DNA from: Dehalococcoidia bacterium
Lineage (GTDB): Bacteria; Chloroflexota; Dehalococcoidia; SZUA-161; SpSt-899
Direction: 5' to 3'
DNA: 64,000 nt
Assembly: GCA_046498265.1 (NCBI GenBank)
Contig: JAWOBB010000034.1
Location: 503 to 64,502, forward strand
The notes under the pieces are model-generated. The model was not told the DNA's origin and did no database searches. It saw nothing but the letters and a program-made list of their open reading frames with translations. Positions 1 to 64,000 of the stretch are shown piece after piece (position 1 is the stretch's first letter; each line of letters starts with the position of its first letter). Made by a program: the position numbers and the translations under genes.

Positions 1-1090
1 ATTCGGTCGAAGCATCGCCAAGCGTTATATCAACCACGCCCTCCGGGGATGAGCGCGGGACCGTCGCGTTTACCAAATGAATATCATCCATCCAGCCATC
101 ATTATCAAAATCCCCCAAAAAAGAGTCATCTATATATTGGAGGTCCTCACCAGCCCATGTTAAAGTTCCTGGGTCTGTACTTAAAGGATAATCAAACCCT
201 ATGATTTCTATCTGGCTGCAAACGGCCCCCTCTTCGGGGGAAATTGTCAATCTAGGAACCAGCGTGAACTCGCTGGCTGGCATGCAAGCATGCCGGCCGC
301 TGCCGTCAGTTGCATGTAAGCCTATATTTTGACCAGTTGGGGCGGCACCAATTTCTACCGTGCCATCGGAACGAACTACGCCGGAACCCTCGAGCGTACC
401 GTTCAGGGTCACCGTTCTGCCGGGTTTGAAGCCATGGGCCATTACCACGACCGAGTCACCGACGGCAAACTTCTTGGGGGAAACCTCCAGCCAGTCATAA
501 ACATAGACGGGAGATCCTGGCTCGCCGTTTGCCTCAATTATAAGCTCATCATCTACCGCTGAATCCTGACACTCGGTGCCGCTAAATGCTGCAGGACTCG
601 GTGCGTACGTATAGCTCCCGCAGGCATAAGGGTAGTTCCCGGTGTAAGGGCTGCACGTCCCATCCATTTCTTCGGAAACGTCGGGGTTGCCCAGCTCGGC
701 AAGTGGGCTCAGGGACAATGTGCCAGGGGCAGCCGACGGCATCTCAACGATTGTTAATACCTGGCCGTCCACTGTGATTACATCATCAATCGAGTTAATG
801 GGTGACCCCGACCAGGTGATGTATCTATAATCCTTAGCACTATCCGTATCCAGGTTAAGGTCACTGAGATCAAACCCGTCAGGAAATGTGATATTCACAG
901 TTTCACCTGCATCCGGGCCTTCCAGATAAATTTCGCATGAAACGTTGTTGGCGCCCGCCTTGTCTTTGCCCAGCGTCATCTGAACCGTGGTTACCGTTGC
1001 ATCAACCGCGCTGGCCGGGGCAGCCGCAACGACGCACAGGGAGGCGACCATCGCCAGAATCATCAATACACTAAACATCCTGTACTTCAT
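1..1090 (-). CDS. Secreted S-layer-like / Ig-repeat surface protein (5' part; runs off the window edge)
   Basis: Not in the ORF track because it has no stop in the window. Translated by hand: MKYRMFSVLMILAMVASLCVVAAAPASA-VDATV..., open to base 2. Sec signal peptide with ASA cleavage site; beta-rich repeats (LEVSPKKFAVGDSVVVMAHGF; LTISPEEGAVCSQIEIIGF). SD AAAGGAG upstream. Confidence 0.75.
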   Translation of the reverse strand, partial: MKYRMFSVLMILAMVASLCVVAAAPASAVDATVTTVQMTLGKDKAGANNVSCEIYLEGPDAGETVNITFPDGFDLSDLNLDTDSAKDYRYITWSGSPINSIDDVITVDGQVLTIVEMPSAAPGTLSLSPLAELGNPDVSEEMDGTCSPYTGNYPYACGSYTYAPSPAAFSGTECQDSAVDDELIIEANGEPGSPVYVYDWLEVSPKKFAVGDSVVVMAHGFKPGRTVTLNGTLEGSGVVRSDGTVEIGAAPTGQNIGLHATDGSGRHACMPASEFTLVPRLTISPEEGAVCSQIEIIGFDYPLSTDPGTLTWAGEDLQYIDDSFLGDFDNDGWMDDIHLVNATVPRSSPEGVVDITLGDASTE

Positions 1091-1439
1091 CTCTTTCTCT
1101 CCTTTCTTTGGTTTTAAAATTCCCTTTCGAAAATTCCCTTCTCGAAAGACCCTTTACGGGATTTTGTGTCTACCTTTTTATTAATGTAACGGTTTTCTCT
1201 CTCGATCTCACCTCCTCGGGATTTATTTCGAATCTAAATTGCAACCGCAAATACTGGTCGCAATAACACCCAACTCCAGCTCCCGGCTGAGGAAAAAACG
1301 TTTTACCGGCGGGGAATAAGGGGTAACGGAGGAAATAACGGGGCAAGTTACCCCACTGTTTCCAGTCGGGGTAACCGGGGTTCCAACGGAAGTTGCTATG
1401 TTGGGCACAGCTCTGCTATTCATCACTTAAGTCGTATCC

Positions 1440-1468
1440 TTTGTACCATGTTCGAACTCGAGTGTCAA
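1440..1468 (-). promoter_or_regulatory. Sigma70-type promoter for the surface protein gene
   Basis: Minus strand TTGACA-N17-TACAAA with extended TG; implies a leader of about 340 nt. Confidence 0.65.
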
Positions 1469-1606
1469 TACCTTCGATACAACTATAACCCGTCCTTTTC
1501 TTCGGTTCCACCATCTCAGACGGAATCAATAATAAAAAGGTTCCATCATAATAAAAGTAAGGATTACCATGGTGCGTTGATCTACAGATTATAATTGTGA
1601 AGTTTT

Positions 1607-1634
1607 AAAAAGGGGGCCCTTGAGGCCCCCTTTT
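1607..1634 (-). terminator. Intrinsic terminator after thiolase (bidirectional shape)
   Basis: AAAAA-GGGGGCC-cttga-GGCCCCC-TTTT, just past the thiolase stop. Confidence 0.8.
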
Positions 1635-1650
1635 GTCTTATATTCATAAA

Positions 1651-2820
1651 CTAAAGCCCGATGATGCAGCAACTGACCACCGGGGCATAGGGCTCATTTC
1701 CCATGTTGTGGGCCAGAGCCAGTTTGGGGTCTTTTGTCTGGCGTTCACCGGCCCGACCCTGGAAGTGCAGATAGGGTTCGTAAAGCATCCTTATGCCGGA
1801 GGCACCAATGGGATGCCCGAAGCACTTGAGCCCGCCGTCAGGCTGTACCGGCAGTTCGCCATCCAGCTGGAAGGTGCCGGCGTCGATATCTTCTTTAACT
1901 TTACCCCGGGGACTGAACTGGAGGTCCTCCATGGTCACCGCTTCGGTGATGGAAAAACAATCATGCGTTTCTGCCAGGCTTATTTCCTCTCTGGGGTTCT
2001 TAATCCCGGCTTCTTCGTAGGCAGCAATGCCTGCCCGGTAGGCCTCTTCGACGTGGGTATAATCGAAATCGGTGACCATCCGCCCCGTACTGGGCGTGGC
2101 GCAAATCTGGAGCGCCTTTACGTAGACCGGTATTTCCTTGAAACTTTTGGCTATTTCCGGTTTGACCAGTATGGCTGCCGAACCGCCATCCGATACGCCG
2201 CAACAGTCGAAAAGCCCGAGCGGCCAGGCGATAATCGGGGCATTCAGTACCTGCTCGAGGGTGATTTCCCGCTGCAGGTGTGCCTTTGGGTTCATCGCGC
2301 CGTTGTGATGGCTTTTTACGGAAATCTTTCCCAGCATGGTTTTGCCCTCTTCAGGGGTGAGCCCATACCGGCTGAAGTAACGGGTAGCCATCATGGCAAA
2401 TACGCCCGGCATAGTCGATTCATAATGGGTGCCCGCCCTGTTCTGCATTCCCGGCAGGCCGCTCATGCCTTCGTCTTTGAGCTTTTCATAGCCGACTGCC
2501 AGAACGATATCATAGATTCCCGCGGCTATGGCATAGGAAGCTCCCCTGATGGCCTCATGCCCTGAACCGCAGGCGTTCTCCACCCTGGTAACCGGCTTAT
2601 ATTGAAGCCGCAGGGCCTCGCTGACGGTCCGCCCTCCGTTTCCGCTGAAAAGTGTGCCGCTCCAGACGGCTTCGACGTCTTTCAATTCTATACCGGCATC
2701 TTCCAGGGCCTCGTTTGTGGAATCAACGATCAGGTCGGTGGGGCCCTTCTCCCAGAGTTCTCCGAACTTGGTGCAGCCCATCCCTACAATTGCCGCTTTA
2801 TCTTTAATGCTCCCGGGCAT
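1651..2820 (-). CDS. Thiolase (SCP2-type / acetyl-CoA acetyltransferase family)
   Basis: ENACGSG catalytic Cys, HDCF and GHPIGASG motifs. Confidence 0.9.
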   Translation of the reverse strand: MPGSIKDKAAIVGMGCTKFGELWEKGPTDLIVDSTNEALEDAGIELKDVEAVWSGTLFSGNGGRTVSEALRLQYKPVTRVENACGSGHEAIRGASYAIAAGIYDIVLAVGYEKLKDEGMSGLPGMQNRAGTHYESTMPGVFAMMATRYFSRYGLTPEEGKTMLGKISVKSHHNGAMNPKAHLQREITLEQVLNAPIIAWPLGLFDCCGVSDGGSAAILVKPEIAKSFKEIPVYVKALQICATPSTGRMVTDFDYTHVEEAYRAGIAAYEEAGIKNPREEISLAETHDCFSITEAVTMEDLQFSPRGKVKEDIDAGTFQLDGELPVQPDGGLKCFGHPIGASGIRMLYEPYLHFQGRAGERQTKDPKLALAHNMGNEPYAPVVSCCIIGL

Positions 2821-2832
2821 TTCATTCCTCCT

Positions 2833-4278
2833 TTATCTAACTGGTCGGGCTTTCCAGTGATAAACACTCAAGCCCCGGTTTACCTGCATCCGGCGGAAGG
2901 TCATCTCCACCTCCGATCCCACTTCAAGTTCGGCCGGATCCCTGTCGGTGAGATCGAAAAAAGCTCGACCGCCGCCCTCGAAATCGACAAGAACCACGGA
3001 GGCAGGGGGATCGGCTACCGGAGCGAGATTGTCGTGGGTGTAGCTGAAAACCTTTGCCCTTTTTCTGGAGAAGTTGTAATCCTCAAAATCATCACAGGCG
3101 CCGCAGTGGGCACAGACCCGAACCGGAGTGGTAGCCGCAGCACCGTCGTCATATTGAACGGTCCCGCATTGCCTGCATTTGACTCCCCACAGCCCGATCT
3201 GCTGCCTGTTCTCCCGCCACATGGCTGAAAGCCGGGCCGGGGTTTTAGTGGGGCGTCTGGCCTCTTCCTGGGGAACTATATTTCGCCATATCAAATAAGG
3301 ATTGTATCCATCCATCATTTTCTTTGAGGCCAGATGTCCTTTTATGCCCCGGCGCTGGGGCAGCTTTTCAATGGCATCCGTTACCTGAAAAATAAACGCA
3401 TCGGCCCCGTCCCCGCTGCCGGCAAAGAGGATTTTGTCGCCGGGCTTGGCCTCCTCCAGGGCACTGGCAAGCATCATCAGCGGCTGGGCGCAGCCGGTGA
3501 TCCCCACGTTCAAGAACAGGGTGAAGGGATCCTGTACCTGTGAGGCATCGAATCCCGCTGCTGTTGCGGCTTTGCCATGGCGGCGGCCATCCACCGGGCT
3601 GTCGAAGACCACCCTGGCAAAATCCTTTGGCTCCAGGCCGTACTTTTTCATTATCCCGCCCAGCACTTCCGGGATGACTCTTGAATAGCCCTCATCCATG
3701 ATCATCCGGTCTTCCCAGGTGCGCAGATAATCATCGTTGGAGGCCCGCCATGCACCGGCAAGCTCATCGGTAATTGAGTAACTGCCCTCGACCTCGGCGA
3801 TGACGTTATCCTTGCCCAGCAGAACCGCGCCGGCGCCGTCGCCCAGTCCCTGTTCCGTCATTCCGGCTGGTGCTGCCGTGCGAGCATCCGATGAGGTCAC
3901 CATCACGCTGTTTGCCGAGCCAGCCTCGATGGCATCGAGAGCCATACCGAAAGCGCTGGCTCCCGCTCGAAGCGATGTGTTTATGTCGGCCGTCCTGACA
4001 TCGCGGCGCATATCCAGTGCAAGTGACATGATAGATGCACATTGTTTTTCTTTGTAAGGAGAGGTGGTAGTAGCAAAATAGAGGGCATCTATAGCTCGAC
4101 TGTCCAGGTCTCCCAGACAATCCCTGGCCGCTTCCACGCCCATGGTCACGCTATCCTCATCGAAATAGGCTACCGCTTTCTCTCCGGGCATTCCGAATCC
4201 TCCCCAGGCATCGACGCATTTTTGCCTCTCCATGCGATGCCAGGGAATATACGCTCCATAAGATACTATTCCTGCCAT
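2833..4278 (-). CDS. HMG-CoA-synthase-like domain fused to C-terminal DUF35 Zn-ribbon/OB-fold
   Basis: GIVSYGAYIP, DEDSVTMGVEAA, GDGAGA motifs; C-terminal CRQC...CAHC and OB fold. Start moved to the ATG after AAGGAG. Confidence 0.85.
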   Translation of the reverse strand: MAGIVSYGAYIPWHRMERQKCVDAWGGFGMPGEKAVAYFDEDSVTMGVEAARDCLGDLDSRAIDALYFATTTSPYKEKQCASIMSLALDMRRDVRTADINTSLRAGASAFGMALDAIEAGSANSVMVTSSDARTAAPAGMTEQGLGDGAGAVLLGKDNVIAEVEGSYSITDELAGAWRASNDDYLRTWEDRMIMDEGYSRVIPEVLGGIMKKYGLEPKDFARVVFDSPVDGRRHGKAATAAGFDASQVQDPFTLFLNVGITGCAQPLMMLASALEEAKPGDKILFAGSGDGADAFIFQVTDAIEKLPQRRGIKGHLASKKMMDGYNPYLIWRNIVPQEEARRPTKTPARLSAMWRENRQQIGLWGVKCRQCGTVQYDDGAAATTPVRVCAHCGACDDFEDYNFSRKRAKVFSYTHDNLAPVADPPASVVLVDFEGGGRAFFDLTDRDPAELEVGSEVEMTFRRMQVNRGLSVYHWKARPVR

Positions 4279-4481
4279 TGACATCTCCTTTTTCCAGATA
4301 GCTTTAGCCACACAAAAAGAGGGCAGGACCAATGCCCTCCATTCGGCGAAATTCTAACACCTGCGAGAACAAATTGTCAAGCACTGGCATCGTGTTGATG
4401 CCAGTGTATGCCGTGCAACCGCGGTATAGCACCAAAAAGTTCATATTAGGGACGAAATATGCACGACTTGTGCATATCGCC

Positions 4482-4510
4482 TTGACAAAACGAGGGTGTT
4501 TATGTATACT
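4482..4510 (+). promoter_or_regulatory. Sigma70-type promoter of the glycosyltransferase operon
   Basis: TTGACA-N17-TATACT. Confidence 0.75.
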
Positions 4511-4570
4511 TGCGTTAGCTTCGGCCCTTCGGTGGTAGAAATATCCGAAGGGCCGAAAAATCATCGTGCC

Positions 4571-5806
4571 ATGAAAATCTGCCTTTTATGCTACCGGGGT
4601 AAGCCCAATTGCGGGGGTCAGGGTGTTTACATTTACTACCTCTCCCGTGAATTGCAAAATCTGGGGCATGAGGTCCATGTGATCTCCGGCCCTCCCTATC
4701 CCGTGGTTGAAGAAGGTATCACCCTGCACAAACTGGACAGCCTGCTGCTTTATGACAGACCGGAACGTTTCCCCAGGGATTTCCCCTGGCGGCATCCCAC
4801 CCCGCTCAACCTTTATGAATACCTCAATGTCTGTTTCGGCTTATTCCCGGAACCCTACACCTTCAGTATGAGGGCTTTCAGGAAGTTGCGCCAGCTCCAG
4901 CGGATACACAAGTTCGACATCGTTCATGATAACCAGGGGCTTGGATACGGCATGCTCCTGATAAAGCATTTGCTGAAAATTCCCGTTGTGGCTACTATCC
5001 ATCATCCCATTACCGTTGACCGTGATACGGATATCGCCACCGCGCCGAATCTGCGATGGCGCATCAGGCTGCGGCTGTGGTATTCCTTCCTGCGGATGCA
5101 GAAATACGTGGCCAGGAGGATGGACAGGGTAATAACCGTTTCCCATAATTCTGCGGATGACCTTGTTAAGGCCTTCGGGATCGATCGAAACAAGATGGAA
5201 GTGGTGCACAATGGCACTGATCATAATCTGTTCAAACCGTGCCCTGAAACGGTGAGGAAGGCGAACAGCATCATCACTGTCAATAGCGGGGACTCGCCCA
5301 TCAAGGGTGCCGATTATCTTCTCCAGGCGCTGACTATGTTACGCGATGGGCCCTCTCAGCCGAAACTGACCATCGTCGGGCGGATAGCACCGGAGAGCCG
5401 GAACCTGCGCCTGGTTAAGGAGTACGGCGTCGAAGACATGGTCACCTTCACCGGCCGGATCGATAATGAAGAGCTAGTTTCCCTGTATTCCTCTTCTGAA
5501 ATAGCAGTAGTACCTTCCCTTTATGAAGGGTTTGGTTTCCCGGCTACAGAGGCGATGGCTTGCGGGACCCCGGTGATAGCTTCCCGCGCCGGTTCCTTGC
5601 CCGAAGTTGTGGGGGAGGACAATGAAGCTGGAATCTCGGTGCCTCCAGCCAATGCTGTGGCCCTGGCCGAAGCGATTAAAAGGCTCCTGGCTGACGATTC
5701 TCTACGAAAGGAGATGGGGCTGGCAGGAAGGAGGCGGGTTGAGGACCATTTCAACTGGAGGCGGGCCGCCGAGGATACCATCCGGGTTTACGAGGAGTTG
5801 TTGTAG
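4571..5806 (+). CDS. GT4 glycosyltransferase, ManT-like
   Basis: N-terminal LLCYRGKPNCGGQGVY, DIVHDNQGLGYG, TIHHPITVD, SLYEGFGFPATEAMACG. Confidence 0.9.
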   Translation: MKICLLCYRGKPNCGGQGVYIYYLSRELQNLGHEVHVISGPPYPVVEEGITLHKLDSLLLYDRPERFPRDFPWRHPTPLNLYEYLNVCFGLFPEPYTFSMRAFRKLRQLQRIHKFDIVHDNQGLGYGMLLIKHLLKIPVVATIHHPITVDRDTDIATAPNLRWRIRLRLWYSFLRMQKYVARRMDRVITVSHNSADDLVKAFGIDRNKMEVVHNGTDHNLFKPCPETVRKANSIITVNSGDSPIKGADYLLQALTMLRDGPSQPKLTIVGRIAPESRNLRLVKEYGVEDMVTFTGRIDNEELVSLYSSSEIAVVPSLYEGFGFPATEAMACGTPVIASRAGSLPEVVGEDNEAGISVPPANAVALAEAIKRLLADDSLRKEMGLAGRRRVEDHFNWRRAAEDTIRVYEELL

Positions 5807-6520
5807 ATGCTTACCGTCGATTATGATCTCCTGGGAATAGAAGATGGTGAGAGGATACTCGACCTGGGCTGTGGAGAGGGAAGGCATACCTGGATAGCCT
5901 GCAAAGAAAAGAGATGCCAGGTGATCGGGCTGGATATGGATAAAACCAGCCTGGACAAAGGCCGGCTGGTTCTATGGAAACTTGATGAGCAGGGCGAAAC
6001 TAAAGGGGAGTGGCTGCTCACCAGGGGCACCATTCTGAAGCTTCCTTTCCGGGACGGTACCTTCGACAGAATTATCTGCTCCGAAGTCCTGGAACATATT
6101 CCCGATGATCACCAGGGAATCCGGGAGATAACGCGAGTACTGAAAGATGACGGGTTCCTGGCGGTCAGCGTTCCCTCTTATTTACCCGAAGCCATCTGCT
6201 GGAAGCTTTCCGCCGAATATCACAACTACCCGGGAGGACATATCAGGATATATAAGGGCAGGGAGCTTCGTTCCAAGTTACAGCAGAACAGGCTGAAGAT
6301 TTACGCTGTCCGCCATAAGCACGCCCTGCATTCCTTCTACTGGATTTCAAAGTGCTTTTTCGGGGCCAGCAACGATAAGGCCCGTTTGCCTGCACTTTAT
6401 CATAAATTTCTCGTGTGGGACCTGAAAACCAATACCTGGCCGGTGAAGTTCCTTGACAGTATGCTCAACAATGTATTTGCCAAGAGCATCGTCTTTTATG
6501 CCCGCAAAAACCAGACTTAG
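5807..6520 (+). CDS. Class I SAM methyltransferase (MMP-cluster putative 3-O-methyltransferase-like)
   Basis: MLTVDYDLLG...ILDLGCGEGRH, SEVLEHIPDD, GGHIRIY, HALHSFYW. Confidence 0.85.
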   Translation: MLTVDYDLLGIEDGERILDLGCGEGRHTWIACKEKRCQVIGLDMDKTSLDKGRLVLWKLDEQGETKGEWLLTRGTILKLPFRDGTFDRIICSEVLEHIPDDHQGIREITRVLKDDGFLAVSVPSYLPEAICWKLSAEYHNYPGGHIRIYKGRELRSKLQQNRLKIYAVRHKHALHSFYWISKCFFGASNDKARLPALYHKFLVWDLKTNTWPVKFLDSMLNNVFAKSIVFYARKNQT

Positions 6521-6529
6521 TTTACTGCC

Positions 6530-7600
6530 ATGAAACAGATGCCCTGTAATATTTTTGAGCTGATTTGTCATTCTGCGGAATATATCTGCAAGAGTCAGCG
6601 GCCTTCAGGCGATATTCCGTGGTTTGAAGGCGGTAAAACCGATCCCTGGGACCATACCGAATGTGCCATCGCCCTCGACCTGTGCAACAAACATGAAGAA
6701 GCCAGACGGGCCTACCTCTGGCTGCAGGAGATTCAGAATCCGGATGGAACGTGGTGGTACAGCTATTACAACGGTCAACCCCGGGAGATGGCCAAAGATA
6801 CCAATTACAGCACATACATCGCGGTGGGGATATGGTGTCATTATGTGGCCACCGGCGATGAGGAGTTCCTGGGAGAAATGTGGGCCACGGTGGAAAGGGC
6901 CCTCGACTTTGCCTTGAGCCTGCAGCAGCCCGACGGGGAGATCCACTGGGGAACTGATGCGAACGATAATACCTGGGATAGAGCCCTGATTGCCGGTTCA
7001 AGCTGCGTCTGGTTAAGCCTTAGATGCGGCGTCAGGATTGCCGGCACGCTTGGCATTGAAAAACCTGCGTGGGAGGAGGCAAGTACCCGGCTGGCTGCAG
7101 CTATTAGAAACCGCCCTGAGCTCTTTGACAGTTGCGGTTACAGCAAATGCGACTATGCGGTGAGCTGGTTCTACCCCGTGCTTACCGGGGTGGTCAATGG
7201 CGATAAGGGCAAAAAACACCTTCTGGATCGCTGGGACGAGTTCGTCATTGACAACCGCGGGTGTAAATGCGTGGTGGAAGAACCCTGGTGGGTGACCGTT
7301 GCCGAAACCGCCGAATTGATTATGGCCCTGATTCGCGTGGGGGAACGGGGCAGGGCCGAACAGTTATTGAACTGGATACTCGAGCTTCAGGATGAGCCCG
7401 GCGTTTTCTGGTCCGGGATAAAGATACCGGAAGAGATGATCTGGCCGCAGGAGAAACCCACGTGGGTGGCCGCAGCCCTGGCGATTGCTGCCTCCGCTTA
7501 TCTCGACGAAAAGAACAAACTGGCGGCGGTTCTATGGGGCAAATTCGAAGAAGAGAACCCCGGTCGGAGGCCCCTGATTGAAGTCCAAAGGACCCCCTGA
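6530..7600 (+). CDS. (alpha/alpha)6-barrel protein usually annotated as prenyltransferase; MmpH-like glycoside hydrolase
   Basis: QRPSGDIPWFEGGKTDPWDHTECA, QNPDGTW, WFYPVL, WVTVAETAEL motifs. Confidence 0.75.
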   Translation: MKQMPCNIFELICHSAEYICKSQRPSGDIPWFEGGKTDPWDHTECAIALDLCNKHEEARRAYLWLQEIQNPDGTWWYSYYNGQPREMAKDTNYSTYIAVGIWCHYVATGDEEFLGEMWATVERALDFALSLQQPDGEIHWGTDANDNTWDRALIAGSSCVWLSLRCGVRIAGTLGIEKPAWEEASTRLAAAIRNRPELFDSCGYSKCDYAVSWFYPVLTGVVNGDKGKKHLLDRWDEFVIDNRGCKCVVEEPWWVTVAETAELIMALIRVGERGRAEQLLNWILELQDEPGVFWSGIKIPEEMIWPQEKPTWVAAALAIAASAYLDEKNKLAAVLWGKFEEENPGRRPLIEVQRTP

Positions 7601-8192
7601 TTTTGTCGGTTACGAAAACCTCATAGCTTTCATCAGTGAAAAACAGCTCCACGAACTTGACGGTGATCTGGTAGAGATAGGTGCCTTCATGGGCGGCGGC
7701 ACCGTTAAGCTGGCTGAATATGCACAAAAATACGACAGGCAGTTGTACGTCGTCGATATTTTCGAGCCGGTACTTGACCAGACTATCAGCAGGAGCGGGG
7801 AAAGCGCCTGTTCCGTATACGAAGGGTTTCTGGAGGGTCGCTCGATGTGGGATGTCTATCGGGAAGCGACCGCCCCTTTCAACAACATCACAACTATCCG
7901 GGAAGACTCGAAGAAAGTCAATTTTGGCGGAGATCAAAGTTTCATCTTTGGGTTTATCGATGGCTGTCACGAAGAGACATACGTGAGAAGCGATTTCCAT
8001 CTCATCTGGCCTCACATCGTGCCGGGGGGAGTTTTGGGCTTCCACGATTGGGAATATGAGGACTGGCCGGGGGTTACCGCGGCGGTCAGAAAGCTGTTTG
8101 ATGAACACCGGGATGAAATCAGCGAGATGACTGAGATTGAAGGGGTTTATGAAATCAAGTCGTTGATGCTGATTAAGAAGCAGCTTTTTTAG
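7578..8192 (+). CDS. Methyltransf_24-type O-methyltransferase (MeT1-like)
   Basis: VEIGAFMGGGT, FIDGCH...DF...GGVLGFHD; TTG start 7 nt after GGAGG, overlapping the previous gene. Confidence 0.75.
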   Translation: MKSKGPPDFVGYENLIAFISEKQLHELDGDLVEIGAFMGGGTVKLAEYAQKYDRQLYVVDIFEPVLDQTISRSGESACSVYEGFLEGRSMWDVYREATAPFNNITTIREDSKKVNFGGDQSFIFGFIDGCHEETYVRSDFHLIWPHIVPGGVLGFHDWEYEDWPGVTAAVRKLFDEHRDEISEMTEIEGVYEIKSLMLIKKQLF

Positions 8193-8967
8193 GCTGGCAC
8201 CGGATTACTATCACGTCGCTAATGGAAGGAAGATAGCGGGCGACAGCATCCAGGGTATTTAAGATTGCATTTGAGATAATGTTGGGGCACTTGCTCAGGA
8301 AGGAGCCCCACCAGGGAAGCCCGAACAGTAAAGACACCCCCCTGATTTGTTTGATTTCCAGGTGTTTCTTGGCCATCTCTTTCAAGTTTGAGTAGTGAAA
8401 GCGGTAGGTATGATCGGCAGGGGTGTCCCATACCATCTTGCCCTCCACCTTCCCGAATCCCAGTTTCCACTTCAGCCAGCAGATGGATTTCCCCAGTTTG
8501 AAGCCAAGGCTTTCAAAATTGGCTATGGCGATGATGACTTCCCCATCTGGTTTTACCATTGTGCCCATCTGGCCTATGGCTGCTGAGGGGTCAGGGAAAT
8601 GGTCGAGCGAGCCCTTGCAATATACTTTATCAAATGACCCCGGTTTGAACGGCAGATGTTCTCCTATTCCGTGGACAACGCTCATGTCGGCACCAGTGGC
8701 GGCGATATTTTCCTTAGAACATGCCACCATTATGTTTGAGGGCTCCAATCCTACGAGCCTTGCCCCCTTTCTGGTCAGGTCCACGCCGTCGGTGGCCTTG
8801 CCGCAGCCGACATCCAGTATGATTTCTCCCGGTCTGGGGTCAATCTTCTGGTAAGTAATCTCGATCATCTTCCGGAACAGGAAGGCGACATCCGGATTTA
8901 TCACCTCCGGCATCACATGATCGTCATTCCATTCAAGGTCAATTTCCGCCTGATTCGCTTGATTCAA
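8173..8967 (-). CDS. Class I SAM-dependent methyltransferase
   Basis: ILDVGCG, LPFKPGSFD, SLDHFPDP. Confidence 0.85.
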   Translation of the reverse strand: MNQANQAEIDLEWNDDHVMPEVINPDVAFLFRKMIEITYQKIDPRPGEIILDVGCGKATDGVDLTRKGARLVGLEPSNIMVACSKENIAATGADMSVVHGIGEHLPFKPGSFDKVYCKGSLDHFPDPSAAIGQMGTMVKPDGEVIIAIANFESLGFKLGKSICWLKWKLGFGKVEGKMVWDTPADHTYRFHYSNLKEMAKKHLEIKQIRGVSLLFGLPWWGSFLSKCPNIISNAILNTLDAVARYLPSISDVIVIRCQPKKAAS

Positions 8968-9057
8968 TTAATTCGCCTCCAGAAGGTGCTTTTGGTCCTC
9001 TGGTATATTAGCACCGTATTGGCAGAGTTGCAATCCGGTATTAATAACAGTGTAAGA

Positions 9058-9089
9058 AGGCGGGGTGGGCCAAATGGCCCACCCCGCCT
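9058..9089 (-). terminator. Intrinsic terminator-like hairpin
   Basis: AGGCGGGGTGGGCC-aaat-GGCCCACCCCGCCT, 14-bp perfect stem downstream of the 9121 stop; weak U tract. Confidence 0.7.
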
Positions 9090-9120
9090 CTTTCTCACTC
9101 AGGCTGAAGGGCTCTCCAGA

Positions 9121-10416
9121 CTATGGTTCGTATACAATGGGAATCCAGTCCGGGTCCGCCCGATACATCTTTTCCAGAACAGTAGGGGCTGAACCATCTA
9201 TCCTGTATACCGACAGTTTGTCATTGGAGGTACGTTTGTCCGGAGCATAGCTGTGGGGACAACCGTCCACCGTTATGGAGAAGTTCTGAGCATTCTTATA
9301 AAGGAACTCGGAGGAGAAATTCTCTGTGCCGTATCTTTCCACGGTGTCCCTTATCAGTTCATACATTACATAGAGTTGCTGGCTTGCCAGATAGGCTATG
9401 CCGGCTTCCTTGATTTCCTGCTCTTTACCGGGATGATATCTTTGCAGCATCTCCTCCGTCATATCGATAACCTCGCCGCTGTCGGTCCACCACTGGGCAA
9501 CCTTGATGAGCAGCATTTTGTCGAGGGCGGGCCATAACTCCTGTTGAGTTATCATATCCAGGAAAGCAAGGTGAGCATCTGTGCCGATGTAATTTGTCTC
9601 GTAACCCTGCTGCGCGTATTCCTTGGCAAACTGGTTCATAGGCACAGGGGGAAGCAGGTAATCACAGTCGCTTAACGCTTCCACCTCGGTACTCCAGGAG
9701 AATTTCATATTCGTCAGGAAAACTTCCACCAGTTCGAACTGTTCCGGATGTGCTTTGCAGTAAGCTTTCAGGCCGTTTATGCAACCTTCCCCGTAGGACT
9801 CCTTCCACATGGCAGCGCCAATTTTGGCCGGTCCTTTGGTTTCCCAGTCCCAGTCTTTATCGGCAATCCACTTCAATAAGCTTTGAATCTCCCAGTCGAC
9901 CGCAGTCTGGCCGGCGGCGAAAACCCATCCCGGCGGCACGAAAGATTCCAGGTTGGGAGCCACTGTGAACATGACGATTTTATCCTGTTCACAGAGGGGC
10001 TTGAGAACTATGGCAGTGGATGAAACCGGCCCGAAGATTACATCCGCTCCCTGTGATTTCAGCCGGTTATACCCGGGGACATCCTTGGCCGGGTCATACT
10101 CATTATCGTAGTGTTTAACCTCGAGTGTGACACCCGGGATTAAGTTTTCGTCGTTGTAGTATTCGGCAAGGTCTTCGGTGGCCGTGAGGATTTTATCCAT
10201 TCCCGCTGCTGCCACGCCTGTAAGATCCATTATGGCCCCAATGGTTATGGTTATCTCCGGCCCAACTTCCCCTCCATTGGTGGGGGTTACCCCATTGTCA
10301 CCGTTGCTCCCATTGCCCCCGTTATCATTATCGTCACAATTGCAGGCCGTTAACAAAGGTAATGCCAGCAACAGAATTACCAGAAAACTAATTATTACTA
10401 CCCATTTACTTTTCAT
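9121..10416 (-). CDS. ABC-type substrate-binding lipoprotein (LivJ/type I PBP fold)
   Basis: Lipobox LLTAC; ITIGAIMDLTG, YDNEYDP, GADVIFG. Confidence 0.8.
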   Translation of the reverse strand: MKSKWVVIISFLVILLLALPLLTACNCDDNDNGGNGSNGDNGVTPTNGGEVGPEITITIGAIMDLTGVAAAGMDKILTATEDLAEYYNDENLIPGVTLEVKHYDNEYDPAKDVPGYNRLKSQGADVIFGPVSSTAIVLKPLCEQDKIVMFTVAPNLESFVPPGWVFAAGQTAVDWEIQSLLKWIADKDWDWETKGPAKIGAAMWKESYGEGCINGLKAYCKAHPEQFELVEVFLTNMKFSWSTEVEALSDCDYLLPPVPMNQFAKEYAQQGYETNYIGTDAHLAFLDMITQQELWPALDKMLLIKVAQWWTDSGEVIDMTEEMLQRYHPGKEQEIKEAGIAYLASQQLYVMYELIRDTVERYGTENFSSEFLYKNAQNFSITVDGCPHSYAPDKRTSNDKLSVYRIDGSAPTVLEKMYRADPDWIPIVYEP

Positions 10417-10545
10417 TTCCCCTCCTTCCCGGGCAAAAGTTATCTTTTGCCGGTATATGTCATTTGCAATCTTGAAGTGTTGGTTTTTCTCCCTATATAT
10501 TTATCCCCCCTTTCTTGTTTTTGGCTTGAGTTGCAAATCCCGTTT

Positions 10546-11808
10546 CTACTCCGCAGGCGATCGAACGACCGGATACCATTCATCGTGAACCCGGAAAAGG
10601 TCCTTTTCCTCGCCGTTTACCTCATAAATAGCCAGATGGTCGATTGAAGAACGCTTGTTTTTGCCAAAGCTGGCTCTCTCTATGCCATCAACGGTCTGAG
10701 AATATGCCTCTGCGGCTTGATAAAGAGCTTCCGAGTCAAATCCCCCCGGGCCCGCTTCCTCGATGGCGTCTACTATTATATCAAGTATCTGGTATATGGC
10801 ATCGATTGAGATGTAGGAAGCTCCCTCCCCCATAATCTCTTCGGCCGAGTCCGGATGCTTGGCGAAGAGGAGTTGTTTGGTCATATTGATTATCTCAGTA
10901 TCATCGGTCCACCATCCGGAAGGAAGGATGAAGAGCGATCCATCGAACTTGTCCCAGAGATGGGCATCGCTTATCGTTCCCAGAAAAGCAGACTGAGCCC
11001 CCGTTCCCATGAATTTGCCATCATATCCTGCACCTCGATACTCCTTGACGAAACTGACGAGACTGATGGGCAGCATTATATAATCGCATTCCTTCAGGGC
11101 CTCTACCTCGGTCTTCCAGTTGAAGCCGATTTCGATGGTATATCCCCCCACCCATTCAAACTTGTCCGGGTGAGCTTCGGCATATTCCTTCATGGCATCC
11201 TGCAGCGCGATATTGTAGGGGGTTTTCCATCCTGCAGCCCCTATCTTTGCTCGCCTGTCGGCAGGGAAATCCGAATCGTTTTCGGCAACCCATTTGAGTA
11301 AAGTATAGGCATTCTCCGAAGGCAGTGTTGAGGGGACAAAAATATAGCCGGGAGGGTATACCAGGTCATCATCTGCTGCCGTGGTGAAAAGGACCATCTC
11401 ATCCTGGGTAACCCGAGGTTTCAGGGTAAGGGGAGTGGTGGGCACGTTGCTGAAAATGAGGTCCGCACCATCGCGTTTTACCTTCTCATAACACGGGATT
11501 TCCTTACTGGGTTCGTAAGCGCAGTCACAAGTGGCTACCTCCAGGCGAGCTCCCTCAGGGATAAGCCCGTTTTCAGTATAATATTCCACCGCATCATCCA
11601 GAGCCATATCGATAGGCTCCATGGCGGTTGCCGAAGCTCCCGTCTGATCCGTAATATACCCGATAGTAATAGTAGTGATCTCGGGAGGTTCCTTTTCCCC
11701 GTTACTTTCCCCGGTACTATCTTCACCACCGCATCCGGCCAGCAAAGGTAATATCAATAACAAACCTGCCAGAATCGGTAAACATGCTTTGCCAGGAATT
11801 CTTGCCAT
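10546..11808 (-). CDS. ABC-type substrate-binding lipoprotein (LivJ-like), paralog of its neighbour
   Basis: Lipobox LLAGC; ITIGYITDQTG; shares PPG(W/Y), AKIGAA, TEVEAL..CDY and WWTD motifs with 9121..10416. Confidence 0.8.
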   Translation of the reverse strand: MARIPGKACLPILAGLLLILPLLAGCGGEDSTGESNGEKEPPEITTITIGYITDQTGASATAMEPIDMALDDAVEYYTENGLIPEGARLEVATCDCAYEPSKEIPCYEKVKRDGADLIFSNVPTTPLTLKPRVTQDEMVLFTTAADDDLVYPPGYIFVPSTLPSENAYTLLKWVAENDSDFPADRRAKIGAAGWKTPYNIALQDAMKEYAEAHPDKFEWVGGYTIEIGFNWKTEVEALKECDYIMLPISLVSFVKEYRGAGYDGKFMGTGAQSAFLGTISDAHLWDKFDGSLFILPSGWWTDDTEIINMTKQLLFAKHPDSAEEIMGEGASYISIDAIYQILDIIVDAIEEAGPGGFDSEALYQAAEAYSQTVDGIERASFGKNKRSSIDHLAIYEVNGEEKDLFRVHDEWYPVVRSPAE

Positions 11809-11853
11809 TTCCCTTCTCCCTTAAAAAAATTACAAAAAGAGTTGTTAACCGTT

Positions 11854-11882
11854 ATTTTGCCATCTGGAATCACATCCGTCAA
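11854..11882 (-). promoter_or_regulatory. Possible sigma70 promoter for the binding-protein genes
   Basis: Minus strand TTGACG-N17-CAAAAT. Confidence 0.45.
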
Positions 11883-11982
11883 TAGACATTTTAATTCCGG
11901 CTGCGATTACCGAAGGTAACGCTGCTTAACTTTGAGCCCTCCCACAGCTTATTTTTTAGTTAGCTGATTATATGACCAGCTT

Positions 11983-13194
11983 TTACGAAATCTCGGGAAC
12001 GTGCAGGACTCCCTCGAACTCCAGTTCCTTGATTTCCCTGTCGGCCATTCCCAGCACTTGACTGCATATTTCCTCGGTGTGCTGGCCCAGCAGGGGGGCC
12101 GGCGTACTCTTGAATTCGGATGTGCCCCAGAGGTGAAAGGCTATGCCGGGGTAGAGCCGTTTCCCGGCTACGGGGTGATCCAGTTCCATGATTGCCCCCA
12201 TATGCTGAAGCTGAGGGTCATTAATGGAATCGGTGGCCCGCTGCACTACCCCTGCCGGTACTCCGGCAGCCTGCAGGATGTCCATCACCTCTTGCGGTTG
12301 GCGGGTGGAAGTCCACTCTTCGACCAGGTGATCGAGTTCGTCGACATGCTGCAAACGTCCGGGCATGTCGGAGAATTTAGGATCGGTAGTCCAGGCAGGA
12401 TTTCCGATGGCCTGACAGAAACTCCGCCATTCCTCCTCGTTAAGCACCGTTATGGTGCACCAGTTGTCATCACCCAGGCAGCGATAACAGCCATGCGGCG
12501 CATAATGAGAACTTCGGTTACCCATTGGCTCAGGAGAGCGCCCGTTCATGGTGTAATCGAGGAAATACTCCCCTACCATACCCGCGGCTACTTCCGTTTG
12601 AGCCATGGTGATGAACTGCCCCTTGCCGGTACGGCGTCGATAATCGAGGGCAGCTATGGCGGCCATGGCCAGGTACTTGCTGGCAATATGGTCAGGAATA
12701 GGGGAATTGGATCCTACCGGATAGGGATCGTCGGGATGGGCCCAGAGGGAAAGCATGCCGGAGGCACCGGAAATCATGGGGCCGTATGCCTGGTAATTGC
12801 TGTAGGGCCCGCCGCTTCCGAATCCCTGGCTGCTCAAGTATACGATGGAAGGGTTGATCCGTCGCATACTCTCATAATCGAACCCGAGATCCTCCATGAC
12901 TCCCCCGCGATAGTTCTCCATCATGACATCGGTAAGCTTAACCAGTTGTTTGACGAGCTCTTTCCCCTTTTCCGTTTTCAGGTTCACTCCGAAACTGCGC
13001 TTGTTGCGGTTTGACTCGTTGAATCCGGCGATGTTGTTGATATCCGGCCCTATGGTGCGCATGAAATCCATGTTGTCTCTGGATTCGATCTTTATAACGT
13101 CAGCCCCGAACTCTCCCATTACCTTGCCGAAATCGGGGCCCACGCCGCCCGTTCCAAAACTGAGAACCCTTACGTTTTCCAGTGGTAACATCAT
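11983..13194 (-). CDS. Class III CoA-transferase (CaiB/BaiF), catalytic-type subunit
   Basis: GADVIKIE, NRNKRS, ENYRGG, GSNSPIPD (Asp), APLLGQH. Confidence 0.9.
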   Translation of the reverse strand: MMLPLENVRVLSFGTGGVGPDFGKVMGEFGADVIKIESRDNMDFMRTIGPDINNIAGFNESNRNKRSFGVNLKTEKGKELVKQLVKLTDVMMENYRGGVMEDLGFDYESMRRINPSIVYLSSQGFGSGGPYSNYQAYGPMISGASGMLSLWAHPDDPYPVGSNSPIPDHIASKYLAMAAIAALDYRRRTGKGQFITMAQTEVAAGMVGEYFLDYTMNGRSPEPMGNRSSHYAPHGCYRCLGDDNWCTITVLNEEEWRSFCQAIGNPAWTTDPKFSDMPGRLQHVDELDHLVEEWTSTRQPQEVMDILQAAGVPAGVVQRATDSINDPQLQHMGAIMELDHPVAGKRLYPGIAFHLWGTSEFKSTPAPLLGQHTEEICSQVLGMADREIKELEFEGVLHVPEIS

Positions 13195-13206
13195 TTTCCT
13201 CCTTGG

Positions 13207-14424
13207 TTACAGGACCCCGCCGCTCTTGAGTTCTGCCAGCTCATCTTTCGAAAATCCCAGCTCATCACAGTATATCTGCTCGTTGTGTTCCCCCAGGCAG
13301 GGGGCGGGACACCCGATTCCGGCCGGCGTTTCGGTCCACTTATACGGCGGGCCGGGATATTCGGCTTTGCCTGCCACCGGATGGCTGACTTCGGTGAAGA
13401 ATTGTCTGGCTCTGGTGTGAGGGCTGTTATAAAAATCGCTCATCTTGAGTATGGGAGAGATCGGGACCCCCTCCCGGCTTCCCGCTTCAAAAAGCTCAAG
13501 CATGGTGAACTTATTGGTGAATTCCTGCATCAGGAAATACAGGTCCTGGGCATTACCAATGCGGTACATGAAATCCCGCCATTCAGGCATCTGGAGAACA
13601 TCAGGATTATCAAGCACCCTGACAAGGGCGTCCCATTGTCGCGGAGTCAAAGCTACTACCCTGATAAAACCATCCTTACAGGGGTAAACGGGGTAAATGG
13701 AGTCTCCCATGCGTACTTCGGGGGTAGGGGGTGGCATATCCGGATTGACGGCATAATGGTAATTGGGAATAATCCAGGGATAAAGCCCCATACGAGAGGT
13801 TTCGTGAACCGAGGTATCGATGAACTGCCCTTCACCGGTAGTGGCCCTCATATAGAGCGCAGCCGCTATCGATATGCTGGCATGGATGGAAGCAGCATCA
13901 TAGGCCGGCGAACCCGGCATCATGCACGGCACCTTGCCCGGGTATCCGCTGGTGATCATGGTCCCGCTCAGGGCGAAATCGACGAGGTTGGAACCTTTGT
14001 AATCGCGATAAGGCCCGGTTTGCCCGAATTCGGTGATGCTGTCGACGACCAGTCCGGGGTTTATCCCCTTCAGATTAGAATAATCGAAACCCAGGCCGGG
14101 CAGGTAATCAGGATGTGAATTATCCACCAGCACATCGGCGGTTTTGAGCAATTTGCGGAAAATCTCCTTACCCTGTTCAAGTTCGATGTTCAGGGTGATT
14201 CCCAGCTTGCCGGTATTGCGAAAGAGGAAATAAAGGCTCTTCTCGGGATGGGGAGTGTCATTGAGGAAAGGAGGGGTGTTCCTTCCGGGCTCTCCTTGCG
14301 GTTTTTCAATCTTGATAACCTCCGCTCCAATATCGGCCAGAACCTTGGTAGCGAAGGCCCCTTTGCTGTCGGCTAAATCAAGGATTCTGTAACCGGTTAG
14401 AGCGCCGTCTTTTTCATCTGGCAT
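13207..14424 (-). CDS. Class III CoA-transferase (CaiB/BaiF), partner subunit
   Basis: GAEVIKIEKP, NTGKLGITL, FGQTGPY, APCLGEHN. Confidence 0.9.
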   Translation of the reverse strand: MPDEKDGALTGYRILDLADSKGAFATKVLADIGAEVIKIEKPQGEPGRNTPPFLNDTPHPEKSLYFLFRNTGKLGITLNIELEQGKEIFRKLLKTADVLVDNSHPDYLPGLGFDYSNLKGINPGLVVDSITEFGQTGPYRDYKGSNLVDFALSGTMITSGYPGKVPCMMPGSPAYDAASIHASISIAAALYMRATTGEGQFIDTSVHETSRMGLYPWIIPNYHYAVNPDMPPPTPEVRMGDSIYPVYPCKDGFIRVVALTPRQWDALVRVLDNPDVLQMPEWRDFMYRIGNAQDLYFLMQEFTNKFTMLELFEAGSREGVPISPILKMSDFYNSPHTRARQFFTEVSHPVAGKAEYPGPPYKWTETPAGIGCPAPCLGEHNEQIYCDELGFSKDELAELKSGGVL

Positions 14425-14505
14425 ATCCTACCTCCCTGAATCGAAGGGTGAGTTCCTGCTCTCCATAATAATCGTGAACCGGTTGTGAGTCAATATTTAA
14501 GGAAT

Positions 14506-14541
14506 AAAAAGCGGGGCGAGCCGACCGGCTCGCCCCGCTTT
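14506..14541 (-). terminator. Intrinsic terminator after the surface lipoprotein gene
   Basis: GCGGGGCGAGCC-gacc-GGCTCGCCCCGC with a T5 tail on the minus strand. Confidence 0.85.
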
Positions 14542-14565
14542 GCCACGCTTGGAGAAAAGAAGGGG

Positions 14566-16224
14566 TTATGGAGCAGGCGTGTAAGAAGTCAATTCCTTGG
14601 TTTCGGAGCCCATGAAGATGTAATTATACTGGTACTTGACGGGACAGAGGAAATCCTCATCCACTGCCCACCACTCGTAATTGACGGTACCATCTTCTGC
14701 TGTGGCCGCTATCTTAAAGCATTCATAATTACCTGCTGGAACGGTGACTTCCTCCGTGCCTACCACTTCCAGCGTCCATGGTGTTTCTATGTGTACCAGG
14801 AAATCAGGCATGTCTATTATGGTTGTATAAGCCCATGTGTCACCAACGGACAGGGATTCCGGTCGCTCTATCGTATAGTCATAACCTCTTTCTGCATCCA
14901 GGGTCATTTGAACTGCCGAAACATACAAAGTGAACGTTTCCTGAACAATTCCTCCGGTAGATTTGTCCCGCCAAATGGATGCAGCATGGAGATCTACCGG
15001 AATAACTGTGTTCAACATAGAGGTCTCATTGTACCAGCGTCTCGGTTGATCGCTGAATTCGGCTGAGATAACATAACAGTCGTATTCTTTATCTGCAACA
15101 GTGACCTTGGCTTCCTCGTTAACATCAACGTCCCAGGTGATTTCATTAGTCGTTTCTCTTTTTGGGTCTTCCAGATATTCGTATGATACATCGTATGCCC
15201 AGGAAGTGCCGATTGTTGGGGTTTCACCGTCGCCTGGCGTTGATGTGGGAGTGGGCGAAACTGTAGGAGTGGGTGAAGCTGTAGGCGAAGGTGTAGGCGA
15301 AGGTGAAGGTGAGGGTGAAGGTGAAGGCGTAGGCGTAGCGGTCGGTTCCTCGCCTCCCGTCAAATCCGGCACATCTGAGTTTTTTGCTGGCATGGGCGTA
15401 TAGGAGACAAGCTCTCTGGTTTCCAGCGCCTGATACTGTGCGTACCGTTCCACCTTGACCGGCAGGATCATATCGTATTCCGCTGAGTACCATTCGGTAT
15501 CCAGGGGATTCCCCTGGCTGGTCAACTCGACCTTGTAGCAGCGGAAGGTGCCGGCCGGAACCGTCACATCCTCAACTGCGGTGACTTCGATATCGATGGG
15601 AGTGGTGTATGGATCGTACATTGGCGGTTCCAGCACGGTCCCCTGCTCTATGGAATAAGCGTCTCCGTAGGAGAACGGCTGGCCGTGATCAACCGTGCCG
15701 TAGTTATTTGTCTGGGTGGATGTCAGCACATTCCCCATAACGTCGACCTTGGCTTTTGCCTGGATCACATCGAGCGTATCCTTGCTGATGGCGTAGGAAA
15801 CACCGGTGACCTTGGTCGGTGCCCCGCTGGGCTGGGCATAGCGGAAGGGTTCCTCGTCAAAGGTGGCTTCGATTACCCAGCAATCTTCTCCCTCGACGGT
15901 TTCCTCTGAGGTAACGTTCATTGTCCATTCAGTAACTTCCTCTTCGTAGGTGACCTGGTAAACGGCGGTAGGCCCGCTCGGTTCAGGGGTTTCCTCCTTG
16001 AGAGCTTCTATCTGCGCTTCAAGATCTGCTATGGTGCTTTCAAGTTCGGTGATCTCCGATTGAAGGTCGTCATTTTCTGCTTCCAGCTCAGTGATTTTCA
16101 CTTGAAGTTCAGCAACCTTCTCGCTATCTCCCTCATCATCGTCATCGCTGCAGGCAGCCAATACCAGAAGCCCTGCCAGTAAAATAGCGATGACCAGGAT
16201 TGCCCATTTCCATGAATTCCTCAT
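14566..16224 (-). CDS. Surface lipoprotein: coiled coil plus two repeated beta domains joined by an S/T/P linker
   Basis: Lipobox LAAC; heptad acidic coiled coil; EDVTVPAGTFRCYKV and EEVTVPAGNYECFKI repeats; PTATPTPSPSPSP linker. Confidence 0.8.
   Translation of the reverse strand: MRNSWKWAILVIAILLAGLLVLAACSDDDDEGDSEKVAELQVKITELEAENDDLQSEITELESTIADLEAQIEALKEETPEPSGPTAVYQVTYEEEVTEWTMNVTSEETVEGEDCWVIEATFDEEPFRYAQPSGAPTKVTGVSYAISKDTLDVIQAKAKVDVMGNVLTSTQTNNYGTVDHGQPFSYGDAYSIEQGTVLEPPMYDPYTTPIDIEVTAVEDVTVPAGTFRCYKVELTSQGNPLDTEWYSAEYDMILPVKVERYAQYQALETRELVSYTPMPAKNSDVPDLTGGEEPTATPTPSPSPSPSPSPTPSPTASPTPTVSPTPTSTPGDGETPTIGTSWAYDVSYEYLEDPKRETTNEITWDVDVNEEAKVTVADKEYDCYVISAEFSDQPRRWYNETSMLNTVIPVDLHAASIWRDKSTGGIVQETFTLYVSAVQMTLDAERGYDYTIERPESLSVGDTWAYTTIIDMPDFLVHIETPWTLEVVGTEEVTVPAGNYECFKIAATAEDGTVNYEWWAVDEDFLCPVKYQYNYIFMGSETKELTSYTPAP
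15233..15340 (-). repeat. Coding hexamer repeats for the (S/T)P linker
   Basis: GGTGAA/GGCGAA/GGCGTA tandem units encoding PSPSPSPTPSPT. Confidence 0.8.
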
Positions 16225-16498
16225 AATTAATTCCTCCTTTTCTCCTTTTAAAAAATTATTGTTTGATCAACACGAACGATCCTCTTGCCCAAGATTACAC
16301 TTCTTATCTTAGTAACAAGGGAATCGGTAACAAGGGTAATAGTGTTTCCCTTTTCTTGACTCTGCCAGATGTTTTTCCTTCTATTTTACCACGTTATGCA
16401 AGCATGGAAAAGAAGATTGGCATAAAAGAGGGATAAAACGAGGAAAAATCTATTAGCGGCTGGCTCCGTTCTATCCCTCCCGGCCCTTGAGTTCCCCC

Positions 16499-16527
16499 TT
16501 GTCTTCATTTTGACGGTGTGATATCCT
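16499..16527 (+). promoter_or_regulatory. Probable promoter of the regulator-heme operon
   Basis: TTGTCT-N17-TATCCT with extended -10 TG. Confidence 0.5.
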
Positions 16528-16530
16528 GAT

Positions 16531-16580
16531 AAAGTTGGTTATAGATTTTTATAGAATTTTGGCGATTTCCTAAGATTATG
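16531..16580 (+). promoter_or_regulatory. 10-bp-phased direct-repeat array, candidate operator
   Basis: AAAGTTGGTT/ATAGATTTTT/ATAGAATTTT/GGCGATTTCC/TAAGATTATG in exact 10-nt register, ending at the ATG. Confidence 0.45.
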
Positions 16581-17225
16581 ACAACGAGCGGGCAGTCATC
16601 CCTTCTGACCATAAGCCAGGCCAGTCGATTCCTTGGCGTCAGCGAAGTGACGTTGCGCCAGTGGACGGACGAGGGCCGTATCGAGGCGTTCATCACTCCC
16701 GGCGGACACCGCCGCTACTCCCAAAGCGAACTTCGCCGTTTCATGGGCTCGGGAAACCGCATCCACGGCATCAGGGACCTGCTTGCCCGGATGGAGCTGG
16801 CCCCGGAAGAGGAGCATGAGATTGCCAGAACCCGATTTCCGGCGATGTTATGGTACAACGAGCTCAGCCCGGATTCTCTTGCCCGGCTGCGGGAACTGGG
16901 CAAAAAGGTATACGGCCTGGTTATTACCTATATATCCAAACCGTCGAGGCGCGAGGAAACGCTGGAGCTTGGCCGGGAAGTGGGGAGGGAATTCGGGCAG
17001 TATCTGGTCTCAATAGGGCTTCCGTTGACCGATGCCATGGAAGCCTTCATGCTGCACCGGGCACCGCTGGTTGCCGCCGCCACCGACCTCATGAAGAAAC
17101 GCAAAGCCCTCAACGAGCGCGCCGCCGAGGCCATACCGCTGGTAACACAACTCACTGACGAGGTCCTGCTGGCCATGGTTACGGCGTACCAGACTCAGGA
17201 TATCGGCAACGGAGAAGATAAATGA
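16578..17225 (+). CDS. MerR/BldC/excisionase-type HTH regulator with an all-helical C-terminal domain
   Basis: LTISQASRFLGVSEVTLRQWTDEGRI...TPGGHRRY; stop overlaps the ahbC start (ATGA). Confidence 0.85.
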   Translation: MTTSGQSSLLTISQASRFLGVSEVTLRQWTDEGRIEAFITPGGHRRYSQSELRRFMGSGNRIHGIRDLLARMELAPEEEHEIARTRFPAMLWYNELSPDSLARLRELGKKVYGLVITYISKPSRREETLELGREVGREFGQYLVSIGLPLTDAMEAFMLHRAPLVAAATDLMKKRKALNERAAEAIPLVTQLTDEVLLAMVTAYQTQDIGNGEDK

Positions 17226-18388
17226 TTTCGATTTCAAGACTGCTTTGCGATGAGGTTGGCCCGGCCGATGAGCTTCGTTACGGGCATAACGGGCATCTCT
17301 CCCCCGCCCGCCAAGCCCGCCCCATCGTGGTATGGAATTGCACCCGCCGATGCAACCTCCACTGCGTTCATTGCTATGCCGATGCCGTTTCCGATGATTC
17401 CAGCCGGGAAATGAGCACAGAAGAAGGCAAAATATTCATCCGTCAGCTTGCCGATTTCGGGGTGCCGGTTCTTCTTTTTTCAGGGGGCGAGCCGCTCGTG
17501 CGCCGGGACTTTCTGGAACTGGCCAGGTTCGCCGTGGCAGGCGGTGTCGGGGTGGTGGTTTCCACCAATGGAACCCTGATAACGCCTGAAACAGCCCGGG
17601 AAATGAAGAAGATCGGGTTTCGGGAGGTGGGCATCAGCCTCGATGGAATCGGGGAAAAGAATGATAAGTTTCGCGGCAAAAAGGGCGCTTTTGAGGCGGC
17701 GCTTAATGGCATCCGTTACTGCATCGCCGAGGGCCAGCGGGTTTCGCTGAGAATGACCGTTACCCAGGCAAATCATGGCGAGGTCTCCGCCATCCTTGAC
17801 CTGGCGGAGCGGGAGAACATCGATCGAATTTGTTTTTATCATTTGGCCTATGCGGGGAGAGGGAACGATCTTCGGGATATCGATCTTAATCACGCCCAGA
17901 CGAGAGAGGTAGTCGATCTCATTGCCGATCGCACACGGGATTTCTACCGGCGCGGGTTGAACAAGGAAATCCTGCTGGTGGCCAATCATGCCGATGGCGT
18001 TTATCTCTATTTGCGCGAAAGGGAAAAGGACCCGGAGCGGGCGGCGAAGATTATGGGGCTTCTGGAGATCAATGGCGGCAATAACTCCGGTATTCGCATC
18101 GGGGCGGTGGATGAGCTGGGCAATGTCCATCCCGACCAGTTCTGGAGGTCGGTCAGCCTGGGCAACGTTCACCAGAAGCCGTTCGGAGATATCTGGCTGG
18201 ATACCTCTAATCCCATAATGGACTGGCTGAAGGATCGAAAGGGCCAGCTTGAAGGCCGATGCGCCCGATGCCGGTATCTGGAAATCTGCAACGGCAATTT
18301 GCGTGAACGTGCCGAGGCCGTCTTCGACGACATGCGGGCCGAGGACCCGGCCTGTTACCTGACCGATGAGGAGATCGGGATTTTATGA
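17222..18388 (+). CDS. ahbC: Radical SAM/SPASM Fe-coproporphyrin synthase (12,18-didecarboxysiroheme deacetylase)
   Basis: MISISRLLC...LRYG, VVWNCTRRCNLHCVHC, NHADG, VHPDQFW, DPACYLTDEEIG. Confidence 0.85.
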   Translation: MISISRLLCDEVGPADELRYGHNGHLSPARQARPIVVWNCTRRCNLHCVHCYADAVSDDSSREMSTEEGKIFIRQLADFGVPVLLFSGGEPLVRRDFLELARFAVAGGVGVVVSTNGTLITPETAREMKKIGFREVGISLDGIGEKNDKFRGKKGAFEAALNGIRYCIAEGQRVSLRMTVTQANHGEVSAILDLAERENIDRICFYHLAYAGRGNDLRDIDLNHAQTREVVDLIADRTRDFYRRGLNKEILLVANHADGVYLYLREREKDPERAAKIMGLLEINGGNNSGIRIGAVDELGNVHPDQFWRSVSLGNVHQKPFGDIWLDTSNPIMDWLKDRKGQLEGRCARCRYLEICNGNLRERAEAVFDDMRAEDPACYLTDEEIGIL

Positions 18389-18399
18389 ATTTGCAGTCA

Positions 18400-18480
18400 T
18401 GTCATTTATGAATGTAGCGAAGCGAAATGAAGAATCCCCACTAATTGCATGAGATTCTTCGCCACTGGCTCAGAATGACA
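18400..18480. repeat. REP-like palindromic element
   Basis: TGTCATT...AATGACA ends with an inner GAAGAATC/GATTCTTC stem, between ahbC and ahbD. Confidence 0.7.
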
Positions 18481-18488
18481 GTGAAAAA

Positions 18489-19577
18489 ATGAAAGACCGA
18501 AAGGACAAACTCGAACCGAATCTGCACCTGGTGGCCTGGGAGGTTACCCGCCGCTGCAATTTGTTCTGCAAGCACTGCCGGGCCGCGGCCGAGGATACGG
18601 CTTATGAAGGGGAACTGACTACCGGTGAGTGTTTTGATACCATCGACAGCATTCTGGAGGTGGGCAGACCCATTATCATACTGACCGGCGGGGAACCCCT
18701 GATGCGGCCCGATATCTTCGAGATCGGCCGCTACGCCAGCGAGCGTGGTCTCAGGGTGGTGGTGGGCACCAACGGCACGCTGATCACAAAAGAGATAGCC
18801 GAGATGATGGCCGAGGTGCCTGTGGCGCGGGTGGGTGTCAGCATCGATTTCCCGCTGCCCGAGCTTCAGGATGAATTCCGGGGCAAAGCGGGGGCCTTCG
18901 ATGAGGCGGTGGCCGGAATCAGGGCGGCGCAGCGAGCCGGACTCAGCATACAGATCAATTGTACCGTGACCAGTTTGAATTCCCGTTATCTGGAAGACCT
19001 TCTGAACCTCGCCATCGAGCTGGGGGCCGAGGCCTTCCATCCGTTTATGCTGGTGCCCACCGGCCGGGGAAAGGGACTGGCCAATGTAGAGCTTCCCCCC
19101 GAGGAGTACGAGCGGATACTCAACTGGGTCTATGACAGGCAGCAGGAGCTGGGGGATCGAATCTTCTTCAAACCCACCGATGCCCCCCACTATATGCGCA
19201 TATTGAAGCAGCGGGGAGCCGTGGAAACATCCGGTTACGGCGGACATCCTTCGATGAATTCCATCACGCGGGGGTGCCTGGCCGGGGTGGGATTCTGTTT
19301 TATCTCTCACGTGGGAAGGGTGCAGGGTTGCGGTTACCTCGACGTCGAAGCCGGAAATCTGAAGGAGGCCAGTTTTGCCCGCATCTGGAACGATTCACCG
19401 GTTTTTGCCCGCCTGCGCGACCTTTCCAATCTGGGCGGCAAGTGCGGGGTCTGTGAATACAAGAGAATCTGCGGAGGCTGCCGGGCCAGGGCCTACGAAG
19501 CCACGGGCGATTACCTGGCGGAGGAGCCGTATTGCGTCTATCAACCGCTTGCCTTGCGAGAGGGGGCCGGAAAGTGA
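18489..19577 (+). CDS. ahbD: Radical SAM/SPASM heme b synthase
   Basis: VAWEVTRRCNLFCKHCRA, FMLVPTGRG, APHYMRI, RGCLAG, CGGCRARAY. Confidence 0.85.
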   Translation: MKDRKDKLEPNLHLVAWEVTRRCNLFCKHCRAAAEDTAYEGELTTGECFDTIDSILEVGRPIIILTGGEPLMRPDIFEIGRYASERGLRVVVGTNGTLITKEIAEMMAEVPVARVGVSIDFPLPELQDEFRGKAGAFDEAVAGIRAAQRAGLSIQINCTVTSLNSRYLEDLLNLAIELGAEAFHPFMLVPTGRGKGLANVELPPEEYERILNWVYDRQQELGDRIFFKPTDAPHYMRILKQRGAVETSGYGGHPSMNSITRGCLAGVGFCFISHVGRVQGCGYLDVEAGNLKEASFARIWNDSPVFARLRDLSNLGGKCGVCEYKRICGGCRARAYEATGDYLAEEPYCVYQPLALREGAGK

Positions 19578-20563
19578 CTGTGGAACTGGATCGGATCGAT
19601 CGGCGCCTGCTGAACCTGATGCAATCGGATTTCCCACTGGTGAGGGAGCCGTTTGCCGAACTGGGGAAAAATCTTAATCTCGGTGCCCCGGAGGTACTTG
19701 AGCGGGTGAAGCGTTTACAGCATGAGCACATCATCAGGATCATCGGGCCTGTGTTCAATTCCCGCAACCTCGGCTACCGGAGCACGCTGGTGGCCATGCG
19801 CATCCCTGAAGAGGGAATCGAGCGGGCGGCGCAAATGATCAACCGAAATCCCGGTGTGGGGCACAACTATGAGCGCGGTCATTTTTATAACCTGTGGTTC
19901 ACCCTGGCGGCGCGGGGCGAATCGGCCCTCGCAGAGGCACTCGGTGAGCTTCGGGAGCAGATTTCCCCCGAGGATATGGTTGATTTACCTGCCGTAAAGC
20001 TCTTTAAGATCAGGCTTTTCTTCGACCTGGAAGGGAAGGGCAATCATCGGGGCAGCGAGGCTCCGCGCGAGCTGACAACCGTCGTTTTGCCGAGTTTGTC
20101 CGCTTCGGAACGGGCCATCATTAATGAACTGCAGCGGCAACTGCCGCTGGTGGAGCGGCCTTTCGATGGAATTGCCCAGAACGCTGGCATGGATGTTGAG
20201 GATTTCCTGGCCGGGTGCCGTTCCCTGAAAGAGCGCGGCCTGATGCGCCGCTTCGGCGCTTCCATTGAGCAGCGCCATGCCGGATTTACGGCCGGTGCGC
20301 TGGTGTGCTGGGCTGTTCCTGAAGAGAAGGTGGATGAGGCAGGAATGACGATGGCCGGTTTCCCGGAGGTCACGCACTGTTATGAACGCCGGACCTGCCC
20401 CCGGTGGCCGCGGTACAACATGTTCACCATGGTTCACGGGGATTCGCCTGAGCATATCGAAGGGATTATCTCCCGCATGGCCGCTGAAACGTCGATCACC
20501 GAATACGAGGTTTTGCCCACGGTCAGAGAGTTCAAGAAGGAAAGGCTGAAATACGAGGTGTAA
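19574..20563 (+). CDS. ahbAB: Siroheme decarboxylase, fused AhbA-AhbB
   Basis: Two AsnC-like halves with HNYER and HCYER motifs; GTG start overlaps the ahbD stop. Confidence 0.85.
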   Translation: MTVELDRIDRRLLNLMQSDFPLVREPFAELGKNLNLGAPEVLERVKRLQHEHIIRIIGPVFNSRNLGYRSTLVAMRIPEEGIERAAQMINRNPGVGHNYERGHFYNLWFTLAARGESALAEALGELREQISPEDMVDLPAVKLFKIRLFFDLEGKGNHRGSEAPRELTTVVLPSLSASERAIINELQRQLPLVERPFDGIAQNAGMDVEDFLAGCRSLKERGLMRRFGASIEQRHAGFTAGALVCWAVPEEKVDEAGMTMAGFPEVTHCYERRTCPRWPRYNMFTMVHGDSPEHIEGIISRMAAETSITEYEVLPTVREFKKERLKYEV

Positions 20564-20567
20564 AGGG

Positions 20568-21116
20568 ATGAGTATCGGAACGCAGCAGTTAATAAACGAA
20601 TACAGGCTGGAAATGGTCACCCCCGGCTGTTTCCCGGGGGCGCCGATATGGAGGGCCGAAGTAACTTTCGAAACTGATATCAGCCGGGTGCTCCCGTACT
20701 TAAACGCCGAGCTGGGAGATACCAGTTACAATCACCATGCCCAAACCCTCCTGTACAACGGCGATAACGGCAGGCGATATGCTTTCCGACCGCATGAAAT
20801 CGATATCGCCCCGGCCGAGGACAGGGAAACGGCTGTCAGGTTGTGCGATGATATCGTTTCCAGAGTTAACGATATCTGGGCAAGGAGGAATGAAATCACC
20901 CCCGATTTTCAGGGGAAAGCCGCCCCGCCAGACGTGCTTGAGGTTCGAAAACTCCTGCCCGGGACCAACTGCAAGGAATGTGGATATGCCACCTGCATGG
21001 CTTTTGCGGCGGCGCTGTCCCAGGGCAAGGCGAATTTATCCGAGTGCCCGCATATTTTGGTTGATGAATTTGCCGAGAACAGGAACGCCTTGCTGGGTCT
21101 GCTGGGACTGGAGTGA
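20568..21116 (+). CDS. Fe-S-binding protein with a C-terminal FeS domain
   Basis: LPGTNCKECGYATCMAFA...CP motif. Confidence 0.75.
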   Translation: MSIGTQQLINEYRLEMVTPGCFPGAPIWRAEVTFETDISRVLPYLNAELGDTSYNHHAQTLLYNGDNGRRYAFRPHEIDIAPAEDRETAVRLCDDIVSRVNDIWARRNEITPDFQGKAAPPDVLEVRKLLPGTNCKECGYATCMAFAAALSQGKANLSECPHILVDEFAENRNALLGLLGLE

Positions 21117-21125
21117 GAAGGTAGA

Positions 21126-21755
21126 ATGTCATACTATCCGGCCTTTCTGGATCTGAGGAACAAACGCTGCGTCGTAGTCGGTGGCGGAGGGGTGGCCCTG
21201 CGCAAGGTGGAGATGCTGCTTGAGCACCAGGCGCAGGTGACGGTCATCAGCCCCCGTTTATGTGAGGAACTTGAAAGGCTGGAAGGAAAGGTAACCATAG
21301 CTGGGCGTGGGTATCAAAAGGGTGACTTGGAAGGGGCCTTCGTGGTGGTGGCTGCCACGGACGATCCGGTAACGAATGAGCGGATAGCGACAGATGCTGA
21401 AGAGAGGGGAATGCTGATTAACGTGGTCGATGTTCCATCACTTTCCAATTTTATCGTTCCCTCATATCTAAAAAGGGGAGACCTGACCGTTGCCGTCTCC
21501 ACCGGCGGGAAGAGCCCGGCGCTGGCGCGCAGGATTCGCTCGTGCCTGGAAGAGGAATTCGGCCCGGAATATGCCGATTTAATTGCAGTTGCCGAAGAGG
21601 TGCGCTCCGAACTCAAAGGGAAGGGAATCAAGGTTTCTCCGGATGCCTGGCAGCAGGCGCTTGAAATCGGAGAGCTTCTGGAGCTCATCCGTTCGGGGCA
21701 CCCTGCCGAGGCCAAAAGGAAGTTGTATCAAACGCTCATGGAAGCGGTAAGGTAG
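21126..21755 (+). CDS. Precorrin-2 dehydrogenase / sirohydrochlorin ferrochelatase (SirC/CysG-N type)
   Basis: YYPAFLDL, VVGGGGVALRK, NVVD, STGGKSP. Confidence 0.9.
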   Translation: MSYYPAFLDLRNKRCVVVGGGGVALRKVEMLLEHQAQVTVISPRLCEELERLEGKVTIAGRGYQKGDLEGAFVVVAATDDPVTNERIATDAEERGMLINVVDVPSLSNFIVPSYLKRGDLTVAVSTGGKSPALARRIRSCLEEEFGPEYADLIAVAEEVRSELKGKGIKVSPDAWQQALEIGELLELIRSGHPAEAKRKLYQTLMEAVR

Positions 21756-23054
21756 ATGGCTGAGGAACGTAAGCTGAAGGGGCCGCAGATCTGTGCTGTC
21801 GGGGTGAACTACAGCACCACTCCGGTGGAAGTACGGGAAAGGCTGAGCATGCCGAAGGACAGGATTCGGGATGCCCTGGCTTCGCTGCGCGATTATGTGC
21901 CAAGGGGAATAATCCTGGATACCTGCAATCGCACTGAGCTCTATGCCCTGAGCAACGACAGCCACTACTCCGAGCGGGCGCTGCGCCAATTCTTGCAGGA
22001 CTGGTCGGGGGTTCCCGAGGAGGAGCTCTCGCCTCATCTCTACATCCATCACAATTACCGGGCCATGAAGCGGCTGTGCCGGATCACCTCCGGGCTGTAC
22101 TCAATGATCCTGGGCGAGCACGAGATACTGGGGCAGGCGGCCCAGGCCCTCGAGGAAGCCGAGGAAGCCAGGATGGTCGATTCGCCGCTGCGCCGGCTCT
22201 TTCAGCACGCCATCGGCACCGGTCGCAAGGTGAGGGCCGAGACGGATATCAGCAGGAACGCCCTTTCGGTGGGCTCGGTGGCGGTCGATTTGTCCACCCG
22301 GGCAGCCGGCGCGGATATCCGCGATTGCAAAGTGCTTCTCCTCGGAGCAGGGGAGGCGGGCAAACTGGCAGCCAGGGCTTTTGCTCAAAGAGGGGCGGGG
22401 TCGATTTCCGTTACCAGTCGGTCTCTGCGCAGAGCTCAGGAGCTGGCTTCTAAACTTGGCGCCAGCCCCGTCGATATCAAGGAGATGGGCATGGAGATGG
22501 CCAATTCCGATATCGTCATCAGTTGTACCGGCTCGCCGCATTTCGTGATTCACCGTGAGCTGGTGGAGAAGGCGATGTCCTGGCGCGCCAATCGTCCGCT
22601 GGTCATCGTCGATATCGCCGTTCCGAGGGATGTGGAGCCAGAGGTTGACGAAATAGACAATGTCTTCCTTTACGATATCGATGACCTGGACCGGGCACTG
22701 GGAACGAACAAGGAAGAGCGGGAGAGGGAAGTCGAAAAGGCCCAGGCCATCATCGACAGTGAGCTGGAGCATCTTCTCGAGTGGTGGCAGACCCTGGAGG
22801 TCAAGCCCACCATCAGCCGGCTGATGCAGATGGCCGAGGACGTTCGCCGACGGCAGCTGAACATGACCCTGAAAAAGCTGCCCCCGCTTGATGCCGAACA
22901 GCAGGAGAGCCTGGATGCCATGACCAGGGCAATCGTCAAAAAGATACTTCACAATCCCATCCAGTACATGAAGAAAAACGGTTATACCAACGAAGAGGTC
23001 GTCCGGGTGCTCCATGAGCTTTTTGCCCTGGATGAACAGAAAGAGCGCAAGTGA
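21756..23054 (+). CDS. hemA: Glutamyl-tRNA reductase
   Basis: TCNRTELY, SMILGEHEILGQ, GAGEAG, DIAVPRDVE. Confidence 0.95.
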   Translation: MAEERKLKGPQICAVGVNYSTTPVEVRERLSMPKDRIRDALASLRDYVPRGIILDTCNRTELYALSNDSHYSERALRQFLQDWSGVPEEELSPHLYIHHNYRAMKRLCRITSGLYSMILGEHEILGQAAQALEEAEEARMVDSPLRRLFQHAIGTGRKVRAETDISRNALSVGSVAVDLSTRAAGADIRDCKVLLLGAGEAGKLAARAFAQRGAGSISVTSRSLRRAQELASKLGASPVDIKEMGMEMANSDIVISCTGSPHFVIHRELVEKAMSWRANRPLVIVDIAVPRDVEPEVDEIDNVFLYDIDDLDRALGTNKEEREREVEKAQAIIDSELEHLLEWWQTLEVKPTISRLMQMAEDVRRRQLNMTLKKLPPLDAEQQESLDAMTRAIVKKILHNPIQYMKKNGYTNEEVVRVLHELFALDEQKERK

Positions 23055-23959
23055 GAAACCATTTGAGGATCGGTACCCGGGGGAGCAAACTGGCGGTGGT
23101 TCAGGCAGAGTCTGTGAGGGACCGGCTTGTCTCGCTTCATCCCGGAATTGATTTCGAGATCGGGAAGATAACCACTACCGGCGATCGGAACACCGACGTT
23201 TCGCTTGAGCAGCTGGGGGGGGAGGGGGTTTTCGTCAAGGAACTGGAGGATGCCTTGCTGAGAGATGAGATCGACCTGGCGGTCCACAGCCTGAAGGACA
23301 TGCTTACCACCATACCCGACGGGCTTCGCCTGGCTGCTGTGCCCCAGAGAGTTGACCCGAGGGATGTGCTGCTTTCTTCAGCGGGCAACATTGCCGAGCT
23401 TCCCCCGAAAGCACGCATTGGCACCGGCAGCCAGCGGCGCGCCGTCCAGATTCGGGAGATGAGGCCGGATGTGGAAATCTGCGATTTGCGGGGGAATATA
23501 GATACCCGTATCAGGAAAGCTTTTTCGGGCGAACTTGACGGCATCGTTATGGCTGCGGCTGCGCTAATTCGGCTGAATATGGAAGACAGGATAACCGAGT
23601 ATCTCCCTGCCGAAGAATTTGTGCCGGCGGTGGGACAGGGAGCTTTGGGAATCGAGATTCGGGCCGATGATGCTCATACATTCGAGATCGTAGCTTCCCT
23701 CAATGATGAACTAAGCCGGCGGAGCGTGACTGCAGAGAGGGCGTTCCTGCGAGCCATGGGCGGGGGCTGCCGGGCCCCGATTGCAGCGCTGGGAAATATT
23801 GAAAATGGTAATATCAAGCTTAATGGAATTGTAGCTAATCCTGATGGGAGCAAGATATTGCGCTCCAGTGTCGAGGGAGATGCCTCGGCTCCCGAAAAGC
23901 TCGGGGAAGAGCTGGCTGCCGGGATGATCGATATGGGAGCGAGATCGTTGATTCAATAG
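23051..23959 (+). CDS. hemC: Porphobilinogen deaminase
   Basis: IGTRGSKLA, AVHSLKD, RGNIDTR, GGGCRAPI. Confidence 0.95.
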   Translation: MRNHLRIGTRGSKLAVVQAESVRDRLVSLHPGIDFEIGKITTTGDRNTDVSLEQLGGEGVFVKELEDALLRDEIDLAVHSLKDMLTTIPDGLRLAAVPQRVDPRDVLLSSAGNIAELPPKARIGTGSQRRAVQIREMRPDVEICDLRGNIDTRIRKAFSGELDGIVMAAAALIRLNMEDRITEYLPAEEFVPAVGQGALGIEIRADDAHTFEIVASLNDELSRRSVTAERAFLRAMGGGCRAPIAALGNIENGNIKLNGIVANPDGSKILRSSVEGDASAPEKLGEELAAGMIDMGARSLIQ

Positions 23960-24448
23960 TTTTAGACAGGATAACAGGATGAACAGGATGGAGTACAAAG
24001 ATCTGACGGAAAAGGTGATAGGATGCGCATACCGCGTCTATAACAAAATGGGATTTGGATTTGCTGAAAGTGTCTATGAAAAGTGTTTAATGATAGAACT
24101 ACAAAAAACCGGCCTATATACAGAGTCCCAAAAGCCGATTACAGTATATTACGGAGATGAAATAGTAGGAGAATTTGTAGCTGATATTGTAGTTGCTGAT
24201 AAAATCATCGTTGAATTGAAATCCGTAAGGCGACTTGTTAAAGCTCATGAGGCACAATTAGTAAATTACCTTGTTGCTACGGGTAAGCCCTTAGGCTTAC
24301 TGATAAACTTCGGGGAAATGAGAGTTGAAGTTAAGCGAAAATACAGGGATTTCAATGGTGATCAGAAAGTGCAATCAGAATTAGCAGGGGATGCAGGATA
24401 ATATAATAACTCAAAAAAATCTTGAAAATCCTGTACATCCTGTCAAAA
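23960..24448. mobile_element. Putative inserted cassette: GxxExxY gene bounded by ACAGGAT-array inverted repeats
   Basis: Left arm TTTTAGACAGGATAACAGGATGAACAGGAT (23960-23989); right arm ATCTTGAAAATCCTGTACATCCTGTCAAAA (24419-24448); AT-rich interior. Confidence 0.5.
23979..24401 (+). CDS. GxxExxY protein (PD-(D/E)XK-like family)
   Basis: MGFGFAESVYEKCL, ADIVV, IIVELKS, HEAQLVNYL, GLLINFG. The start may be the ATG at 23988. Confidence 0.9.
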   Translation: MNRMEYKDLTEKVIGCAYRVYNKMGFGFAESVYEKCLMIELQKTGLYTESQKPITVYYGDEIVGEFVADIVVADKIIVELKSVRRLVKAHEAQLVNYLVATGKPLGLLINFGEMRVEVKRKYRDFNGDQKVQSELAGDAG

Positions 24449-24463
24449 ATTAAAGGGCGAATT

Positions 24464-25981
24464 ATGAGCCAGGGCAAAGTCTACCTAGTCGGAGCCGGGC
24501 CCGGTGATCCGGGCCTAATTACAGTCAAGGGCATGGAATGCCTCCGGCAGGCCGAGGTGGTCGTCTACGACAGGTTGATAGATGACAGTTTGCTTGATCT
24601 GGTCCCTCCTGAGGCGGAGATGATCTATGTGGGCAAATCGGCCAGGGTGCATGCCAGGGAGCAGTCCGAGATCAACCGGATTCTGATTGATAAAGCCGGC
24701 GAAGGCCGGACGGTGGTTCGTCTCAAAGGGGGCGACCCGTTCGTGCTGGGTCGGGGTGGGGAGGAATGTGAAGCACTCGCCGCCAGCGGCATACCCTATG
24801 AAGTGGTGCCGGGCATTTCTTCGGCCATCGCCTCCCCCGCTTACGCCGGTATTCCCGTAACGCACCGGCAGGCAGCCTCTTCGTTTGCCGTCATCACCGG
24901 GCACGAGGATCCCACCAAGGAGCTCTCCAGTATCAACTGGGATAAGCTTGCTACTGGAGTCGATACCCTCGTTTTCCTGATGGGAATGGGCAATCTCCCC
25001 CTGATTGCCGAAAAACTAATCGAATGCGGCCGTGCCCCGGATACGCCGGTGGCCCTGATTCGTCAGGGAACCACTCTACAACAGGAAGTGATCACCGCCA
25101 CGCTTTCAACGGTGGCCGAGAAAGCCAGGGAGGCCGGTTTCGAGCCGCCGGTGGCTATCGTGGTGGGTGAGGTTGTCAATCTCCGCGAGAAACTCCAGTG
25201 GTTTGAGAATCGGCCGCTCTTTGATAAGCGGGTGCTGGTCACCCGGGCGCGCACCCAGGTCAGCAGCTTGAGCAAACTGCTGGCCGAAAGAGGTGCCCAG
25301 CCAATCGAGTTGCCGGCCATCGAGATTCAGGATTTGCCCGATACGGCTGAACTGGATCAGGCGATTAGGGATATCCCCCGCTTCGACTGGGTGTTTTTTA
25401 CCAGCGCCAACGGGGTTGAAGCGGTCTGGAACCGGCTGGTAGCTTTGGGCAGGGATGCCCGCCAATTCGGAGCGGTGAAGATCGGGGTCATCGGGCCTGC
25501 CACCGCCCTGGCTCTGGCAGAAAGAGGGCTTTACCCCGATTTCATGCCGGCAGAGTACACCAGTGATGGTATTTTAGCCGGCCTTGCGGAACGCGATATC
25601 AAAGGATGCCGTATTCTGCTGCCGCGGGCGGATATTGCGCCTGCGGATCTGGTTGAGGGGCTTGCCGGTCTGGGTGCAGAGCCCGTCGAGGTCACCGCAT
25701 ATCTGACCAGGCCTCCTTTGGAGATTGCCGAAAAGGCCAGGCAGATGTTGCTTGACGGTAAGATTGATATTATCACCTTCGCCAGTTCTTCCACGGTGAC
25801 TAATCTGCTCGAGGCGCTGGGGAGTGACCTGCAGCCGTTGCAGAATGCGCAGATTGCCTGTATCGGCCCGGTGACGGCGGCCACTGCCGAGGCGGCGGGC
25901 CTCAAGGTGGATATCACAGCCGAGGAGCAGACCATTCCCGGCCTGGTCAGGGCCATCGAGGAGGCATATTCAAATGGCTGA
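24464..25981 (+). CDS. cobA: Uroporphyrinogen-III C-methyltransferase / uroporphyrinogen-III synthase fusion (CobA-HemD)
   Basis: [22 protein letters not shown]; C-terminal FTSANGV, FASSSTV. Confidence 0.95.
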
Positions 25982-26948
25982 TTTCCCTCAAAAGAGACTG
26001 CGCCGCCTGCGCCGCACCGAATCTCTGCGCAAGCTCGTGCGCGAGACGACGGTAAGCGTAAACGACCTCGTCTATCCGCTCTTTATAACATACGGAAAGA
26101 ATACCAGAAGCGAGATTCCTTCGATGCCGGGAATATCTCGATTCTCGGTAGATCTGCTTCCCCGGGAGATCGAGGAAATTTTCGGGCTGGGCATCCCGGC
26201 GGTTATTCTCTTTGGTATCCCCGAAACCAAGGACGAAACCGGTTCGGCGGGATATGCGCCCGATGGAGTCGTCCAACAGGCGGTTAAATCGATCAAAAAG
26301 ACGGCTCCTGACCTGCTCGTCATCACCGATGTCTGTCTGTGCGAATATACCAGTCACGGGCATTGCGGGGTGATAAAGGACGGGGTGGTCGATAACGATG
26401 CCACCCTCGATTTCCTTTCCCGAATGGCCCTCTCCCATGCTGAGGCGGGAGCGGACATTGTGGCACCTTCGGACATGATGGATGGGCGGGTCAGGGCCAT
26501 CCGGCAGGCGCTGGACGGAGCCGGGTTCGAGCAGATTCCCATACTTTCCTATGCGGCCAAGTATGCCTCGGCTTTCTACGGGCCTTTCCGCGATGCCGCC
26601 GAGTCCGCCCCGCAGTTCGGGGACCGGCGTGCGTACCAGATGGACCCCCCGAATGTAAGGGAAGCGATGCGTGAGATCGAGACGGATATCCAGGAGGGTG
26701 CCGATATGGTGATGGTGAAACCGGCGCTGGCCTACCTCGATGTAATCCGCCAGGCCAGGGATACGTTCAATTGCCCCCTGGCGGCATTCAATGTCAGCGG
26801 GGAGTATGCGATGGTGAAGGCGGCGGCCCGAAATGGTTGGATCGATGAGCGGAGCGTTGTCATGGAGATTCTGACTGCCGTCAAGCGGGCCGGCGCCGAT
26901 ATCATTATTACCTACCATGCCAGGGACGCGGCGCGATGGCTCGTGTAG
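25974..26948 (+). CDS. hemB: Porphobilinogen synthase
   Basis: [29 protein letters not shown]. Confidence 0.95.
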
Positions 26949-26978
26949 TCCAAGCGAGAACAAACATAAGGACATGAT

Positions 26979-28250
26979 ATGAACCGAAACCGTTCTGAAG
27001 AGCTATTCGCCGAAGCGCAAAGGTATTTACCCGGAGGAGTGGACAGCCCGGTTCGGGCTTTCAAGTCGGTTGGCGGCAATCCCCTTTTTATCAAGCGGGG
27101 AAAGGGTTCAAAAATCTACGATGAAGACGGGAACGAGTTTTTAGATTACGTTTGTTCCTGGGGGCCGTTGATTCTGGGGCATGCCCCTTTGCAGGTGATC
27201 AAATCCATCCAGCGGATGGCGGAATCCGGGACCAGCTTCGGGGCTCCGATTGAACTTGAGACCAGGCTGGCAAAGATGGTCTGCCAGGCGGTCCCCTCCA
27301 TCGAAATGGTCCGATTTGTCAGTTCCGGCACGGAAGCCGCCATGAGCGCGTTGCGCCTGGCGCGTGCCTTTACGCAAAGGGACAAAATAGTCAAGTTCGC
27401 CGGCTGCTACCATGGCCATTCCGACGGACTGCTGGCTAAGGCCGGATCCGGTGCCACCACGCTCGGCGTGCCCGACAGCCCCGGCGTTCCGCCGGGATAT
27501 GCTCAAAATACCCTGATCTCCCGGTACAATGGTCTGGATTCAGTGAGAGATTTATTTGCCGCTCACGATGATATAGCTGCGCTCATCGTCGAACCGGTGG
27601 CCGCCAACATGGGAGTGATCACGCCGCAGCCCGGGTTCCTGGAGGGCTTGCGGGAAATTACCCGCCGGGCCGGTTCGCTCCTGATATTCGATGAGGTGAT
27701 TACCGGATTTCGTGTGGCTTCCGGCGGGGCTCAGGAACTTTATGGGGTTACTCCTGACCTGACCTGCCTGGGCAAGATTATCGGCGGGGGGCTGCCGGTG
27801 GGGGCTTATGGGGGACGAGCCGATATCATGGGGATGATGGCTCCTGCGGGGCCGGTGTATCAGGCCGGGACGCTTTCGGGCAATCCGCTGGCCATGATAG
27901 CGGGCATCGAGACGCTTCGGGCCCTTAGCCAGGCGGATACCTATTCGGAACTGGAGCGCAGGGCTGCGATGCTGGCCGAGGGAATCATTGATGCAGCCGC
28001 AAAGTCTGATGTGGCGGTGCAGCTTTCCCGGGTGGGCTCGATCCTGACCGCTTTCTTTTCACCCGAGACGGTCAGCGATTACGAATCGGCCACTCGATCC
28101 GATACCGAGCGTTTTGCCCGATTCCACGCAAAACTGCTGGAGCAGGGCATCTACTGGCCGCCGTCTCAATATGAGGCTGCATTCATTTCTCTGGCACACA
28201 AAGATGAGGATATTGAGGTGACTATCGAGGCTATAGCGAAAGCCTTGTAA
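26979..28250 (+). CDS. hemL: Glutamate-1-semialdehyde 2,1-aminomutase
   Basis: [35 protein letters not shown]. Confidence 0.95.
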
Positions 28251-28261
28251 TGGCACTTGGG

Positions 28262-30613
28262 TTATTCCATTGTTTGAATGTTGTTTTCTCCCCACAGTCG
28301 GGCTACTTCGGCGGCCAGCGCCTGGTGTTCTGACTTTTGCAGTTTGGGGTCGACCCTGAAAAGCTGCTCGGCTTCCCGACGGGCGATTTCCAGGAGCTTC
28401 ACATCGGTGAGCCGGGCCATCTTGAGGTCGGGCAGTCCGCTCTGCCGGGTGCCGAAGAATTCACCCGGCCCCCGCATCTCGAGATCCTTTTCGGCCAGCA
28501 CGAATCCGTTGTGGGTCTGCTCCATGGTCGCCAGCCTTTCGCGTCCCTCCTCGGTGGGGTGATCCGCCAGCAGCATGCAGTAGGCCTGGTGACTGCTCCG
28601 CCAGATCCTTCCCCGGAACTGGTGAAGCTGTGAAAGCCCGAACCTCTCGGCACCTTCCACCATCATCACCGTGGCATTGGGAACATCGACCCCGACTTCG
28701 ACCACCGAGGTGGAGACCAGGACATCTATCTCGCCTGAGCGGAACTGCTGCATTACTTCTTCCTTGGCCGCACCGGACATGCGACCGTGCAGCAGGCCCA
28801 GCTTGAGATCAGGGAAAATTTCCCGGGAAAGCCGCTCGTATTCGGCGGTGGCTGCTCGTGCTTCACTGACTTCCGATTCCTCCACCAGCGGGCAGATGAT
28901 GTAGGCCTGGCGTCCCTGGCTCACCTGCTTGCGGATGAAATTGTAGCCGCTTTGTCTCTGCTTTGGCCCCAGCCACTTGGTCTTGATGGGCTGCCGGCCC
29001 GGCGGCAGCTCATCGATGAGCGAGATATCCATGTCGCCGTACAGGGTCAGCGCCAGGGTTCGGGGAATCGGGGTGGCGCTCATGGCCAGCATGTGGGGGC
29101 TGATGCCTTTCTGATTGAGGGCCAGGCGCTGCATCACCCCGAAGCGGTGCTGCTCGTCCACCACCGCCAGCGCCAGTTGCTTGAATTCTACTTTCTGCTG
29201 GATGAGGGCCTGGGTGCCGATGAGGATATCGACCTCGCCGGCGGAGACCTTTTGCTGAAGCTCCCTTTTCCCTTTCTGGCGCAGGCTGCCGGTCATCAAT
29301 CCAAGGGTAATTGGCCTGCCCAGGACAGAATCAAAGGAGCGAATAATACCTTCGCCGCCCCGATCTCCCAGCAACTGGCAGATGCCGTTGAAATGCTGCT
29401 CGGCCAGTATCTCGGTGGGGGCCATCAGGGCAGCCTGCTCCCCTTGTGCGACGGCCGCCAGCATGGCGGCGGTGGCCACCACCGTCTTGCCACTGCCCAC
29501 ATCCCCGTGGAGCAGCCGGCTCATGGGTTTGGACCGGGTCAGGTCGGCCTTCACCTCATTCAAGGCCCGTTTCTGCGCCCCGGTCAGCTCGAAGGGCAGG
29601 CCGGCGGTGAATTTCTCGAGATAACCGGCTCCCTTATCCAGCTTTATTCCCCGGGCGATTTCCTGACGCTGGCGCTTTTTAGAAAGCACCCCGATCTGGA
29701 TGAGGAACAGCTCGTCGAAGGCAAGCCTCCTCCTGGCTACCCATCGTGAGGACTCGTCCTGAGGATAATGGGCCTGGCGGATGGCTTCCTCGAGTCCCAT
29801 CAACCTGGCGTTTTTCCTGACCGGCCGGGGCAGAAAATCCTCCAACCGGGGAAGGTACAAGTCGAGAGCCTGCTTAACCAGCCGGCGCACCTGGCGGGGG
29901 TAAAGGCCCTCGGTGAGCGGGTAAACGGGGATAAACTGCCCGTACTGGAGAATATCTTCCCGGTCAAGGATTTCATAGGAACTTGGCTGGAATGTACGGT
30001 TTCCTCTCCAGACGGTGGCCTTGCCGCTGATAATCAGGCTGGTGCTGGGGGTGAATTTGGGCAGCAGGTAAGGCTGATTGAAGAAGTTGACCTTCATAGT
30101 GGCGGTATCGTCGCCGACGATTACCTCGATGATGTCCATCCGCCGAGCCCGTTTCCTGGTGGCCTGCCAGACCTTGACCATGATGGTCTGTTCGATTTCC
30201 GGCTGCAGCCTGGCGATGGGCGTGGGCGAGCTGTAATCGATGTGGCGGCGGGGGAAAAAGTAGAGGAGGTCTCTAATGGCGGTTATGCCCAGCTTTTCAA
30301 ATTTGGGTACCAGTTTGGTGCTTATCCCTTTGAGGCTGCTGATGGGGGAATCGAGGGAGGTGGGGGGTTTTGGGGGTTTGGGTGGGGTGGCGGGTTTCTT
30401 TTTGGCGGAGGGGATGCCGGACAGCGAATCAATCCACTGCTCCCGCTCCGCAGGCGTCAATCCTCTATAGCTTGGATAAGGCAGGCGAATTTGTTCGGGG
30501 TGTTCTTTTGCAAAGCGGGCCAGGAACTTATCCAGGCCGCCGCTGACCGCTTTATCGGCAAAGCCTCTGGAGCGTTCCAGTTCCAGGATTTTATCAAGCT
30601 GTTTGAAATCCAA
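28262..30613 (-). CDS. recG: ATP-dependent DNA helicase RecG
   Basis: GDVGSGKT, DEQHRFG, SATPIPRT, QLHQFRGR, RGPGEFFG. Confidence 0.95.
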   Translation of the reverse strand: MDFKQLDKILELERSRGFADKAVSGGLDKFLARFAKEHPEQIRLPYPSYRGLTPAEREQWIDSLSGIPSAKKKPATPPKPPKPPTSLDSPISSLKGISTKLVPKFEKLGITAIRDLLYFFPRRHIDYSSPTPIARLQPEIEQTIMVKVWQATRKRARRMDIIEVIVGDDTATMKVNFFNQPYLLPKFTPSTSLIISGKATVWRGNRTFQPSSYEILDREDILQYGQFIPVYPLTEGLYPRQVRRLVKQALDLYLPRLEDFLPRPVRKNARLMGLEEAIRQAHYPQDESSRWVARRRLAFDELFLIQIGVLSKKRQRQEIARGIKLDKGAGYLEKFTAGLPFELTGAQKRALNEVKADLTRSKPMSRLLHGDVGSGKTVVATAAMLAAVAQGEQAALMAPTEILAEQHFNGICQLLGDRGGEGIIRSFDSVLGRPITLGLMTGSLRQKGKRELQQKVSAGEVDILIGTQALIQQKVEFKQLALAVVDEQHRFGVMQRLALNQKGISPHMLAMSATPIPRTLALTLYGDMDISLIDELPPGRQPIKTKWLGPKQRQSGYNFIRKQVSQGRQAYIICPLVEESEVSEARAATAEYERLSREIFPDLKLGLLHGRMSGAAKEEVMQQFRSGEIDVLVSTSVVEVGVDVPNATVMMVEGAERFGLSQLHQFRGRIWRSSHQAYCMLLADHPTEEGRERLATMEQTHNGFVLAEKDLEMRGPGEFFGTRQSGLPDLKMARLTDVKLLEIARREAEQLFRVDPKLQKSEHQALAAEVARLWGENNIQTME

Positions 30614-30617
30614 TTTT

Positions 30618-31478
30618 TCAATCTGTGTGCTCAGGATGGGAGTCTTTTTCGATAACCCCGATGGCGATTGCCCCCGGGCCCAGGTATGTTCCGATTACCG
30701 GGCCGATCCTCGATTGATATATCCTGTCTTTTTCGAAAACGGCCGCCATCCTTTCGGTGAGGGCGGCGGCTTCGGCGGGGATGGTGCTGTGCAGGATGGT
30801 CATCTCTTCGATTCCCCCAAAGCCCTGTACCATTTCCGAGAGCCGGGCCAGAGCCTTCTTCTGCGTACGGGCTTTACCTTTCGGCTGCACCTCTCCACCT
30901 CCGGTACCTATCAGCGGCTTGATGCTCAGCAGGGTACCCATCAGGGCCTGGGCCCTGCCGATGCGGCCTCCCTTGTGCAGGTATTCCAGCGTGTCGACCA
31001 TGCCGAAGAGATGAGTGCGCGGGATTAACCCATGGGTTAATTCGAGGGCTTCCTCGAGGCCTGCCCCCTCCCGGACAGCCTCGGCTGCCTTGATGATGAT
31101 TAGCCCCAGTCCCATCGAGGCCTGGAGCGAATCGATTATCTCGATCCGGCAACCGGAGTTCATCGCCTCCCGGGCCAGCAGCGCCGAATTGAGGGTGCCG
31201 CTGAGTTTGGGGGAAATGTGGATGGAAAGGATTTCGTCCGTCTGGTTGCTGATGGTGTTGTAAACTTCGGTGAAGGCTGCCGGGGTGGGCTGGGAGGTGG
31301 TGGGGAGGTACCTGCTGCGGGCCAGTTTTTCATAGAACTCGTCGGCTTTCAGATCAACCCCGTCGAGGTAGGTATCTCTGCCGAAGTTTACGCTCAGGGG
31401 AACGACCGTTATGCCCAGCGATTGAACCAGTGATTCGGGCAGGTCTGCAGTGCTGTCGGTGACTATCTTTACCGCCAA
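30618..31478 (-). CDS. DegV family fatty-acid-binding protein (FakB-like)
   Basis: IVTDSTADL, TTSQP, LSGT, KGGRIG. Confidence 0.9.
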   Translation of the reverse strand: MAVKIVTDSTADLPESLVQSLGITVVPLSVNFGRDTYLDGVDLKADEFYEKLARSRYLPTTSQPTPAAFTEVYNTISNQTDEILSIHISPKLSGTLNSALLAREAMNSGCRIEIIDSLQASMGLGLIIIKAAEAVREGAGLEEALELTHGLIPRTHLFGMVDTLEYLHKGGRIGRAQALMGTLLSIKPLIGTGGGEVQPKGKARTQKKALARLSEMVQGFGGIEEMTILHSTIPAEAAALTERMAAVFEKDRIYQSRIGPVIGTYLGPGAIAIGVIEKDSHPEHTD

Positions 31479-31490
31479 GAGAAGCCCTCG

Positions 31491-33119
31491 TCATTCCGCG
31501 GAGATGAGGTAATGATAATGAGGCTGACCCCCGAAGACCACTTCCACCTCGAGATTGGGGTATCGGGAGCGGACAGGGGCAAACAGCTCTTCGGCTTCGG
31601 CCCAGTCTATGCCGTTCCCGTAATAGACAGTCAGGATTTCACAGTTGGTTATGTCCATTCCATCCAGAAGCCGGGGCAGGACCTCCTGCGGGGTGGATGC
31701 CGCTACGGTAAGCTCATCGTCCACAAAGCCGATTACCTCTCCTTCGGTTACCGGCAGGTCGTTGTATTGCATGGAGCGCATGGCGGTGGCGATTCGGCCG
31801 GTACGGACGTTGGCCATCTCCCCGGTCATCGCCTCTATGTTGTCTTCAAAACTGTCTTCAAAGTTGAAGGCCACCAGGGCGGTGATTCCCTGCATGATGG
31901 TACGGCTTGGCACGATGGCCACTTTCTTTTCCGCCATCTCGCATACTTTCTGAGCCGAAGGGAAGATATCGGGGTTGTTGGGCAGGATAATCACCTCATT
32001 GGTGGGGACAGCTTCCACAGCTTTAAGCAGTTCCTCAACGCTGGGATTCATGGTCTCGCCGCCGGGGACCACGTGGGTTGCCCCCAGGCTCCTGAACACC
32101 TCGACCAGCCCCTCTCCGGAAGCGACCGTGATGGTGGAGATACTGCCCTGCGGTTTCTGAGTCTCTTCGGATTGGCTGGTGAGGAATTCCTGGTGCTGCT
32201 CTTCCATGTTGTCGATTTTAATCCGGTGCAGTGTCCCTAAGCCGGTCGCGTAAGACAGTACTGCCCCCGGATCGAATGTGTGCACATGTATCCTGGCGGT
32301 TCTCTCATCCCCTACTACCAGGACGTGCTCTCCCAGCTCACGGATTCTGGCTTTCATGGCTTCCAGGTCGAGCCCATTACCCTGGAGGAGGAATTCGGTG
32401 CAGTAGCCGTATTCGATGTTATCCCCTTCCTCTTTGGGAACGATGTTATTTACCTGCAGTCCGGCGGGCAGAGGCCCTTCCTCTGCTATCTCTTTACCCT
32501 GCAGGTAAGCCAGCACACCTTCCAGGATTATGTACAGTCCCTGCCCGCCCGCATCCACTACCCCCGATTCCCGCAGCACGGGCAGCAAATCCGGGGTTCT
32601 CTCCACGGATGCCCGGGCTTCGTTAACTGCGGTTTCGATTATTCCTGGTAGACCTTCGTGGTTTTGGGAGGATGCCGCTTTTGCCGCTGAAGCCGCCTCG
32701 CGCATGACGGTGAGGATGGTCCCCTCCGTTGGCTGGCTGACTGCTTTATCAGCCATGAGAGACGCCTGAAGAAGGGCGTCGGCTATATCAGATGAGGAGA
32801 AAGATTCCTTCCCTTCCAGCGTCTGAGCCAGCCCGCGCAGTATCTGGGAGAGGATAACCCCGCTGTTGCCCCGGGCCCCCATGAGGGCCCCTTTGGCCAT
32901 CGCCCGGGCCACCCCTGAGGCGTCGTTGTCCGGGCAGAGGTTGGCCTCTACCATGGCTGACTGCATGGTCAGGAACATGTTGGTGCCGGTATCACCATCG
33001 GGAACAGGGAAGACGTTAAGTGTGTTGATGGCCGAAGAATTTGCGCTGAGCAGCCTGGTGCCGACCCGAAACATCTCCCGAAGGTTTTTCCCGTTCCAGC
33101 TATCCTGTTGCATAGTCAT
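31491..33119 (-). CDS. DAK2-domain fatty acid kinase subunit (FakA-like)
   Basis: LNVFPVPDGDTGTNM, GARGNSG, YGYCTEF, GGQPHY. Start uncertain. Confidence 0.9.
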   Translation of the reverse strand: MTMQQDSWNGKNLREMFRVGTRLLSANSSAINTLNVFPVPDGDTGTNMFLTMQSAMVEANLCPDNDASGVARAMAKGALMGARGNSGVILSQILRGLAQTLEGKESFSSSDIADALLQASLMADKAVSQPTEGTILTVMREAASAAKAASSQNHEGLPGIIETAVNEARASVERTPDLLPVLRESGVVDAGGQGLYIILEGVLAYLQGKEIAEEGPLPAGLQVNNIVPKEEGDNIEYGYCTEFLLQGNGLDLEAMKARIRELGEHVLVVGDERTARIHVHTFDPGAVLSYATGLGTLHRIKIDNMEEQHQEFLTSQSEETQKPQGSISTITVASGEGLVEVFRSLGATHVVPGGETMNPSVEELLKAVEAVPTNEVIILPNNPDIFPSAQKVCEMAEKKVAIVPSRTIMQGITALVAFNFEDSFEDNIEAMTGEMANVRTGRIATAMRSMQYNDLPVTEGEVIGFVDDELTVAASTPQEVLPRLLDGMDITNCEILTVYYGNGIDWAEAEELFAPVRSRYPNLEVEVVFGGQPHYHYLISAE

Positions 33120-33254
33120 CGCCGCATTACCGGTTTGCCAGACCCGGCACAATTATGATATTCTTTGAGAGATGCGCTAGGCAGCTCTATTTTACAGAGT
33201 TTACTTAAGTGCATTTTACAGCAAAGCAATTTGATAAGTCAAAGGAATTGAACC

Positions 33255-33437
33255 ATGAAGTGTGAGATTTGCGGCAAAAGCAGGCAGTTCGGGCATAGAG
33301 TCAGCCACTCCATGCACCACACCAACCGGCAGTGGCGGCCCAATATCCAGAAAACTACCGTCATGGTAGACGGTAAGAAAAAGCGGATTAACATCTGCAC
33401 CCGGTGCCTGCGCACCCAGATGAAAGCTATGGCCTAG
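33255..33437 (+). CDS. rpmB: 50S ribosomal protein L28
   Basis: CEICGK...GHRVSHS...WRPNIQ...CTRCLR. Confidence 0.95.
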   Translation: MKCEICGKSRQFGHRVSHSMHHTNRQWRPNIQKTTVMVDGKKKRINICTRCLRTQMKAMA

Positions 33438-34105
33438 ACGGCCGAGGCGATACTGTTGCGGATCCGTTCCATGGCCTCGGGGACGGATTCTTTTTTGTTA
33501 AAAACCCCGGACCCCGATACCAGCACCCGGGCCCCCGCCTTCACCACCTCCCTGGCGTTCTCGGCCTTGACCCCGCCGTCCACCTCCAGTTCCACGGAGA
33601 GGTTTCTCTCATCCAGCATCTTGCGCAAACGGGCAATCTTGTCCAGCCCCTCGGGGATAAAGCTCTGGCCCCCGTAACCCGGATTGACGGTCATAACTAC
33701 TACTATATCGAGTAAAGGCAGTATCTCTTCGATGGCATCGAGCGGGGTCGCCGGATTGAGCGCCACGCCAGCTTTTGCACCCAGTTCCTTTATTTGTGTT
33801 ATCACCCGGTGCAGATGTTTGCAGGCTTCCACGTGAACCGTGATGAAATCGGCGCCGGCCTCGGCGAAGCTCTCAAGCTGCCTCTCGGGGGTGTTGATCA
33901 TCAGGTGCACATCAAGGGGAAGGCTGGTATGAGGGCGAATCGCCCTGACCAGTTCATCGCCGAAAGTTATGGGAGGGACGAACTGGCCGTCCATTACATC
34001 GATGTGAATATAATCGGCACCGGCCCCGGTTGCCTCCCTGACCTGTTCGCCGAAGCGGGCGAAATCGGCCGAGAGAATCGAAGGGGCGATCTTGATCTCA
34101 CTCAT
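33434..34105 (-). CDS. rpe: Ribulose-phosphate 3-epimerase
   Basis: IAPSILSADF, HIDVMDG, DVHLM, VDGGV. Confidence 0.95.
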   Translation of the reverse strand: MSEIKIAPSILSADFARFGEQVREATGAGADYIHIDVMDGQFVPPITFGDELVRAIRPHTSLPLDVHLMINTPERQLESFAEAGADFITVHVEACKHLHRVITQIKELGAKAGVALNPATPLDAIEEILPLLDIVVVMTVNPGYGGQSFIPEGLDKIARLRKMLDERNLSVELEVDGGVKAENAREVVKAGARVLVSGSGVFNKKESVPEAMERIRNSIASAV

Positions 34106-35469
34106 TTAAGTCTTTCCTTTGCCTTTTTGAGCGCCTGCTCCACCTGTTCGGGAGCGGTGCCCCCGGGGATGTTGCGGGCTGAAATGGCGGACTCCACCGT
34201 AATAGAGTATACATCCTCTTCGAACAGGGGGGAAAGGGCCTGATACTCGGAGAGCGCAAGCTCCTCAAGTCCTTTGCCCTGGCCGATGGCAGACAGAACC
34301 AGTTTGCCCACAATCGCATGCGCCTGGCGGAAGGGCATTCCTTTCCTGACCAGGTAATCGGCCAGCTCGGTGGCCAGGGTGTAGTTTTCTCCCGCCGCCT
34401 GTCCCATGCGCTCCGAATTGAACTTGAGGGTCTTTACCATTCCGGCAAAAACATCAAGGGTGGATTCAAGGGTATCGGCCGTATCGAAAAAGGATTCCTT
34501 ATCTTCCTGCAGGTCCCGGTTGTAGGCCAGAGGCAGCCCTTTCATGGTGGTGAGCATGGCCATCAGGTTCCCGTAGACCCGGCCGGTCTTGCCCCGGGCC
34601 AGCTCGGCAACATCGGGGTTCTTCTTCTGGGGCATGATGCTGGAGCTGGTGGCATAGGCATCGTCGATTTCCACGAATCCGAATTCGGCCGACGACCACA
34701 GGATCAATTCCTCGGCCAGCCGGGAGAGGTGCACCATGGCAATGGCGGCTGAGGCCTGATATTCGATGAGGAAATCGCGGTCCGAGACGGCATCCAGGCT
34801 GTTGGGGCTCATTTGTTCGAATCCCAGCCCCCGGGCCACCTCCTCCCGGTTCACATCATATGGTATCCCGGCCAGGGCGCCGCTGCCCAGCGGCGAGACA
34901 TCGGTGCGGGCGTAACAGTCTTTGAATCTGCCGATATCCCGCTGCAGCATCTCGAAATAGGCCAGCAGGTGATGGGCCAGCAGGACGGGCTGGGCTCGCT
35001 GTAAGTGGGTATAGCCGGGCATTACCACCGTTTTGTTTGCCTCGGCCACCTCTATAATGGCTCTCTGCAGACCCTTGAGCAGGCCGATGGTTGTGGTAAT
35101 CGTTTCTTTGGCAAACATACGGATATCGGTGGCGACCTGATCGTTTCGGGAACGAGCGGTATGGAGCTTTCCCGCCACATCCCCGATCTTTTGAGACAGC
35201 CGGTTCTCGATGTTCATGTGGATATCTTCCAGCCCGACATCAAATTCAAATATGCCATTTTCGATTTCCCCGCCGATTTCCTCCAGCCCGATGACGATCT
35301 TTTCCAGTTCGTCAGGTGAAATAACACCTGCGGCGGCCAGTTCCCGGGCGTGGACGATGGAGGCTGTGATATCATGCCTGTAGAGGCGCTGGTCGAAGGA
35401 GATGGATTCAGTGTAGGCCTGAACGGTTCTGTCGGTATCTTTTCCGAAGCGGGAGCGGAGCGGCTTCAT
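34102..35469 (-). CDS. argH: Argininosuccinate lyase
   Basis: HTARSRNDQ, PGYTHLQ, SSIMPQKKNPD. Confidence 0.95.
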   Translation of the reverse strand: MKPLRSRFGKDTDRTVQAYTESISFDQRLYRHDITASIVHARELAAAGVISPDELEKIVIGLEEIGGEIENGIFEFDVGLEDIHMNIENRLSQKIGDVAGKLHTARSRNDQVATDIRMFAKETITTTIGLLKGLQRAIIEVAEANKTVVMPGYTHLQRAQPVLLAHHLLAYFEMLQRDIGRFKDCYARTDVSPLGSGALAGIPYDVNREEVARGLGFEQMSPNSLDAVSDRDFLIEYQASAAIAMVHLSRLAEELILWSSAEFGFVEIDDAYATSSSIMPQKKNPDVAELARGKTGRVYGNLMAMLTTMKGLPLAYNRDLQEDKESFFDTADTLESTLDVFAGMVKTLKFNSERMGQAAGENYTLATELADYLVRKGMPFRQAHAIVGKLVLSAIGQGKGLEELALSEYQALSPLFEEDVYSITVESAISARNIPGGTAPEQVEQALKKAKERLK

Positions 35470-35482
35470 AATCTTTGGTGGT

Positions 35483-35511
35483 ATTATGCACCAATGAAAC
35501 GGACAGGTCAA
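35483..35511 (-). promoter_or_regulatory. Probable argH promoter with a very short leader
   Basis: Minus strand TTGACC-N17-CATAAT, 13 nt before the ATG. Confidence 0.5.
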
Positions 35512-35660
35512 GATGCAATGTGAAAATATTGCTTAAATGAGCATTAAATCATAGAATGGAAGGGATACCGGCAGACCGGGATGGCGGGTTATTTTGAGGG
35601 AGTTAACAGGGTGTGGCTTGACTTAAGCAGAGCTTCAGTTATACTCTTTGATAAAGAGTA

Positions 35661-36320
35661 ATGGAAGAGGAAATCACTCCGTCGTTGGAGGAAGATTCTC
35701 TCCAGGCCGGAACAGCCGAGGTTCATACCGGTGCCTTCAAAAAGTCCCTCCTCCAGCACCAGAGAGCCTTATATATAGGGCTCATTATACTTGCTGTCGG
35801 GATCGTAGTCTCCATCACGTTCCTCGTTGACAGGCCTCGTAATTTTGAGGATTACCTTGAAAGCTCCGGTTATGCAGGTGTTTTTCTCATGGCATTGATC
35901 GGCAGTTCATCCCCCGTCTGGCCTTTGCCAGGTTCCTGGGCGGTGTTTATTGGTGCCGGCCTCGGATTGAACCCCATAATCATAACCCTGCTGGCCGGGC
36001 TCGGAGAGACTATAGGGGAGTCGACTGCCTACGGGGCAGGTTATGGGGGGCAAGTGGTAATTACCAGCATTAAAGGGTATGACAAGGTTGAGAACTGGAT
36101 GAAGCGCCGGGGTGGGATTATCCTGTTTCTGGTGTCGGCAATCCCAAATGTGCTTATCAAGGCAGCGGTAATATGTGCCGGGGCTCTGAGATACCCCTTC
36201 TGGAAATTCTTTATCTATGTCCTGGGAGGTAAAATTATCAAATCCGCCTTTTTTGCCATTACGGGAGCCTGCTTCTTCGAGCTTTTCTTCGAGCTTTTCG
36301 ACCGGTTTTTTGGAGGATAG
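35661..36320 (+). CDS. VTT/DedA (SNARE-associated) membrane protein
   Basis: Hydrophobic segments; G..IGE..AY..G, IPN...AG.LRYP.WKF...GK motifs. Confidence 0.8.
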   Translation: MEEEITPSLEEDSLQAGTAEVHTGAFKKSLLQHQRALYIGLIILAVGIVVSITFLVDRPRNFEDYLESSGYAGVFLMALIGSSSPVWPLPGSWAVFIGAGLGLNPIIITLLAGLGETIGESTAYGAGYGGQVVITSIKGYDKVENWMKRRGGIILFLVSAIPNVLIKAAVICAGALRYPFWKFFIYVLGGKIIKSAFFAITGACFFELFFELFDRFFGG

Positions 36321-36325
36321 TAGAT

Positions 36326-36811
36326 ATGGAAACACTGAGTATCGTTCTGATTGGAGTTACAGCCTTTCTGGTACTGGTTGTTGCCGGATTGCTCCTGCAG
36401 CCCAGGAAAATTGAGGTCCCCGAAATTTCGGAACTCGAGGAGAAGCTTCGATTTGCCCTGGCCTCCGAGACATCCATGAGAGAGGTCCAGAACAACCTTA
36501 AGGATCTCCCCAATCAGCTCCTGCTTTCCATAACGCGCAGCCTGGGTGCCCGCACCGGTAAGTTGAACGAGCTTATGGCAACCTTTGAACTGACCCAGTA
36601 TGACCGTCTTTTCTACCTCGGCGAGCCTGTCGATTTTATCGGCATCAAGTATGGGGAAGGAGTGGATTTCATCGAGGTGAAAACCGGGCGTTTCCGGCTC
36701 ACCGAGGATGAGAGGAAACTGCGGGATCTCATCGAGGAAGGTATGGTTAATTACATACCGCTCCAGGTGGAGCGTATAGGCATCGTTGAAGAGGTCGACA
36801 TCGAGCCGTAG
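36326..36811 (+). CDS. Membrane-anchored Holliday-junction-resolvase-like PD-(D/E)XK endonuclease
   Basis: N-terminal TM helix; LGEPVDFI...FIEVKTG...L..E. Confidence 0.7.
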   Translation: METLSIVLIGVTAFLVLVVAGLLLQPRKIEVPEISELEEKLRFALASETSMREVQNNLKDLPNQLLLSITRSLGARTGKLNELMATFELTQYDRLFYLGEPVDFIGIKYGEGVDFIEVKTGRFRLTEDERKLRDLIEEGMVNYIPLQVERIGIVEEVDIEP

Positions 36812-36866
36812 CGTAATCCTTCGGCGTATCCCATGAGCGAGGTTGAAGGCTGGCTCTGGTAAACTC

Positions 36867-38525
36867 TCACATTCGCTCCGGGGCTCCCATTCCCATCAGG
36901 TGCAAGGTCCTGGCCATGACAGTCCGGGCAGCCTCCACCAGTTTGAGACGGGCCCGGGTCAACTCTTCGTCCTCACCGATGACCCGGCACTTCTCGTAGA
37001 AATTGTGGAAGGAGGTGGCCAGCTCCTGGGCGTAATAGGGCAGGTGCTGAGGCTCCAGGCTGAGGGCCACCAGTTCCAGGATCTCCCCGAATACGAGCAG
37101 CTTTTTGATAAGTTCAATCTCTGCTTCTTCCCCCAGCCGCGAGACGTCCCCGCTGGAATAATCGATTCCCTTATCTTTAGCCAGGCGCATAATGCCGGCA
37201 ATTCGGGCATGGCCGTACTGGACATAATATACCGGGTTGTCCAGCGATTGCTTCTTGGCCAGCTCCAGGTCGAAATCCATCTGGCTGTTGGCCGAACGGG
37301 AAAGGAAGAAAAAGCGGCAGACATCGACTCCCACCTCATCAATCAGTTCGCGGAGGGTAATAATATCCCCGGTGCGCTTGGAAACCTTGACCACCTCATC
37401 TCCCCGCCGCAGGCTCACCATCTGGGAGAGGATTATCTGGAGCCTTTCCGGGGATATGCCCAGCGCCGCCATGGCTGCTTTCATGCGGGAGACGTGCCCC
37501 TGATGATCGGCCCCCCAGATATCGATCACCCGGGCGAATTTGCGCCTCATGAATTTGTCGTAGTGATAGGCGATATCGGCAGCGAAATAGGTGGGCATTC
37601 CGTCGGAACGAATCAGCACGTTGTCCTTGTCCTCGCCCAGTTCGGTGGAGACCAGCCAGAGTGCCCCTTCCTTCTCCTCGACGTGGTTGCCCTGTTTGAA
37701 CATATCCAGCACCCGGCCCAGTTCCCCCGAATCGTGGATTTCCCGCTGCTCGCTGAACCAGTTATCGAACTCGACCCCCAGTTCCTTGAGATCGTCATCT
37801 ATTAATTTGAGGATTCGTTCCATGCCGATGTGCCCCAGCTCTGTGAGGGCCTCTTCGGCGGGCATGTTCAAAAAAGCATCTTCTTTTTCCCTGGCGATGT
37901 CAGCGGCCAGCTCGATCATGTACTCGCCGTGGTACCCGTCGGCGGGCATTTCGGCGGGCTGGCCCAGCGCCTGCCGGTATCGGGCATAGATTGATGAGTA
38001 AAAGTTCTGCATCTGGTTGCCGGCGTCGTTGACATAATATTCCTTTTCCACTTCGTATCCGGTGGCGTTCAGAACATTGGCGAGTGTGCTGCCGAGCACC
38101 GCACCGCGCCCGTGTCCGACGTGCAGCGGCCCGGTGGGATTGACGCTGACGAATTCCAGTTGCAGTCGAGTCCCCCTGCCTGTTTCCGAATTGCCGTAGC
38201 TTTCGCCCTCTTTCAGGATTTCGTCCACCCGGCCGGCCAGCCACTCATTGCTTAAGGAGAAATTGATGAAACCGGGTTTCATGACTGAAACGCTGACGCC
38301 GTCTATTGGGGGGAGAGTGGCTTTAATAGCTTCGGCGATTTCGAGGGGATTCATCTTAGCGGCGCGGGCCAGCTTCATGGCCACGGTGGCGGCATAATCG
38401 CCGTGCCCAGGGTTCTGCGGGTGCTCGAGGATGACCTCGGGCAGAGTCACTTGAGGGATCAACCCCTGCTGCTGTGCCCGGGCGGCCGCTTCGGCCAGGA
38501 TACCGGCGATGGTGTCTCTAATCAT
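36867..38525 (-). CDS. argS: Arginine--tRNA ligase
   Basis: EFVSVNPTGPLHVGHGRG, WGADHQG, NPVYYVQYGHAR. Start trimmed to MIRDTI, downstream of a TATAAT. Confidence 0.95.
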   Translation of the reverse strand: MIRDTIAGILAEAAARAQQQGLIPQVTLPEVILEHPQNPGHGDYAATVAMKLARAAKMNPLEIAEAIKATLPPIDGVSVSVMKPGFINFSLSNEWLAGRVDEILKEGESYGNSETGRGTRLQLEFVSVNPTGPLHVGHGRGAVLGSTLANVLNATGYEVEKEYYVNDAGNQMQNFYSSIYARYRQALGQPAEMPADGYHGEYMIELAADIAREKEDAFLNMPAEEALTELGHIGMERILKLIDDDLKELGVEFDNWFSEQREIHDSGELGRVLDMFKQGNHVEEKEGALWLVSTELGEDKDNVLIRSDGMPTYFAADIAYHYDKFMRRKFARVIDIWGADHQGHVSRMKAAMAALGISPERLQIILSQMVSLRRGDEVVKVSKRTGDIITLRELIDEVGVDVCRFFFLSRSANSQMDFDLELAKKQSLDNPVYYVQYGHARIAGIMRLAKDKGIDYSSGDVSRLGEEAEIELIKKLLVFGEILELVALSLEPQHLPYYAQELATSFHNFYEKCRVIGEDEELTRARLKLVEAARTVMARTLHLMGMGAPERM

Positions 38526-38587
38526 TACAAACGCTACCATTATACAGGCGGGCGATTGAACGAGGCAAGGGAACGGGGTCTTGGAAG

Positions 38588-38803
38588 CTAATCCGATGGT
38601 TCGATGTATTCCCCCAATATCTTGCGGGCTTCGGCGACCTGATCTTCGGGGACCATCACCCGGCAGGGAAGGGCGGAGACTCCCATGAACGAGACCGCAT
38701 CCCGGGGTTCGATCATGGCGGTGAGATCTTCCTGAAGGAGGATGTCGCACCATATCTCGGCGGTGATCTGGTCCGGGGCCACTGCCATCACTTCCCACTT
38801 CAT
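38588..38803 (-). CDS. DUF2007-like small protein
   Basis: AEIWCDIL...RVMVPEDQVAEARKIL pattern; overlaps the upstream stop. Confidence 0.6.
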   Translation of the reverse strand: MKWEVMAVAPDQITAEIWCDILLQEDLTAMIEPRDAVSFMGVSALPCRVMVPEDQVAEARKILGEYIEPSD

Positions 38804-39570
38804 GGCACATCCTCGAGAAAAGGCTGGCGGGCCCTGAGGGAAGAGACGGCCTCAGCAGATACCTCCGCCATTATGAGTCCTTCGGTGTCTTGCGAGGCGG
38901 AGGCGATGATGCTTCCTTCGGGATCGATTATGCAGCTTGAGCCACAGAAGGTGAGGGGGCCGTCCGTGCCGATGCGATTTGCGGCGATTACATAGCATTG
39001 ATTCTCGATGGCCCGGGCCGCGTTGAGGATTTCCCAGTGCTCCTGGCGGGGGGAGGGCCAGGCGGCGCATATGATGAGCCCTTCGGCCCCGCTTAAGGCA
39101 AGCTCGTGGCTCACCCGGGGGAACCTGAGGTCGTAACAGATAAGGAGTCCCCATTTCATATCGCCGATTTGTACTGTTGTTAGCGAGTTGCCCGGGGTGA
39201 GGTAGTGGTCCTCGTTGACAGGATCGAGCGGCAGCAGGTGGGTCTTGCGGTATTTGCCCAGCAGGTTACCTTCGGGGTCGAAGACGGCCAGCGAGTTGTA
39301 AATTCTGTCACCCTCCCGTTCCGAGAGGCCGCATATCAGGTAAATGGAAAAGTCCCTGGCGGCTCGTCCGGCGGTATCATAGGGCAGGCCCGGCCAGGGA
39401 GAGGCGGTCTGCTGGATGGCGGGCATATCGTATCCGGTATCGGTCATCTCGGGAAAGACGATCAAGCCGCATCGATTGGATTTCGCCTGCCCGGCAAGCT
39501 CCGGGATTCGAGCGCAATTGGCTTCGATATTCCCCGGCTGGCATCTTATCTGGGCTGCGGCTGCTTTCAT
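38800..39570 (-). CDS. Carbon-nitrogen hydrolase (nitrilase family, omega-amidase-like)
   Basis: FPEM, YRKTHL, ICYDLRFP, ARAIENQ. Confidence 0.9.
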   Translation of the reverse strand: MKAAAAQIRCQPGNIEANCARIPELAGQAKSNRCGLIVFPEMTDTGYDMPAIQQTASPWPGLPYDTAGRAARDFSIYLICGLSEREGDRIYNSLAVFDPEGNLLGKYRKTHLLPLDPVNEDHYLTPGNSLTTVQIGDMKWGLLICYDLRFPRVSHELALSGAEGLIICAAWPSPRQEHWEILNAARAIENQCYVIAANRIGTDGPLTFCGSSCIIDPEGSIIASASQDTEGLIMAEVSAEAVSSLRARQPFLEDVP

Positions 39571-39687
39571 GGGTTGATTTTTTCCTAATTACAGCGTCTA
39601 ATCATTCTAATACATTGTTCTAAAAAGGGAAAGGAATCCTCTTTCTCTAAACCCGGCTCGCCATATGTGATAAGATAAATCTGGACC

Positions 39688-40971
39688 ATGATTTCCGAAA
39701 GACTGCTGACCCTTTTTATTCGCCCCCAGCTCAAGCGCTCCCTCCGTGTTTGGCCGGCGAATATGGAAATGCTGCCCGGACCGAAACCGGACCGAGAATA
39801 TCTGCTTTATCTGCACGTTCCCTTCTGTGAGAGCCTCTGCCCGTATTGCTCGTTCCACCGCGTTCCCTTCCGGGAGGAACCGGCTCGCAGATATTTTCGC
39901 TCGCTTCGGGAAGAGATGCGGATGGCCCGTCACCTCGGCTATACTTTTCCGGCGCTGTACATCGGGGGCGGCACGCCAACTGTTTTGATCGACGAACTCT
40001 GCGAGACCATCGACCTGGCCCGCGAGCTGTTCGGGGTCAGGGAAATCTCCTGCGAGACCAATCCCAATCACCTCACTCCTCAGATCGTGGGAGAACTCGA
40101 AGGCCGGGTGCAGAGACTTTCGGTGGGGATTCAGAGCTTCGATGACGGACTGCTCAGGCAAATGCAGCGTTACGAGAAGTACGGCTCCGGTGAGCAGATT
40201 CTGGAGCGCCTGGAGAGCATCGCCGGGCTTTTCCCCACCCTGAATGCGGACATGATCTTCAATTTCCCCAGCCAGACGCAGACAATCCTCCAGGAGGATA
40301 TCCGCAAAATCATCGGCTCAGCCGTCAATCAGGTCACCTATTATGCGCTGATGACCTCGCCTTCGGTGGCGCGCTCCATGAAGAAGTCGGTGGGTGAGGT
40401 GGACTATACTCGCGAGGCTGCATATTATGAGACCCTTTCCGAAAGACTGGCAAGTGCTTTCGAGCCGGTATCGGCGTGGTGTTTTGCCCGCCGGGGCGGC
40501 GAGATGATCGATGAATACATCGTTGATTATGAGGAGTATGTTGGCCTCGGCTCCGGGGCCTTCAGCAATCTGGGTGGCACACTTTATGTCAACACCTTTT
40601 CGCTGAAGGAGTATGATGACAAAATCTCCTCCGGCCGGATGGCGGTTTCGCAGATGCGCAGTTTCAACCTGCGTGAGCAGATGCGTTATCGCTTTATGAT
40701 GGAGCTCTTTGGGCTCAAACTTGACAGGCAACGTTTCCAGGACAGTTTTGGCACCTCGATTGAGCACGGTTTATGGCTGGAAATGGCTTTCATGAAGCTG
40801 GCCGGAGCCTTCCGAAGCAATGACAACAGGTTTCTCAAGCTTACTCCCAGCGGAAGATATTTGCTGGTAGTGATGATGCGGGAATTCTTTGCCAATCTCA
40901 ACGACGTTCGGGATCGTGCCCGGAGTGCAATCGGGACAGAGGGGAAAAAAGAGCTTTTGGAGAATTATTGA
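39688..40971 (+). CDS. HemN-like class C radical SAM enzyme, MenK/MqnK-like menaquinone methyltransferase
   Basis: MISERLLT...LPGPKP, YLHVPFCESLCPYCSF, ETNPNHL, QVTYYALM, MIDEYIVDYEEYVGLGSG, VMMREFF. Confidence 0.7.
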   Translation: MISERLLTLFIRPQLKRSLRVWPANMEMLPGPKPDREYLLYLHVPFCESLCPYCSFHRVPFREEPARRYFRSLREEMRMARHLGYTFPALYIGGGTPTVLIDELCETIDLARELFGVREISCETNPNHLTPQIVGELEGRVQRLSVGIQSFDDGLLRQMQRYEKYGSGEQILERLESIAGLFPTLNADMIFNFPSQTQTILQEDIRKIIGSAVNQVTYYALMTSPSVARSMKKSVGEVDYTREAAYYETLSERLASAFEPVSAWCFARRGGEMIDEYIVDYEEYVGLGSGAFSNLGGTLYVNTFSLKEYDDKISSGRMAVSQMRSFNLREQMRYRFMMELFGLKLDRQRFQDSFGTSIEHGLWLEMAFMKLAGAFRSNDNRFLKLTPSGRYLLVVMMREFFANLNDVRDRARSAIGTEGKKELLENY

Positions 40972-41120
40972 TCCGGCAATTAGTTGCCGGTTTAATAATT
41001 TAAGTAAAAATAGCGGCCCTTGCTTTATAAGGAAATACTGTGCTAACATAGTGGCAACACTTAACCGGGGCGAAGCTATGGGAAAGCCTGGTTCGAGTTT
41101 AATATAAATTAAGGAAGGAA

Positions 41121-42182
41121 ATGGTCACAGAAAAGGAAAAATCCCTGGAAGCAGCAATCGGCCAGATTGAAAAGCAATTTGGCAAGGGCACGATTATGCG
41201 GCTTGGGGAAGCCGGGGCAAAATTGTCCGTGGAGGCAATATCTACAGGTTCAATCTCTCTGGATATGGCTCTGGGAGTGGGTGGAATCCCGCGAGGTCGG
41301 GTGATCGAGATATTCGGCAACGAGGGAGCAGGCAAATCCACATTGGCTCAGCATGTCATGGCGGAAGCCCAGAAAGCGGGTGGAAAAGCGGCTTACATCG
41401 ACGCGGAACATGCGCTGGATCCGCAATATGCTGCCGCGTGCGGGGTTAATATCGAGGAGCTTATTCTCTCGCAGCCCGATACTGCCGAGCAGGCTCTGGA
41501 AATTGCGGAAAAGCTGGTCCGGAGCGATGCCATTGATGTGGTGGTAGTTGATAGCGTGGCAGCACTGGTCCCCAGGGCTGAGATTGAGGGGGAGATGGGC
41601 GATACGCATGTTGGTCTCCAGGCGAGGCTCATGTCTCAGGCATTACGGAAGCTGACTGCTGCTATCAGCCGGTCACGGACAGCGGTTATTTTCATCAATC
41701 AACTCAGGGAAAAAGTGGGGGTTATGTTCGGCAACCCTGAGGTTACTCCCGGTGGCAGGGCTCTTAAATTCTACAGCTCTGTGCGTATCGATCTCAGACG
41801 CAAGGATAACATAAAGCAGGGTGATGAGGTCGTCGGGGCCAGGGTCAAAGCCAAGGTGGTCAAGAACAAGGTAGCGCCTCCGTTTAACGTCACCGAATTC
41901 GACATAATGTTCAATAGCGGCATCAGCAAAGAGGGAGACCTTCTGGATATGGGTGTGGCCAGGGACATTATCAAGAAGAGTGGCGCTTTTTATTCCTTCG
42001 GCGAGACGCGTCTCGGACAAGGACGTGAGAATGCCAAGGAATTCCTGATTGAAAACCAGGAGTTGGCTCAGGAAATTGAGCAGCAGATCAGAGAAGCTTC
42101 CCCGAAGAAAGGCAAGTCTACTCCTTCCTCAAAAAAGAAACCCGAATCAGAAGCTGAACCTCAGGAAGATACCCCCGAATAA
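41121..42182 (+). CDS. recA: Recombinase A
   Basis: [35 protein letters not shown]. Confidence 0.98.
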
Positions 42183-42302
42183 ACGGGAGTTGCGAAATCA
42201 GCCGATTTCGCTGGTATCTGAATCTCTTTCCCGTAGCATCAAGCCCGGTGGGCAGGAAGCGGGAGTGGTATATCCCGCACAGAATCACTGACGGGCAATG
42301 CT

Positions 42303-42947
42303 ATGATTGTCACTGACATCAAACCTCAAAAGAAGGGGAAGAGAAGCCTCAATTTATTCCTTGACGGCGAATTTGCTGTGGCTTTGAGCCCCAAAGCGTT
42401 CGAGGAATTCGGGATTCATATCGGGCAGGAACTTTCCCAAACCGAATTTGAGAAGCTCAAAAATTTCGAGCAAGCTCAACAGGCCTTGGAGCGTGCCCGG
42501 CGATATCTGGCGGCCAGGCCGAGAAGTGAGATGGAAGTGAGAATGAGGTTGCAACGCTATGGTTATGGAGAGGAAATCATATCCCTGACCATTGACCGGC
42601 TGCGGGAATCCGGCCTGGTTGATGATGCAGCATTTGCTGATTTCTGGAAGCAGAATCGAAGGGAATTTAATCCCCGTAGTACGCGAATGATGGCACGGGA
42701 GTTGAAACAGAAGGGGGTCAGTCAGGAGATGGCCACTGTGGCCGTCGAGGGGATTGACGATGAGGATGAGGCTTATCGAGCAGGGTACAGAAAGGCACAT
42801 TCCCTGTCGGCAGCAAATTATTCTGAATTCCGCCGCAAGCTGGGAGCTTTTTTATATCGGCGAGGGTTTGATTATGGTGTGATCAATAGCACAGTGGAGC
42901 GGCTGTGGAAAGAAAAACTTTGTGAGGTTGAAAATGGAACTGAGTAG
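42303..42947 (+). CDS. recX: Regulatory protein RecX
   Basis: RPRSEME, GLVDD..FA, ELKQKG, LYRRGF; directly after recA. Confidence 0.9.
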
Positions 42948-44469
42948 TATGGTATGGCTTAGCATTATAGCTGGAGGTATAATTATCGGATGTATTCTTG
43001 GCTTTCTTCTCCGGGGCACAATGCTATCCAGGGGAATGCGCCGGGCCGTGGAAGAGGCGAAGAGTCAGGTAAAGGAGGCCGAAGAGAGACAGAAGGAGAT
43101 GCTCCTCGAAGCCAAAGAGGAGGCAATCAAGCTAAAGTCGGATGCGGAGACTGAGAACAGGCAGCGCCGGAATGAACTGACGAAACAGGAGAAAAAACTC
43201 AACCAGAGGATTGACAGCTTTGATCGTAAGGTTGAGTCCTTTGAAAAACGGGAACAGGCCCTGGTTCAAAAGGAAAAGGAGGCAGAGGCCAGTATGGCCC
43301 GCATCGAGAAGTTGAAGGAAGAGCACCGGCGTGAGGCGGAACGCATAGCAGGCATGTCAAGTGCTGAAGCCAAAGAATACCTTCTTCAAATGGTGGAAAA
43401 TGAATCGCGGGATTACATGGCACAGCGTATGCGGCAGGTTGAAGCGCAGTTTAAAGAAGAATCTGATGAAAAGGGAAGAGAGATTCTGGCAGAGGCATTG
43501 CAGCGATGTGCCAGCGAGGTAGCTGCGGAGGCTACAGTCTCGGTGGTAACTCTCCCCAACGATGAAATGAAGGGAAGACTGATTGGCCGGGAAGGCCGTA
43601 ATATACGGGCCCTGGAAGCGGCTACAGGCGTTGATTTGATAGTCGATGATACCCCCGAGGCAGTCACTCTTTCCTGTTATGAGCCGGTTCGCCGTGAGAT
43701 AGCGAGACTGGCGCTGGAAAGACTGATCAAGGATGGCCGTATCCACCCTGGTCGCATTGAAGATGTGGTTGAAAAAGCGCGCAAGGATGTTGAGGTTGAA
43801 ATTCAGGCGGAGGGAGAGCGGGTTATGGCTAAAGCGGGGGTTTTCGGGTTGCCCGGTGAGGTTGTTAAGACTATGGGACGGCTCAAATACCGCTTCAGTT
43901 ATGGACAGAATATGATTAATCACAGCCTTGAAGTGGCGCAAATAGCGGCGGCGCTGGCCAGCGAAATAGGGGCCGATGTGGAGCTATCCAGAACCGCCGG
44001 CCTTCTCCATGATATCGGCAAGGCGGTCGATCGCGATGTGGAAGGGTCGCATGCGTTGATCGGGGCGGATATCCTGGAACGATATGGGATCAATCCTCAG
44101 ATTGTGTCCGCCGTGGCTCAGCACCATGGCGAGGTTGAGACTATGGATACATACGGGTTCATCGTCTCCGCCGCCGATGCTATCAGTGGTGCCCGGCCGG
44201 GAGCCCGGCAGGAATCGGCAGAGCAGTATCTGAAGCGGGTGGAAGCCCTGGAAAACATTGCCAACAGTTTTCCTACCGTTGAGAAATCGTTTGCTATTCA
44301 GGCAGGTCGAGAGATCCGAATACTGGTTAAACCTGAGGAAATCGATGACCTGGAATCTATCAAGCTGTCCCGGAATGTGGCCAAGAAAATAGAGGAAGAG
44401 ATGACCTATCCCGGGCAAATAAAGGTAACGGTCATCAGAGAAACGCGGGCAGTGGAGTTTGCCAAGTAA
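42934..44469 (+). CDS. rny: Ribonuclease Y
   Basis: N-terminal TM and coiled coil, KH ([12 protein letters not shown]), HD (LLHDIGK). Confidence 0.95.
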
Positions 44470-44520
44470 CGAGTTGGGGCTGAGCGGGGAATCCGGTATA
44501 TTTGCGAAAAGAAGGGTATC

Positions 44521-45291
44521 TTGAAGGTATTGTTAATTGGTGACATAATAGGCAGGCCGGGCCGGCAGGCGGTGGCGGGGCTGCTCCCTGATTTGCTGGA
44601 GCAATACGGAATCGATGTGGTGGTTGCCAACGGCGAGAATGTTGCCGGAGGTATCGGGATTACCCCCCCCCTGGCTTTGGATCTTTACAATATGGGGGTC
44701 GACTTTATCACCTCCGGCAATCATATCTGGAAGCACAAAGAAATCATCCCTTATCTGGATAGCGATTTACCCCTGCTGCGCCCGCTTAACTATCCACCGA
44801 ATGTTCCTGGCAGGGGGTATCTTATCAAGGACGAGGTGATGGTGGTCAACCTTCAAGGACGTGTTTTCATAAGCGATCTCGATTGTCCTTTCCGGGCGAT
44901 GGACCGGTTGCTCGAGGATGTCGAATCGAAACCGCCTGTCATACTCGTCGATTTCCATGCCGAAGCTACTTCGGAGAAAGGGGCGCTGGGTGTTTATCTG
45001 GATGGCCGGGTGAGTGCTGTGGTGGGAACTCATACTCATGTAGGCACTGTCGATGCCCGGATTCTGCCCGGCGGGACCGCCTTTGTGAGCGATATCGGGA
45101 TGGTGGGGCCGCTGGAATCCGTCATCGGGGATGATAAGGAAAACGTGATCGAAAGGTTCCTGACCCAGACCCCCCGGAGGCTATCGGTGGGCAAAGGACC
45201 GGTCATCTTCAATTCCGTCCTGGTTGAAACCGATAACGATGGCAGGGCAGTCGATATAAAACGAATAGATCTGGAGTTTGCGGAAAGATGA
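44521..45291 (+). CDS. ymdB: YmdB/TIGR00282 metallophosphoesterase
   Basis: IGDIIGRPGR, NGEN, GNH, DFHAEATSEK, GTHTHV. Confidence 0.9.
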   Translation: MKVLLIGDIIGRPGRQAVAGLLPDLLEQYGIDVVVANGENVAGGIGITPPLALDLYNMGVDFITSGNHIWKHKEIIPYLDSDLPLLRPLNYPPNVPGRGYLIKDEVMVVNLQGRVFISDLDCPFRAMDRLLEDVESKPPVILVDFHAEATSEKGALGVYLDGRVSAVVGTHTHVGTVDARILPGGTAFVSDIGMVGPLESVIGDDKENVIERFLTQTPRRLSVGKGPVIFNSVLVETDNDGRAVDIKRIDLEFAER

Positions 45292-46130
45292 AAGTCGATC
45301 TTCACATTCACACTACAGCTTCGGATGGAAGGTTGACCCCTTCGGAAGCTGTCCGGAGGGCAGTAGGTTTGGGATTGAATGTCATCTCCATCACCGATCA
45401 CGATTCTGTGGGGGGTATTGATGAGGCCCTGGCCGAGGCCCGTAAGTTCCCCGATTTGACACTTATTCCCGGCGTGGAGATGGGTACCGATTATCCCCAC
45501 GGTGAAATGCATATTCTGGGGTATTTTGTTGATCACTACTCAGAGACGTTCTGCCGGAGGCTGGAGATGCTCCGTAATTCCAGGACCACCCGTACTCAGA
45601 AAATGGTTTCCAATCTGGCTGACATGGGGATCGAACTTAATTGGGAACACGTGGTACGTATTGCCGCCGGAGCATCTATTGGCAGGCCTCATATAGCTCA
45701 GGCTATACTGGAGCGGGGTTATGTTACCGTTTTAGAGGAAGCTTTCGAAAAATACATCGGGGATGACAGCCCGGCTTACGTGGAAAGGGAAAAACTGGGC
45801 CCGACCGAAACAGTGGAACTTATCATGGAGGCCGGGGGCCTGTCGGTTCTGGCCCATCCCGCCAGGCTGGAAAATCTGGACCCTGTCCTCGCGGAACTGA
45901 AGGCAGCGGGACTTGCGGGGATGGAGGTTTACTATAAGGATTACGGACCGGAAACTGTTGAGCGCCTTGCTGAGACGGCTGACAGACATGGCCTGATTCC
46001 TTGCGGGGGGAGTGATTATCACGGTTTTGAGGAAGACGGGAATGAGATAGGCCGGTCCAATGTGCCTGCCGAGACCGTGGATCGGTTGATCGCGGCGAAG
46101 AGAGAACGCAGTAATCTTCCTCCTGAGTAG
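45288..46130 (+). CDS. PHP domain phosphoesterase
   Basis: DLHIHTTASDG, TDHD, GRPHIA, AHP, GGSDYHG. Confidence 0.9.
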   Translation: MKVDLHIHTTASDGRLTPSEAVRRAVGLGLNVISITDHDSVGGIDEALAEARKFPDLTLIPGVEMGTDYPHGEMHILGYFVDHYSETFCRRLEMLRNSRTTRTQKMVSNLADMGIELNWEHVVRIAAGASIGRPHIAQAILERGYVTVLEEAFEKYIGDDSPAYVEREKLGPTETVELIMEAGGLSVLAHPARLENLDPVLAELKAAGLAGMEVYYKDYGPETVERLAETADRHGLIPCGGSDYHGFEEDGNEIGRSNVPAETVDRLIAAKRERSNLPPE

Positions 46131-46142
46131 AGGGTTTTCTCG

Positions 46143-46604
46143 ATGTATTGTGCCCGGCATCCCAAAGTGGAAACGAGTCTGCGGTGCGGGAAATGCGGAG
46201 ATCCCATCTGCCCGAAATGTGCTGTCCAGACTCCCGTGGGGATGCGCTGCCCGAAATGTGCTAATTTGACTCGATTACCTGTTTTTCAGGTCTCGATAAG
46301 GGGATATCTGAAAGCGGTGGGAGTGGGGCTGGGAGCGGCCGGGGTGCTGGGGGTGGCGTGGGGGCTGGTGGTTCCCTATATGGCAGGGTTCGGGTATCTA
46401 CTGGTGCTGGTTGCCGGATATCTAATCGGTGAATCGATAAGCCGGGCGGCCAACCGCAAGCGCAGCATTGGGTTGCAGGTCATTTCAGGAGGGAACACGG
46501 CTATCTGCTTTGGGGTGGCTGTGGCCTTTGGCCTCTGGGTCGGTCTGTATAGTCTCATAGCCCTGGCGGCCGGGATTTTCCTGGCTGTCAGCCGGTTCAG
46601 GTAG
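46143..46604 (+). CDS. B-box-type zinc-finger membrane protein
   Basis: CARHP...CGKCGDPICPKC...CPKC followed by four hydrophobic segments. Confidence 0.75.
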   Translation: MYCARHPKVETSLRCGKCGDPICPKCAVQTPVGMRCPKCANLTRLPVFQVSIRGYLKAVGVGLGAAGVLGVAWGLVVPYMAGFGYLLVLVAGYLIGESISRAANRKRSIGLQVISGGNTAICFGVAVAFGLWVGLYSLIALAAGIFLAVSRFR

Positions 46605-46610
46605 GAATTG

Positions 46611-47291
46611 ATGACGAATGACGGAAAAGTGGGGGTGATAATCGTCGCTGCCGGGAAGAGCCGGCGCATGGGAGGGAGGGATAAGCTTTTTGCCCCTGTC
46701 GGAGGGGTACCGCTGCTGGCCAGGGTGCTCGATTGTTTCCAGGAGTGCCGGGCTGTCGACGAGATAGTGGTGGTGCTGGGAGATGATAACCTGGAGCAGG
46801 GCAGGAAACTGGTGGCCGAACATGGCTGGTCGAAGGTTTCCCGGTTATGCCTTGGTGGTATACGGCGGCAGGATTCCGCGAGGAAGGGCATCGAGGAACT
46901 GAGCGATTGCCGGTGGGTGGTCATTCACGATGGGGCCAGGCCGATGGTCGATGCGGACCTGATTGAAAAAGGCCTGGCTGAAGCTGCCCTGACCGGGGCG
47001 GCAGTTGCCGGGGTGCCGGTTAAGGATACCATCAAGACAGCTTCGGCGGAAGGTTTTGTTCAGGGGACTCCGCAGCGGGAAGGTTTATGGGTGGCCCAGA
47101 CGCCCCAGGTATTTCGATTTGACTTGATAAAACGGGCTCACGAAGAGATATCGGAAAATGTAAGCGACGACGCCATGATGGTGGAGAAGCTGGGGGGAAA
47201 AGTGAAGCTTTACATGGGATCGTACAAAAACATCAAAATTACCACGCCGGAGGATTTGGCCCTGGCGGAGATTATAGTGGGATATAAATGA
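46611..47291 (+). CDS. ispD: 2-C-methyl-D-erythritol 4-phosphate cytidylyltransferase
   Basis: AAGKSRRMG, IHDGARP, QTPQVF, KITTPEDL. Confidence 0.95.
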   Translation: MTNDGKVGVIIVAAGKSRRMGGRDKLFAPVGGVPLLARVLDCFQECRAVDEIVVVLGDDNLEQGRKLVAEHGWSKVSRLCLGGIRRQDSARKGIEELSDCRWVVIHDGARPMVDADLIEKGLAEAALTGAAVAGVPVKDTIKTASAEGFVQGTPQREGLWVAQTPQVFRFDLIKRAHEEISENVSDDAMMVEKLGGKVKLYMGSYKNIKITTPEDLALAEIIVGYK

Positions 47292-47779
47292 GTTTGCGTG
47301 TCGGGATCGGATATGATGTGCACCGGCTGAGCGAGGGGCGGAAGCTGGTTCTGGGTGGTGTGCAAATACCTTTTGAAAAGGGCCTGCTCGGCTGGAGCGA
47401 CGGGGATGTGGCAATTCACGCCATCATAGATGCCTTGCTGGGCGCTGCTGCCATGGGAGATATCGGCACCCATTTCCCTTCCGATGATCCGGGGTACAAA
47501 GATATCTCCAGCCTGATTCTGCTTACCCGGACCCGCCAAATTCTTGAAGGGAACGGCTGGAGGATTGGTAACATAGATGTTACAATCGTAGCACAGGAAC
47601 CAAAGCTTGCCCCCTTCCTCGGGAAGATGCGTCACGAGCTTGCCGAAAAACTGTCTTTGAGCGAAGGCCAGATTGGAATAAAGGCCAAAACCACCGACGG
47701 ACTGGGCTTCACGGGGGAGGGAGGAGGCATTGCTGTTTATGCAGTGGCGCTGATAAGGAGCTCGAATGAAAATCTATAA
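47288..47779 (+). CDS. ispF: 2-C-methyl-D-erythritol 2,4-cyclodiphosphate synthase
   Basis: [24 protein letters not shown]. Confidence 0.95.
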
Positions 47780-49127
47780 CACGCTTTCAGGCCGCAAAGA
47801 GGAATTTGTTCCCCACGGAGATGAGGTTAAGATGTATGTCTGCGGGGTCACCCCTTACGATTCCTGCCATATCGGACATGCCATGAGCTATATAATTTTC
47901 GATATGGTACGGCGCTACCTCAGGTTCCGCGGCTATGAGGTCAAGTACGTGCAGAACTTCACCGATATCGATGATAAGATCATTGCCCGGGCCAACGAGC
48001 GAGGAATCTCCGCCCGGGATATGGCCGAGGAATTCATCAGGGAATACTTCGAGGATATGGATGCCCTGAATATCATGAGGGCCGATGTTTATCCCTACGC
48101 CACCGATATGGTGCCGGATATCATCCGGGTGGTCGAGACGCTGATCGAAAAGGGATTTGCCTACGAATTGAACGGCGATGTCTATTTCCGGGTTCGAAAA
48201 GCCGATAGCTACGGCAAGTTGAGCCATCGGAACCTGGACGACCTGCGGGCCGGGGCCCGGATAGAGGTGGATGAGGCTAAGGAATACGCCCTCGATTTCG
48301 CGGTTTGGAAAGCGGCCAAGCCGGGCGAGCCGAGCTGGGAGAGTCCGTGGGGGCCGGGGAGGCCGGGGTGGCATATCGAGTGTAGCGTGATGTCTCAGAA
48401 ATACCTGGGCGATACCCTGGATATACACGGCGGCGGGCAGGACCTGATCTTTCCCCATCATGAGAATGAAATCGCTCAGTCGGAGGCTTTTACGGGGGTA
48501 ATTCCGTTCGTCAAATACTGGATGCACAACGGACTGCTGCAGATGGACCAGGAGAAGATGAGCAAATCGCTGGGCAATCTCATCACGGTGAAGGAACTGC
48601 GCCGGCAGGTCAGCGCGGATGCTCTCAGGTTGTTCATGCTCAGTTCCCATTATCGCAGTCCGTTATCTTACACCGATGAGGGGCTGGAGGCTATGGAACG
48701 CGGTGCCGACCGGCTCACCAGAACTGCGCAACTGGAGGAGAACGAGGAGGGCGAAACCTCAATCGATGCCAATCCTTACTGGCAAAGGTTTATCGAGGCT
48801 ATGGACGACGATTTCAACAGTGCCCAGGCGGTGGCGGCGCTTTTTGATCTGGCACGAGAGGTTAACAGGGGTTGGGAGGAAGGGGCTAAAATCGGGGAGG
48901 CACAGAATGCGCTTCGGGAACTGGCAGGGGTGCTGGGCCTGAAGCTGGAAGAAGTCCGGAGGGAATTCTCGGCCGGGCCGTTTGTCGATCTGCTGGTTGA
49001 TATCCGAAATCAGTTACGAGCGGAGAGGAAGTTTGAACTGGCGGATATGATTCGCGACCGGCTGGCGGAACTGGGTATTGCCCTGGAGGATTCGGCGCAG
49101 GGAACCAGATGGCGGCAGGAAAGGTGA
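47766..49127 (+). CDS. cysS: Cysteine--tRNA ligase
   Basis: [33 protein letters not shown]. Confidence 0.97.
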
Positions 49128-49130
49128 TCT

Positions 49131-49281
49131 TTTGAATCAGGGGTCGGGGAAAGGGAGAACCTAAGGATAGGGAAACTGAAGACTGGGAACATGGAGTCAG
49201 GAGTCAGGGATCGGGGAAGCGGAGAATAGGGGGAATTGGAATAGGGACTGAAAACTGACGACTGAAAACTGAAAGCTGAAA
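49131..49281 (+). repeat. Degenerate purine-rich heptamer tandem repeats
   Basis: GAGTCAG x2 and ACTGAAA-ACTGACG-ACTGAAA-ACTGAAA-GCTGAAA (49247-49281). Confidence 0.7.
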
Positions 49282-49282
49282 A

Positions 49283-50308
49283 ATGTGGCCGGTAATCGGA
49301 CAGGATCGAATCGTAGATCTGCTTAAGCGGAGTATAGCTGAAGGGAGACTTTCGCATGCTTACCTTCTTTTGGGTCCCCGTCATGTGGGCAAGATGACGC
49401 TGGCTCTCAGCCTTGCCAGGGCGCTGAATTGTACCTCTGAGGACAGCCCTTGCGGGGAGTGCAGTTCCTGCCGGCGGATATCTGGTGGCAACCACCCTGA
49501 TGTCCTGCTCATTCAACTGGACGAAACAGCGCCGGAACAATTGTCGCGGAAAGCTATCGGAATCGACCAGATTCGAGAAATGCAGCGCAGTGTCAATTTG
49601 AATTCTTATGAAGGTGGCTACCGAATCGTGATTATTGATGGCGCCGAGTATATGAGTGAAGGGGCGGCCAATTCGCTGCTCAAAACTCTCGAGGAACCGC
49701 CTCCCAATACCGTTTTTCTCTTGCTGACAGCGGAAGAGGACATGCTTTTGCCGACGATTCATTCGCGCTGTCAGAGAATTGAATTCGAACCTATACCGAT
49801 TAACATCCTGCAAAAAGTATTGATTGAGCAATGGGGCGTACCCCCCGACCAGGCAGATCTGCTGGCCAGATTCAGTTGTGGCTGCATAGGATGGGCGATT
49901 TCGGCCCTGAGCGAGGAGAGTATCCAGGAGGAACGTTCCGAGCAACTGGGAAAGCTTATTTCACTGATTTACTCCGATATCAGTGAGCGTTTTCGATTTG
50001 CGGCTGGCCTGGCTGCGGAATTTGGCAGGAGCAGAGCAACAGTCAGGGAATGGCTGGAGCTGTGGCTGACCTGGTGGCGGGATTTGTTATTGCTGAAAAG
50101 TGGCCACCCTGAGTTTATGATTAATGCTGATCGGGAGGATTTACTGGAGCAGCAGGCGGAACAATTTGGCTTGAATGGCCTCAGGGAAGCTATAAGGAGA
50201 ATTCAGGAAACGATGCACCAGCTTGAGCAAAATTCTAATGCGCGCCTGGCTCTTGAAGTATTGATGTTGAATATCCCCACTATTGAAAAAGAGGCGAGTC
50301 ATGCCTGA
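49283..50308 (+). CDS. holB: DNA polymerase III subunit delta'
   Basis: HAYLLLGPRHVGK, C...CGECSSC, HPD, ANSLLKTLEEP, SRC. Confidence 0.9.
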   Translation: MWPVIGQDRIVDLLKRSIAEGRLSHAYLLLGPRHVGKMTLALSLARALNCTSEDSPCGECSSCRRISGGNHPDVLLIQLDETAPEQLSRKAIGIDQIREMQRSVNLNSYEGGYRIVIIDGAEYMSEGAANSLLKTLEEPPPNTVFLLLTAEEDMLLPTIHSRCQRIEFEPIPINILQKVLIEQWGVPPDQADLLARFSCGCIGWAISALSEESIQEERSEQLGKLISLIYSDISERFRFAAGLAAEFGRSRATVREWLELWLTWWRDLLLLKSGHPEFMINADREDLLEQQAEQFGLNGLREAIRRIQETMHQLEQNSNARLALEVLMLNIPTIEKEASHA

Positions 50309-51131
50309 AGTTGTTAGTATTGTTTTCAGAGATGCCGGCCCGAGCTACTATTTTGCCCCGGGTGATGTTGAGTGTGAAGTAGGGGACTGGGTCGTTGTGG
50401 AAACTTCTCATGGCCTTGCGATGGGCAAGGTGATTGCCTCTTTCTTGTCAGTTGCCGATAAGGATATCGAGGGTTCGCTGAAAGCGGTTAAGCGAAAAGC
50501 GGGGGAATCGGACCTCAGCAGGCGGGAAGAGTTGAAGGCGCAGGAAGCGGAGGTGCTGACCAGGTGTGCCGAACTGGTGAGCAAGCACGATCTCCCCATG
50601 AAACTGGTGAATGCGGAGTATAATTTCGATGGCAGCCATCTGACGGTTTTTTTCACCTCGGAAGGCAAGGTTGACTTTCGAGCGCTCCTCAAGGAAATGG
50701 GGACTACCTTCAAGACGCGGGTGGAACTGCGCCAGGTGGGTGCCCGAGATGCGGCCAAGCTAATTGGCGGGATTGGCAGATGCGGGCGAGTATTATGCTG
50801 CGCCTCTTTTCTCGATAAATTCGTCCCGATTTCGGTGAGGATGGCTCGCGACCAGTCGCTCCCGCTGAACCCGGCCAGTATATCCGGACCTTGCGGAAAG
50901 TTATTGTGCTGCCTGAAATATGAGCACGATCAGTATCTGGAGATGAAAAACCGGTATCCTGCACTTGGTAGCAGGGTAAATATCCCCCAGGGAGAAGGCA
51001 AGATAATATACATCAATCATTTTAAAGGAACAGTTATGGTGCAACTCGAAAGTGAGACCACCGTAGAGTTGAAAATCGAAGATGTTTCTCCAGTGGTGAA
51101 AAAGAAGGGTGGGGGAAATGCCGGGCCCTGA
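50301..51131 (+). CDS. PSP1/YaaT (RicT) family protein
   Basis: VDFRALL, ELRQVGARD, GRCGRVLCC, SGPCGKLLCCLKYE. Confidence 0.9.
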   Translation: MPEVVSIVFRDAGPSYYFAPGDVECEVGDWVVVETSHGLAMGKVIASFLSVADKDIEGSLKAVKRKAGESDLSRREELKAQEAEVLTRCAELVSKHDLPMKLVNAEYNFDGSHLTVFFTSEGKVDFRALLKEMGTTFKTRVELRQVGARDAAKLIGGIGRCGRVLCCASFLDKFVPISVRMARDQSLPLNPASISGPCGKLLCCLKYEHDQYLEMKNRYPALGSRVNIPQGEGKIIYINHFKGTVMVQLESETTVELKIEDVSPVVKKKGGGNAGP

Positions 51132-51960
51132 GATGGGTTTCCATTGTCACAAGCTCGAGAAGATTCAGGAGAGTATCCTGGATAACGGGCTAAACCGTGG
51201 CGAATTCTTCAACTTTCCTTCCGGTGAAATAGAGGGCCTGAGGAAGGAATTAGCCAATCGTGACCTGGCAAGGAGTGTGCATGCCCCGTTGCTTAAACCT
51301 GACTGGTATCCTGATCCTCCTACCTGGTCCTTCCTTTGCGACGTGGCTGCGGACAACCGGAATCTCACTTTCAGAATGATAACGGAAACCCTTGCCCGGG
51401 CAGGAGATCTCGGGGCTGAGTACGTAATCGTTCATTTCCCCACCCCCAGCACCGACGGAGAAGGTGAGAGCTCTTCCAAACTGGCGAGCATAGCCTGGAA
51501 GAGTTGTGATGAGCTGGCTGAACTCAGCGTTAAATGGGATATGCCCATACATATCGAGGGGCTGGGAAGCAGCCCTTACCTGAATGATGGTTTCCTGGCT
51601 CAGGCTATGGGGCAATATCCGCTGAAATACTGTTTTGATACCGGTCACATGAACCTGGCAGCGAAGAGGAATGGGTTTGATTTGTACGATTTCGCCGCTC
51701 AAATGGCCCCCTTTGTGGGTTCGATACACCTGTGGAACAATCGGGGGGAAGAAGATTACGCGAATTTCCGGCATATCCCGGTTCATCCTTCCCAGGACCC
51801 GGAGGAAGGGTGGGTGGATATCTCAAGAATGCTGCAAATCCTCAAACCCTCCTGCCCGGTGATCTTTGAGAGTCCGCTGTGCTATCCTGAGGAACTGGGA
51901 GAATATGACTATCGAGACGGAGTGGAATGGGTAAAAGGAATTATGAAAACATTATCTTGA
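51118..51960 (+). CDS. Xylose-isomerase-like TIM-barrel protein (sugar phosphate isomerase/epimerase family)
   Basis: HAP, HFP, IE, DTGH, HLWN, H, FE metal-ligand pattern. Confidence 0.75.
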   Translation: MPGPEMGFHCHKLEKIQESILDNGLNRGEFFNFPSGEIEGLRKELANRDLARSVHAPLLKPDWYPDPPTWSFLCDVAADNRNLTFRMITETLARAGDLGAEYVIVHFPTPSTDGEGESSSKLASIAWKSCDELAELSVKWDMPIHIEGLGSSPYLNDGFLAQAMGQYPLKYCFDTGHMNLAAKRNGFDLYDFAAQMAPFVGSIHLWNNRGEEDYANFRHIPVHPSQDPEEGWVDISRMLQILKPSCPVIFESPLCYPEELGEYDYRDGVEWVKGIMKTLS

Positions 51961-53597
51961 CCGGCTTCTCTTATACGGGGAAGACCCGGGTCAGCCGGAT
52001 TGTGGCTCAGCGGCTTGGATGGGAACTGGTCGATACCGACGACGAGATTGTCAGGCTGGCCGGCAAGCCTATCCCCGAGATATTTGCTCAGGAAGGAGAA
52101 GACCACTTCCGCAAGCTGGAGCACCAGTCGCTGAGCGATGTCTGCACCAGAAACGGGACAGTTATATCCACCGGCGGCGGAATCATCATGGCGGCTGAGA
52201 ACCGCCAGATCATGAAGAAATCGGGGGTGGTCGTTTGCCTCGAAGCCGAACCGGAGACCATTTACAGGCGACTGATGATAGATTCGGAAAAATCCGGGGA
52301 GAAGGTGATTCGTCCCCTTCTCCAGGCAGATGATCCCCTGGAACGCATTACTTCCCTGAAGGAATCGCGCCAGAGCAACTATGCCAAATCCGACTGGACG
52401 GTGCACACCGACAGTCTCACCCCGGAGGAGGTCGCCGGCGAGGTTATACGAGGCTGGAGTTTTGTCAGCCGGTCGAACCGGGCTTTTGCCGCCGACCCGC
52501 AAATTGCCTGCATGGTAGCTACTGCCACTGAAAGCTATCCGGTATTCGTTGAGGAGGGAATGCTGGATTCACTCGGTCAGAAGATGAAAGAAACCGGATT
52601 GGAGGGTAATGCCTACATTATCAGTGACGATAATGTTTTTCCCCTTTATGGCCAGAGGGTTAAGGCCTCGCTTGAAGGGGCGGGCTTTGCGGTCGATTCC
52701 CTCGTCGTGCCTCATGGGGAGATGAGCAAATCCCTGCCTGTCGCTATGCGAATATACGATTTTCTGGTCCTGCATCGAGCCGAACGTAACCATACCGTTG
52801 TGGCTCTGGGTGGCGGGATGGTGGGGGACCTGGCCGGGTTTGCCGCGGCCACCTTCCTGCGGGGGATGCCCCTGGTTCAGGTGCCCACCAGCCTGCTGGG
52901 AATGGTTGATTCCTCCATCGGGGGGAAGGTAGCCGTCAATCACCCCGACGGGAAGAATCTGATCGGGTCGTTCTATCAGCCCCGTCTGGTCCTCAGTGAT
53001 GTTCAGACATTGACTACTTTGCCGGAACGGGAACTGACTTCCGGATGGGCGGAGGTTGCCAAACACGGCTTCATTCGGGATAGTGAATATGTCCGATTCT
53101 TAGAGGAAAATGTGGATAAGTTACGCTCTCTCGAGGATGCGGCCACCACAGAGGCGATCAGGCGTAGCGCTGTCATCAAGGCTGCGGTGGTCAGCGAGGA
53201 TGAAAAGGAGGCCGGATTGCGCACCATCCTCAATTACGGGCATACCATCGCTCACGGCCTGGAGGCCGCCACCGGCTATGCCGAGATGCTCCACGGGGAA
53301 GCGGTGGCAGTGGGAATGGCGGGGGCTGCTGAGATTGCTGCTAAGATGGGGATTCTCGAAAATGAAGACCTCCGGCGGCAGAGATCGCTGCTGGAGAATT
53401 TCGGGCTGCCGGTGAAGTGTCCGGGGGTTGATGTGAATGCTGTTATGCAGGCCATCGAGCTGGATAAAAAGGTTCGGATGAGAGAAGTTCGGTGGGTTCT
53501 GCTCTCCCGGATCGGGGAGCCAGGGCTTGCCAGTGACATTCCTTCGGAGGTGGTAAGGAGTGCCATTGAGTATCTGTCCGAGGTAGAGACAGCATGA
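51927..53597 (+). CDS. aroB: Shikimate kinase / 3-dehydroquinate synthase fusion (AroK-AroB)
   Basis: GFSYTGKT, GEDHFR, STGGG, RPLL; then GGGMVGD, DSSIGGK, LNYGHT, LHGEAVA. Confidence 0.95.
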   Translation: MGKRNYENIILTGFSYTGKTRVSRIVAQRLGWELVDTDDEIVRLAGKPIPEIFAQEGEDHFRKLEHQSLSDVCTRNGTVISTGGGIIMAAENRQIMKKSGVVVCLEAEPETIYRRLMIDSEKSGEKVIRPLLQADDPLERITSLKESRQSNYAKSDWTVHTDSLTPEEVAGEVIRGWSFVSRSNRAFAADPQIACMVATATESYPVFVEEGMLDSLGQKMKETGLEGNAYIISDDNVFPLYGQRVKASLEGAGFAVDSLVVPHGEMSKSLPVAMRIYDFLVLHRAERNHTVVALGGGMVGDLAGFAAATFLRGMPLVQVPTSLLGMVDSSIGGKVAVNHPDGKNLIGSFYQPRLVLSDVQTLTTLPERELTSGWAEVAKHGFIRDSEYVRFLEENVDKLRSLEDAATTEAIRRSAVIKAAVVSEDEKEAGLRTILNYGHTIAHGLEAATGYAEMLHGEAVAVGMAGAAEIAAKMGILENEDLRRQRSLLENFGLPVKCPGVDVNAVMQAIELDKKVRMREVRWVLLSRIGEPGLASDIPSEVVRSAIEYLSEVETA

Positions 53598-55369
53598 AAA
53601 ATATCGACTCTCCCGCGGCGGCCCGGCTGGAAAGCCTGGTGAACGTAGCGTTGGGCTCCGAAAAGGCCGATCTGGCCGTTGTCGGCGGTGATCTGGTGGA
53701 TGTTTACACCGGGGAGGTGTTAAAGGGCTGGTCGGTGGCTGTCAAGGGGGAGTGGATCGCTTACGTTGGAGAGGATGCTTCCCATACCGTCGGCCCCCAG
53801 ACAAAGGTTATCGATGTCTCCGGCAAAACCCTGATTCCCGGCTTTATCGATGGGCATGCCCATATGCTGCACACGTATGGCACCGTCGAGGAATTCCTCA
53901 AATATGTCATAAGGACGGGTACGACCACTATCATATCGGAGACTCTGGATTTCGCTTTCACGCTCGGTTATGAGGGGGTTCTCGATTTTCTCCAGGCTGT
54001 GAAGGACCAGCCCATTAAAATCTTTGCCACCGTCCCTTCGACCATCGCCAACGGACAGCAGTCCTATCGAAATAATATTTCCCCCGAACAGTTCCGCCGG
54101 CTGCTCGAGCACGATGGTATCCTTGGGGTGGGGGAGAGTAACTGGGCTTCGGTGGTCAAGGGGAATCGGCTGATTTTCGATCTCTTTGCCGATACTCTCA
54201 GGTGGGGGAAAAAGCTCGAAGGCCATGCCGCCGGGGCCAGAGGGAACAAACTGGTGGCCTTTGCCGCTTCGGGGAACTCATCGGATCACGAACCCATAGC
54301 AGCCGAGGAGGTGCTGGACCGGCTGAGGCTGGGGATGTATGTGCTCATCCGTGAAGGGGACGTTCGCCATGACCTGGAGGCTGTTTCGAAAATCAAGGAC
54401 GAACAAGTCGATTTCCGGCGGCTCTGCATCTGCACGGACGGCATCGGCGTCAAGCACCTGATGAACAAGGGGTATATGGATTCGGTGGCGCAGAAAGCTG
54501 TCGATCTGGGATTTGATCCCGTCACCGCCATTCAAATGGTCTCACTCAATCCGGCCGAGCATTTCGGCATCGATGACATCGCCGGCGGCATCGCCCCTGG
54601 CCAGCATGCCGATATCGTGGTCATCCCCTCTCCGACCGATATCAAACCGGAAGTGGTTATCAGCAAAGGGCGGATTGTGGCCGCCGATGGCGAATCGCTC
54701 ATCGAGCCCGGAAAGCATGTTTATCCGGAATCTTTCCGAAATACCATCCGAATTCCTCGTCAACTGAAGCCAGCCGATTTTTCCATAAGGTTTGACAGCA
54801 CCGCAGACGAGGTTACGGCCAGAGTTATTGATATGGGAACGGATATTGCCAATAAGGAAGCTCGGTTGGCTGTGCCTGTGTCCGCTGGCGAAGTGAAAGT
54901 GGATATTGAAAGGGATATCATCAAGTTATCCGCGATAGATCGGATTCATAATTCGGGCAGGATGTTCACCGGCCTGATTCGGGGATTCGGCCTGAAGCGG
55001 GGGGCTTTTGCGGTCACGGCCAGCTGGGATGCAGCCTGTATCCTGGTGGTGGGATCTTCTCAAGAGGATATGGCCGGAGCGGTTGCCCGAATTCGCCAGA
55101 TGGGGGGTGGTTCGGTCGTTTACGCCGATGGAAGGGTCCTGGCCGAGTTGCCCCTGCCGATAGGCTGCCAGACTTCCGACCTGCCGATGGAAGAGATCGA
55201 TCGAAGAATGGATCAAATCCAGCAGGCGGTAACCGAACTTGGCTGTCGGATTCCTTACGCTCACCTGATGCTGGTTACGCTCAGCACCACCATCATCCCG
55301 TCCATTCGCATATCCCCTGAAGGGTTGCTGGATATCAGGACCGGAGAGTTGCTGGATCTATTTCTGTAG
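53594..55369 (+). CDS. Adenine deaminase family amidohydrolase
   Basis: PGFIDGHAH, EGH, SDHE, REG, CTDG, NPAEHFG; some motifs divergent. Confidence 0.8.
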   Translation: MKNIDSPAAARLESLVNVALGSEKADLAVVGGDLVDVYTGEVLKGWSVAVKGEWIAYVGEDASHTVGPQTKVIDVSGKTLIPGFIDGHAHMLHTYGTVEEFLKYVIRTGTTTIISETLDFAFTLGYEGVLDFLQAVKDQPIKIFATVPSTIANGQQSYRNNISPEQFRRLLEHDGILGVGESNWASVVKGNRLIFDLFADTLRWGKKLEGHAAGARGNKLVAFAASGNSSDHEPIAAEEVLDRLRLGMYVLIREGDVRHDLEAVSKIKDEQVDFRRLCICTDGIGVKHLMNKGYMDSVAQKAVDLGFDPVTAIQMVSLNPAEHFGIDDIAGGIAPGQHADIVVIPSPTDIKPEVVISKGRIVAADGESLIEPGKHVYPESFRNTIRIPRQLKPADFSIRFDSTADEVTARVIDMGTDIANKEARLAVPVSAGEVKVDIERDIIKLSAIDRIHNSGRMFTGLIRGFGLKRGAFAVTASWDAACILVVGSSQEDMAGAVARIRQMGGGSVVYADGRVLAELPLPIGCQTSDLPMEEIDRRMDQIQQAVTELGCRIPYAHLMLVTLSTTIIPSIRISPEGLLDIRTGELLDLFL

Positions 55370-55389
55370 TGGCAGGGTTCAAAGCTGGC

Positions 55390-55953
55390 CTATCCCAGTT
55401 CCGGTTCCAGCAAACCGTAATTGCTGTCGCCCCGCTTGTATACCACCGCAAATTGCTCGCTGTATGAGTTGAAAAAGATATAGAAATCATGCCCCAGCAG
55501 CTCCATCTGGTCGATGGCTTCCTCGGGCGGCATGGGATCGACCGGAAATCGTTTGAACTTGATCATCGCGCCTGTTTCGTTCTCACCCTCAGAGACCAGG
55601 TTCGCCTCTTCCCCGGGCGCTAGCGTCTTTGATACGCCGGTGCGGTACCGTTTCTTTCCCTGGAGTCTGTCTTTATAGCGTTTGATCTGTCGTTCCATAA
55701 CAGCGGCTACCGCATCGATAGCGGAAAAAATATCGGGGCCCCGTTCTTCACCTCGCAGAAAGGTTCCATCCGAGTCAACCGTCACTTCGACCACATAATG
55801 ATTTTCCCGGGACCTGGTATTCTCCTCAGAGATTTCCACCTTGGCTTTGGAAATGCTCTGAAGGTGACGGTCGAATTTCTGGGCCTTTTTCTCAATATAA
55901 TCTTTGGCGTTTTCAGGTACAGTGAGATTTTTGCCTTTGATTAACAGTTCCAT
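55390..55953 (-). CDS. hpf: Long ribosome hibernation promoting factor (HPF/RaiA)
   Basis: IKGKNL, AID...ERQIKRYK, EEAIDQMELLGHDF; SD GAGGAGG before MELLIK. Confidence 0.9.
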   Translation of the reverse strand: MELLIKGKNLTVPENAKDYIEKKAQKFDRHLQSISKAKVEISEENTRSRENHYVVEVTVDSDGTFLRGEERGPDIFSAIDAVAAVMERQIKRYKDRLQGKKRYRTGVSKTLAPGEEANLVSEGENETGAMIKFKRFPVDPMPPEEAIDQMELLGHDFYIFFNSYSEQFAVVYKRGDSNYGLLEPELG

Positions 55954-55970
55954 TCCATCCTCCTCATCGT

Positions 55971-56675
55971 TTACAATTCTCTTGAAAGGGTCAGCCCCCA
56001 GACGGAGGCGGCCCCCGCCGCTTTCAGGGAGATAGCGCAGGCATTCAGCGTTGCTCCCGTCGTGCATACGTCATCGATGAGCAAAACTCGCTTACCTGCC
56101 AAATCATTGTCTTTACAGCTAAATGCCCCCGCCACGTTTGCCTGGCGCCCCTGTGCTTTCAGGGCAACCTGAGAAGTCGTGTTTGTGACTCGAACAAGCG
56201 ATGTCGATGAAAGGGGCAATCCCATCAGTTTGCCCAGCTCCTTTGCCAGCAGCTGTGCCTGGTTGTAGCCCCGCCTGCGCAGTCTTTTCGAGTGCATCGG
56301 GACCGGAACTAGAACGTCGGCGGGCAGGGGATTCGATTGAAGGTACCTGGCCATAAAATTTGCCAGCGGCCCGGCCAGCGACTTCAAATTATTATACTTC
56401 AGAGTGTGGATAGCGTCACGGGCCAGTTTTTCATGCAGAAAAATCGAGCGTATGCCGTTTATCTGGAGAGGATTGGCATTGCATTTGGGGCAGGATGCGG
56501 CTCCTTTCAGCGGCAGTCCGCAGCGCTCACAGAAAGGTGATGGCAGTGGGGGGAATCCCCGTGTGCAGGAAGGGCAGATCAGCCCCCCTTCCATTCCGCA
56601 TCCGATACATCTGAGGGGGAAAAGGAGATCGAGGAATGCCTCCGGTATTTGAGCAAGTCTCGTTTGCAAAGCCAT
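55971..56675 (-). CDS. comF: ComF family protein (double Zn ribbon plus PRTase)
   Basis: CIGC, CPSC, CERC, CPKC; RGYNQ; LIDDVCTTGATL. Confidence 0.9.
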   Translation of the reverse strand: MALQTRLAQIPEAFLDLLFPLRCIGCGMEGGLICPSCTRGFPPLPSPFCERCGLPLKGAASCPKCNANPLQINGIRSIFLHEKLARDAIHTLKYNNLKSLAGPLANFMARYLQSNPLPADVLVPVPMHSKRLRRRGYNQAQLLAKELGKLMGLPLSSTSLVRVTNTTSQVALKAQGRQANVAGAFSCKDNDLAGKRVLLIDDVCTTGATLNACAISLKAAGAASVWGLTLSREL

Positions 56676-56683
56676 ATTATATT

Positions 56684-57619
56684 CTAACAGAAATTAGCAA
56701 CACCGATAAGCTCTGTGAGGTTCTCAATCCCCTCTTTTTGCATGAAGTCCTCGATTCCTTTGCTGATGCCGTTCATGGTTTGAGGATCGGCGAAGGTGGC
56801 CGTCCCCACCTGGACAGCACTGGCTCCGGCCATGATGAACTCCAGGGCATCATCGGCCGAAGCGATCCCGCCGCATCCGATTATGGGCACCTTTACCGCC
56901 CGGGCGACTCTATAGACGAGATAAAGGGCGATCGGCTTGATTGCCGGGCCGGAGAGTCCGCCGGTTAAATTTCCCAGCACGGGGCGGCGGGCGGCAGTAT
57001 CGATGGCCATCCCGTTGAAGGTATTGGCAACGGTCAGGCAATCGGCCCCGGCATCTACTGCAGCGCGAGCGATCTCGGCGATGTCCGTTACGTTGGGGGT
57101 AAGCTTGACTATAAGGGACAGGCCGGTTTTGGCCCTGCTGGCTCCCACCACCGCCGCGCACAGCTCAGGGTCGACTCCAAATTCCATTCCACCGGCGCTT
57201 ACATTGGGGCAGCTCACGTTAACCTCGATGGCGGCGATGCCGGCAATCCCATCCAGTTCGCCGGCTACTTGAGCATATTCGTCTATACTTTCGCCCGAAA
57301 TATTAACGATCACCGGCGTCCCCCATTTTGCCCAGCGGGGTGCTTTCTCCCGGATTACAGCTTCGACCCCGATGTTTTCCATCCCGATCGAATTGAGAAG
57401 GCCCTCGGTAGTTTCTGCCAGCCTCGGGGGGGGATTACCTTCCTGCGGCTCCAGGGTTATCCCTTTAGAGACAATAGCGCCCAGTTTCCGGATATCGATG
57501 ATATCGGCATACTCGGTCCCGTAGCCGAAGGTCCCGGAGGCGGCTATCACCGGATTGGAGAGCAGCAATCCCTTTTTGTTCTGCGGGGCAAGCTGTACTG
57601 ATAAATTCAAATTCGACAT
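56684..57619 (-). CDS. pyrD: Dihydroorotate dehydrogenase, family 1B catalytic subunit
   Basis: ASGTFG, NSIG, NVSCPN, KLTPN, GGLSGPAIKP. Confidence 0.95.
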   Translation of the reverse strand: MSNLNLSVQLAPQNKKGLLLSNPVIAASGTFGYGTEYADIIDIRKLGAIVSKGITLEPQEGNPPPRLAETTEGLLNSIGMENIGVEAVIREKAPRWAKWGTPVIVNISGESIDEYAQVAGELDGIAGIAAIEVNVSCPNVSAGGMEFGVDPELCAAVVGASRAKTGLSLIVKLTPNVTDIAEIARAAVDAGADCLTVANTFNGMAIDTAARRPVLGNLTGGLSGPAIKPIALYLVYRVARAVKVPIIGCGGIASADDALEFIMAGASAVQVGTATFADPQTMNGISKGIEDFMQKEGIENLTELIGVANFC

Positions 57620-57660
57620 GGCTGAAAACTATAATAACATTTTATTCCCGCGGAGTATTC

Positions 57661-57765
57661 TGTCATCACGAGAAGCTCTTCCGTCCGAAGGCGGAAGGAC
57701 GACGTGGCGATCTCCAGGCAGTTTGGGAGATTGCTTCGCCTGCCATAGGCGGACTCGCAATGACA
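57661..57765. repeat. REP-like composite palindromic element
   Basis: TGTCATCACGAG...CTCGCAATGACA ends with internal hairpins (CTTCCGTC/GGCGGAAG; GCGATCTCC/GGAGATTGC; CGCCT/AGGCG). Confidence 0.7.
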
Positions 57766-57768
57766 TTG

Positions 57769-58320
57769 TTAAGTACTTGATCTTTGTATCGCTTTCACCA
57801 TGGCTTTGCCGGCGGCCCCGGCCTGGCTCATGGCTTCGCTGTCTCCCCTGATATCGCCGGGCTCATCGGCATATCCTATTACCCCGCCGGCAAGCGTCAT
57901 CCGCATCAGGGCAAAGTAGTCGTTCAGGGAACTGTAAGCGTTGCCGCAGCCGGCCCGGTTGGCCACCACCGCGATGCCCCCCACTTTGCCCCGCAGCTTG
58001 CGGTGGACCATGAGATGATAGGTCCGATCGATCAGGATTTTCACCTGAGCGCTCACGTTCCAGAAATAGACTGGTGTGCCGATGAAAATGCCGTCGGCCT
58101 CGAGCAGCTTGGGGTAGATATGCTGCATATCGTCGCTGATGCTGCACTCGCCGCCTTCGAGGCAGAAGGCGCATCCCCGGCAGGGGCCGATATCCATCTC
58201 CCCGATGTTCAGTATCTCCGTCTTTGCCCCGGCCCCTTTTGCCCCTTCCATAGCTTCGTTGATGAGGATTTCGGTATTGCCGTTTTTACGGGGGCTGCCG
58301 ATGATTGCCAGTATTTTCAT
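57769..58320 (-). CDS. Flavodoxin-like iron-sulfur flavoprotein
   Basis: GSPRKNGNT, CRGCAFC...C, GTPVY. Confidence 0.85.
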   Translation of the reverse strand: MKILAIIGSPRKNGNTEILINEAMEGAKGAGAKTEILNIGEMDIGPCRGCAFCLEGGECSISDDMQHIYPKLLEADGIFIGTPVYFWNVSAQVKILIDRTYHLMVHRKLRGKVGGIAVVANRAGCGNAYSSLNDYFALMRMTLAGGVIGYADEPGDIRGDSEAMSQAGAAGKAMVKAIQRSST

Positions 58321-59177
58321 GCCGATGTACCGTAGGTTTTCTGCAAGAGAAGGGCGTCATCTTCCAGGTTCGGGCTCTCGCAGATGACCACGCCCTTGGC
58401 GTCGTGGTCCTTGAGCGCCTGTAAAAGCTCCTGATATTGAAAATCGGACTCCTCCAGGTTGAGGTGGTTCCTCTCACCCTTTTCGCCGTAGTTGATACCG
58501 GAGACGTGAAGATGCAGGTTGTCCAGCCCCTCCCTGCCCAGCCTTTCCCCCACCTGGTCCAGTACCTGGGAGAACTCGTTGTAGGTATTGAACTTGCCGG
58601 TCCGGGCGTGCAGGTGGGCGAAGTCGATGCAGGGGCCGACCCCTTCGATTTCGGAGCTGAGCCTGAGAATTTCGTTCAGGGTTCCGAACTGGCTGGGTTT
58701 GCCCATAACTTCCGGTTTGATGGCTATATGCACCTTCTCTTTTTCCAGTTGTTCGACTATCTGGGTAAGGTGGCGCTTTACCCTCTCGTAAACCTGCTCC
58801 GGGGGCATTTTCAGGTAAAAAGCCGGATGGAAAGTGATGCTTTCTCCCCCGAAGGCATGTGCCACCCGGGCGGTTTGCATGACCCTCTGCCTGCTCGAGG
58901 CGATCTTCTCCTCCTCCTTGGCGTTCAGGTTGATATAATATGGCCCGTGGGCAGTCAGGCGGATATTGCGTTTTCTGGCAACCTCCCCGACGTCAAGGGC
59001 GTTTTTCCGGCTCATCCGAACCCCGTAAACGAACTCTACCTCCATGCAACCCAGCTGCAGTTCGTGGGCCCTGATGATGCCCCCCCGGGTGGTCTTCTTT
59101 GCGGAACTGTGAGGAATTCCCGCAGTCCCGAAGAGCATCCTGTCCGGCCCGCTGGTGGATTGCTGACCTCTGGGCAT
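58317..59177 (-). CDS. Endonuclease IV-like TIM-barrel protein
   Basis: FGTAG, HGPYYINL, FHP, EVMGK.SQFG, IDFAHLHAR, HVSGI. Confidence 0.85.
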   Translation of the reverse strand: MPRGQQSTSGPDRMLFGTAGIPHSSAKKTTRGGIIRAHELQLGCMEVEFVYGVRMSRKNALDVGEVARKRNIRLTAHGPYYINLNAKEEEKIASSRQRVMQTARVAHAFGGESITFHPAFYLKMPPEQVYERVKRHLTQIVEQLEKEKVHIAIKPEVMGKPSQFGTLNEILRLSSEIEGVGPCIDFAHLHARTGKFNTYNEFSQVLDQVGERLGREGLDNLHLHVSGINYGEKGERNHLNLEESDFQYQELLQALKDHDAKGVVICESPNLEDDALLLQKTYGTSA

Positions 59178-59183
59178 CAGCCT

Positions 59184-60200
59184 CTAACTGACCTTTCTGC
59201 CGATTGAAGCGGCCACTGAAATCAGTTGGGCGTTGAGCTCGTGGAAATGCTCGAAGGTGAGCGATTGCGGCCCGTCCTTGAGGGCCTTATCGGGATTGGG
59301 GTGCACCTCCACCATAATCCCGTCCGCTCCGGCGGCCACCGAAGCCAGGGCGAGAGGGGCGACCAGATACCATTTACCGGTGGCATGGCTGGGGTCGCCG
59401 ATGACGGGCAGGTGGCTGAGTTTTTTGATGACGGGAATGGCGCTCACATCCATGGTGTTGCGGGTATAGGTCTCGAAGGTGCGGATACCTCGTTCGCATA
59501 GAATCACTTCCCGGTTCCCCTGGGATATGATGTATTCCGCCGAGAGAAGCCATTCCTGGATGGTGGCCGACATTCCCCGCTTGAGCATGACGGGTTTTCT
59601 GATTTTCCCGACTTCATCAAGCAGCATGAAATTCTGCATGTTCCGGGTCCCGACCTGGAGGATATCGGCGTATCTGGCCACCAGTTCCACGTCGTTGGCG
59701 CTCATAACCTCGGTGATGGTGGGCAATCCTGTCTCCCTACCGGCCCGGGCAAGCAGCTTGAGCCCTTCCTCTCCCAGTCCTCGAAAACTGTATGGCGAGG
59801 TGCTGGGCTTGAAGGCCCCGCCCCTCAGTATATTGGCCCCCGATTCCTTTACCGAGCGGGCGGTGGACATGAGTTGTTCCTCGGATTCGATGGCACAGGG
59901 TCCCGCCATCACCGCCAGGCCCTCACCCCCGATAGTGACGTTGCCGACGGTAATCCGGCTGTCAGCAGGCTGGAATTCGCGGCTGGCAAGCTTATAGGGT
60001 TTGCTTATGGGGATAACTTCATCGACGCCGGGGGACCTTTCCAGCGCTTCCCTGAGTTCGGGATAGGTTTGTCCCACCACTCCCACCACCGTCCGGTCCA
60101 CCCCTTCAGATATGTGGCCTGAAAGCCCTTTCTCTTTCAGATGGTCCATGATTCCCTGGAGATCATCTTTACTGGAAGTCTTGCTTAAAACCAGGAGCAT
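59184..60200 (-). CDS. aroF: DAHP synthase type I-beta with N-terminal regulatory domain
   Basis: [32 protein letters not shown]. Confidence 0.93.
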
Positions 60201-60214
60201 TTTTCTCTTCTCCT

Positions 60215-60580
60215 CTAACTTGAAGGGGTGGAATTTCTCAGGTTCTCGGCCCCGTTGATGTATATGTGCTCGATCTCGTCGGCAGATTTTTCGGTGTTAT
60301 ACAGGATCAAGATGCGGATGCATCTGGCGAGGCTTCCGGGAACATCCATTTCATGCCCGCAAATGAGTGCTGTCTTTGTCCATCCCATCCGGCGGGCTGC
60401 CAGGGCCGGGAACTCGGCATCGAGGTCTGTGGTGGTGGTGAAGAAGACGCAGGCCACCTCGTCCACCTCGATCCGGTTGGCCTCGATTATCTTATCCAGG
60501 AGCTCGCTGGTGCCCTGGAGGATGGATTCCCTGGAGTTCTGGTTAACGGTGGTTGCCCCTCGAATTCCCCGGCAGCGCAT
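60215..60580 (-). CDS. aroH: Chorismate mutase, AroH class
   Basis: RGIRGATTV, FPALAAR, CIR, HIY. Confidence 0.93.
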   Translation of the reverse strand: MRCRGIRGATTVNQNSRESILQGTSELLDKIIEANRIEVDEVACVFFTTTTDLDAEFPALAARRMGWTKTALICGHEMDVPGSLARCIRILILYNTEKSADEIEHIYINGAENLRNSTPSS

Positions 60581-60647
60581 GTTCTCTTTCCTTGCTTCTC
60601 AAACCAATAGTAGCACTTACGAATGAGGTTAGCAACCGGAACCCGCC

Positions 60648-61865
60648 TTATCGGCGCGGCCTTCTGTCGATTACTCCGCTTTCTTCCAATTCGGCAATCT
60701 TCTCAGCGGACATGCCCAGCAATTCCCCGAAGACATAGTCGTTGTGCTCGGCAAAACAGGGTGCGGGAAGGCGGATGCTTCCCGGAGTCCGGCTCAGTTT
60801 CCAGGGCATGCCGGGATGCTCATGTGTGCCTGCTTCGGGATGGGTGACCATCTCGAAGAATCCTCTTTCTTTCAGATGCGGGTTATCGTTGAGTTGCCCG
60901 GCATCGAGAACGGCCCCGGCCCGAACCCCGAACTTCTGAAGGGTTTCCATGGCCTCATTCGGTTCGTGTTGAGCTGTCCAGTCCTCGATCAGCCGGCGCA
61001 GCTTGAGCGGGTCCTCATTTTTATCCAGCGGATTGCCGATGGCCCGGCTCAGGGCGGCCCATTCCTCTTCAGGGCCGATAGCGATGGCAATCCAGGCGTC
61101 GTCACCCCGGCAGCGAAAGCATCGCTGGAAGGGAGCGGTGGGATCGTGATTGCCACTGGGTTCCGCAGTTCTCTTATTCATGGAATAATCCAGGAGTTGC
61201 TCGCCGAGCAGCGGGGCAAGGCTCTCCCGCAGCGAAAGGTCGATGTGCTGACCCCTGCCCGTTTTGCGTCGCTGCCGCAGGGCCACCATGGCGGCGAAGG
61301 CCGCATGCAGGCCGCCGGTGGAGTCGGCATAGGCCGTTCCCGGGCCGAGAGGCTGGCTTTGCGGGTATCCGGTTATCGAGGAGAGTCCGGCCATCGCCTC
61401 GATGCCGCGGCCGAAGTTGACATAATCACGGTAAGGGCCCGTTTGCCCGTATGCCGAAATGGAGACCATGATAATTGCCGGGTTAATCTCGCTCAGTACC
61501 GGGTAGTCCAGCCCGAAGTTGGCCATCACCCTGGGGGTGAAATTCTCCAGTACCACGTCGCTGATCTCAACCAGTTTCCTGAATATCTCCTTACCTTGCT
61601 CAGTGGCAAGGTTGAGGCTGACGGCCAGTTTGTTGCGGTTTAGCTCGTTATAGTAAGCTGAGCGATTATAAGGCTGCTCGCCGGGATTTGTCTGGGGATA
61701 AACCGCCCCCGGCTGCGGCTGAGGACCGCCTCGAGTGGAGCGGGCGGCCGATTCGATGCGAATGACCTCGGCCCCCATATCGGCCAGTAAGCGTCCGGCC
61801 AGCGGCCCGGCATATACCTGGCTGAGGTCGAGCAGTCGGATTCCCTCTAAAGGTAAGTTCGGCAT
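60648..61865 (-). CDS. Class III CoA-transferase, catalytic-type subunit
   Basis: AGP, GAEVIRIE, NRNK, ENFTP, TAYADSTGG. Confidence 0.9.
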   Translation of the reverse strand: MPNLPLEGIRLLDLSQVYAGPLAGRLLADMGAEVIRIESAARSTRGGPQPQPGAVYPQTNPGEQPYNRSAYYNELNRNKLAVSLNLATEQGKEIFRKLVEISDVVLENFTPRVMANFGLDYPVLSEINPAIIMVSISAYGQTGPYRDYVNFGRGIEAMAGLSSITGYPQSQPLGPGTAYADSTGGLHAAFAAMVALRQRRKTGRGQHIDLSLRESLAPLLGEQLLDYSMNKRTAEPSGNHDPTAPFQRCFRCRGDDAWIAIAIGPEEEWAALSRAIGNPLDKNEDPLKLRRLIEDWTAQHEPNEAMETLQKFGVRAGAVLDAGQLNDNPHLKERGFFEMVTHPEAGTHEHPGMPWKLSRTPGSIRLPAPCFAEHNDYVFGELLGMSAEKIAELEESGVIDRRPRR

Positions 61866-61919
61866 CTTTCAAATATTGTGTCCGCATCAGGCGGACTCAG
61901 AATGGCAGAACTGGCAGGC

Positions 61920-63089
61920 TCAGATAATCCCCATACCCCTGAGTTGTGTCAGTTCCTCTTTAGCATATCCCAAAAGGCCACCGTAAATTTCCTCGTTGTG
62001 TTCCCCCAGCAGCGGCGCTCTGCCGAGATTAGTCCGGCAGTCGCTCATCTTGAAAGGGGTTCCCGGATAAGTGAGAATACCGGTTGCGGGGTGTTCAATT
62101 TTGGTAAAAAAGTCCCTGTCCTGAAACTGCTCATCTTCTGCCAGTTCCTCTACTTCCATCACTTTGGCAAAGGGAAGCCGCCATTTCTGGGCCCGGTGGA
62201 AGATTTCCTCGCGGTCCTCTTCTGCCAGCCGCCGTGTGAGAAGGGCATCAATCTCGTCCGCTTTCTGGCGAAGCTCTCCCGGTTTGAACTGGAGCAGTTC
62301 CGGCATTTCCATGAAGCCGGCAAAGGTTTCCCAGTCGGTGCTGGCATCCAGGTGGATGTAGCCGTCCCGGCAGGGCAGGATGGTGGAGGGATAGATCGAG
62401 GGATGGCGGGCCCCGTCCCGCTGGCGCAAAGTGCCGTCGTAAGCCCAGCTCAGCAGTGCCCCTTCCAGGATGGAGGCCAGGCATTCCATGATAGATATGT
62501 CGATGTGCTGGCCGGTGCCGGTATCATCCCGAAAAAGGAGTGCTGCCATCACAGCCACGGCCGCATTCAATCCGGCCTGATACTCAGCCTGCGGTCCGGC
62601 TATCTTCAACGGTTCCTTATCGCCAAATCCGGTCAAATTCATGATTCCCCCGGTTGCCTGGGCGGTAATATCCGATCCTTGGTACTCGTGCCACGGCCCG
62701 GTCTGACCGTAATACGAAATAGATGCCATGATGAGGGAGGGGTTCAATTCCTGCAGAGCCTGATGATCGATAACTCCCGGCCCTAGACTTTCAACCAGAA
62801 TATTTGACCGTTTGATGAGTTGGCCCAGAATCCGGTAGCCTGCCCTGCTTTGCCAGTTCAAGGTGATGCTTTTCTTGCCGGTGTTGAGATGCAGATAAAG
62901 CCCGCTTTTCTCAGGGTCGGGGATATCATCGGGAAAGGGCCCGTGGCGGCGGGAAATATCACCCCCGTCGGGATTTTCTATTTTGATGACCTCGGCCCCG
63001 AAGCCAGCCAGGAGCTTGGTGCAATACGGACCCGAGACGAACTGACTCAGCTCGAGGACCTTGAGATCGGACAGGGGAAGGTTTTGCAT
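61920..63089 (-). CDS. Class III CoA-transferase, partner subunit
   Basis: SGPYCTKLL, NTGKKSITL, QAEYQAG, APLLGEHN. Confidence 0.9.
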   Translation of the reverse strand: MQNLPLSDLKVLELSQFVSGPYCTKLLAGFGAEVIKIENPDGGDISRRHGPFPDDIPDPEKSGLYLHLNTGKKSITLNWQSRAGYRILGQLIKRSNILVESLGPGVIDHQALQELNPSLIMASISYYGQTGPWHEYQGSDITAQATGGIMNLTGFGDKEPLKIAGPQAEYQAGLNAAVAVMAALLFRDDTGTGQHIDISIMECLASILEGALLSWAYDGTLRQRDGARHPSIYPSTILPCRDGYIHLDASTDWETFAGFMEMPELLQFKPGELRQKADEIDALLTRRLAEEDREEIFHRAQKWRLPFAKVMEVEELAEDEQFQDRDFFTKIEHPATGILTYPGTPFKMSDCRTNLGRAPLLGEHNEEIYGGLLGYAKEELTQLRGMGII

Positions 63090-63122
63090 TGGTGCTGTGA
63101 GTATCTAAAAAAAGAGCGCCGC

Positions 63123-64000
63123 TTATTCCAGTTGATGTGTCTTCTTGACCCGTTCCAGCAGCTGGCTGATATCCGGTGCCCGGCCCCCGTATTTGGGGGC
63201 TCCGATGGGGTCCTCGACCGGGTTGCCGAGCAGCACATCGAAGGTCGCCTTGCAGCTGTAACTGATAGCCTCCAGGTTGTATCCCCCCTCCAAAGTGAGG
63301 ACGAGTCTCCCGCCGCAAAGCTCTTCGGCGAGGTCCCTGATGATTTTAACGATATCGGCGAACCCCTGCACGCTCAACTGCATCATGGCCAGCTGATCGC
63401 TCCAGTGGGGATCAAATCCGACGGAGACGAGGATCAGCTCCGGCTTAAATCGCCGGGCGACGGGCACCAGTATCTCCTCATAGACCTGCCGGTACTCGTT
63501 GTCCCCGCATCCGCCGGGAAGCGGCACATTCACGGTGGCTCCTTTTCCATCTCCCGTCCCGGTCTCGCTGACATCGCCGGAGCCGGGATAGTAAGGGTAA
63601 AGGTGGGTAGAGAAATAGAGTACGTCGGGGTCATCGTAAAAAGAATCCTGGGTTCCGTTGCCGTGATGGACATCGAAATCGGCGATGAGTATCCGCTTGA
63701 GGCCGTGCAGCTCTCGGGCATATCTTGCGGCGATGGCGATGTTGTTGAACAGGCAGAAACCCATGGCCCGAGTTCTGGTGGCATGGTGGCCCGGGGGACG
63801 GACCAGCCCGAAAGCCGAGCTGACTTCCCCGTTCATGACCGCATCGACAGCCCGCAGGATGCCGCCGGCCGAATACAGGGCCGCCTTGTAAGACCCCGGA
63901 GAGCAGTAAGTGTCTCCATCGAGCCAGGCACCTCCCCGTTCGGAAGATGATTCGACTCGCGAAATCAGTTCTTTGGAGTGGGTGGTCAAGAGTTCGCTTT
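63123..64000 (-). CDS. Histone deacetylase family amidohydrolase (3' part; begins beyond the window)
   Basis: RPPGHHA, GFCLFNN, DFDVHHGNGTQ, LEGGY. Confidence 0.93.
   Translation of the reverse strand, partial: SELLTTHSKELISRVESSSERGGAWLDGDTYCSPGSYKAALYSAGGILRAVDAVMNGEVSSAFGLVRPPGHHATRTRAMGFCLFNNIAIAARYARELHGLKRILIADFDVHHGNGTQDSFYDDPDVLYFSTHLYPYYPGSGDVSETGTGDGKGATVNVPLPGGCGDNEYRQVYEEILVPVARRFKPELILVSVGFDPHWSDQLAMMQLSVQGFADIVKIIRDLAEELCGGRLVLTLEGGYNLEAISYSCKATFDVLLGNPVEDPIGAPKYGGRAPDISQLLERVKKTHQLE

What the first reader, a model, noticed from the sequence alone, without database searches (positions are those of the whole stretch)
23960..24448. GxxExxY nuclease-family gene in an ACAGGAT inverted-repeat cassette inserted inside the heme operon
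Seen: between the hemC stop (23959) and the cobA-hemD start (24464) lies a visibly AT-rich GxxExxY gene with no obvious role in tetrapyrrole synthesis. The left arm has three ACAGGAT units (23966, 23974, 23983) and supplies the start codon and an SD-like AGGA. The right arm carries the reverse complement (ATCTTGA, ATCCTGT, ATCCTGT at 24419, 24428, 24437), and the outer ends match (TTTAGACAGGAT vs ATCCTGTCAAAA). A degenerate copy of the left arm (TTAGCAGGGGATGCAGGATAA, 24381-24401) sits at the end of the gene. Known: GxxExxY proteins are PD-(D/E)XK-like and of unknown function. Inference: this is a minimal transposase-free mobile or selfish cassette. The right arm could pair with the left arm (looping the whole ORF out of the mRNA) or with the internal copy. 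Recombination between the direct copies would leave a REP-like hairpin. It inserts without breaking the operon.
Basis: partly seen in the sequence, partly recalled or inferred. Interest (0 to 1): 0.78.

Follow-up and report, generated by a model that had tools for sequence, protein, structure and literature searches.

The report
Repeat-bracketed GxxExxY nuclease cassette in heme operon
A 0.5-kb foreign unit, a small nuclease gene enclosed by mirror-image arrays of the 7-base word ACAGGAT, was inserted between two heme-synthesis genes, and it belongs to a family spread across many phyla that I could not find described in the literature.

Summary
Between hemC and cobA-hemD lies a 38-40% GC unit (flanks 55-62%). 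It consists of three ACAGGAT words, a 137-aa GxxExxY / PD-(D/E)XK gene with its catalytic residues intact, a degenerate inner arm, and three reverse-complement words.

None of 17 relatives' hemC-cobA junctions holds the gene, and 14 are about 2-25 nt long. One same-genus genome keeps only two left-arm words.

The closest homologues (58-80% identity) lie in at least 13 phyla, including archaea. Of 77 such loci, 61 carry the same ACAGGAT/ATCCTGT bracket with the same ends (TTTGACAGGAT...ATCCTGTCAAAA), against 0 of 251 control frames. Same-family relatives' own copies are only 35-58% identical, sit elsewhere and use other words.

This genome also holds four gene-less ACAGGAT hairpins in operon spacers.

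The RNA fold pairs the two arms over the ribosome-binding site and start codon.

The best reading is a selfish, horizontally moving cassette, laid out like REP/RAYT units and rRNA intervening sequences but carrying a different enzyme. How it moves is unknown.

This scan has reported the same element on many other genomes (145 notes). I found no paper describing it.

The parts
23051..23959 (+). hemC (hydroxymethylbilane synthase), the upstream host gene. Its stop TAG at 23957-59 abuts the element.
   Evidence: TIGR00212, 351.9 bits
23960..23989 (+). Left (outer) arm: a T-run followed by three ACAGGAT words (23966, 23974, 23983; period 8 and 9). The middle word supplies AGGA (23976-79) as a ribosome-binding site. 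The last word overlaps the start codon.
   Evidence: terminus TTTnGACAGGAT shared by homologous loci
23988..24401 (+). GxxExxY / PDDEXK_3 gene, 137 aa (an alternative ATG at 23979 would add 3 aa). Motif G24-x-x-E27-x-x-Y30. Catalytic D66, E76-x-K78. The last ~14 residues are disordered and encoded by the inner arm copy.
24381..24401 (+). Inner, degenerate copy of the left arm (GCAGGGGAT GCAGGAT AA) at the 3' end of the ORF.
   Evidence: I5, D10. The equivalent single '>' word sits at +8 after the stop in most homologous loci.
24402..24418 (+). A-rich loop between the inner arm copy and the right arm.
24419..24448 (+). Right (outer) arm: ATCTTGA, ATCCTGT, ATCCTGT (period 9) followed by CAAAAA. 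It is the reverse complement of the left arm.
   Evidence: pairs with 23957-23989 in the RNA MFE and centroid folds
24464..25981 (+). cobA-hemD fusion (uroporphyrinogen-III C-methyltransferase / synthase), the downstream host gene. It keeps its own AAGGG ribosome-binding site at 24452-56.
   Evidence: TIGR01469 319.6 bits, NF004593 136.1 bits

Best explanation
SHOWN. A discrete unit of about 490 bp (23960-24448) is a secondary insertion into the hemC/cobA-hemD spacer of an otherwise gap-free ahbAB-cysG(N)-hemA-hemC-cobA/hemD-hemB-hemL operon. It is one copy of a family in which a small GxxExxY PD-(D/E)XK nuclease gene travels together with inverted arrays of a 7-nt word (here AC..GAT, period 8-9). 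The family has fixed ends (TTTGACAGGAT...ATCCTGTCAAAA), moves between phyla, sits co-oriented inside operon spacers, and leaves or spawns gene-less hairpins of the same words.

INFERRED. (a) The gene has no promoter of its own and is transcribed by operon read-through. (b) In the transcript the two arms pair into an interrupted stem of about 28 bp that buries the cassette's ribosome-binding site and start codon. This would keep nuclease synthesis low. As in rRNA intervening sequences, the stem is a plausible RNase III substrate, while the A-run after the stem avoids termination, so cobA-hemD is still expressed. (c) The nuclease recognises the word arrays of its own element (as DNA hairpin, cruciform or duplex) and cuts there or at related sites. 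This would promote copying or maintenance of the unit and of its gene-less hairpins, by analogy with REP/RAYT but with a hydrolytic nuclease plus host repair in place of a tyrosine transposase.

My odds: insertion and selfish mobile family about 0.9; arm pairing that masks translation about 0.6; nuclease acting on its own words about 0.4.
For: Insertion. 0 of 17 relatives' loci holding both hemC and cobA-hemD contain the gene. 14 of 17 junctions are about 2-25 nt, including same-genus G001. Same-genus G003 keeps TAGTTTTAGACAGGATAACAGGAT after the hemC stop and then a different palindromic element. GC is 0.38-0.40 against 0.55-0.62. All other junctions of the operon overlap or are tiny.

Family and transfer. 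494 confirmed relatives were found in genome contigs. The best 80 are 58-80% identical and carry labels of 13 phyla (56 labelled rows), including Methanosarcinales. Copies in same-family relatives are only 35-58% identical, lie at other sites and use other words. The host hemC is itself only 80% identical within the genus. PF13366 was already listed with 'multiple transfers, mixed clades' in PMC3424549 (table passage read).

Bracket. 57 of 77 loci have at least 2 ACAGGAT-like words upstream and at least 2 ATCCTGT-like words downstream. 4 more show only the reverse layout. 0 of 251 displaced control frames show either. 57 of 76 loci exceed the 99th percentile of shuffles for the flank inverted repeat. 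Sequence similarity between loci starts and stops exactly at the word arrays. In 8 of 9 relatives' genes with other words the bracket beats 200 of 200 shuffles. Arm similarity tracks protein identity (Spearman 0.355, 0 of 2000 permutations as high, 27 loci).

Word reading. Word positions 1, 2, 5, 6 and 7 are nearly invariant in 48 loci. Only 19 of 104 deviating positions are mirrored in the partner arm, and 32 of 96 spacers are complementary. Sequence is therefore conserved beyond what pairing alone needs.

Nuclease intact. D66, K78, E27, E37 and E88 are invariant and E76 is at least 90% conserved in 64 sequences. The AF2 model has pLDDT 89.6. The best PDB neighbours are Cas4 SSO0001 (E 1.7e-4), lambda-exonuclease-type enzymes and Hjc, and restriction-enzyme folds at Z 8.2-8.5.

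Gene-less forms. There are four ACAGGAT hairpins in this genome (C2, C61, C69, C4), each in a short spacer after or between co-oriented genes. 0 of 20 sampled ACAGGAT array sites in other genomes of the phylum have the gene within 1 kb.

Orientation. Of 62 loci with both neighbours called, 40 are +/+ and 3 are -/-.

RNA. The MFE and centroid folds both pair 23957-23989 with 24419-24452 (z -2.4, 0 of 100 shuffles as stable). No promoter or terminator stands above chance.

Decay typical of selfish genes. At least 7 of 79 homologues have early stops, and G005 holds split copies.
Against: No expression, cleavage or transposition data exist. No RNA run is listed for this organism.

ACAGGAT hairpins persist in genomes where no ACAGGAT-type gene was found. 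G275 (97% complete, 10 tandem hits) had no GxxExxY match. In G143, G042, G314 and G394, 0 of 14 GxxExxY genes have ACAGGAT arms. Hairpins therefore do not need a resident cognate nuclease, at least to persist.

A non-nuclease cargo has the same architecture in this very genome: a PF05635 four-helix-bundle gene between inverted GGAGAA-word arrays in another operon spacer. This argues that the bracket may be serviced by host factors and not by the cargo.

No target-site duplication is visible. No PD-(D/E)XK enzyme is known to perform strand transfer on its own (recalled).

The protein tree is almost unresolved (2 of 61 branches starred). Its 30 phylum changes, against a minimum of 12 and a shuffled mean of 38.5, are not by themselves proof of transfer.

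The correlation of arms with protein lineage is also what plain co-inheritance gives.

The second GxxExxY gene of this genome has no significant bracket (score 16 against shuffle mean 14.7).
Confidence: 0.55

Rival explanations
1. Homing-endonuclease cassette. The nuclease cuts empty or hairpin-only sites, and the gene-bearing copy is used as the repair template. The short arms (or flanking host genes after DNA uptake) supply the homology. Gene-less hairpins are the target alleles or deletion footprints, not mobilised copies.
For: The gene is free-standing between conserved genes, with empty sites in relatives. The catalytic residues are intact. There are cycles of gain, decay and loss: early stops in at least 7 of 79 homologues and the remnant arm in G003. 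Solo hairpins have exactly the structure left arm + loop + right arm. PD-(D/E)XK homing endonucleases exist (recalled: I-Ssp6803I).
Against: Four solo ACAGGAT hairpins coexist with an apparently intact gene in this genome without being converted. The canonical element has inner arm copies (a '<' word at -44 and a '>' word at +8). The gene is therefore flanked by two hairpins and is not sitting in the loop of one. Insertion sites differ completely between genomes (trp, his, heme, pdx and nuo junctions), which simple allele homing does not explain.
Confidence: 0.2
2. IVS-type element whose arms work only at the RNA level (an RNase III stem). The encoded protein is interchangeable cargo with a function unrelated to the arms, for example a defence or repair nuclease. 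Spread occurs by ordinary horizontal transfer and illegitimate or homologous recombination.
For: Size (about 490 nt against 428 nt), low GC, terminal complementary ends forming a stem of about 28 bp, and an ORF in the loop all match the Coxiella 23S IVS (passages of PMC4990558 read). A PF05635 gene, the IVS protein family, sits in the same kind of word-array bracket in an operon spacer of this genome. Co-orientation with host genes is 40 +/+ against 3 -/-.
Against: The words are conserved in sequence across phyla far beyond what pairing needs: only 19 of 104 deviations are compensated. Each GxxExxY paralogue in one genome has its own word type, and arms track protein lineage. Gene-less hairpins are dispersed in DNA. 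0 of 20 homologous loci scanned lie in an rRNA gene.
Confidence: 0.2
3. Domesticated host function: the gene or its stem serves the heme operon, for example through mRNA processing or differential stability between hemA-hemC and cobA-hemD-hemB-hemL.
For: The insertion is old enough to be shared, as a remnant, with a same-genus genome. Contigs of a run from a second study cover hemC end + left arm + gene start (23922-24121) with 1 mismatch. Cassettes persist at genus level elsewhere: L105/L106 and L108/L109 share sites.
Against: The gene is absent from 17 of 17 relatives' heme junctions. The same unit sits in unrelated operons in other phyla. Copies decay.
Confidence: 0.04
4. Chance repeats or an assembly artefact.
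For: Assembly-graph contigs break at the arms in the source-like run, as repeats do.
Against: See the shuffle controls. The unit has the same ends in 61 of 77 independent loci from other assemblies. A contig of a second study bridges hemC into the gene.
Confidence: 0.01

Closest known systems
REP / REPIN elements with their RAYT (REP-associated tyrosine transposase); PMC3116915, PMC3337134, PMC3479197 (search listing and abstract starts seen)
   Same: An enzyme gene is flanked by inverted copies of a short palindromic repeat. More numerous gene-less hairpin copies of that repeat lie in intergenic spacers of the same genome. No target duplication is evident.
   Different: The enzyme is a ~120-aa PD-(D/E)XK hydrolytic nuclease, not an HUH/Y1 transposase. 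The arms are tandem arrays of a 7-nt word at 8-9 nt period, not a single GTAG/CGTC-tagged palindrome. The gene is patchy, horizontally transferred and often decayed, whereas RAYTs are described as single-copy and vertically kept (abstract of PMC5581495). Hairpins occur in genomes where no cognate gene was found.
ORF-bearing intervening sequences (IVS) of 23S rRNA, e.g. the Coxiella burnetii helix-45 IVS with S23p (PMC4990558; passages read)
   Same: A low-GC insert of about 0.4-0.5 kb has complementary termini that form a stem of about 28 bp around one small ORF. Distribution is sporadic and suggests horizontal transfer. The IVS protein family (PF05635) occurs in the same bracket type in this genome.
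   Different: The host site is a protein-operon spacer, not an rRNA helix. The cargo is a nuclease. RNase III processing is untested here. Dispersed gene-less hairpins are not a described feature of IVSs.
Free-standing homing endonuclease genes (phage seg/mob type; LAGLIDADG genes in CPR rRNA inserts, PMC11270868, passages read)
   Same: A small nuclease gene sits between conserved genes, with empty sites in relatives. [quoted passage not shown]
   Different: No cleavage site is known. The unit carries its own inverted word arrays and occupies many unrelated sites. The fold is not one of the common homing families.
MITEs such as Correia/NEMIS elements (recalled; named in earlier scan notes)
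   Same: Short foldback elements with inverted ends in intergenic DNA, co-transcribed with neighbouring genes.
   Different: No transposase-bearing parent IS is known. The 'full-length' form carries only a nuclease. No target duplication was seen.

Membership tests
GxxExxY protein (TIGR04256 / Pfam PF13366 PDDEXK_3) | Score above the curated cut-offs of both models over the full length | tested here: met
   TIGR04256 144.9 bits (cut-off 35), profile 1-115 of 116. PF13366 145 bits (cut-off 22).
GxxExxY protein (TIGR04256 / Pfam PF13366 PDDEXK_3) | GxxExxY motif and the PD-(D/E)XK catalytic signature D...(D/E)xK | tested here: met
   G24-F-A-E27-S-V-Y30. D66 and K78 are invariant and E76 is at least 90% conserved in 64 sequences.
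GxxExxY protein (TIGR04256 / Pfam PF13366 PDDEXK_3) | Restriction-endonuclease-like alpha/beta fold | tested here: met
   AF2 pLDDT 89.6, order H-H-E-E-E-H-E-E. Foldseek top hits are Cas4 SSO0001 at E 1.7e-4, lambda exonuclease and Hjc. VIA gives Z 8.2-8.5 to BpuSI, 3ijm, SwaI and Cas4. There is no solved close relative by sequence.
REP/RAYT (REPIN) system | Enzyme gene flanked by inverted copies of the repeat | tested here: met
REP/RAYT (REPIN) system | Dispersed gene-less copies of the same repeat in the same genome | tested here: met
   4 solo hairpins in G000. This is a low number compared with classical REPs.
REP/RAYT (REPIN) system | The enzyme is an HUH / Y1 (IS200/IS605-like) tyrosine transposase | tested here: not met
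   The only families matched are PF13366 and, weakly, Cas4. The fold is PD-(D/E)XK.
REP/RAYT (REPIN) system | Conserved GTAG or CGTC tetranucleotide at one end of the palindrome (title and abstract of PMC3733652) | tested here: not met
   The ends read TTTnGACAGGAT / ATCCTGTCnAAA.
rRNA intervening sequence (IVS) | Complementary termini forming a stable stem around the insert | tested here: met
   The MFE and centroid folds pair 23957-23989 with 24419-24452.
rRNA intervening sequence (IVS) | Located inside a 23S or 16S rRNA gene | tested here: not met
   It lies between hemC and cobA-hemD. There was no Rfam match in the region and no rRNA in 20 homologous loci.
rRNA intervening sequence (IVS) | Excision of the stem by RNase III | not testable with these tools
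   No RNA run is listed.
Homing endonuclease gene | Filled and empty alleles of one site among relatives | tested here: met
Homing endonuclease gene | The nuclease cleaves the empty site and the gene is copied by repair | not testable with these tools
   This needs biochemistry or genetics.
IS / MITE transposon | Target-site duplication flanking the inverted ends | tested here: inconclusive
   The flanking T-run and A-run are inverted, so they are part of the palindrome and not direct repeats. The spacers of empty relatives are too diverged to align base by base.
IS / MITE transposon | A recognised transposase family in the autonomous copy | tested here: not met
   The single 137-aa ORF matches PF13366 only.

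The most novel reading that the evidence does not exclude
GxxExxY proteins are the enzymes of a pan-prokaryotic class of self-recognising mini-elements. Each nuclease lineage reads its own 7-8-nt word (AC..GAT here; CACGAAT, CACAGAG, GATTAGCG and others elsewhere), arrayed in inverted triplets at the element's ends. By cutting these arrays it drives the spread or retention of the cassette and of gene-less word hairpins through operon spacers of bacteria and archaea. This would be a nuclease-based counterpart of REPIN/RAYT, sharing its chassis with ORF-bearing rRNA intervening sequences.
Probability: 0.35. Interest if true: 0.85.

Novelty: new variant of a known kind. Interest (0 to 1): 0.7.

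Why it matters
PF13366 / TIGR04256 is a very large family with no assigned function. If its members are the enzymes of repeat-bracketed selfish cassettes, that would do four things. It would assign a role to the family. It would explain a widespread class of intergenic 'word hairpins' that are easily mistaken for operators or promoters. It would link these to the long-unexplained ORF-bearing rRNA intervening sequences. It would also offer small sequence-programmed nucleases whose cognate sites are written next to each gene. For genome annotation, the finding shows that tight biosynthetic operons (heme here; pdx, his and trp elsewhere) tolerate such insertions without being broken.

Tried and rejected
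- RNA evidence: the look-up of sequencing runs listed no RNA holder, so expression and processing remain untested.
- Read laying on four DNA runs gave one joint, 23980->24427, with 36 other letters between. Its side is only 20 nt and its depth 2.7, so it is most likely a gene-less hairpin of another locus or organism and not an excision product. I do not use it.
- Complex prediction for a homodimer returned 'no answer' (score 0.00). This is no evidence either way.
- A sequence search of the PDB found nothing meaningful (best E 0.035, an unrelated enzyme).
- Rfam found nothing at or near threshold in 23800-24600. Among 20 homologous loci it found only two tRNAs and one sRNA.
- The promoter/terminator scan was at chance level.
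- The protein tree is too poorly resolved to prove transfers. I rely on identity comparisons instead.
- I first took an 11-nt inverted repeat around the second GxxExxY gene (I7) for a degenerate bracket. The shuffle test does not support a bracket within 110 nt of that gene.
- I looked for other cargo inside ACAGGAT brackets. The 20 sampled array sites were all gene-less, so whether ACAGGAT arms ever enclose another protein family is still open.
- I suspected that the long GGAGAA-type arrays on C24 bracket a 2.6-kb cargo. They are separate one-armed arrays in different spacers.
- Literature: 'GxxExxY' occurs in 3 papers and 'PDDEXK_3 / PF13366 / TIGR04256' in 2. None describes the cassette. 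'TIGR02436 / PF05635 / 23S_rRNA_IVP' occurs in 8 papers; of these I opened only PMC11270868, which does not describe it, and saw only the search listing for the rest. Supplementary tables of these papers could not be opened and might list genomic contexts.
Full report
**Observation.**
- hemC (TIGR00212, 351.9 bits) ends with TAG at 23957-59.
- A T-run and three ACAGGAT words follow, at 23966, 23974 and 23983.
- An ORF runs to 24401. It is a full-length GxxExxY / PDDEXK_3 protein (TIGR04256 144.9 bits, PF13366 145 bits).
- Its last codons are a degenerate copy of the left arm (24381-24401).
- After a 17-nt A-rich loop come ATCTTGA, ATCCTGT and ATCCTGT (24419, 24428, 24437) and then CAAAAA.
- cobA-hemD starts at 24464.
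- The repeat finder scores the arms at 16 nt / 94% and the outer ends at 16 nt / 88%.
- GC drops to 0.38-0.40 against 0.55-0.62.
- The flank inverted repeat beats 200 of 200 shuffles.
- A genome-wide scan for tandem-word hairpins finds 5 loci against 0, 0 and 1 in shuffled genomes.
- All 63 aligned homologues begin at the second ATG (MEY...). The start is therefore most likely 23988, with the AGGA of the middle word 8 nt upstream.

**Host context.** The operon is ahbA/ahbB (fused), a 182-aa ORF, the cysG N-terminal domain, hemA, hemC, cobA-hemD, hemB and hemL. All are on the + strand, overlapping or nearly touching. The 504-nt gap that holds the cassette is the only large spacer.

**The unit is an insertion.**
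- hemC was found in 20 of 41 related genomes.
- 17 relatives' loci hold both hemC and cobA-hemD. None holds the GxxExxY gene.
- 14 of the 17 have junctions of about 2-25 nt, among them same-genus G001.
- Three have longer spacers (about 97, 132 and 278 nt) filled with other small palindromic elements.
- In one of these, same-genus G003, the hemC stop is followed by TAGTTTTAGACAGGATAACAGGAT. This is identical to window 23957-23980. An unrelated ~85-nt palindrome follows, with no gene and no right arm.
- The ACAGGAT element was therefore probably already at this junction in a common ancestor of G000 and G003, and has since been partly overwritten in G003.
- Contigs of a run from a different study cover 23922-24121 with one mismatch. 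The junction is not an assembly accident.

**The family.**
- A scan of one genome per species found 494 confirmed relatives. The best 80 are 58-80% identical. They carry labels from Thermodesulfobacteriota, Planctomycetota (anammox lineages), Nitrospirota, Verrucomicrobiota, Kiritimatiellota, Lentisphaerota, Hydrogenedentota, Calditrichota, Chloroflexota, Methanosarcinales archaea and others. There are 13 phylum labels among 56 labelled rows.
- By contrast, GxxExxY genes occur in only 9 of 41 close relatives. These are 35-58% identical to either G000 copy and lie at other sites such as hisA-hisI.
- The host hemC is itself only 80% identical within the genus. An 80% match to a Desulfobacteraceae gene therefore cannot be vertical.
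- The protein tree is too short to resolve (2 of 61 branches starred). Its 30 phylum changes (minimum 12, shuffled mean 38.5) are only suggestive.
- PMC3424549 already lists PF13366 as 'Unknown ... multiple transfers, mixed clades' (table passage).

**Gene and arms travel together.**
- In 57 of 77 homologous loci with full flanks there are at least two ACAGGAT-like words upstream and at least two ATCCTGT-like words downstream. Four more have only the reverse layout. None of 251 displaced control frames has either.
- The commonest layout is '>>>' at -72, -64 and -55 plus a weak '<' at -44, then a ~40-nt leader with a strong ribosome-binding site, the gene, a single '>' at +8, and '<<<' at about +25, +34 and +43.
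- The window copy is a compact version. It lacks the leader, so the words themselves provide the ribosome-binding site and start codon.
- In a DNA alignment of ten loci, similarity begins at TTTGACAGGAT and ends at ATCCTGTCAAAA. Outside these ends the sequences are unrelated.
- More distant family members have the same architecture with other words: CACAGAG, CACGGAG, CACAAAG and GATTACAGCGAT in relatives (8 of 9 beat all 200 shuffles), and CACGAAT, CACGGAC, CACGAAG, GATTAGCG and others in other Chloroflexota-level genomes.
- Arm similarity rises with protein identity (Spearman 0.355, 0 of 2000 permutations as high, 27 loci).

**What is conserved in the arms.**
- In 48 loci with 3+3 words, positions 1, 2, 5, 6 and 7 (AC..GAT) are almost invariant. 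Positions 3-4 vary, mostly in the innermost word.
- Only 19 of 104 deviating positions are matched in the mirror word. Controls give 4 of 244 non-mirror and 6 of 109 other-locus matches. Only 32 of 96 spacers are complementary.
- There is therefore some pairing constraint. The dominant signal, however, is conservation of the word as a sequence, which fits a protein binding site better than a mere stem. Related loci inflate these counts.

**The protein.**
- Residues E27, E37, D66, K78, E88, N93 and Y94 are invariant and E76 is at least 90% conserved in 64 sequences.
- The AF2 model (pLDDT 89.6) is a minimal PD-(D/E)XK fold.
- Its nearest solved folds are Cas4 SSO0001, lambda-exonuclease-type enzymes, Hjc and several restriction enzymes. 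Foldseek gives E down to 1.7e-4 and VIA gives Z up to 8.5. These are middling values that establish the superfamily, not a function.
- At least 7 of 79 homologues carry early stops, and G005 has split copies. This is the decay expected of selfish genes.

**Gene-less forms.**
- G000 contains four ACAGGAT hairpins: C2:26436-26497, C61:33532-33592, C69:596-658 and C4:~3808-3875. Each has three words, a 7-20-nt loop and three reverse words, with the same ends as the cassette. Three lie in the short spacer between co-oriented genes, and the fourth (C4) sits 5 nt after the upstream gene's stop, 522 nt before the next.
That origin is inferred.
- Exact tandem ACAGGAT pairs occur in 13 of 41 relatives (reversed-pattern control 0) and in 51 of 401 genomes of the phylum (control 7 of 401).
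- 20 sampled sites were all gene-less: solo hairpins or single arms.
- Among relatives, 7 of 9 gene holders against 6 of 32 non-holders have such tandems (kin are not independent).
- The link is not strict. G275 (97% complete, 10 tandems) gave no GxxExxY match, and 0 of 14 genes in G143, G042, G314 and G394 have ACAGGAT arms.

**Relation to the host operon.**
- Of 62 homologous loci with both neighbours called (rough ORF calls), 40 are +/+, 11 are +/-, 8 are -/+ and 3 are -/-. The cassette is almost always read in the direction of the surrounding genes.
- In the window, no promoter-like or terminator-like site exceeds chance.
- Because the stem is preceded by Ts and followed by As in either orientation, it never forms a hairpin-plus-U-run terminator. 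This follows directly from the sequence.
- The RNA fold of 23950-24470 pairs 23957-23989 with 24419-24452 in both the MFE and the centroid (z -2.4, 0 of 100 shuffles as stable). The pairing encloses the cassette's ribosome-binding site and ATG but not those of cobA-hemD.
- The local hairpin between the inner copy and the right arm is weak.

**Comparison with known systems.**
- The layout matches REP/RAYT units in having the enzyme gene between inverted repeats with dispersed gene-less hairpins. It fails the defining enzyme test (PD-(D/E)XK, not HUH/Y1) and the GTAG/CGTC tag.
- It matches ORF-bearing rRNA intervening sequences in size, low GC, a ~28-bp terminal stem and a small ORF (PMC4990558). 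It is not in an rRNA gene.
- G000 itself holds a PF05635 (IVS-protein family, 91.3 bits) gene between inverted GGAGAA-word arrays, inserted between a hydantoinase-B-type gene and an acetone-carboxylase-gamma gene. The 'word-array bracket' is thus a chassis shared by two unrelated small-protein families. This is the strongest argument that the bracket may be handled by host factors and not by its cargo.

**Verdict.** This is a selfish, horizontally moving, transposase-free cassette, and the heme operon is merely its landing site. How it moves is open. I rate 'the nuclease acts on its own word arrays' at about 0.4, homing-type conversion at about 0.2, and 'RNA-level bracket with unrelated cargo' at about 0.2.

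The scan has met the same element many times. 145 notes mention GxxExxY with inverted repeats, several of them with ACAGGAT words. I re-derived their main points independently on this genome. I found no paper that describes the system, but supplements could not be read.

Noticed in passing
G000 contig C71:~11075-11510 (L104:1437-1870): [quoted passage not shown] It is bracketed by inverted arrays of GGAGAA-type words (inverted-repeat score 42 against a shuffle maximum of 25). The architecture is the same as the GxxExxY cassette, with a different cargo.
   Followed up: partly
G000 contig C53:3094-3435 (L001:1492-1908, minus strand): The second GxxExxY gene of the genome (41% identical to the window copy) fills a 652-nt gap between pdxS and pdxT. 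In 12 of 19 relatives this gap is 2-20 nt. No significant inverted bracket lies within 110 nt. In other relatives the same junction holds a ParE-toxin-family pair (G023, L136:919-1477), two unassigned ORFs (G004, L122:628-1480) or small palindromes, so this junction is a hot spot for small selfish inserts.
   Followed up: partly
L005:~1380-1470 (G003), L006:~2420-2520 (G009), L130 (G008): A different ~85-nt palindromic element (CCCTCACCTCAATCCTCTCCC...GGGAGAG..GAGGGG) occupies hemC-cobA or pdxS-pdxT spacers in relatives. It is apparently another dispersed intergenic repeat family of this lineage.
   Followed up: no
G000: C24:12060-12150, C24:14640-14720, C44:15886-19242, C48:141, C53:873-913, C61:178 and 3606, C66:78009 and 85814, C72:44229-44417, C75:1960: Long one-armed arrays of 8-nt-period words (GGGGATCG GGAGAAAC GGAGAAGG ..., followed by CTGACAAC-type words) occur at about 20 sites, several of them at contig ends. 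One lies in the spacer upstream of hisI, the junction that carries a GxxExxY cassette in relatives G011 and G015.
   Followed up: partly
G000 contig C75:7526-7573: A solo word hairpin of another type (TTGTCGG x2, AT loop, CCGACAA x2) lies 23 nt after a gene end. No cognate gene was looked for.
   Followed up: no
window, whole: Single ACAGGAT words number 20 in the window against 6.8 expected (0 of 100 shuffles as many). Only 5 belong to the cassette. The other 15, mostly inside genes, are unexplained.
   Followed up: no
window:20568-21116: A 182-aa ORF lies inside the heme operon between ahbAB and the cysG N-terminal domain. Only its last ~45 residues match anything, the cysteine-rich N-terminus of acetyl-CoA synthase subunit gamma (56 bits, far below the cut-off). 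Its function is unknown.
   Followed up: no
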